This document shows, piece by piece, positions 1 through 64,000 of a stretch of DNA of 64,000 nucleotides. The stretch is from Eledone cirrhosa. Lineage: Eukaryota. Within the stretch, counting starts at the first letter, position 1; every line of letters begins with the position of its first letter. Made by a program: the position numbers and the translations under genes. The notes beneath the pieces are model-generated. The model ran no database searches and was not told where the DNA came from. It was given only the letters and a program-made list of their open reading frames with translations. The stretch covers positions 1-64,000 of the forward strand of contig CAXHJY010001514.1 in NCBI GenBank assembly GCA_964016885.1. The letters run 5' to 3'.

Positions 1-15973: not shown

Positions 15974-16107
15974 GAAAGAGAGAGAGAGAGAGAGAGAGAG
16001 ATATGTATCTTTGAAGCTTATATAATTGATGTTCCGAAATAAGGGCCATTGGTATTTTTTATTGAGAAACATGATCAATACATATTTAATATGTATTGAT
16101 AGCTTTA

Positions 16108-16191
16108 CATCCAGCTGTAGAAATCAAGCCAGAATCAGTTCCCGTCCCAGCCTTGCAAGCAGGGAAAAGCGGACGTAAAATGATGATGATG

Positions 16192-16192
<1 letters not shown>
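16108..16192 (+). mobile_element. 3' fragment of the SINE family seen at 39909
   Basis: Matches 40160-40250, including the RTE-A-like tail and (tga)n. Confidence 0.85.
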
Positions 16193-16237
<45 letters not shown>

Positions 16238-16271
16238 ATATATATATGTATATATCCTCTGCCTCCTTCAC

Positions 16272-16585
16272 TGTATGAGGATGAAAAACTCAGAGCTGTA
16301 TAGGAGCATCCCAAAAGTCAGCTCAAAAGTGACACAGAGGAGACTGAGGTTAGCTGGACATGCTCACCGACATCCAGAGTTGACATTGCACTCAGTACTC
16401 CTTTGGGAGCCCCTACATGGACACACTAGAAGAGGAAGACCAAGGTTAACGTATGTTGATGCCCTAAGGACAGACACTGGTCTGTTGGAGACGCAGGACA
16501 TGGCAGCGATAATGAGGGACAGAGACCGCTGGAGAGAACTCGTCCATGGATCTCGGGAATTTTACCCGCCTTAGATAGATAGATA
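16272..16585 (+). mobile_element. 3' end of an RTE-like LINE (family C)
   Basis: RRLRLAGHAHRHPE...[21 protein letters not shown]...DRDRWR; near-identical copy at 52986-53222 (minus). Confidence 0.8.
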
Positions 16586-16589
16586 TATG

Positions 16590-16620
<31 letters not shown>

Positions 16621-16789
16621 GTATATATACACATATATATATATGTACATGTATATATACACACATATATATATGTACATATATATATGTACTACATATA
16701 TATATACATATATATATGTATATATATGTATATATATATGTATATGTATATATATATATACATATATATATATAGATATATACATATAG

Positions 16790-17065
16790 ATAGAGATATA
16801 TATAGATATATACATCATCATCATCATCACTGTTTAATAGACATTAAACAGTGATGATGATGTTGATGTATATATACATATGTATAGATATATACATCAT
16901 CATCATCATCATCACTGTTTAATAGACATTAAACAGTGATGATGATGTTGATGTATATATACATATGTATAGATATATACATCATCATCATCATCATCAC
17001 TGTTTAATAGACATTAAACAGTGATGATGATGTTGATGTATACATACATATGTATATATATATGT
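16790..17065. repeat. 85-bp palindromic unit x3, built from an RTE-type tail
   Basis: catcatcactgtttaat-agac-attaaacagtgatgatg at 16828, 16913, 16998. Confidence 0.85.
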
Positions 17066-17355
17066 ACATTGTTATATATGGGGATGGTCATGTTGTCAAT
17101 AGAAAGAAACACATGCACCTTATAATTTTCACTTTATCTTTATTGTTTGTTAAACATTCGTTTATAAAAGTTCTTTCATTGCACATTATGTGACCTCCTC
17201 AATGATTAACTATTTTATGCCTCCTATTTCTCCTGGTCTTAAACTTCTACTCCATCTTGTCTTTGTTTGTTATATATATATATAGTTATACCAAACTTGA
17301 CCCATGGACTCAGTGCTCTACCTCTACGGATATTACCTTCCAGTGTTCTACCTCT

Positions 17356-17399
<44 letters not shown>

Positions 17400-17883
17400 T
17401 TCTGCATCCTGTTCCTCTCCATATCAGAAATATCTCTGAACTTTGAACTGCTGACTTTAGCAGAGACAATAATATTTATAATTTTGTCTTAATTATTAAA
17501 TATATTTTCCAGATTGGGACTGAAGATTAATTAGTAATTAAAGGAGATGGATTGCTACTGTAAGAAACTCTAGTAATATTACTAGAGAAGAATCTATAGT
17601 AATATATCTGTACTACTACTAGTAGTAGCAGAAGCAACAATTGGCCGTTCTATCTTAGAGGCTGATACGTAATCTAAGATGAGGTAAAAGTTATCTATAT
17701 AATATCTGTTATGTCAATGCTGTGCTAATATTAGTAGTGCCAACCATTAGATAGCCTTATAATAAACTAGTAAAGAAAGCCACCCAGACTTCACTAAATG
17801 GCTCCAGATAGTCTATGACAGACAGGAAAGATGCTAGAACAGTCTTCAACATTGGGTTTGTGTCAAAAACAGAAGAACTAGAA

Positions 17884-18056
17884 TTTTCTTTTTTCTTTTT
17901 TCTTTTTTCTTTTTTCTTTTTTCTTTTTTCTTTTTTCTTTTTTCTTTTTTCTTTTTTCTTTTTTCTTTTTTCTTTTTTCTTTTTTCTTTTTTCTTTTTTC
18001 TTTTTTCTTTTTTCTTTTTTCTTTTTTCTTTTTTCTTTTTTCTTTTTTCTTTTTTC
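17884..18056. repeat. Polypyrimidine T/C tandem repeat (21-bp period)
   Basis: Seen directly; gives the FFFFLFS repeat ORF. Confidence 0.95.
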
Positions 18057-18539
18057 TCTCTAATGATATTATGTCATGTTCTCCTTGTGCTGTCAAGACA
18101 TAACTAATAGATAGAAAACTACATAGCTGTTATAATATGAGCAAATAGCAAATAATTTCAAACCTTTATGAAATATTAAACAATTTTATTTACCAAATAA
18201 GAGATATTTATGGGATTATCTTATTTGGAGAGAATAATAAAGAATTTCTTTCCTTTTTTTTCTATCAATTTGACTTCAAATTGCCTAAAACCATTCCTGT
18301 TTTTACTATAAAGTGTCTTTAACTATTTGTGATGGCACATGGCTTAATAGAGGATTGTATTCACAATCATGAGGTTGTGAGTTCAATTCCCAGGCTACTC
18401 TACTTGCTAAGCCGAGGATGTCTGGGATCTTATCGTTCCTTCCTCGATGTATATTTATCTAAAAACCTTCCATCATAATTTTATGTAAGAACCTTTGTTA
18501 AGTTATGTTCCAAATACCAAATAAATAATGACTTAGAAA

Positions 18540-18945
18540 TAATTGAGACACATGGCCAGCAATGTAGGGAGGGGGAAGTCAATTCTATAGAATCTAGTAC
18601 TTGACTGGTGATTTATTTGCCTCGGAATGGTGAAAAACAAAATCTACCTCGGTAAATAGGGCAAAATATTTGTCTGGTGCTCTACCGATCCTACTAAGTC
18701 ACCACTCTCAAACACCGGCTTAATAATGCTTTCTGATTTAGGCACAAGGCCAACAATTTTGGTGGGAGGGGAAAGTCGATTAAATTGACCCCAGTGCATT
18801 ACTGGTACTTTACTTTACCGACCCCGTAAGGGTGAAAGGCAAAACTAACCTTGGCAGGATTTTAATTCAGAAAATAAAGGGAGGTAACTATATGCTGCAA
18901 AGCATGTTGCCTGATGCTCTACCGACTCTGCCAATCCACCTCCCT
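18540..18945 (-). mobile_element. Two adjacent degenerate copies of a tRNA-derived SINE with Nin-like core
   Basis: Reverse complement of 48655-48847 motifs (ggcacaaggcca, ccagtgcattactggtactt, gaaaggcaaa). Confidence 0.7.
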
Positions 18946-19164
18946 AAACACCAGCTTAATAATGAGAATACTAATTACATAACTAAATCTCTCTAAAATC
19001 TTGATTATTCTGAAAATTAATTGAAAATGATAGGCATTCAAAATATGGTAGAAGAATGATTAACCCTTCTTCTTCTTTTTCTTCTTTTTCTTCTTTTTCT
19101 TCTTTTTCTTCTTTTTCTTCTTTTTCTTCTTTTTCTTCTTTTTCTTCATCTTCTTCTTCTTGAG

Positions 19165-19345
19165 AAGGTTGTGGGGGCAGAGTCCTCAAACACTCCTTCC
19201 AGTGGGTCCTGTCAGAAGCAACCATCTCCAACTGATCTGGCTGGATCTCCAAGCATGACCAGCCAAGCTCATGGATGTTATCCAACCAGCCAAGCTCATG
19301 GTCAACCCCTGGCTCTCCTGCTGGTTGGTTATGCCTGTAAAATCT
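19165..19345 (-). mobile_element. RTE-like LINE 3' remnant (family D)
   Basis: DNIHELGWSCLEIQPDQLEMVASDRTHWKECLRTLPPQPS; homologous to 58690-59165. Confidence 0.7.
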
Positions 19346-19797
19346 GTATTAACCCTTTCTAATGAAATACACTATATTTGTATTAATAAAGAAGTTGAAG
19401 AGATTTGCTAAAATTAATGATTATATTTTACTACAATTGTATTTATAACAACATTTTTATATCAAATTTTGTTGAAAGGTTTTTAACTAAAATAGAAACT
19501 CTTTAAATTGGATGATTGTGTTTCATTGAACAAGAGGTAGGTTGGACAGCTTGGTATCAAAAGAGTTTAACATTTTCTACAGTTGCCAAACTTAGTTGTT
19601 TATTTAACAAAGAAATGAGGGAGGAAACAATTTGCTGCATCATATTATATGTTGGTTATTTACAACTTTTATTAAGAAAAACAAACAAACATGGCAAAGA
19701 AATGCTAAATAAAACATTGAAAATAATTCAGACATCTTAAGTAAAAACAGCCTCCATGAAGTTTGCAGTGCAAATGATAAACAGATGTTTCTTGTAG

Positions 19798-19844
19798 AAA
19801 GCAAGATAAGAGAAAAGGCTGTGCCCTTTCAAAGATTGATCATG
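19798..19844 (+). CDS. Candidate 47-bp host-gene micro-exon
   Basis: tttcttgtAG acceptor, ATG|GTAAGT donor; open frame SKIREKAVPFQRLIM is phase-compatible with 23833-23900. Confidence 0.3.
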
Positions 19845-19974
19845 GTAAGTTAATAAAATATCCTAAAAAAAGATAAGATTGAAAATAGGAACTGAAATTG
19901 TAAGAACATCTACTGAAAAATATCGTTTTTGTCAAAGACATTAATATGGTTTCTCTGAAGAATCCTTGTCATCA

Positions 19975-20900
19975 TCTGCTCTGTTGATCTGATCTGTTGA
20001 TCTGATCTGTTGATCTGATCTGTTGATCTGGTGTACTGATCTGGTGTGTTGATCTGGTGTACTGATCTGGTGTACTGATCTGGTGTACTGATCTGGTGTA
20101 CTGATTTGGTGTACTGATCTGGTGTGTTGATCAGGTGTGTTGATCTGGTGTACTGATCTGGTGTACTGATCTGGTCTGTTGATCTAGTGTAATGATCTGG
20201 TGTACTGATCTGGTGTGTTAATCTGGTGTGTTGATCTGGTGTACTGATCTGGTGTACTGATTTGGTGTACTGATCTGGTCTGTTGATCTGGTGTGTTGAT
20301 CTGGTGTACTGATCTGGTCTGTTGATCTGGTCTGTTGATCTGGTGTAATGATCTCATGTGTTAATCTGGTGTAATGATCTGGTGTGTTGATCTGGTGTAC
20401 TGATCTGATGTATTGATCTGGTGTGTTGATCTGGTCTGTTGATCTCATGTGTTGATCTGGTGTACTGATCTGGTATACTGATCTGGTGTGTTGATCTGGT
20501 GTGTTGATCTGGTGTACTGATCTGGTGTACTGATCTGGTGTACTGATCTGGTGTGTTGATCTGGTGTGTTGATCTGGTGTGTTGATCTGGTGTGTTGATC
20601 TGGTGTACTGATCTGGTGTACTGATCTGGTGTACTGATCTGGTGTACTGATCTGGTCTGTTGATCTGGTGTAATGATCTGGTCTGTTGATCTGGTGTGTT
20701 GATCTGGTGTATTGATCTGGTGTACTGATCTGGTCTGTTGATCTGGTGTAATGATCTGGTGTGTTGATCTGGTGTACTGATCTGATGTGTTGATCTGGTG
20801 TAATGATCTGATGTGTTGATCTGGTCTGTTGATCTGGTCTGTTGATCTGGTCTGTTGATCTAGTGTACTGATCTGGTCTGTTGATCTGATGTAATGATCA
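19975..20900. repeat. 13-bp minisatellite (tgatctggtgtac / tgatctggtgtgt)
   Basis: Seen directly; abuts the RTE remnant at 20905. Confidence 0.95.
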
Positions 20901-20904
20901 GTAT

Positions 20905-21262
20905 ACCAGAACTCATGGATGTTATCCAACCATTTTGCTCAGGGTCTACCCCTGGGTTCCCTAGCGTTTGGTTTTTGCCTGTAAAATCTGTCCAACAATT
21001 CTTTCCTGAAACATTCTAACCACATGTCCATAGTATTGGAACTGTGATTTCTTAATTCAGAGAAGTAACAGCTCTACCTCGAGTGACTCTCTGATCTCCG
21101 AGCTACACTCTATCAAGTGACGTTACTCCAAAGACCCTTCGGAGGAACCCCATTTCGGCCACTTGTAGTCGCGATCGTATTCTTTCAGTCATTATCCAAG
21201 ATTCATGACCATAGGTAAGGGTTGGAACAAATACCAAATTGAAGATAGCAAGTTTGACTTTT
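20905..21262 (-). mobile_element. RTE-like LINE remnant (family D)
   Basis: Reverse complement of 58700-59045 (ctcatggatgttatcca, ccaaagacccttcggaggaaccc). Confidence 0.7.
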
Positions 21263-21394
21263 ACACCTACCTCCCTTCTTCTGTCATAATTTTATGTAAG
21301 AACTCATGTTAAGTTCCAAACACCAGCTTAAAAATGATAAAGTTATATTTCCCAAATTCTTGATTATTTTCAATATTATTAAAAGATCAAAGGC

Positions 21395-23290
21395 ATTAGA
21401 AATATGGTAATTAAAGGGTTAATGACATAGACAGTGTCTTTCATTAGAAATATGGTAATGAAAGAGTTAATGACATAGACAGTGTCTTTCATTAGAAATA
21501 TGGTAATGAAAGAGTTAATGACATAGACAGTGTCTTTTATTAGAAATATGGTAATGAAAGGGCTAATGACATAGACAGTGTCTTTCATTAGAAATATGGT
21601 AATGAAATGGTTAATGACATAGACAGTGTCTTTCATTAGAAATATGGTAATGAAAGGGTTAATGACATAGACAGTGTCTTTCATTAGAAATATGGTAATT
21701 AAAGGGTTAATGACATAGGTAGTGTCTTTCATTAGAAATATGGTAATGAAAGGGTTAATGACATAGACAGTGTCTTTCATTAGAAATATAGTAATTAAAG
21801 GGTTAAAGACATAGACAGTGTCTTTCATTAGAAATATGTTAATGAAAGGGTTAATGACATAGTCAGTGTCTTTCATTAGAAATATGGTAATTAAAGGGTT
21901 AATGACATAGACAGTGTCTTTCATTAGAAATAGGGTAATGAAAGGGTTAATGACATGGACAGTGTCTTTCATTAGTAATATGGTAATGAAAGGGTTAATG
22001 ACATAGACAGTGTCTTTCATTAGAAATATGGTAATTAAAGGGTTAATGACATAGACAGTGTCTTTCATTGGAAATATGGTAATGAAAGGGTTAATGACAT
22101 AGACAGTCTCTTTCATTGGAAATATGTTAATGCAAGGGTTAATGACATAGACAGTGTCTTTCATTAGAAATATGGTAATACAAGGGTTAATGACATAGAC
22201 AGTGTCTTTCATTAGAAATATGGTGACGAAAGGGTTAATGACATAGGTAGTGTCTTTCATTAGAAATATGGTAATGAAAGGGTTAATGACATAGGTAGTG
22301 TCTTTCATTGGAAATATGGTAATGCAAGGGTTAATGACATAGGTAGTGTCTTTCATTGGAAATATGGTAATGCAAGGGTTAATGACATAGACAGTGTCTT
22401 TCATTAGAAATATGGTAATGCAAGGGTTAATGACATAGACAGTGTCTTTCATTAGAAATATGGTAATGCAAGGGTTAATGACATAGACAGTGTCTTTCAT
22501 TAGAAATATGGTAATGCAAGGGTTAATGACATAGACAGTGTCTTTCATTAGAAATATAGTAATGAAAGGGTTAATGACATAGGTAGTGTCTTTCATTGGA
22601 AATATGGTAATGCAAGGGTTAATGACATAGGTAGTGTCTTTCATTGGAAATATGGTAATGCAAGGGTTAATGACATAGACAGTGTCTTTCATTAGAAATA
22701 TGGTAATGCAAGGGTTAATGACATAGACAGTGTCTTTCATTAGAAATATGGTAATGCAAGGGTTAATGACATAGACAGCGTCTTTCATTAGAAATATGGT
22801 AATGAAAGGGTTAATGACATAGGTAGTGTCTTTCATTGGAAATATGGTAATGCAAGGGTTAATGACATAGGTAGTGTCTTTCATTGGAAATATGGTAATG
22901 CAAGGGTTAATGACATAGACAGTGTCTTTCATTAGAAATATGGTAATGCAAGGGTTAATGACATAGACAGTGTCTTTCATTAGAAATATGGTAATGAAAG
23001 GGTTAATGACATAGACAGTGTCTTTCATTAGAAATATGGTAATGCAAGGGTTAATGACATAGACAGTGTCTTTCATTAGAAATATGGTAATGCAAGGGTT
23101 AATGACATAGACAGTGTCTTTCATTAGAAATATGGTAATGCAAGGGTTAATGATATAGACAGTGTCTTTCATTAGAAATATGGTAATGCAAGGGTTAATG
23201 ATATAGACAGTGTCTTTCATTAGAAATATGGTAATGAAAGGGTTAATGACATAGGTAGTGTCTTTCATTGGAAATATGGTAATGCAAAGG
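21395..23290. repeat. 48-bp minisatellite, about 39 copies, containing the MITE right terminus
   Basis: ttcattagaaatatggtaatgaaagggTTAAtgacatagacagtgtct; explains the 653-aa repeat ORF. Confidence 0.95.
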
Positions 23291-23544
23291 TCAATCCATT
23301 TTCTCTTTGTTCCAGTTTCATCCATATTTAGTATATGCACATATACACACTTGTCTGTAAGTATTCATCTTTGAACCATCCTCACAATACCAACAACCCT
23401 GTCCTCATGATAAAATCTTCATTAAATGTTATATGAAAGGTAGAAATATTTCACTTCACCGGGATTTATTTTGATTGATCTTTCAAATGATCTCAAGTCA
23501 TATTGTATTTTAAGGTTACTCGCACCATATTGTATATGGTCAGT

Positions 23545-23770
23545 TGTTAGCTGTCGAGACACTTGCATCCTTTAAAACCTCCATGTTTCCTGAGATTCGC
23601 CAACACTACACCTGATATCCCCCTCCATATACATATGCACACATGTATTTCATGACTCATACACTGTTCATTTTCCTGACATTTGTACATTATTCTATGT
23701 ACTATACATGCACCTTTGATGAGTTGTAGTGCACCTGAGCACTGTACACAATTATTATTATTATTATTTA
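23545..23770 (+). mobile_element. 3' end of an interspersed retroelement with (att)n tail
   Basis: Highly similar second copy at 47784-48010 (gttagctgtcgagacac...gtagtgcacctgagcact). Confidence 0.75.
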
Positions 23771-23832
23771 AGTATCTCAGACCATACTGTGTAATAAGAT
23801 TACTCAGACGATATTTTTTTAGTTTTCTTCAG

Positions 23833-23900
23833 GAAGCTGATGTTAAGTCAGTCTACCCTATCCCAAGCTACTGGAACGTAGGAGAAGACAACATGGAAGG
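23833..23900 (+). CDS. Candidate 68-bp host-gene exon
   Basis: ttttcttcAG acceptor and GG|GTAAGT donor; open frame EADVKSVYPIPSYWNVGEDNME(G); product not recognised. Confidence 0.4.
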
Positions 23901-23960
23901 GTAAGTAAATTCCACTTCTTAGATTTTTCATTTATTTATTTCTTCTTTTTTAATTTGTTG

Positions 23961-24170
23961 TCATCATCATCATCACTTTTTAATGACCATTTCTCCATGC
24001 TAGCATGGGTTAGACAAGTTGTCCTGTTGTGAGACAAGCCAGGTCAGATTATCATGTCTTGTTCATACAGAACTGTTTCTGGCTTGGTTTCTACGGCTGG
24101 ATACCCTGCCTAACATCAATCATATTTACAGTGTGGACTGGACACTGTCTGTCATGACACCTACAAGACC
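23961..24170 (-). mobile_element. RTE-type 3' UTR fragment related to 53743-53960
   Basis: catcatc tail, ccatgctagcatgggttagac, ctggcttggtttctacggctggata. Confidence 0.75.
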
Positions 24171-25280
24171 ACTTTGCAGTGTGGACTGGGCACTGTCTGT
24201 CATGACACCTACTTGACTACTTTACAGTGTGGACTGGACACTGTCTGTCATGACACCTACTTGACCACTTTACAGTGTGGACTGGACACTGTCTGTCATG
24301 ACACCTACATGACCACTTTACAGTGTGGACTGGGCACTGTCTGTCATGACACCTACATGACCACTTTACAGTGTGGACTGGACACTATGTCATGACACCT
24401 ATACAACCACTTTACAGTGTGGACTGGACACTGTCTGTCATGACACCTATACAACCACTTTACAGTGTGGACTGGACACTGTCTGTCATGACACCTATAC
24501 AACCACTTTACAGTGTGGACTGGACACTATCTGTCATGACACCTATACAACCACTTTACAGTGTGGACTGGACACTGTCTGTCATGACACCTATACAACC
24601 ACTTTACAGTGTGGACTGGACACTATCTGTCATGACACCTATACAACCACTTTACAGTGTGGACTGGACACTGTCTGTCATGACACCTATACAACCACTT
24701 TACAGTGTGGACTGGACACTGTCTGTCATGACACCTATACAACCACTTTACAGTGTGGACTGGACACTATCTGTCATGACACCTACATGACCACTTTACA
24801 GTGTGGACTGGGCACTATCTGTTGTGACACCTACAAGAGCACTTTACAGTGTGGACTGGGCACTATCTGTTGTGACACCTACAAGACCACTTTACAGTGT
24901 GGACTGGACACTATCTGTCATGACACCTATACAACCACTTTACAGTGTGGACTGGGCACTATCTGTCATGACACCTACATGACCACTTTACAGTGTGGAC
25001 TGGACACTATCTGTCATGACACCTATACAACCACTTTACAGTGTGGACTGGGCACTATCTGTTGTGACACCTACAAGAGCACTTTACAGTGTGGACTGGG
25101 CACTATCTGTTGTGACACCTACAAGACCACTTTACAGTGTGGACTGGACACTGTCTGTCATGACACCTACATGACCACTTTACAGTGGGGACTGGGTACT
25201 ATCTGTTGTGACACCTACATGACCACTTTACAGTGGGGACTGGGTACTATCCGTCATGACACCTACATGACGACTTTAAA
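24124..25280. repeat. 48-bp minisatellite, about 24 copies, grown out of the RTE 3' UTR
   Basis: tttacagtgtggactggacactgtctgtcatgacacctatacaaccac; period 48. Confidence 0.95.
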
Positions 25281-25644
25281 GTATTATGTGTTACCTGTGA
25301 TGCAATAAATAACTTTCTGTCCTTGGTCTGTAGAAAATGTGTTTGTTTCATTCACTCTGTAATAATCAACTATCTTTTTTAAACTCACAAAACACAGCCA
25401 GTCCACCCTGTAAGGTGGTAGTACAGATGCTACTAAAAAAGCTCCCAGTTCATTGTTGTTGGTATTAGGAATGGCATCCAACCATAGAAAACCTGTTGGT
25501 CAAATGTGGTACCTGTGGTTCTTCTATATATGTCTGTACACCTTTGTTGTTATTGTTGGTCAAATATGGTGTGACTGTTCTAAGTTTGTGCATTACATCT
25601 GAGTGTGTCATATTGAGTATGAGTGCTGGCTGTAAGGAAGGAAA

Positions 25645-25960
25645 CACTAAGTGTGGGTTAGAGGGTTGAGATCACAATCATAAGGTTTGGATCTCTGACC
25701 AGGTCGTGTGTTGTGTCCCTCAGCAAGATACTTTATTTCACATTGTTCCAGTTTACTCCACTGTAGAAATGAGTTGTGATATCACTGGGGCCAAGCTATA
25801 TCAGCCATTGCTTTTCTCTTGGACAACATCAGTGGTATGGAGAAGGAAGGCTGGTATCCATGGGCAAATGATGGTTTCCATAAACACCAAGGACACAATG
25901 AGAATCAAACTCACAACCTCCCAATTGCAAACTTAATAAACATTAAGCCTTGTGCCCTCA
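25645..25960. mobile_element. Degenerate tRNA-SINE pieces: plus-strand head and core, then minus-strand head
   Basis: cagcaagatactttatttcacattgttccagtttactc matches 40000-40040; aactcacaacc is a reversed B-box region. Confidence 0.6.
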
Positions 25961-26497
25961 TCACTTTATAATATATTAATATATGTATATAATAAATCCT
26001 TGAAAGTCTAAATAATATTAAGTCTAAGAAAATATATAAAACATTGTTTTCCAAAGTTATATGGAGAGGGAAGGTCTGTTAGTTTATTCAGACTGGGTGG
26101 ACATTTCTTTCATACATAATTGTATGGGGTGTATGTATATATATATGTGTGTGTGTGTGTTGTATATATATATATATGTGTGTGTGTTGTATTTATATAC
26201 GTGTGTGTTTATATACATATGTGTTATATATATATATATGTGTGTGTGTGTGTATGTGTTTATATATGTACTTACAGTAAACATATTGACTAATTGGGGT
26301 TGTGTATGCAGTGCACCAATCAGTGAATAATGATGTAGTCTGGTTTAAGCACTCAACGTTATGTATTTTCTTCCAAATGTGATTAGTCAGTCAGTGACGA
26401 AGTATATGTGGAATAAGGAAAATCCAAATTTCAGTATTAAAGAAGATTTCACTATTTGTAGCCAAATCAATAACTTTGTTGAAGCATCTTTGTTGAT

Positions 26498-26768
26498 TTG
26501 ATGATGGTGGGGATGATGAAGATGATGGTGGTGATGGTGATGGTGGTGTTGATGGTGGTGGTGATGGTGGCGGTGGTGGTGTTGATGTTGATGGTGATGA
26601 TGGTGGTAATGATGATGATGTCGATGGTGATGTTGATGGTGATAATGATGATGGGTATGATGATGATGTTGATAATGATGATGTTGATTATAATGATGAT
26701 GTTGATGATGATGATTATAATGATGAGGATGATGATGATGATTATAATGATGTTGATGATGATGGTGA
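26498..26768. repeat. (GAT/GGT)n trinucleotide tract
   Basis: Seen directly. Confidence 0.95.
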
Positions 26769-27084
26769 CAGAAAGTTTTCAATTTCATCCATTGTATTTT
26801 ATGGTAAGTTTTCTTTTAATTTTTAGTAGTTTTTTAAGAAAAAAAAATGTTTTCTTCCTTTCTAAAAGTAGCGATATGTTGGGCAGTTGTAAGAAATGGC
26901 AGTATTCAATAGTTTAGCTCAGCATGGGATATGTCAAAGAGGTATGTCAAACAACAATCAACTTATTAAACCATTACACAACAACAACAGCTTATTGAGG
27001 CTTGTTTGTCGCAGGAATTTCATATGCAGAAGGTTAACTCGAAACAATTAGAAACGATTTTATTTATTTTTATTATCATTATTT

Positions 27085-27130
<46 letters not shown>

Positions 27131-27846
27131 CATTAAAAAATAAATAAATAAAATTAAATTTAAAAAAAAATAAAAATAAATAATAATGATTATTATTATT
27201 ATTATCATTATCAGATATTCTATTTCTATAAAGATTTATTTCAGTGAAAAATCTAAATTCTTTACAATTTCCAAAAGATTTCCTGCAATTTTTAAAAATT
27301 TTCTGCTCAGTTTATTCTGAGTGAATGCAACCATGAAATTTAGACTAACTTCAATTTTACTTTAGTTTTCTGCCTTGTTGAACCATTTCTATATGTGTGT
27401 AAGGAGAGAGAGAGACTGGTGTATTTACCTAGCATTGTCAGTAACAGGCCGAGACATATGTCAACTCGTTAGGAATGGGATGGGGTGAATAATTAAAGCC
27501 ATTATAAGACTATTCTAGAATAAAAGGGTCAGAGTTGAAGCGTACTTGCTAACCTATCCTATTGCTAATAGGGATTACTTAGAATTTATACATTGAATTT
27601 GAATGACAAAACTATATTCACATTATTATAACAATTGTCTTGATGTAAGGAAGAAGATAAACAAAGATTTTGATAAGAAATCAGGTAAATAAAGGTGTAT
27701 ATCTTATTATTTATAAACTAAACTTATTTAAATGATTAGAATTATTTTTAAACATCAGCAACTTTAAAGAAAATGCTGTGATATTACATACAATTGAGAA
27801 GGAGAAGGTTTGTGTATGTTGGGATGATGATGATGAAGTTATTTTA

Positions 27847-28210
27847 TTAACCCTTTAGTTACCAACCTGATCAAAACCAGCTCTGGTTCTATGAAATAAA
27901 ACCACCCATTTTAACCCTTTAGTTACCAACCCAGCCAAAACCAGCTTTGGTTCTATGAAATAAAACCACCCATTTTAACCCTTTAGTTACCAACCTGACC
28001 AAAACCAGCTTTGGTTCTATGAAATAAAACCTCCCATTTTAAAGGTTTCCAATTTAAATTAAAATCTTCCAACATAATTGTATATAAGAACCTTACATTA
28101 AGTTACTATCTTAGTAATGAAATATTTAATAATTTTAGTAAATCCCTCAAAATTCATCCTTAATTAAAACAGAGTGTATTTCATTAGAAATGGTGTCGTG
28201 AAAGGGTTAA
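27847..28210 (+). mobile_element. TTAA-flanked piggyBac-like MITE, left 64 bp x3
   Basis: TTAA-cccttt ... aaaggg-TTAA termini. Confidence 0.78.
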
Positions 28211-28529
28211 ATAAATCTATAACCCTTTCTTAACCATATTTATAGTGGAAGACACTGTATTTTCAAATCAGTTTGAAAAATGATCAAGAATTTGGAGGGA
28301 TTTAGAAACATAACTATCTTTCTCATTATTAAACTAGAGTTTGGGACATAACTTAACAAAGGTATCTTACATAAAGTTATGATAGGTTTTTAGATGAATA
28401 TAAATATTTAGAAATAAACAAAAAAAAACGTTGTAACATAGAACCTGGGGTGGTTTCATTGGTAACCAAAAGTATTAAATGTTTCAATGGTTGAAAAATG
28501 GAGGAGAAGCAAAATTATTTTGATTATCA

Positions 28530-28774
28530 TCTCCACTCCATTGTCACTCCTGTTGGAAGAACCCCTCCCTGTTGACCTCCGCACTCCATTGTCACTCCTG
28601 TTGGAGGAACCCCTCCCTGTTGACCTCCGCACTCCATTGTCACTCCTGTTGGAAGAACCCCTCCCTGTTGACCTCCGCACTCCATTGTCACTCCTGTTGG
28701 AAGAACCCCTCCCTGTTGACCTCCGCACTCCATTGTCACTCCTGTTGGAAGAACCCCTCCCTGTTGACCTCCGT
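28530..28774. repeat. 48-bp minisatellite x5
   Basis: ctccgcactccattgtcactcctgttggaagaacccctccctgttgac. Confidence 0.95.
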
Positions 28775-29598
28775 CATTTTCTGTTTGGCTTTGGTCATGT
28801 CAGGAGTGTAGCTGTACTCACCACGCTTGACCAATTGCAGGTTTGTGAGGCTATTTAACCCAATGAGGAGTTCATCTGCCCTTTTAACAGCTCTTGTATT
28901 TTGTGCTGTTGGGGATCGACTTTCCCTCCTGACCTGACCAGGATCTGATGGAGAGCTGGTTTACTCACCAACCACTCAACCATGAGGTTTTACTGTGTTA
29001 CATGGTACCAGTAGCAGGCAGAAGCCTGACCATATGATTAAATAAATATGAAAGGTGGTGAATTGTCAGAGTCGTTAGAACATTGGATAGAATTATTTCA
29101 GCTCTCTTTCAACCCAACCACCCACCTTTTCAAGGTCAATAAAAAAGTAAAGTTGACCTCAGCATGATTTGAACCCAGAATGTATTTCACTGGTGCAAAT
29201 ACTGCCCAGCATTAAACCAATACTCTATATTTAACGATATAATTTTATTGCCGGACCAGTTGGAGACTGTTGCTTCTGACAGGACCCTCTGAATGGCGTA
29301 TTTGAGGACCTCGCAACCCTCCCAGTCGGAGAGATATATACCAGGTTTTACTACAGATTACCTACCAGATATAATTTAGAAATATAAATACTGAAACATG
29401 TTCCGCGATGTTGAAATATATTTTTTTATTGGGAATATTCTTCCTTTTCTTATTGTTGTTGTTTTCTTTTTTATAGATGGAGGAGGGGGGGGGCGTTTAT
29501 GTGTCTAAAATAAATAATTTGAAAATATTCTGATCAAATTTTGCTCAAGTTCATTGTTAACATCAATAAACATATTCCTTTTCTTTCGCTTTTTTCTT

Positions 29599-29670
<72 letters not shown>

Positions 29671-29924
29671 GCTCCTCCTTCCCTCTCACTCCCTCTTATG
29701 CTCCTCCCTCTCTCATTCTCTCTCTCCTGCTACTCCCTTTCTCTCATTCCTTCTCACTCCCTCCCTATCATTCCCTCTCTCTCCCCCTCCCTATCACCCC
29801 ACCCACCACCACAACTTACCATATAAAGCTGAATAAGATTCCGTTGAATTATTCTCAAGATAAATATTTCCACTGAAATAAACATTTGCCAGGCGGAACG
29901 TTGCTGTTTTCACACACAATATAC

Positions 29925-30255
29925 TGGGGGGGGGGGGGTTACTCTAGACAGGGACGGGGGTACTATAGACGGGGACAGGGGGGGTTGCTATAGAGAGGGA
30001 CAGGGGGTTGCTATAGACAGGGACAGGGGGCGTTGCTATAGACAGGGACAGGGGGCATACTATAGACAAAGACAGGGGGTTGCTATAGACAGGAACGGAG
30101 GGGTTGCTATAGACAGGGACGGGGGGGTTACTATAGAAAGGGACAGGGGGGTTACTATAGACAGGAACAGGGGGGTTGCTATAGACAGGGACAGGGGGGT
30201 TGCTATAGACAGGGATAGAGGGGGTACTATAGACAGGGACAGGGGGAGGTACAAT
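29925..30255. repeat. ~23-25 bp G-rich minisatellite
   Basis: ggggttgctatagacagggacag repeated about 13 times. Confidence 0.9.
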
Positions 30256-30339
30256 GAAATCAAGTAAAATATATGCAAAAACAAGACATTTTTTTTCATG
30301 TCGATATTTCAGACAAGGACGTTTGGCCCAGGCATTGAA

Positions 30340-30720
30340 ACTACCACTACCACCACCACCACTACTACTACCACTACCACCACCACTACTACTACCACTA
30401 CTACCACCACTACTACCACCACCACCACCATCACTACTACCACTACTACCACCACCACCACTACTACTACCACTACCACCACTACCACCACCACCACTAC
30501 TACCACCACCACCACTACTACCACTACCACTACTACCACCACCACCACTACTACCACCACCACCACCACTACTACTACCACCACCACCACTACTAATACC
30601 ACCACCACCACTACTAATACCACCACCACTACTACCATCATCACCACTAATACTACCACTACTACTACCACCACCACTACCACAGCCACTACTACAACCA
30701 CCACTACTACTACCACTATT
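30340..30720. repeat. (CCA/CTA)n trinucleotide tract
   Basis: Seen directly. Confidence 0.95.
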
Positions 30721-30907
30721 AATGACAACAATAATGCTGTTATTATAAAGACTTGTACTATGAGTTAATATCTGTCTGTTAAAACCCTGCAGCCAAAACT
30801 TCCACAATTCTTTGTTCCTAAAAACTGGCCATAATTTTATGCATTAGAAAAATTGAAAAACTCCAATATTTGAGAAAAGGTTCTCATTTCTAAATAATTT
30901 TCACTCA

Positions 30908-31087
30908 TAATTGTTTCTACTTTTGACACAAGGCCAGCAAACACCCCAGTGCATTACTGGTACTTTATTTTATTGACCCCGTAAGGATGAAAGGCAAAGT
31001 TAACCTTGGCGGGATTTGAACTCAGACAGTAAAGGGACGTAACTCTTTGCTGCAAAGCATGGCGTCCGACCCTCTACCGATACTGCA
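30908..31087 (-). mobile_element. tRNA-derived SINE with Nin-like core
   Basis: Reverse complement of 48655-48847; B-box gttcaaatcc on minus strand. Confidence 0.8.
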
Positions 31088-31330
31088 TTTCAACTCAATT
31101 CCTTCTTTAGTTGTTTTTTTTTAAATGTTTTTTCTGTCCTTTTTTTTATAATTCACTTTTTTATTTTATTTTATTATTCAATGGCTATTAAACACATCGT
31201 CATCGTTTTAACGTTCACTTTCCCTTCTAGCAAGGATTGAGCTGGTCGACATAGACTGTCAGTACTGAAGGAACTTCCTTCCATAACCTTCTAACACTCT
31301 TACATCTATCTGTTCTCTCCTTATCCGCAC

Positions 31331-31366
31331 TTTCCTGAAGAAAGACTTCTGTCCGAAACGTTGAAA
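31331..31366 (+). ncRNA. Minimal type I hammerhead motif (Penelope pLTR style)
   Basis: tttc-CTGAAGA-aa-gac(ttct)gtc-c-GAAA-cg-TT-gaaa; palindromic aacgtt stem III. Confidence 0.72.
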
Positions 31367-31954
31367 CCTCCTCCAAACGTGAACCTAATATAACTGTAAT
31401 TTTACTTCCTGTGTTTTGTTTGTTTCATTTATTAACTATATATATAGATATATAAAAATAACAAAATAAAATGCTGAGGTTACATATATCGTATCCGATA
31501 TGTTTGATATGCTGCCGGCAGGAAAGCACCGTTGTCATTTGCTGGTTTCTCTAAAGCCTCCCTAGCAACAGTAGTTGCTTTCCTCCATCCAGATATTATA
31601 GTTTGTGAACGGATCTTCTGATGTGGTTCCATCACCAACTTCATCAGTCCCCGCACCCATTCCGTACGATGTCACTGGGTCGAGTAGCGTAAACAACGTG
31701 GCGGTATATTCCACCGCCTAACGCTGGGATCTCGCCTTTCAGGTTCCTGAGGATTACAGGCCCACCAGGTCAGTAACCTGTGCTGAGTGGCTCAATCCCA
31801 TCGTGATGTCAAAGTTGTCCGGCCACTCTCTCCTAGTCCAGAGCTCACCGTCGAAACCTATCAGTGTCTTCCTGGTAGTATGAATGATGTTAAAATTTCG
31901 TGCAAACATAAGTGCCTTGTTAAGCTCCACCGGGGAGATAGATGCATATATATA

Positions 31955-32700
31955 ACTTTACTTAACTTTATCGACAACAACATAAGCTCGGCCACTCATA
32001 TAAACAGCAAAGTTGACATGGCCCGCAGAATGTGTTCCTGGATTCTCAGAACCTTCCAATCGAGAGATATCCACACTATTATCCTTCTCTTCTCCACTTT
32101 TGCCCGACCCCACCTTGAATACTGTTGTCCACTGTGGTTTCCCCACACGAAACAAAGTATCATGAAAGTTGAAGCACCCCAAAGATCAATTACAAAAAAG
32201 ATAGATGGCATGACAGGCCTTCACTATTGGAGTCGATTAGAAAATCTCAACCTTTATTCTCTCCAACGTCGCTGTGAGCGCTACTTTATCTGCTTCGTGT
32301 GAAAAATATTCCATCAGCATTGCCTAAATGATGTTGGCATCACCTTTAAGGTACTCTCAAGGCTTGGGCCCCGTGCAATCCGCCCACGACAAAAATCTCA
32401 CTCGCATCTCATAACAACAATACGGCACAATTATTTCACCTCAATTGGCCCCGCTCTCTTCAACATTACACCAGAACACTTTAAAACAGAAACAAACCCA
32501 ACAAGTTCAAGAAGTCTTTGGACAAATTCCTTTAAGAAATCCCGGATAAAACTCCTACACCCGGATATACTTCCGTAAACAATAACTCTCTACTTGAGTG
32601 GGCAATGGTGCCCAAATCGTGATTTGAAATACTTCGTCAGTTGGTGCTGTTAAGTTAGATATGGCCTGGGCCAATACTGGCCGAAACCTATCAAAGTTAT
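31955..32700 (+). pseudogene. 3' fragment of CR1-clade LINE ORF2 plus 3' UTR, with stops
   Basis: ARRMCSWILRTF..RPHLEYCCPLW..LYSLQRRCERY; homologous to the C-terminus of 36870-38570. Confidence 0.85.
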
Positions 32701-32722
32701 ATATATATATATATATATATAT

Positions 32723-33246
32723 AACAATTAAGTTAAAAATGAACATCCACATATGTATACTGAAATACTAGTATGCATATGAATACACACACGTGTACAT
32801 ATGTAGATGTACCGAGTTTTTCACTGGTCACTTTACTGTGAGTGTCCAGCTATTCTGTATATAAACACACAGACATCACGCTCTATGCAAATTAGTCTGC
32901 CCACTACTAATTTTCATAGAAAAAGCATATAACGATATGTGCTTTTACGATTCTCTAGAAAGGCCGGAAGATAGGTAAATATTGCAGATGAGATGTAACA
33001 ACATCGAAACTAGTTCAATATTCCTTGTCTGGCTTTCTGGAGAATAGAGGAAAGGTGTTTCCTCAAAAACCAGTATGACTCTAAAAACCGGTTTGTCTGT
33101 GTGTTTACATACAGAATAGCTGGACACTCACAGTAAAGTGACCAGTGAAAAACTCGGTACATCTACATATGTATACTTGTGTGTATTCATATGCATACTA
33201 ATATTTCAGTATACATATTTGGATGTACGTTTTTAACTTAATTGTT
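32723..33246. repeat. Inverted repeat: ~153-bp diverged arms around a ~218-bp structured spacer
   Basis: 32723-32875 is the reverse complement of 33094-33246 with scattered mismatches. Confidence 0.9.
32978..33022 (+). ncRNA. Type I hammerhead motif with U4A core change
   Basis: aatattg-CAGATGA-gatgt(aaca)acatc-GAAA-ctag-TT-caatatt; stem I extended by ttctctagaaaggccgga / tctggctttctggagaa. Confidence 0.75.
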
Positions 33247-33309
33247 TAAGCGTCAGTCATACAAAAGTGAGTTACAAACGAAATTTAATTTCGTTTCGTT
33301 ATTTGTTTT

Positions 33310-35052
<1,743 letters not shown>

Positions 35053-35349
35053 ATGTGCCTCTACCACACATATCTCTCTGCCACACTATATAAACAAGAC
35101 GCACATGCGTGCCACACATATAACATTTGCACTATATAACCACTTATCTTCATGTTGTACTTTAACCTATATCTTTGATTTTTGATTGTACCTATTAATA
35201 TAAATGTAATCTCGAAGTGTGTACTGCCACTCTAAATTTTGTAATGAATGTTGACCCACAATGTTTGAATATGTATCAATGTTTGAATATGTATTGGTAT
35301 GTCTCTCGGCTGAAAAGGAGGTCATATAACTGTCCATGCATTAATAAAT

Positions 35350-35396
35350 TGCTCCGAAGAATCCAAACCTCGGTTTGGAGGAAACAGCTGTAAGCA
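35350..35396 (+). ncRNA. Type I hammerhead motif with U4C core change, in a ~550-bp island (35053-35600)
   Basis: tgct-CCGAAGA-a-tccaaac(ctcg)gtttgga-g-GAAA-cagctg-TA-agca. Confidence 0.7.
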
Positions 35397-35600
35397 CAAT
35401 AATGTTTTGAACAGTTCTTTGATTCTTATATTTCATATAACTGCTCTGTAAATCATCTGATGTTTTTACATTGAGCTACTTAACTTACTGGTAATAAGGT
35501 AGTAATACATTACTGCCTACCACTATTTAGGGTGTGTGTAAAATACTTACAACTGCTTAAGGTTTTGTGTTTACATAACCATAAATAGTATAACTAATAC

Positions 35601-36792
<1,192 letters not shown>

Positions 36793-38652
36793 TTACTCTT
36801 TTACTCTTTTACCTGTTTCAGCCATCCGGCTGAGGCCATGCTGGGGCACCGCCCTTGTTGCTACACATTTTATCTCCAGCCTGTATAGGTTGGCCACTGT
36901 TGTAGGAGGGAGTTTGTTGCTGCTGCCCTTAGGTTTCCCTCGTGTCTTGCTGTGGGCTCATCCTGGAACCTGGATAACAAGGTGTCGAGATGTTTCTTAA
37001 AGACATCCACCTCCACGTCATGCAAGTCTCGCAGATGCCTCGGCAGCCTGTTGAAGAGTTGAGGGCCCTTGAATCCCAGGCTATTGCAATACCTGCTCCT
37101 TATTCTAGATGTGGAAGACGGGACCTTTGGCACCACACAGTGACGTCCTGTTCGACGGTTGGTCCAGCTCCCAATGCCAAAGTTTGGTGCTAGTCCCTCC
37201 AGGATTTTCCACATGTAGATCACTGCGTATCTCTCCCGTCTTCGCTCCAAGGAGTAGAGGTTCAGTTCCTTCAGCCTCTCCCAGTAGCTTGTCTCCCTCA
37301 TCTTGGCAATCCTCTTGGTGTAGCTTCGCTGGATTGCCTCAAGCTCTGTGGTTAGTTTGACACTATGGGGTGACCACAGCTGGGAGCAGTAGTCCAGGCG
37401 GCTTAGGACAAAAGTCCTCCACAGTGTCAACATGGTGTCTCGATCTCTTGTAAGGAAAGTCCTCAAGATCCAGCCAGCGAATCGTCTACATGCTGTCGCC
37501 ACCTTCATGATGTGTGAAGAAAAAGATGCATCATCGCTCATGTCTATGCCCAGGTCTCGTATCGATTTTGACACGGGGATATCGGTCCCTCCTGGTCCTG
37601 TGTAGCTGTGTTCCACTATATTTGTGTTTGTGTTTGCAGGTTTGTATTGTAGGGCTTGGAATTTGCCAGCATTAAACTGCATGTTGTTTTCTTCCGCCCA
37701 TCTGTATATGGCATCCAGATCCTGCTGTAAGAGGGCAGCGTCAGCCGGGTTTTTGATTGCCTGTGCTACCTTAGTGTCATCAGCATAGCTAGTGAGGGAT
37801 GTTGTTGCATGCACCACAGAGGGCATGTCCGAGAGAGCCACCAAAAACAGTAGTGGTCCCAGGACTGTCCCCTGAGGCACCCCACTTGTTGTCGGTGTTT
37901 CCCTCGAGAGGGCCCCATTTGCTGCGACTGCCTGGCTTCTGTCCCTTAGGAAGCCATGCAGCCACTCACCTACTTTTCCAGTTATGCCGAGTCCGTGTAG
38001 TTTGTGACATATCATTCCATGGTCGACCTTGTCAAAGGCCTTCGCAAAGTCAAGATATATCACGTCTACATGTGAGCTGTCTAGTAGTTGTCTCAGTACC
38101 CAGTCGTAGTGATGTAGCAGCTGTGTAAGGCAGCTTCTTCCTGGGCGGAAGCCATGTTGCGTGCTAGTCAGGCGGTCATTTTCTTCGAGGAAAGTGATTA
38201 GTTTCTTTCTGACGACTCGCTCCATGACCTTACTGATATGCGACGTCAGGGAGACTGGCCTATAGTTCTTGGCCTCCGCTCTACTGCCTCCTTTATGGAT
38301 AGGGCATATTGTGCCTTCTTTCAGCTCCCTGGGTAGTACACCGCTAGCCAAGGAGCTTCTGAAGAGCATCTTCAGTGGAGTTGCTAAGGCCCGCTTACAT
38401 ATTTTTAGGAGAACTGCTGGGAATCCATCAGGTCCAGCAGCCGAGTCTGTTCTAATTTCATCAATGGCGTACACCACATCCTCCTCCGTTATGTCTATGT
38501 GGTTGATGGTTGCCATTTCTTGATGTAGTGTTGTGGCATCAAAGAACTCCTCTGGCTTCGTTATTTGCATGTGCCTCAGTGGACATGTGAAGACACTTTT
38601 GTACTGTTCGTTCAGTATTTCACATATCTCTTGGGATTTTCGGTTATTGAAT
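36793..38652 (-). mobile_element. 5'-truncated CR1-clade LINE
   Basis: Open RT frame; short 3' UTR with hairpin and (taaaagag)n tail; TA tracts on both sides. Confidence 0.9.
36870..38570 (-). CDS. Non-LTR reverse transcriptase (CR1-like ORF2, endonuclease domain missing)
   Basis: [73 protein letters not shown]. Confidence 0.92.
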
Positions 38653-38653
38653 T

Positions 38654-38828
<175 letters not shown>

Positions 38829-38873
38829 ATTTATATATATATATTTATATATATATATATATTTATATATATT

Positions 38874-38910
<37 letters not shown>

Positions 38911-39014
38911 ATTTATATATATATATATTTATATATATATGTATTTATATATATATGTATTTATATATATATATTTATATATATATATATTTATATATAT
39001 ATTTATATATATAT

Positions 39015-39648
39015 ATATTGTTATATTTGGGGAGGGTCATATTTGCGTAATATTGCCAGAATTAATAACAGAACACACTCACTGTTTGGTTGGTTTTCGC
39101 TTCTCGCTGTCTTTTATATATATATATCTGCGATCTAACTTACTCGGTCCTCAATGTTGCCATTGACTGACCGGCGGTCAAAAATAATACAGATACAATA
39201 TAGACAAACACATATATATATAGTTTACATAAATCTTTCGTTGCACATCTGCAACATCGTCAGTGGTGTTATATTCATTGTTCCTCCTGTTGTGTTGTAT
39301 GTCTACGCCATTTTTTTTGTTCAGTCTGTCTAGACAGACTGAACAAAAAAAATGGCGTAGACATACAACACAACAGGAGGAACAATGAATATAACACCAC
39401 TGACGATGTTGCAGATGTGCAACGAAAGATTTATGTAAACTATATATATATGTGTTTGTCTATATTGTATCTGTATTATTTTTGACCGCCGGTCAGTCAA
39501 TGGCAACATTGAGGACCGAGTAAGTTAGATCGCAGATATATATATATAAAAGACAGCGAGAAGCGAAAACCAACCAAACAGTGAGTGTGTTCTGTTATTA
39601 ATTCTGGCAATATTACGCAAATATGACCCTCCCCAAATATAACAATAT
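39015..39648. repeat. Apparently perfect 634-bp palindrome with no spacer, plus 42-bp unique tail
   Basis: Centre gtct|agac at 39331/39332; arms mirror out to atattg/caatat; TA flanks. Confidence 0.95.
39395..39442 (+). ncRNA. Hammerhead-like core with poor stem I; mirror copy on minus at ~39221-39268
   Basis: CTGACGA-t-gttgca(gatg)tgcaac-GAAA-g.ttta(tg)taaa.c-TA. Confidence 0.5.
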
Positions 39649-39758
39649 CTGTTTCGACACACGATTTCATATAAAAAACCTCGCAAAACTATATATATAT
39701 ATATTTATATATATATATATTTATATATATATATATATTTATATATATTAAATATATT

Positions 39759-39907
<149 letters not shown>

Positions 39908-39908
39908 A

Positions 39909-40255
39909 TGGAGGCACATGGCTTAGTGGTTAGAGCATTGGCCTTGCAATCAAAAGGTTGTGAGTTCAATTCTCAGACCGGGTGATGTGTTGTTTCCTTG
40001 AGCAAGACACTTTATTTCACATTGCTCCAGTTTACTCAGCTGTAGAAATGAGATGATAGGGACAGGGGACCCTATCACTCCACTGCAAAGTGGTCGTGGA
40101 GGTGCCACGGCAAAAAAGCACCCAGCACTCACTGTAAATGAGGTTGGTGTTAGGAAGGGCATCCAGCTGTAGAAATTAAGCCAGAATCAGTTCCCGTCCC
40201 ACCCTTGCAAGCAGGGAAAAAGCGGACGTAAAATGAAATGATGATGAAATGATGA
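39909..40255 (+). mobile_element. Full-length tRNA-derived SINE with composite RTE-derived 3' half
   Basis: A-box tggcttagtgg, B-box gttcaattc, core ccttgagcaagacacttt; 40081-40193 matches revcomp of 53849-53963; tail matches revcomp of 215-268. Confidence 0.88.
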
Positions 40256-41672
<1,417 letters not shown>

Positions 41673-41823
41673 ATAAAATATTAAAAAAATAATGAATAAA
41701 ACAATGAAACAGTTCCTTATATTAAACAAAAAAAGTTCATTATTTAACGATCGTTAAATATAACGATTGTTTAATATAAGGAACTGTTTCATTGTTTTAT
41801 TCATTATTTTTTTAATATTTTAT
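41673..41823. repeat. Fold-back island: ~56-bp arms, inner hairpin atttaacgatcgttaaat, unique tail to ~41950
   Basis: ataaaatattaaaaaaataatgaataaaacaatgaaacagttccttatattaaacaa is mirrored at 41767-41823. Confidence 0.88.
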
Positions 41824-41976
41824 CTTGACTCTGTATTCCGTTTATCTTTCACCGAAAGTGATTTTTCATTGCATCTCTTCTTTCCATGATATCCGGAATA
41901 CATTGAGTTCTTCATACGGATTGGACACTACCGTAAACTCTTGGTAGATTTATCTATATATATATTTATATATATT

Positions 41977-42033
<57 letters not shown>

Positions 42034-42120
42034 ATATATTTATATATATTTATATATATATATATATATTTATATATATTTATATATATTTATATATATT
42101 TATATATATTTATATATATT

Positions 42121-42252
<132 letters not shown>

Positions 42253-42278
42253 ATATATATTTATATATATTTATATAT

Positions 42279-42869
42279 ATACGGCGATCTTATCTTAAAC
42301 CTTACATTCTCGCTCCATCCCATCTTATACCCCCTACCCATACATCATGCTGGCTCCTGCCCCCCCCCCCTCCCTCTCTATACATATAAGATAAACCCTA
42401 CCAAAATTAATCACATCGCCAACTCGCTATTTCTGGGATGGCTGTTCCTGCGGTATAAAGTAACGTTCAAATATTTTTCTCGATTCTTCTCTCCATTCGA
42501 ATCCATTCATTCAATCACTATTCTATGTCCTAATTTCACACTATATCATATTTTCACCATTCTATATCATATTTTTTCTCGATTCTTCTCTCCATTCGAA
42601 TCCATTCATTCAATCACTATTCTGTGTCCTAATTTCACACTATATCATATTTTCACCATTCTATATCATATTTTTTCTCCATTCTTCTCTCCATTCGAAT
42701 CCATTCATTCAATCACTATTCTATGTCCTAATTTCACACTATATCATATTTTCCCTATCACCGCATTTTCTCTATCGTATTTTCTTAAACAAAACAAATC
42801 TTGTATTTTCGTTTATTGTTAAATTATGCCCAAAATACGGCGATCTTATCTTAAACCTTACATTCTCGC
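42279..42869. repeat. Module bounded by 35-bp direct repeats 556 bp apart, with internal ~100-bp triplication
   Basis: atacggcgatcttatcttaaaccttacattctcgc at 42279 and 42835; ttctccattcgaatccattc at ~42490, 42590, 42690. Confidence 0.8.
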
Positions 42870-45800
42870 ACCACCATTATTACGTGGACCAATCATAAGT
42901 CAGAGGCCCATACTATCGCTTAACTGGTTGCTTTTTGATATGATGGATGGACTACGGAATTCTGGAGAGTTGAAGAGAGAAAAATGTGGACGCTCAGCGA
43001 CAATGCCAAAGATAAAGACAAATTCACCTCGTGGACGAGAATGCAAGCACTCCGCCTTGTTTCGGCCCAGGATGGCTAACATAACCCCATCCCCCCCCCG
43101 CGCCCCACCGCTCCCACCCTCCAAACGCAATCCAAAACTTCAGAGTTGGTACCATGAATGTAGGCACCTTAAAGGGTCGCTCTAACGAGGTTGTAGAAAT
43201 GCTTGAACGTAAGGAGGTCGATGTTTGTTGTATTCAAGAGACCAGGTGGAGGGGAGGGTCGGCTAGATTCATCGTGGGTAAAGAACGATGCTATCACCTT
43301 TTCTGGGTGGGAAATGACAATGGGTTGGGTGGGGTAGGAATCATGGTAGCAGAAAAGTGGGCAGATAAGATAATAGACGTAAATAGAGTGAACGACAGAA
43401 TAATTAAAATAAGACTTGTCCTCAATAAAACTACGGTGACAGTAATATCTGCGTACGCACCACAATCCGGACTGCCCGGTGCTATAAAAGACAGATTCTA
43501 CGAGACACTGATGCTCGCTACCTCCCAAATAACCGACAGTGACTATATAGTTATTGTAGGCGACCTAAATGGTCACGTTGGACAACATTGTGACGGCTAT
43601 GACGGAATCCATGGAGGCTATGGGTTCGGTACTAGAAATGAGGAAGGCTCCAGAATCCTGGAATTCTGCGACGCAAATAACTTAACTATCTGTAACACTA
43701 ACTTCAAAAAACGAGACAATCACTTGATCACCTATAGATCGGGGGAACACACAAGCCAGGTAGATTATATCCTTACCAGAAGACGTGACAGAGTGTCTGT
43801 TGTTAACACTAAATCCCTCCCCCATGAAGAATTCACCTCCCAACATAGACTGATAATTAGCGACCTCATAGTCAGGACGAGACGTACTAGACAGCGGAAG
43901 AGGACTATCCTCAGGAGAAAAATATGGAAGCTAAAGGACCCCATAGCCAGAAATAAATTTCAAAGCATATTACTTGACGCTTTCGACAGTAAGGAAGAGC
44001 AATTAGAGTCGTATAATATAGAGGAACAGTGGGAATTCCTGAGAGCAAACCTGCTGACGGCGGCAGACGAAGTCTGTGGCTGGAGCAGGCCTGTAGGTAG
44101 GAGGAGAGTAACATGGTGGTGGAACAGTAAGGTGGAGGAGTCAATTAAGGCCAAAAAGCAGGCTTGGAAAGCATGGCGGGATGGGGGAAGTAGAGAAGAC
44201 TATCAAGTGGCCAGGAGGGAAGCTAGGAGACAAGTGTACTTCGCAAGAAGGGAAGCAGAGGAAAGAAAGTTCAAGCATGTTCTACAACGTGAGGACCAAA
44301 AACGTGAGGCGTTCAGGATTGCCAGGCAATGTGTCAAGGAAAACCGTGATATTGTCGGGGAGAAGTGTGTACTTAACGATGATGGCATACTTGCCATCAC
44401 CGACGCTGATAAGAAGGTAGCTTGGAAGTGTCACTACGAAAGGCTTCTAAATGAGGAGAACAAATGGGAGAAAGACAGTCTCCCCCACATCGACCCAATA
44501 GAGGGACCAGCAGTGTTAGTCCAGGGTAGTACAATAAGCAAGGCAATCAAAGATATGAAGACGGGTAAGGCGGCTGGTCCTTCGGAAATAGTTGCTGAGA
44601 TGCTGAAGGCATCTGGTTCGGTGGGACACACCATGATAGTTAACCAAGTCGTACAGAATGGGGTTGTTCCGAAGGACTGGCGTAGCAGCATCATCGTTAA
44701 CTGCTATAAGGGAAAAGGAGATGCCCTAGATAGGAGTAACTATAGAGGCATTAAATTAATCGACCAGGTCATGAAGGTCACGGAAAAAGTAATAGCGCAA
44801 CTAATCAGAGAGAGAATTGATCTAGATGAAATGCAGTTCGGGTTTGTGTCAGGCAAAAGTACCACAGACGCTCTTTTCATTGTACGACAACTACAGGAGA
44901 AGTACCTAGCTAAAAGTAAACCCCTATACTTAGCTTTCGTCGACTTGGAGAAAGCTTTCGACAGAGTCCCCCGTTCCATTATCTGGTGGTCTCTTAGAAA
45001 ACTAGGTGTTGACGAATGGCTTGTGAGAGCTATACAAGCCATGTATAAAGAAACAGTCAGTAAGGTTAGAATTAACAACGAATATAGTGAAGAGTTTAGC
45101 GTAAAAGTTGGTGTCCATCAGGGCTCTGTTCTTAGCCCCCTACTATTTATTATTGCCCTTCAGGCTATAACAGAGGAGTTCAAGACCGGCTGCCCATGGG
45201 AATTCCTATACGCAGATGATCTAACGCTCATAGCTGAATCAATGACCGAACTAGAGAAGAAATTCCAAACATGGAAGCACGGCCTAGAATCAAAAGGCCT
45301 TAAAATTAACCTGGCTAAGACTAAAGTTCTAGTTTGTAGGAAAGAAAATAAGGCGGCAGTCCCATCTGGGAAATGGCCATGCTCAGTGTGTAGGAAAGGC
45401 GTAGGTAGAAACTCCATTTTATGTCCCAAATGCAAAGTATGGGTGCATAAAAGATGTAGTGGGATCACAGGTAAGCTAACTAAGAACATAGATTTTACAT
45501 GTGGCCGGTGCTCTGGTGCAATAAGTAGCAGCAAGTGCCCACAAAATACTAGCTCCTTCAACTGCGCAGAGGGTTCTATAGAAATAGTGGACAGCTTCCG
45601 TTACCTGGGTGATAAAATCAGCAGTGGGGGAGGGTGCTCTGAAAGTACAGTAGCTAGAGTCAGAACTGGATGGAAAAAGTTCAGAGAGCTTATACCACTA
45701 TTAGCCGCTAGAGGGTTCTCCCTAAAAATGAAAGGCAGGTTATACGATGCCTGCATACGAACAGCAATGCTGCATGGCAGTGAGACCTGGGCATTGTGTG

Positions 45801-46567
45801 CAGAGGATATACGCAGACTAGAGAGGAACGAAGCTTGCATGCTCCGCTGGATGTGCAATAGTAATATACGTGAACGGCAAAGCATAAACGAACTAAGGAA
45901 AAAATTAGAAATAAGAGGGATCAGATGTTGTTTACTCGAGAGAAGGCTACGTTGGTACGGTCACGTGATGCGCATGAAAGACGACAGCTGTATAACAAAG
46001 TGCAGGGCAATAAAGATAGACGGTAGCCACGGAGTAGGCAGACCCAGAAAAACATGGGACGAGCTGATAAATTCCGACCTCACACGCTTACACCTCTCCA
46101 AGACAATGTCACTGGACCGAGACCTTTGGCGATACTCAGTAATAGAGAAGACCCGCCTTACCTAAATACAAAGTAAAAACCTACTACAGTCAGTAGGCAT
46201 CTCTATCAACCCCCCCCCCCCCCCGTCCCACCACCTCCACCCCATCCACACCGCCCCTTTCAATGTAAAGTTATGTTGGTCCCACAACATCCAGTCCGAA
46301 ACAAATGAGATCGTGTAGGTGTCACGATAAAAAAAACACACAGTCCACGCTGTAAATGTGGCCGTGTAGGCAACACGGTAAAAACCTCCCAGCCCCACAC
46401 TGTAAATGTGGTTGGTGTTAGGAAGGGCATCCAACTGTAGAAAACCCGCCAGACAGTCCTATGCGAGCAAGACAACCACTCTTGCCTCAAGTGGGAAAAC
46501 CCTCGTCCAAACCCATGCAAGCGTGGAACACGGACGCTAAACCTGATGATGATGATGATGATGATGA
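42870..46567 (+). mobile_element. Near full-length RTE-clade LINE (5' boundary approximate)
   Basis: Single long ORF; ~400-bp 3' UTR with ggttggtgttaggaagggcatcca; (tga)n tail. Confidence 0.92.
43154..46165 (+). CDS. RTE ORF: AP-endonuclease, reverse transcriptase, PHD-type C4HC3 finger
   Basis: (RVGT)MNVGTL, CIQETRW, SAYAPQ, GDLNGHVG, VDYIL, SQHRL; QFGF, AFVDLEKAFDRV, GVHQGSVLSPLLF, YADD; CSVC..CPKC..HKRC..CGRC; RLRWYGHV, GRPRKTW; uninterrupted 1003 aa. Confidence 0.95.
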   Translation: MNVGTLKGRSNEVVEMLERKEVDVCCIQETRWRGGSARFIVGKERCYHLFWVGNDNGLGGVGIMVAEKWADKIIDVNRVNDRIIKIRLVLNKTTVTVISAYAPQSGLPGAIKDRFYETLMLATSQITDSDYIVIVGDLNGHVGQHCDGYDGIHGGYGFGTRNEEGSRILEFCDANNLTICNTNFKKRDNHLITYRSGEHTSQVDYILTRRRDRVSVVNTKSLPHEEFTSQHRLIISDLIVRTRRTRQRKRTILRRKIWKLKDPIARNKFQSILLDAFDSKEEQLESYNIEEQWEFLRANLLTAADEVCGWSRPVGRRRVTWWWNSKVEESIKAKKQAWKAWRDGGSREDYQVARREARRQVYFARREAEERKFKHVLQREDQKREAFRIARQCVKENRDIVGEKCVLNDDGILAITDADKKVAWKCHYERLLNEENKWEKDSLPHIDPIEGPAVLVQGSTISKAIKDMKTGKAAGPSEIVAEMLKASGSVGHTMIVNQVVQNGVVPKDWRSSIIVNCYKGKGDALDRSNYRGIKLIDQVMKVTEKVIAQLIRERIDLDEMQFGFVSGKSTTDALFIVRQLQEKYLAKSKPLYLAFVDLEKAFDRVPRSIIWWSLRKLGVDEWLVRAIQAMYKETVSKVRINNEYSEEFSVKVGVHQGSVLSPLLFIIALQAITEEFKTGCPWEFLYADDLTLIAESMTELEKKFQTWKHGLESKGLKINLAKTKVLVCRKENKAAVPSGKWPCSVCRKGVGRNSILCPKCKVWVHKRCSGITGKLTKNIDFTCGRCSGAISSSKCPQNTSSFNCAEGSIEIVDSFRYLGDKISSGGGCSESTVARVRTGWKKFRELIPLLAARGFSLKMKGRLYDACIRTAMLHGSETWALCAEDIRRLERNEACMLRWMCNSNIRERQSINELRKKLEIRGIRCCLLERRLRWYGHVMRMKDDSCITKCRAIKIDGSHGVGRPRKTWDELINSDLTRLHLSKTMSLDRDLWRYSVIEKTRLT

Positions 46568-46609
46568 TATATATATATATATTTATATATATTTATATAT
46601 ATTTATATA

Positions 46610-46660
<51 letters not shown>

Positions 46661-46991
46661 TTATATATATTTATATATATTTATATATATTTATATATAT
46701 ATATATATATTTATATATATTTATATATATATATATATATTTATATATATTTATATATATATATATATATTTATATATATTTATATATATATATATATAT
46801 ATATTTATAATAGGAACCAGTAAGACCCCGACAGCTGAGCTCATATATATATTTATATATATGCAAAGTTTTATTTAAATTGTTGGGTTACAACGAGTAA
46901 ATATTTATAACTGATATAAAAGCACTCAACAAGTATTTGGAGTATATTTACGATATTAAATAAATGGAAACTATATTTATAAAACCATATT

Positions 46992-47057
46992 TATTTCATT
47001 ATATATATTTCAGGGATATCATATTAAAAATATGTTATGCCTTCTTCAGACAAAATA
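46992..47057 (-). ncRNA. Type I hammerhead motif
   Basis: Minus strand: tattttgt-CTGAAGA-aggcataacatatt(ttt)aatatgatatccct-GAAA-tatata-TA-atgaaata. Confidence 0.72.
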
Positions 47058-47101
47058 CAATATAAACAGTCTTATAAATTTATTTATATGTATATATTTT
47101 C

Positions 47102-47132
<31 letters not shown>

Positions 47133-47783
47133 GCCAGAGAAATGAGGGAATACTGTGTTGTGTTGGAATGTGTGATAAAACATGTGTAATAAAATGAATG
47201 GGAAATAGGACAAAACGAGACTACAAAACCGGGGACGAGAAAAACTGGGGAACGTGACAAACATAGCAATAACAACAAAAAATTATGGTTTTGCGGTGTG
47301 TGTGTATATGTGTATATATATTATATATATACTGTATATATTTGTATGTGTGTGTTCCAGATGAATGATTTAAATGTATTGTATACCAAAAACAAAATAT
47401 ATACATTATCTTTATCGTATTATCTTGCATTGCCTTTCTCGCCTCCAGCATGTATTCACGATCTAAGAGGATCGACCTGCTAGAAATAGGAGTCAAATTC
47501 TCTCAAATTACACCAGCATTCTTGTCATCGTTGACGGTTCGGTTTACCCAGGTACTGTTCACGGGGGTACTTGATTATTCCAGTTCCTTAGCCTCTATAT
47601 CATTCGCGGCAATGCTGCAACTGGCTTGATTTGCCTAAAACATTAGAGAGAGGCCCCCAGCGCCCATTTTTTTATGTGTATGGCTGAGTGTGCCGCTCTT
47701 CTCCTCCTTTTCGCTTTTTTCCTTCTTTATTAAACCTTAATCTAAGTCTATGTTTGTCTCAAGCCAGAAGACTCACCAGACTG

Positions 47784-48010
47784 GTTAGCTGTCGAGACAC
47801 TGCATCCTTTCAAACTTCCATGCTTCCCGAGATTCGCCAACACTACACCTAATGTTCCCCCTCCATACATATACACACATCTATATCATGACTCATACAC
47901 TATTCACTTCCCTGACATTTGTATATTATTCTATGTACTATACATGCACTTTTGACGAGTAGTAGTGCACCTGAGCACTTTACACAATAATTTCATTATT
48001 ATTATTATTA
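47784..48010 (+). mobile_element. Second copy of the (att)n-tailed retroelement 3' end
   Basis: Similar to 23545-23770. Confidence 0.75.
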
Positions 48011-48020
48011 CATCTATTGT

Positions 48021-48697
48021 GAAGGGCGGTGGATTGGCAGTATTGGTAGAGGGTCGGACGCCATGCTAGGGTGGTGGATTGGCAGTATCGGGGGAGGGTC
48101 GGGCGCCATGCTAGGGTGGTGGATTGGCAGTATTGGTAGAGGGTCGGACGCCATGCTAGGGTGGTGGATTGGCAGTATCGGGGGAGGGTCGGGCGCCATG
48201 CTAGGGTGGTGGATTGGCAGTATTGGGAGAGGGTCGGACGCCATGCTAGGGTGGTGGATTGGCAGTATTGGGAGAGGGTCGGACGCCATGCTAGGGTGGT
48301 GGATTGGCAGTATTGGTAGAAGGTCGGACGCCATGCTAGGGTGGTGGATTGGCAGTATTGGGAGAGGGTCGGACGCCATGCTAGGGCGGTGGATTGGCAG
48401 TATTGGGAGAGGGTCGGACGCCATGCTAGGGCGGTGGATTGGCAGTATTGGTAGAGGGTCGGACGCCATGCTAGGGTGGTGGATTGGCAGTATTGGTAGA
48501 AGGTCGGACGCCATGCTAGGGTGGTGGATTGGCAGTATTGGTAGAAGGTCGGACGCCATGCTAGGGTGGTGGATTGGCAGTATTGGGAGAGGGTCGGACG
48601 CCATGCTAGGGCGGTGGATTGGCAGTATTGGGAGAGGGTCGGACGCCATGCTAGGGTGGTGGATTGGCAGTATTGGTAGAGGGTCGGACGCCATGCT
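48021..48697 (+). repeat. 45-bp minisatellite x15, amplified from a SINE head
   Basis: ggtggattggcagtattggtagagggtcggacgccatgctagggt; last unit runs directly into the SINE body. Confidence 0.95.
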
Positions 48698-48847
48698 TTG
48701 ATGTATAGAGTTACGGTCCTTGCCATTCTGAGTTCAAATCCCGCCGAGGATAACTTTGTCTTCATCCTTACGGGGTCGATAAAATAAAGTACCAGTAATG
48801 CACTGGGTATTTGCTGGCCTTGTGCCAAACGTAGAAACAATTATTAC
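48655..48847 (+). mobile_element. tRNA-derived SINE with Nin-like core
   Basis: A-box-like tggcagtattgg, B-box gttcaaatcc, core ttcatccttacggggtcgataaaataaagtacc, end ggccttgtgccaaacgtagaaac. Confidence 0.85.
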
Positions 48848-49085
48848 ATCTGTTGTAATCCATTACAAAGACTCAATACAGACGCCCAATACTTTATTTC
48901 ACAGTATCGTCTGAAATACGGACATGTTTAGCGATGTTATTCCGGGTTTACTTTTATCATAGGTATTCTCCATCTCGACTAACCAATGCTATAAAAACAT
49001 GTAGACATCTTTTTTTTATATAGTTTGGGGATAATTGACAAGTGATCTCGTTTTGAAAATGAAAATATCGTCTGATTCACTGGAT

Positions 49086-49119
<34 letters not shown>

Positions 49120-49194
49120 CACACACACACGGAAGAAAGAAAGAGATGTCGGGGCGGTGTTTCGGCTGCGCTGCAAAGACATTTCCGCGGACAA

Positions 49195-49327
49195 TAGCCA
49201 GAGGTACCCGCTACAACAGCCACCCTCTCTCACGTGGTTCTTTCATCAAACAGGGCTACTGTAGCCAGAGGTACCCGCTACAACAGCCACCCTCTCTCAC
49301 GTGGTTCTTTCATCAAACAGGCTACTG
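49195..49327. repeat. 67-bp tandem duplication in a GC/CpG-rich unique segment
   Basis: tagccagaggtacccgctacaacagccaccctctctcacgtggttc..catcaaacagg.ctactg occurs twice. Confidence 0.85.
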
Positions 49328-49559
49328 ACATTCCGAACGGAGAAGCTCAGCTTTCCGAGGACGCCTGAGGTCTCTCAACAATGACCAGTGCAAAGAGGAA
49401 GTGACCAGCCCCGGTGTTTGCTTGTCTTCCTGACCCTAGTTTTGAATCAATTCCCACCGTTTAATAACACTGATTATATACAGAAACTATTTCAGCGATA
49501 ATAAATAATTCTAAGACATTCTTTCTAATTGTTTTGACGATGTTTTGATTGCGAGATAA

Positions 49560-49780
49560 CAATGGTTTCTACTTTAGACACAAGATCAGCAATGTGGGGG
49601 AGGGGAATGGCAATTAAATCGACCCAGTGCATGACAGGTACTTTATTTTATTAACCCCGTAAAGATGAAATGCAAAGCTAACGTCGGCTGGATTTGAACT
49701 CAGAAAGTAATGGGATGTAACTATATGCCACAAAGCATGTTGTCGGACGCTCCACCGATTACTACCAATCTACCGCCCTT
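49560..49780 (-). mobile_element. tRNA-derived SINE with Nin-like core
   Basis: Reverse complement of the 48655-48847 family. Confidence 0.75.
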
Positions 49781-50291
49781 AATTGCGACATAATAACAGA
49801 CATTATATTTATTCATAAAGATATAATAAGGAAAACCAAAACCTGTACACTCTCGTCAAATCTCATTACGACGTGAATCTCTGCTTTCTGATTGGTCAAT
49901 TATAGCTGGGTGGGCGGTCTTTAGGAGCCACAACTTAGAATCGCTTCCAAGTCACTAAAAGATCGACAGTCGATACTTATAAAACTATAAAACACTGCCT
50001 CTTAAAAGTAGTCTTTTATTAGACTTTTGTAAATGTAAATAGTATATAAAACTATGTTTCTCAAACTAGAACCTTCCGAATGTTAAGAAGTTAACAAAGC
50101 TACACAGACGACAGACAGACGACAGATTTAACAATGGGTGGGACACAGTAAAATAGGTGGGAACAATAGTAGAGGCTGGTGCTTAGGTAGTGGATGATAT
50201 TAATGATAAACATTGTAAACGGAGAAAGAGAAGTTAATCTTTGGTGAGGTAAAACATTATTAACGAATAGTAGATATATACTAATACGAAG

Positions 50292-50339
<48 letters not shown>

Positions 50340-50776
50340 TTAATGTCTGTTATACAGAAACTGCGTAATCTGATGGCCTCAACATGAAAAAGCCCCCCCC
50401 CCCCCTATACTAATATTTAGAGCGGGTTAAGGGTTGGTAAATATCTGAGGATTATGGAGGATGTCTTAGTTCTAATATAGACAATTTATGATAGGCTTTG
50501 TTTTTATGTATTTTTACGAGTTTGGCATCCGATGGTCTTATCTACTGGGATGGTCTTATCTAATGTGATGGTCTTATCTGCTGGGTGTCTTGTACATTGT
50601 TGGTTTTGTTTTCTGAGTATTATTTACATAAAGGGTATACAGTAATTACTTTGTGTTTGTTCTGGGTATATCTACGTTCAGATTTATGTATTTGACGGTC
50701 CTACTTGTTTATATACATATATAATATGTGGTGGGTAGTTATTGCTGATGAGTAGACTAGTTGGAGCAATAACGGT

Positions 50777-50812
<36 letters not shown>

Positions 50813-51346
50813 GTATATAAAATAGGAGACCGGAAGAAACTATCTTATTACATACAATAAATAGTATTTATTTCCTCTAAAGTTGAAATCTTTTTATAGT
50901 AAAAACTAGTTTCTTATTTATCATTTGCTACCTTTCAAAACACAGCTAGTTACTAGTTTATCGTCTGCTACCTAGAACTTACCTAGTTGCAGACACTTCG
51001 CCCTCCATGACGCACCCCAATTTTGACAACCAAAAATTTTAAAAATAACAATAAACATTAAAATAAGGTTCCGACACCTCGGGTCTTGTTAACTAATTTT
51101 TAGTGATATTTTGTTTATTTACTACTTTAACTAAGTATAATTTATGTACAGGGGGAGTTCAGATTACTGTCTAGCAGAGATAATTTTCCTCTGGGGTTAG
51201 GATATGTCTATGTGAAACATAACCTTTGGCCTCCTCCAAGACACTCGGTTGATTTTTAAGACTTATTTTAGGAAAAAGATAGGCGTCTTCCACACAGCGA
51301 AATACGGTAATTGTTTATCGTCAGCTACCACCGAGAACATACCTAG

Positions 51347-51409
<63 letters not shown>

Positions 51410-51825
51410 GACACTATAGAAGATTTACCCTAGAAATATTTATCGTCTGCTATAACACAGGAATTACTTGTCTGTTGATATATAATATATTTAGTTATTT
51501 ATCTATATTTACTCATTGTTTATTTATTTCATCCATATATTTAGTTATTTAGACATTATATATATTTAGAATTTACTATATATTTAGCCATTATATATAT
51601 ATATTTAGACATATATATATTTAGCTAACTATATATTTAGACATTTTAATCAATATAGCCAAGATCTCGAAATGTCATTTTTACCTACCCCACCCCTCTT
51701 TATCAGTATACCTGTTGATCGAATCTCGTTGATTGAATCTTCTTACGCCTATAACTTCTGCAATACATCAATAATATTCGATCTGAAATTAGAAATCAAT
51801 ATTATCCAAAGAAAAATTAGAATTC

Positions 51826-52086
51826 AATAATATTTCATCTGGACATCTTTTTATTCCCACAACCTCTACTATATACCAAATAATATTTCATCTGGACATC
51901 TTTTTGTGACCACAACATTTGCTATATACCAAATAATATTTCATCTGGACATCCTTTTGTGCCCACAACATCTATATACCAAATATTTCATCTGGACAAC
52001 TTTTTGTGCCCATAACCTCTACTATATATGAAATATTTCATCTGGACATCTTGTGGTATATACCAAACAACCTTCCATCTGGACAT
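51826..52086. repeat. ~50-bp degenerate tandem repeat x5-6
   Basis: aatatttcatctggacatc...atataccaaa. Confidence 0.8.
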
Positions 52087-52387
52087 TCCGCTGGACCTTC
52101 TTCAGGTGCTAAAGACTGCAGGTTTAACCCCAAACCTGTCTCTAAGCAGGTTGGTGCCAGTCTTTACCAATTTGTTGAAGGTCTTCTTATATCAGTGATG
52201 TACTCAATATTAATGATGCCACCGGCCACACTAACAGACGACCCTTTTAAACACTCCTGGTCAGTGAAACATACCTTCTCTTTATATTTAACTTTACCCA
52301 ATATTAATTTAACAAGAATTTCATATCACTTTATTGTTTCCTTCTCTCTCTATATATATATATACATATACATATATATAGTATTAT

Positions 52388-52429
<42 letters not shown>

Positions 52430-52525
52430 CTATCTCTCTCTCTCTACTCTATCTCTCTCTCTCTATATATATATATGCCTCTATCTCTCTCTCTATATAT
52501 ATATATATGCCTCTATCTCTCTCTC

Positions 52526-52602
<77 letters not shown>

Positions 52603-52670
52603 ATATGTTTCTCTCGCTCGCTCCCCATTTCTTCTTCTTCTCCCCATTTTTTCACATATACATACATACA

Positions 52671-52728
<58 letters not shown>

Positions 52729-52839
52729 CTTGACCGACCAGTCTATCGGGCGTCCATTCGGCGCCGCTGGTCACAGCACGTCATGCTGTTTTAGCCATAA
52801 GATAACGCCATCCCACTGGCTGGGCGGGCAGGTCGGTAT

Positions 52840-52938
52840 CTCATTTCTACAGCTGAGTAAACTGGAGCAATGTGAAATAAAGTGTCTTGCTCAAGGAAAC
52901 AACACATCACCTGGTCTGAGAATTGAACTCACAACCTT

Positions 52939-52942
<4 letters not shown>
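52840..52942 (-). mobile_element. Head and core fragment of the 39909 SINE family
   Basis: Reverse complement of 39953-40053. Confidence 0.85.
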
Positions 52943-52985
<43 letters not shown>

Positions 52986-52989
<4 letters not shown>

Positions 52990-53222
52990 CGGGTAAAATT
53001 CCCGAGATCCATGGACGAGTTCTCTCCAGCGGTCTCTGTCCCTCATTATCGCTGCCATGTCCTGCGTCTCCAACAGACCAGCGTCTGTCCTTAGGGCATC
53101 AACATACGTTAACCTTGGTCTTCCTCTTCTAGTGTGTCCATGTAGGGGCTCCCAAAGGAGCACTGAGTGCAATGTCAACTCTGGATGTCGGTGAGCATGT
53201 CCAGCTAACCTCAGTCTCCTCT
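52986..53222 (-). mobile_element. 3' end of RTE-like LINE (family C)
   Basis: Near-identical reverse complement of 16337-16574. Confidence 0.82.
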
Positions 53223-53303
53223 ATTGAGTTTTGTCATATCTTACTCACTACCATGACTGAGTCTTAACCATCTACTATGTCAGGGTATGTCATGCATTAT
53301 CTT

Positions 53304-53368
53304 ATTTTATCTGATGAGGACGTACTGTTGAAGTTAGCTCAGTACCTCTGAAATATGTATAATAAAAT
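53304..53368 (+). ncRNA. Type I hammerhead motif
   Basis: attttat-CTGATGA-gga.c.gtactg(ttgaagttagct)cagtac.c.tct-GAAA-tatgta-TA-ataaaat. Confidence 0.75.
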
Positions 53369-53410
53369 ATATTTGATCACAAGAAGTTCTATTTTTGTTA
53401 ATACTTTGAA

Positions 53411-53449
<39 letters not shown>

Positions 53450-53454
<5 letters not shown>

Positions 53455-53588
53455 AACGAGTAGGGCCCCGACGGCTGAGCTCAAGCCGTTTCGACGGCTA
53501 ATTCTGGACTAAAAAAAAATGTTTTTTAGTCCAGAATTACCCGTTGAAACGGCTTGAGCTCAGCCGTCGGGGTCCTACTCGTTCCTAT
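53450..53588. repeat. Fold-back palindrome whose arms hold the 3' half of a hammerhead
   Basis: ~63-bp arms; right arm GAAA-cggct(tgagctc)agccg-TC-ggggtcc at 53546-53575. Confidence 0.8.
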
Positions 53589-53742
53589 TACCCACTCTAC
53601 TACCCTAAGTATTGAGTACTTTGGTGCGTTATGGTCCACCTCGTTCCTTACCACATTTCCTTCGTTATATATATGCCTCTATCTCTCTCTATATGTATAT
53701 ATATATATACACACACACACACACATATATTACATATTCATA

Positions 53743-56448
53743 TCATCATCAACACCGTTTTACGTTCGTTCTTCCATGCTAGCATGGGTTAGACGGGTTG
53801 TCCTGTTGTGGGCAGTGTCCAGTCGGCTGACCTTGTCTTGCTCATACAGGAACTGATTCTGGCTTGATTTCTACAGCTGGATGCCCTTCCTAACACCAAC
53901 CTCATTTACAGTGAGTGCTGGGTGCTTTTTTGCCGTGGCACCTCCACGACCACTTTTCAGTGGGAGGGGGTGGGGGCATATTGTCTATATGCTTCAGCTT
54001 CAGCTTGTACCAGTGGGGGCTCGGGTCTTCTGTATAACTGCATGACGCCAGAGGTTACGGTCCTGTGTCATCGCCTTTGAGAGGTGTAATTTGGTAAGAT
54101 CGGCTTTTATCACCTCAACCCAGGTCTTCTTGGGTCTCCCCACTCCGTGGCTTCCATCAACTTCTAGTGCTCTGCACCTTTTTATGCAGCTGTCATCTTT
54201 TAAACGCATCACATGTCCATACCAACGCATCCGCCTCTCCTGCACACAGCATTTGATTCCTCTTATGCTCAGTCTCTCTCTCAGTTCGTTTATGCTTTGC
54301 CTTTCGCGTATATTACTATTACACATCCATCGGAGCATGTAAGCTTCGTTTCTTTCTAATCTACAGAGAGCGCCCTGGTCTCACTACCATGTAACATTGC
54401 TGTTCGGATACACGCATCATACAGTCTGCCTTTCATTTTGAGGGAAAAGCCTTTTGCAGCTAGCAGTGGCCTGTAGCTCCCTGAAATTCTTCCATCCCGT
54501 TCTTACCCTGGTTATTGTACTTTCCGAACACCCACCTCCGCTGCTAATTCGGTCACCTAGGTAGTAGAAGCTCTCTACTGTTTTTACAGAGCCCTCCCAG
54601 AGTTTGGTGGTACTTGTTTCCTGTGGCTGTCCCAGCACATCTGCTACAGGTGAAGCCTACATTCTTAACTAAACTTCCTGAGATACCACTACATCTCTTG
54701 TGTACCCATAGTTTGCATTTGGGGCAGAGGATGGAGTTCCTACCTACACCTTTCCTACATACTGAGCAAGGCCATTTCCCTGAGGGGATCTGAGTTCTGT
54801 TTTCTCGTCTACTTATGAGGACTTTAGTCTTTGTCAGGTTGACTTTAAGACCCTTTCTTTCTAGTCCCTCCTTCCATGTTTGGAATTTCTTCTTTAGTTC
54901 TGCCATAGATTCAGCTATAAGTGTAAGATCATCCACATCCAGTTTTAAACTCCTCTGTTACAGCCTGCAATACTATAATAAGCAGGAGAGGGCTAAGAAC
55001 AGAGCCCCGGTGGACACCAACCTGTATGCTAAATTCCTCGCTATAGTCATTGTTAACCCTAACTTTGCTGGCTGCTCTCCTATACATGGCTTGTACAGCT
55101 TTCACAAGCCATTCATCTAGTTTTCTAAGAGCCCACCAGATTATAGCATGGGGCACTCTGTTGAAGGCTTTTTCCAGATCAACAAATGCCAGGTAGAGCG
55201 GCTTACTTTTAACTAGGTACTTTTCCTGTGACTGCCTCACAAGGATGAGGGCATCAGTGGTGCCTTTTCCTGACAAACCCAAATTGCATCTCATCTAGTT
55301 TTACCCTAATCAGCTGTGCTATAACTCTTTCTGTTACTTTCATGATCTGGTCCATCAGCTTTATACCTCTATAGTTCCCTCTATCTAGTGCATCTCCTTT
55401 ACCCTTGTAGCAGTTGACAATGATGCTGCTGCACCAATCCTTTGTAGTATTACCTTCTAGTATTACCTGATTAACAATATATGTGGTTATGGTGTGACCT
55501 TCCGACCCAGATGCCTTCAGCATCTCGGCAGCTATACCTGATGGACCAGTTGCCTTCCCAGTCTTCATATCTTTAATTGCCTTACTTACTACGCTGCTGC
55601 TGACTTGTATTGCTGGCTCCGCCATAGGGTCCACTTGGGGTAGGGTCTCTTCTTCCCATGCATTCTCCTCATTTAGTAATCTTTCATAATGGCTCTTCCA
55701 TGCATCTTTCTTCTCGGCACTTGTGAGGGCAAACTCATTTTTATCATTCTGGACACACTTCTCTCCAATGACATCACAATTCTCTCTGACACACTGCCTC
55801 GCAATCCTGAACACCTCCTGTTTCTGGTCCTCACATTGCAAAGCATGCTTGAATTTTCTATCCTCCACTTCCCTTCTAGCTAAGTATACTTGTCGCCTAG
55901 CTTCCCTCTTGGTCTCTATGCAATGTACCCTGCTTGCCCCATTTTTCCATTCTTTTCATGCCTGTCTCTTGGCCTTAATTGCTTGATCTACCTTATTGTT
56001 CCACCACAAAGTCACTCTCATCCTCCCTGTAGACTTGCTGCAACCACAAATCTCATCCATCGCCTTTAGTAAGTTATTTTTTAGGAACTCCCAGTGCTCT
56101 TCTACATTGAATGTCTCTATCTGTTCTTCTTTTCTGTCATAGGCGTTGAGTAAAATATCTTTAAATCTGTTACTAGCTGAGGGGTCTTTCAGCTTCCAGA
56201 TCATTCTTCCCCAGGTTGGCTTCTGCTTCCAAGTTCATCTAGTTCTGACCGTGAGGTCACTGACAACTAAGTTATGTTGGGAGGTACATTCCTCACCAGG
56301 GAAGGCTTTTGTATATACAACTGTCCATCTCGTCCTCTGATAAGGATAAAATCTATCTGACTAGAATGCTCCCTTGATCTATAGGTAATCAGATGGTTGT
56401 CGGGTTTTTTTAAGTTTGTGTTACATATCGACATGTCATTGGCGTCAC
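53743..56448 (-). pseudogene. Degenerate 5'-truncated RTE LINE (family B) with many frameshifts
   Basis: ORF pieces 56267-56614, 55956-56204, 55254-55868, 54929-55294, 54553-54936, 54417-54638, 54000-54338 are collinear with the 1003-aa ORF; YADD disrupted; 3' UTR and (tga)n tail present. Confidence 0.93.
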
Positions 56449-56510
56449 ACATATATATATATACACACACATATATATATATACACACACATACACACAT
56501 ATATCTATAT

Positions 56511-56547
<37 letters not shown>

Positions 56548-57102
56548 CACACGCATACACACATATACATATACACTCACACATATATATATACACACAC
56601 ACACATACACACATATATATATATATGAGATTATAGTGTAATAGTTCACTATTTTCATTGGTAAGATGAGATAAGCTCGGAGCACTTTTTCAGCCATTCG
56701 TTCTTCAGGAATGAACAGAAACTCGAGGAATAAACACCAGTTCCAGTAGCAGAGAATTTATAATTCAAGAAAACCAAGTATTATTATTATTTATTTAATA
56801 ATACTATCCTTGGTTTTCTTGAATTTTGAATTATATCATGTATGTATATCATGTATGTATATACATGTATATATTACACACACACACATAAGTTTATACA
56901 AATGAAACGGTTCTAATCCTGTAGAAGCCTCTTCTATATAAACTTCTGTCTTCACTCTACACATGTATTGAGTACCTCATTTACTATCGTTACCCCTGAC
57001 TCAACTTGGGATCTACCTATTATATAGGAAGAGCAGTTCATAAATTGCAGTAATTCAAAGTTTGTTGGTGATCTGAAGGGTTAGAGTTAGGGTAGAGTTT
57101 CA

Positions 57103-57906
57103 AGGTACCATGTAGGTGTCCAGGTTCGAGGTACCATGTAGGTGTCCAGGTTCGAGGTACCATGTAAGTGTCCAGGTTTGAGGTACCATGTAGGTGTCCA
57201 GGTTCGAGGTACCATGTAGGTGTCCAGGTTCGAGGTACCATGTAGGTGTCCAGGTTCGAGGTACCATGTAGGTGTCCAGGTTCGAGGTACCATGTAGGTG
57301 TCCAGGTTCGAGGTACCATGTAAGTGTCCAGGTTCGAGGTACCATGTAAGTGTCCAGGTTCGAGGTACCATGTAGGTGTCCAGGTTCGAGGTACCATGTA
57401 GGTGTCCAGGTTCGAGGTACCATGTAGGTGTCCAGGTTCGAGGTACCATGTAGGTGTCCAGGTTCGAGGTACCATGTAGGTGTCCAGGTTCGAGGTACCA
57501 TGTAAGTGTCCAGGTTCGAGGTACCATGTAGGTGTCCAGGTTCGAGGTACCATGTAGGTGTCCAGGTTCGAGGTACCATGTAAGTGTCCAGGTTCGAGGT
57601 ACCATGTAGGTGTCCAGGTTCGAGGTACCATGTAGGTGTCCAGGTTCGAGGTACCATGTAGGTGTCCAGGTTCGAGGTACCATGTAGGTGTCCAGGTTCG
57701 AGGTACCATGTAAGTGTCCAGGTTCGAGGTACCATGTAAGTGTCCAGGTTCGAGGTACCATTAGGTGTCCAGGTTCGAGGTACCATGTAGGTGTCCAGGT
57801 TCGAGGTACCATGTAGGTGTCCAGGTTCGAGGTACCATGTAAGTGTCCAGGTTCGAGGTACCATGTAGGTGTCCAGGTTCGAGGTACCATGTAGGTGTCC
57901 AGGTTT
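57103..57906. repeat. 26-bp minisatellite, about 31 copies
   Basis: aggtaccatgtaggtgtccaggttcg; period 26. Confidence 0.97.
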
Positions 57907-58689
57907 GAAATATATATTAGCTTGCATTGAAAGTTCTGTTCAATTTTATATATCTGAAAATAAGTGGGAGGGTGGGGCATTATTGAAAACCCAAGGGTTG
58001 GTGGTGGCTTTCACCATCTTTGTGATGTTTGGAATGACATCCAAACAACCCTGCAGTTAGACATTTTCATTTACCAGGCTAGCCTTTAATAATCTCTCTA
58101 TGTAGACTTATCCTACAGCTCACGTTCATCCATTAACACAACAAAGACATCTTTACTCAAGGTTTTTCCAAGATGTCTGGTGGTATTGCTCACAGAATTT
58201 CCTCTTACTTCAGTAATCCGGTATTTTCTCAGTCTTGTTCCACAGCAGTTCGGTTTCACTGTTTCTTCAAACTCCTCATAAGTTTCCTGCCAATTACCCC
58301 AAAATATTCTTCATTTCTGTTCATCAAGTTTTGTACATTGTACTTTACTCAAGGACACAATTCATCACCCAGTCCAAGAATCGAACTAACAACCTCACGA
58401 TTACAAGCCCAATGCTCTAAATACTAACATGATAAAACATACTGCCAGTATTATCCAGTCCAGTTATTTTATAAGGGTTTAGTCAGAGAAGGAAGGAACA
58501 CTGTAAAATACTGACTTCGAATACTCTGGTGATGTTTAAATTTGTAGATATATTCTACAGTCTAAAATCATGAAAAAAGCTGGGTTTTTTTAACCCTTTT
58601 ATAATTATATTTGTATGGAAATAACTGATTACGATTTTCAGTTAAATTTTTAAAAAGTGTAAAAAACATTGATGCAATTCAGCTTTCCC

Positions 58690-59165
58690 AACATGAAGTT
58701 AAGCCAAACTTGCTATCCTCTATTCTGTATTTGTGCCAGGCCTTGCCTATGGTCATGGTAATGATTGAAAGAATACGATCAGAAATACAAGCAGTTGAAA
58801 TAGGGTTCCTCCGAAGGGTCTTTGGAGTAACATTACTCGATAGAGTGTGTAGCTAAAGATCAGAGAGTTATTTCAAGTAGAGCCGCTACTTTTCTGAATT
58901 AAGAGATCACAGCTTCAATATTATGGACATGTGGTTAGAATGTCTCAGGAAAGAATTGCTGGACAGATTTTATGGACAAAACAAAATAGCAGGAGACGCA
59001 GGGGTAGACCCCGAGTAAAATAGTTGGATATCATCCATGAGCTTGGCTGGTCAGGCTTGGGGATCCAGCTGGATCAGTTGGTGATGGTTGTTTCTAACAG
59101 GTACTGCTGGAAGGAGTGTTTCAGGACTCTGCCCCCATGACCCTCAAATATGTGGGCGAAGACGA
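58690..59165 (+). pseudogene. RTE-like LINE C-terminal remnant (family D)
   Basis: RIRSEIQAVEIGFLRRVFGVTLLDRV; QLQYYGHVVRMSQERI; RRRRGRPR; stop codons. Confidence 0.75.
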
Positions 59166-60018
59166 AGTTGGTATTTGGAGCAAAACTTAAGAAAAAGTTC
59201 TTATATAGACTAAGGTTAAACTTAAATATAAAGAATTTAAAACAAACAGTTCTTGTATGATAGAATGAGGAGTGGTTGTAGGTCTGTTGGTGTCAACAGT
59301 GTTAATAGTTTAATCAGAGGTGGGAGAGGAAAAATGATAACCCCTTTTTTAGAGTCTTCATGACTGATGGAAGGATAGGAAGAAGTTATTAACTTCAGAC
59401 CAGAGACATGGCCTGAATTATTGTAACAGAGTGGACTCTTGCTTAAGACACACAAGGATCAGGTGAGAGTGTTAAACTGGAAGATGGATTAAGTCTAACA
59501 CCCAGTTTAGATTTTGATTATGAGGATGATGATAATTGCTTAAAATAACTATCACCTTCAACCATTTGAACTGTTATAAGCTAATTCTTATGTTTAAAAA
59601 TAATTTATTTTCTATTGGGTATTGATGATCTCTTTTACATTATATTGCCTGCTCTTCTACATTAGCAAAAGAAAACAATTGTAAATCATCCAAAGAAAGT
59701 AAAATAATGTTTAAACCAAACTGCTGAAAGAATAACTGTACTTGAGGGGGAGCGGGGAGATTATAATGCTACAGTCATAAGGATTAGAACTACCTTTTCT
59801 TAATCTCTGAATTAGATCCTGTGGGGGACATTACCACAACTCTGGGATAATCCTTAGTTCAAACTCTTGACATATTAACATGATTAATGGCTTCTTCCAT
59901 GATGTAGACTAACTCCGTGATTTAAAGGGTGGGACAGGGGAAACATATAAGAAGGAATATAACATGGTTTAAGAATGACACAAGGGAAAAACATACACAA
60001 AAGAAAAAATAACATGGT

Positions 60019-60246
60019 TTAACCCTTTAGTTATCAAAACCAGCTCTGGTTCTATGAAATAAAACCACCCATTTTAAAGGTTTCCAATTTAAATTAAAAT
60101 CTTCCAACATAATTTTATATAAGAACCTTTCATTAAGTTACTATCTTAGTAATGAAATAATTAATAATTTTAGTAAATCCCTCAAAATTCTTCATTAATT
60201 AATTAAAATAGTGTATTTCATTAGAAATGAGGTCACGAAAGGTTAA
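60019..60246 (+). mobile_element. TTAA-flanked piggyBac-like MITE, unamplified copy
   Basis: TTAA-cccttt...gaaagg-TTAA; same body as the 12300 and 27847 copies. Confidence 0.75.
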
Positions 60247-60517
60247 GAGATGTTCCCCTAAAATGTTATGATCCTTTCAGATGACCTGGAAATGATAATT
60301 AGTGATAATAATCTTAACTCACACATTGTGTTTGGAAGGTTTCTAATGCCAGAAAGAGGATTTGCTTCAAAATCACCAGACGTATCTGAGGAACTTGCGA
60401 ATCCAGAGTCAGGTTCGATCCACAAACAGATCCCACCTCAAGCTCTTCACCAGAGAAACAATTTTAATACGTAATAAATTGTGTTCCGATGCACCACTGA
60501 TTCTTCGTTTTCCATAC

Positions 60518-60557
<40 letters not shown>

Positions 60558-60558
<1 letters not shown>

Positions 60559-60858
60559 AATAGATTGACATATATATATATAAAATAAACATATGAAACA
60601 ATCACAGGGAATAATTTGTAAAGAATGTAAGCACACATAGCTAGGTAGGTAACTAATTAAAGTTTAACTAGAACTTCAAATATAGATACCTTTTAAAATG
60701 ATTAATCTGATTAATCATTTTAAAAGGTATCTATATTTGAAGTTCTAGTTAAACTTTAATTAGTTACCTACCTAGCTATGTGTGCTTACATTCTTTACAA
60801 ATTATTCCCTGTGATTGTTTCATATGTTTATTTTATATATATATATGTCAATCTATTT
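60558..60858. repeat. Apparently perfect 301-bp palindrome plus ~100-bp unique tail
   Basis: Centre gattaatc-t-gattaatc at 60708; arms mirror out to aaatagattgac/gtcaatctattt. Confidence 0.95.
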
Positions 60859-61035
60859 CTAGTTGATATGAAATGCTCGGATCTAATCTTTGAGCTTATT
60901 CTACGGTGGATATGGTACATGTCTCTCAGACATGACAACCCTTAATTTTAATTTTGGATATATATATATATATATAGGAACGAGTAGGACCCCGACGGCT
61001 GAGCTCTCTCTACATCTTCCCCCCTCACGATGACA

Positions 61036-61088
61036 ACCTCCATGATGAGTGCCAGAGAATCCTCGTGAACGGAAACTGCAGTAGAGGT
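61036..61088 (+). ncRNA. Degenerate type I hammerhead motif
   Basis: acctc-C(a)TGATGA-[weak stem II]-GAAA-ctgcag-TA-gaggt. Confidence 0.55.
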
Positions 61089-61319
61089 AGAGCAACAAAG
61101 ACCTGGACAGAGGTGGAGAGAACTGACCTCAAATAGCTGAGACTCACAGGAGAAAAGGAAGAAATGAAAGGAGTGGAAAGATGCTGTGCTGAGAAGGACC
61201 ATCCAACCTAGGCAAGCATGGAAAAATGGCCATTAAAACAATGATGATGTAGCAGAGGCAGTTACTGATATCAAAATGGTTTTAAATTAAAACAAAAAAA
61301 ATATCACACTTCACACACA

Positions 61320-61580
61320 GTCGTCCTTTTGTAGAGAGGCAGAAACCTTTTGTTGTCAACAGGGAGAGTAGTTCTCTAAGCTTTTTCCCATCCTATCCTT
61401 ATCCTAGCTATTATGCTCCTTAAGTAGCCTCCTCCACTGCTGATTGATTAAGTCACCTAGATAGCAGAAGCTACCGACCACTTCTATGGACCCTTCCTTT
61501 GACTTGAAAATTCATTTCAATGGAGTTTCTGTGGGCGATTGGTTTCACAAGTGGTGCCCAGCCGCAAATATATCCACTTT
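61320..61580 (-). mobile_element. Highly degenerate RTE ORF remnant
   Basis: cacctagatagcagaagctaccgaccacttctat translates on minus as IEVVGSFCYLG, like 813-845. Confidence 0.55.
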
Positions 61581-61852
61581 AGGATAATGTAATTCAAACA
61601 TTGCATCAGTTATAGCGCCGAGCTCTCACTGTCACACCCAACCCAATTTGGTGGAGCCAGTTCCACGACACATGGGAGGGAGTTTGGCCAGCAGAGGTTA
61701 TTTGAGCTATTTTGTTGGCCAGCAGGAGCTCACCCCCACTGCTCAGCTCAGACATACCAACCCTTGGCCCCAAAGGATTACCATTTTTATTATTTTTATT
61801 TATCTTATTCAAAGGAAAAATATTTAAAAAATAATCTTGTATTATTATAGGC

Positions 61853-62078
61853 AAGGGCCGTGGATTTGCAGTAATCGGTAGAGTATCAGACAATACGCTT
61901 TGTGACATATAGTTACATCTTTTTACATTCCGAATTCAAATCCCACTGAGGTTAGGTTTGCCTTTCATCCTTACGGGGGGTTGATAAAATAAAGTACCAG
62001 TAATACACTGGGGTTGATTTAATCAACTATCCCCTCCCCCAAGATTGCTAGCCTTGTGCCAAAAGTAGAAACCATTAT
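61853..62078 (+). mobile_element. tRNA-derived SINE with Nin-like core
   Basis: gtggatttgcagtaatcggtagag, ttcaaatccc, gcctttcatccttacggg..gataaaataaagtacc, gccttgtgccaaaagtagaaac. Confidence 0.8.
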
Positions 62079-62762
62079 CACAGGCTAGACAAGAAATAAA
62101 AGCTAGTTTTTCACTGTTTTGGTCAACCAATCAAGAAAATCTAGATATAGAGATTATTTTTCCCAATTCCTTCCAACTTTGAAAACCATTATTAGCAGAC
62201 TTTTACATACTCTATTTCACAATATCTTACAGCAAATCACATTTTCATATCTATTTTGTACAGAGAATTAGGGATCCCTGTTGTTTTATCTTTCCTTATT
62301 AACCCCTAATCAGGGCAGTTCAATGCTCTCATTCACCAAGATTGGAATCTGGAATATTTACCAAAATATTTTCTATTATCGATATGAACACACCATCAAT
62401 GAAATGATATAGAAACATTCTCTATGACTTTATTACAAGTTATTTTGTCTTTTACCATTCCATACTAGCAACAAACAATTTTGGCATAAAATGCATTTTA
62501 AGAAAAATCTCTTTCATTTATCTAGTCAAGCATGAAATTGTTATTGAAAATAGTCAGGTGACCAGAGAATATTTATTTCCATAATGTCATAAAAAGTAAA
62601 AGAATTCCTTCCTTAGCATATCATAAAGAATTCTTCAACTTTTCTCATATATAAAGAATGGTTAGCAGAGAAAGCAATCATTCAGCTCCTTTATATTGTT
62701 TCTCAACAGGAATAAAAGAATAACATCGTAAAGTACAATAAATGGTGAGAGGTTCTATCATT

Positions 62763-63390
62763 TGATGGTGGTGGTGGTGGTGGTGGTGGTGGTATGGTGG
62801 TGGTGATGGTTGTGATGATGGTGGTGATGGTCGTTGGGATGGTGATGGTGGTGGTGGTAATGGTTGTGATGGTTTTGATGGTGATGGTTGTGATGGTGAT
62901 GGTGGTGGTGTTGATGGTGGTGATGGTGATGTGGTGGTGGTGGTGATGGTGGTTGGTGGTGATGGTGATGATGGTGGTGGTGATGGTGATGATGGTGATG
63001 GTGGTGATGGTGGTGGTGGTGGTGGTGATGGTGATGGTGATGATGGTGATGGGGTGGTGGTGGTGATGGTGGTGATGGTTGTGGTGGTGATGGTGGTGAT
63101 GGTGATGGTTGTGGTGGTGATGGTGATGATGATGGTGATGGTGGTGATGGTGGTGATGGTGGTGGTGATGGTGATGATGGTGATGGTGATGGTGGTGATG
63201 GTTGTGGTGGTGATGGTGGTGATGGTGGTGATGGTGATGGTGATGGTGGTGATGGTGGTGATGGTGATGGTGATGGTTGTGCTGATGGTTGTGGTGGTGA
63301 TGGTGGTGATGGTGGTGATGGTGATGGTGGTGATGGTGGTGATGGTGATGGTTGTGGTGGTGATGGTGGTGATGGTGATGACAATGATGA
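62763..63390. repeat. (GGT/GAT)n trinucleotide tract
   Basis: Seen directly. Confidence 0.95.
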
Positions 63391-63551
63391 CAAGCAATAA
63401 ACTACCAATCAGAGGAGTGTAATGTCTCGTGTCAATTTGAAATGAGTTCTATTTGTTGGTTTCTTCACTAAACTCAGACTATAGTTTCCATCTAGAGTAT
63501 TATTGTTGTCAATAATATAACAGTAATTATTATTACTATTGTTATTATTAT

Positions 63552-63742
63552 TGGTGGATTGGCAGTATCGGTAGAGGGTCGAACGCCATGCTTTGATGCA
63601 TAGAGTTACAGCCCTTGCCATTCTGAGTTCAAATCCAGCCAAGGTTAACTTTGCCTTTCATCCTTACGAGGTCGATAAAATAAAGTACCAGTAATGTACT
63701 GGGTAATTGCTGGCCTTGTGCCTAAAGTAGAAACAGTTATTA
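63552..63742 (+). mobile_element. tRNA-derived SINE with Nin-like core
   Basis: Close match to 48655-48847. Confidence 0.85.
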
Positions 63743-64000
63743 TCTCATTATCTAGAAACTAGCTGACCTTGTGCCATCACAAATGGCGGCTAATTGTAAT
63801 ATTTTAGGTATAAAAAGGGACAAGTTTTTAGTTTAATAATTCTTTTATTACAAAATGTTTTATGGATTAACTATCTGCAACTAACATAGATAATATCTTA
63901 GTGTGTATATATATATATTTATATGTATGAGTATATAAATATATACACACATACACTCACACAAGTATAAATATATTCACACACACAATAATAGCCACCA

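What the first reader, a model, noticed from the sequence alone, without database searches (positions are those of the whole stretch)
53450..53660. Recurrent 32-bp TA-adjacent tag is the antisense of a hammerhead cleavage site
Seen: taggaacgagtaggaccccgacggctgagctc, or a close variant, follows a TA tract at 46811, 53451 and 60975. Its reverse complement at 53556-53587 lies in GAAA-cggct(tgagctc)agccg-UC-ggggucc, which is stem III, a canonical GUC site and a putative stem I 3' strand. Two of the copies stop exactly at the palindromic gagctc loop, and all three loci have another HHR within ~200 bp. Inference: fixed breakpoints dictated by ribozyme structure during reverse transcription or integration.
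Basis: partly seen in the sequence, partly recalled or inferred. Interest (0 to 1): 0.7.

Follow-up and report, generated by a model that had tools for sequence, protein, structure and literature searches.

The report
Penelope retroelement tips record ribozyme cuts
The tag is the tail end of a very abundant Penelope-like jumping gene sitting in TA repeats as inverted pairs, and a small share of its copies end exactly at the predicted hammerhead ribozyme cut, which likely records the ribozyme cutting in the living animal.

Summary
The tag is real and is the antisense 3' tip of a Penelope-like retroelement (PLE) with Hydra-clade protein motifs: 3.53-kb unit, 717-aa RT plus endonuclease ORF, type I hammerhead; 10,664 tag matches in the genome. 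Positions are counted from the GUC cut. Insertions lie in (TA)n as inverted twins: one arm begins at +20 (the tag), its partner at +99 (66 of 69 adjacent partners). Most arms end at -33 to -46, likely the RNA's 5' end. The CUGANGA box is also absent: of 3,845 full copies 4 have C3-G8, about 2,722 U3-A8 and 1,110 C3.A8. Unexpected: a minority of arms end exactly at the cut (+1), about 7-fold more than at -2; both arms often do so together, and 2.5-fold more often in the U3-A8 subfamily. That is likely a fossil of self-cleavage in vivo and of two priming events on one RNA. No RNA data could test it.

The parts
53414..53452 (.). (TA)n target tract, left side
   Evidence: 19.5 copies of AT, 100%
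53450..53513 (-). Short arm of the twin (the tag): element positions +20 to -44, in inverted orientation
   Evidence: blastn to a natural unit, 93.8% over 64 nt
53514..53522 (.). Junction between the arms: A run, T, G, T run; likely slippage or untemplated additions
   Evidence: similar joints in L007, L092, L137; untemplated origin is inference
53523..53668 (+). Long arm of the twin: element positions about -44 to +99/+100; lacks the 5' core box, so it is not a complete ribozyme
53546..53573 (+). 3' half of the type I hammerhead: GAAA, stem III with GAGCTC loop, GUC (predicted cut between 53568 and 53569), stem I 3' strand
   Evidence: fold of a full copy; pair counts
53589..53668 (+). About 80-nt 'tail' between the two priming sites; in full units it is the 5' leader of the ORF (ATG at +191)
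53667..53730 (.). TA-rich and mixed microsatellite, right side
46810..46843 (-). Solo short arm (+20 to -13/-14) of the youngest U3-A8 subfamily, TA on both sides
60974..61006 (-). Solo short arm (+20 to -13), joined to a TC run (CTC fits both sides)
53303..53369 (+). Neighbouring CUGAUGA type I hammerhead of another repeat family (not part of this element)
   Evidence: family seen in 8 of 327 other loci
46992..47057 (-). Neighbouring CUGAAGA type I hammerhead of another repeat family
   Evidence: 18 of 327 other loci

Best explanation
The tag is the inverted 3' tip of a Penelope-like retroelement inserted in (TA)n, likely made when the element's endonuclease cuts both strands of a TA tract and its reverse transcriptase primes twice on one RNA, at +20 and +99 from the hammerhead cut, each cDNA likely running to the RNA's 5' end before the two are joined head to head. 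Shown: element identity, TA flanks, the two fixed TA-side ends, their near-strict pairing, the end cluster at -33 to -46, the minor end peak at +1. Inferred: cutting of both strands and two-site internal priming (shown in vitro for an anole PLE, PMC11167929); that -41/-45 is a transcription start inside loop II, so that most templates lack the core box and cannot self-cleave; that +1 ends come from longer transcripts whose complete hammerhead had cut itself; that one RNA serves both arms; end joining by short microhomology or untemplated bases. The 32-nt solo tags are rare shortened arms. Identity as a PLE tip about 0.95; +1 = self-cleavage about 0.7; -41/-45 = transcript start about 0.6.
For: Tag continues into full units with RT and endonuclease motifs. 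86 of 90 sampled tags follow TA; 66 of 69 adjacent partners end at +94 to +99; 15 of 15 fetched short-junction twins pair a long with a short arm (one short end has a point change and was called by eye). Far ends: 52 of 90 short arms and 37 of 64 long arms at -33 to -46, none of 90 between -48 and -60. A cousin family about 70% alike, with a different GC-rich loop II, stops in the same place (20 of 30; 9 at -40/-41) and keeps TTAG at -43 to -40. Head-to-tail template jumps fall at -38 to -44 in 7 loci and at +1 in one. Blunt or AT-overlap joins with both arms at -45 (12 of 30 rows). +1 peak: 920 long arms deviate after +1, by eye 50 of 100 listed are true breaks, against 470 and 13 of 100 at -2. 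In 21 of those 50 the partner also starts at +1, against about 3% expected if independent. Of 50 listed short-junction loci (of 422), 20 have both arms at +1 with 1-6 extra bases and 8 more are blunt. Double +1 twins: 60 of 7,518 in the U3-A8 subfamily, 27 of 8,547 in the mainly C3.A8 one (ratio 0.40, Fisher p 3.4e-5).
Against: No RNA 5' end was seen. Ends scatter over 14 nt, so a start site is read through trimming. Only one upstream control position (-2) was counted genome-wide with the same design, none downstream of +1. Break classes were called by eye. The marker of the 'C3.A8' group also tags some U3-A8 copies (L091, L097), the group is older (92.8% against 98.0% pairwise) so more of its twins fail an exact pattern, and it still has +1 twins. 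Blunt CCCCGGGG joins can also be read as -1/-1 with a CG overlap. The hammerhead fold is the minimum-energy fold for one of three full copies and is no more stable than shuffles (z 0.21); two-sided covariation is not beyond shuffles (3 pairs, 146 of 500). In the anole PLE no RNA reads ended at the cut and ribozyme mutants inserted normally (PMC11167929). No Pfam or PDB hit supports the domains.
Confidence: 0.6

Rival explanations
1. Same element and priming sites, but the far ends are reverse transcriptase stalls or fold-backs at ribozyme helices: +1 at the foot of stem III, -33 to -46 after stem II; no cut RNA and no start site are needed.
For: Stem III begins 2 nt from +1. Some joints use stem III or palindrome microhomology (L074, L096, L110, L094). 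Uncut RNA is the main template in vitro (PMC11167929). Stalling can also provoke template switching.
Against: Ends at -2, the first paired base, are about 7-fold rarer than at +1. Independent stalls do not explain both arms ending at +1 together (21 of 50) or the subfamily difference. No helix lies ahead of the enzyme at -41 once stem II's 3' strand is copied, and the stop is kept in a cousin with a different loop. The GAGCTC loop is not favoured.
Confidence: 0.25
2. The -41/-45 boundary is an RNA end made by processing (3' splice site at the AG at -41/-40, or a nuclease stopped at stem II), not a transcription start.
For: A pyrimidine run then AG precedes -39. The Drosophila virilis Penelope intron ends inside its hammerhead (PMC4209133).
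Against: A spliced template should add a constant upstream exon between the arms; the inserts seen are short and all different. Many arms include the AG and the bases before it, to -44/-45.
Confidence: 0.1
3. The 220-bp twin is a non-autonomous hairpin element (MITE, SINE or retrozyme) that multiplies as a unit.
For: Copies are short, young and very many; the twin folds into a perfect hairpin (z -26.7).
Against: Almost every twin has its own junction, so each was formed anew; the arms are pieces of an ORF-bearing unit; twins lack the core box; no fixed terminal repeats.
Confidence: 0.04

Closest known systems
Hydra clade of C-terminal-endonuclease PLEs (Craig et al. 2021, PMC8557442; includes Hydra-1_Obim of Octopus bimaculoides)
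   Same: Single ORF, RT then endonuclease; RWR/RWK, DKT, CxCx5C linker, CxxC and CxH around E and N; (TA)n targets; hammerhead in the repeat; inverted 5'-truncated copies.
   Different: Core is U3-A8 or C3.A8, whereas the Hydra hammerheads in File S2 have CUGANGA; the Hydra-1_oBim hammerhead listed there has other stems. Unit 3.5 kb against generally under 3 kb; tail about 80 nt against 30-40. No tree with named Hydra proteins was made.
Poseidon PLE of Anolis carolinensis (Frangieh et al. 2024, PMC11167929)
   Same: Two internal priming sites downstream of the hammerhead that give the tail; AT-rich target; both strands extended; mostly uncut template.
   Different: Different clade. There, priming is not homologous to the target; here both sites end in TAT next to (TA)n. 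There, no reads at the cut; here a genomic end peak at the cut. Strict long-short pairing is not reported in the text read.
U3-A8 minimal hammerheads of Schistosoma mansoni Cercyon PLEs (Cervera and De la Pena 2014, PMC4209133)
   Same: Same core covariation, in the PLE repeat; pairs of motifs on opposite strands.
   Different: Those have almost no stem III and are thought to act as dimers; this one has a 5-6 bp stem III and a long stem II.
L1 twin priming (recalled, from no call)
   Same: Two primers from the two target strands, inverted product, microhomology at the joint.
   Different: In L1 the second primer anneals upstream and the two pieces do not overlap; here both arms copy the same stretch from two fixed sites.

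Membership tests
Penelope-like elements (endonuclease-bearing) | Single ORF with RT and C-terminal GIY-YIG endonuclease | tested here: met
   717-aa ORF with YRDD at 347 and YIGLT at 605, kept in homologs (YRDD 116 of 117). By motif only: no Pfam or PDB hit; the fold job never returned.
Penelope-like elements (endonuclease-bearing) | Tandem or partial tandem units forming pseudo-LTRs, inverted 5'-truncated copies | tested here: met
   Arrays of 3,531-3,546 bp units; inverted copy plus full unit in L149
Penelope-like elements (endonuclease-bearing) | [quoted passage not shown] | tested here: met
   +20 against +99 ends, 66 of 69 partners; about 80 nt, longer than the 30-40 in PMC8557442
Hydra clade | DKT in place of DKG; RWK motif | tested here: met
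   DKT at 116; RWR at 36 (RWK 82, RWR 30 of 117 aligned)
Hydra clade | [quoted passage not shown] | tested here: met
   Positions 571, 669, 697; 113-116 of 117 aligned
Hydra clade | Insertion into (TA)n | tested here: met
   86 of 90 tags (the search pattern itself required TATA); long ends also abut TA
Hydra clade | Canonical hammerhead (CUGANGA core) | tested here: not met
   4 of 3,845 copies; the rest U3-A8, C3.A8 or U3.G8. Hence filed as a variant, not a plain member
Hydra clade | Groups with named Hydra proteins in an RT tree | not tested
   No named Hydra protein came from any call; homologs were unnamed
Type I hammerhead ribozyme | Three helices round the core, 3-8 pair, GAAA, NUH | tested here: met
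   Met for U3-A8 copies (89.3% of 252 cells paired); the C3.A8 subfamily breaks the 3-8 pair; twins and tags hold only the 3' half
Type I hammerhead ribozyme | Self-cleavage at NUH | not testable with these tools
   Indirect only: end peak at +1
Non-LTR retrozyme | Short non-coding tandem units each with a complete hammerhead | tested here: not met
   Twins are inverted and lack the core box; tandem units carry the ORF

The most novel reading that the evidence does not exclude
This genome holds a fossil record of the Penelope cycle: one RNP primes both strands of a cut (TA)n at two fixed sites on a single RNA, and hundreds of insertions were copied from RNA that its U3-A8 hammerhead had already cut, at a rate that follows the state of the 3-8 core pair. 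That would be direct in vivo evidence that a PLE hammerhead cleaves and that cut RNA retrotransposes.
Probability: 0.5. Interest if true: 0.7.

Novelty: new variant of a known kind. Interest (0 to 1): 0.5.

Why it matters
[quoted passage not shown] The origin of PLE inverted and tailed insertions is also open. Here tens of thousands of young arms give countable end positions: two priming sites used in near-strict pairs, one main upstream boundary, and a peak at the cut that differs between natural core variants. The same tally can be run on any PLE-rich genome, and the intact units with U3-A8 and C3.A8 cores give a ready in vitro comparison. The element class, tail, TA targeting and U3-A8 core are each already described.

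Tried and rejected
Rfam found no hammerhead at the finding. My first search demanded CUGANGA and returned 51 matches, 5 of them real full copies; I first took the core as canonical, which overturned: those are rare single-copy changes. Pfam and PDB sequence searches gave nothing significant. The structure job had not finished at the last look, so no fold search was run. RNA test failed: the only RNA run offered held 0.06 of the words and laid 0 contigs; all runs were contigs. A cap signature (extra C after -45) was looked for and not shown: 3 of 21 joints start with C and each has another reading. Script end calls of -47 and -20 are over-extensions through microhomology, and -118/-124 are subfamily divergence from the reference; coordinates printed and re-based were offset and are replaced. 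Whether arms share one RNA could not be told from subfamily markers (41 same, 4 different). Earlier findings: none returned. Naiad was considered from the C-terminal motif and dropped: the endonuclease is C-terminal. Literature: 8 searches showed no report of genomic PLE ends at the hammerhead cut; the library lacks most subscription papers. Read: PMC11167929 parts 1-2 of 4, supplements searched with no hit; PMC4209133 parts 1-2 of 4; PMC8557442 passages, section 11 and supplement part 2 of 57; the bioRxiv retrozyme paper part 1 of 5 and passages (its supplements are closed). Other papers: search listings only. Figures and unread supplements of these papers may show such ends.

Full report
Observation. 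The 32-nt tag occurs four times in the window within 3 mismatches and never in 100 shuffles. At 53450-53668 it is one arm of an inverted pair between two TA tracts; the other arm holds the same sequence in sense and runs about 80 nt further. The solo copies at 46811 and 60975 stop at GAGCTC. Other hammerheads lie near two of the three loci, not three, and belong to other families. Below, +1 is the first base after the GUC cut.

What it belongs to. The window is contig C1541 of a 3.0-Gb animal genome; an octopus is my guess from size and repeat make-up, from no call. The tag pattern has 10,664 exact matches. Longer copies lead through a 1.2-kb 3' region into an ORF. Tandem arrays of 3,531-3,546-bp units carry an open frame of 784 codons, 717 aa from the ATG at +191. 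The protein has RWR, DKT, YRDD, CxCx5C, YIGLT, CxxC and CxH, nearly all kept in 116 aligned homologs out of 2,216 found among 8,000 scored. These are the marks of the Hydra clade of Penelope-like elements in PMC8557442. Pfam and PDB gave no hit, and no structure model came back, so the domain call rests on motifs.

The ribozyme. Full copies have the stem I complement upstream, and one intact-ORF copy folds as a three-way hammerhead at minimum energy; two other copies do not, and none beats shuffles. The core is not CUGANGA. Of 3,845 copies, 13 have G8 (4 C3-G8), 1,110 have C3.A8, and 2,722 by subtraction have U3-A8. A sister subfamily and a cousin family about 70% alike have U3-A8 with U at the free position 7 (13 of 20 loci by script, 16 by eye, the others chance matches), so U3-A8 is likely ancestral and C3.A8 derived. 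U3-A8 is a known PLE core variant (PMC4209133). Across 12 copies 89.3% of 252 cells pair, but two-sided changes are not beyond shuffles.

TA-side ends. I fetched the first 89 of the 100 listed tag places and found 90 arms. 86 follow TA. 69 have an adjacent inverted partner; 66 of these end at +94 to +99, one at +64, one at +36, and one at +20 (L083, the same twin seen from its long arm); 19 have no partner within 260 nt and 2 a distant match. So there are two fixed ends, +20 and +99, both ending in TAT, used in near-strict pairs. This matches the PLE tail (PMC8557442) and its explanation by two internal priming sites (PMC11167929), where both target strands were cut and extended and the protein was predicted to be a dimer.

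Far ends. The main cluster is -33 to -46: 52 of 90 short arms, 37 of 64 long arms, with none of 90 between -48 and -60. Joins with both arms at -45 are common among arms that reach it. The cousin family stops at the same place, peaking at -40/-41 (20 of 30), and keeps TTAG there though the loop differs; it resembles an initiator element (recalled). Among 30 rows with the leader-ORF junction, 7 loci show head-to-tail jumps at -38 to -44. I read this as run-off at the RNA's 5' end, inside loop II, which would leave most templates without the core box. No RNA reads were available to test it.

The cut-site peak. 920 long arms deviate directly after +1; by eye 50 of the 100 listed are breaks, 47 point changes and 3 unclear. 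At -2 the figures are 470 and 13 of 100, about 460 against 61. In 21 of the 50 the partner also starts at +1, against about 3% if the arms were independent (the denominator there is approximate). Of 422 loci with very short junctions, the 50 listed give 20 with both arms at +1 and 1-6 extra bases, 1 unclear, 8 blunt (also readable as -1/-1), 7 with one arm at +1 and the other trimmed, 7 ambiguous through stem III microhomology and 7 others. Double +1 twins number 60 per 7,518 long arms in the U3-A8 subfamily and 27 per 8,547 in the mainly C3.A8 one (p 3.4e-5). Age, a mixed marker and protein differences could add to that gap, and no downstream control position was counted. L207 jumps at +1 and L209 starts at +1.

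Mechanism. Best reading: the RNP cuts both strands of (TA)n, primes at +20 on one and +99 on the other, copies one RNA to its 5' end (a start at -41/-45 in most cases, the ribozyme cut in a few percent, random truncation in long copies from the downstream repeat), and the two cDNA ends are joined. The rival is stalling at helices; it fits microhomology joints but not the paired +1 ends or the rarity of -2. A splice or nuclease end at -40 and an independent hairpin element are weaker.

Verdict. A Hydra-like PLE with a U3-A8 hammerhead; class, tail, target and core variant are known. The end statistics bear on an open question, the in vivo role of PLE hammerheads; eight literature searches showed no such tally. 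Interest 0.5.

Noticed in passing
window 3300-6620: Inverted array of 558-bp units, four on the minus strand and two on the plus, each with a CUGAUGA hammerhead, between TA tracts and with a longer tail on one side: retrozyme-like or PLE-derived.
   Followed up: partly
window 60555-60945: Another TA-flanked inverted twin with a long and a short arm, of a different family (7 of 327 other loci); no hammerhead found by the descriptor.
   Followed up: partly
window 39180-39480: Perfect inverted pair with a CUGACGA...GAAA motif in each arm.
   Followed up: no
window 6841-6879 and 31335: Further CUGANGA...GAAA motifs beside TA tracts; 6841 passes the descriptor.
   Followed up: no
window 32967-33038: Weak Rfam HH9 hammerhead match (33.8 bits, gathering 52) with a degenerate core.
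   Followed up: no
window 31757-31948: Remnant of a related RT (41.7% over 72 aa, E 3e-8), upstream of the 31335 motif on the opposite strand.
   Followed up: no
L215-L221 (for example G000:C1:437196500-437216300): Multi-unit tandem arrays of near-identical intact 3.5-kb units; would fit rolling copying of a circular unit-length RNA as proposed in PMC4209133.
   Followed up: partly
G000, 1,110 copies: A subfamily with a C3.A8 mismatch in the core amplified widely, so an intact 3-8 pair is not needed for spread.
   Followed up: partly
L186, L187, L189, L191, L211, L213, L214: Template jumps from about -40 to points 160-920 nt into the element, L187 twice to the same point.
   Followed up: partly
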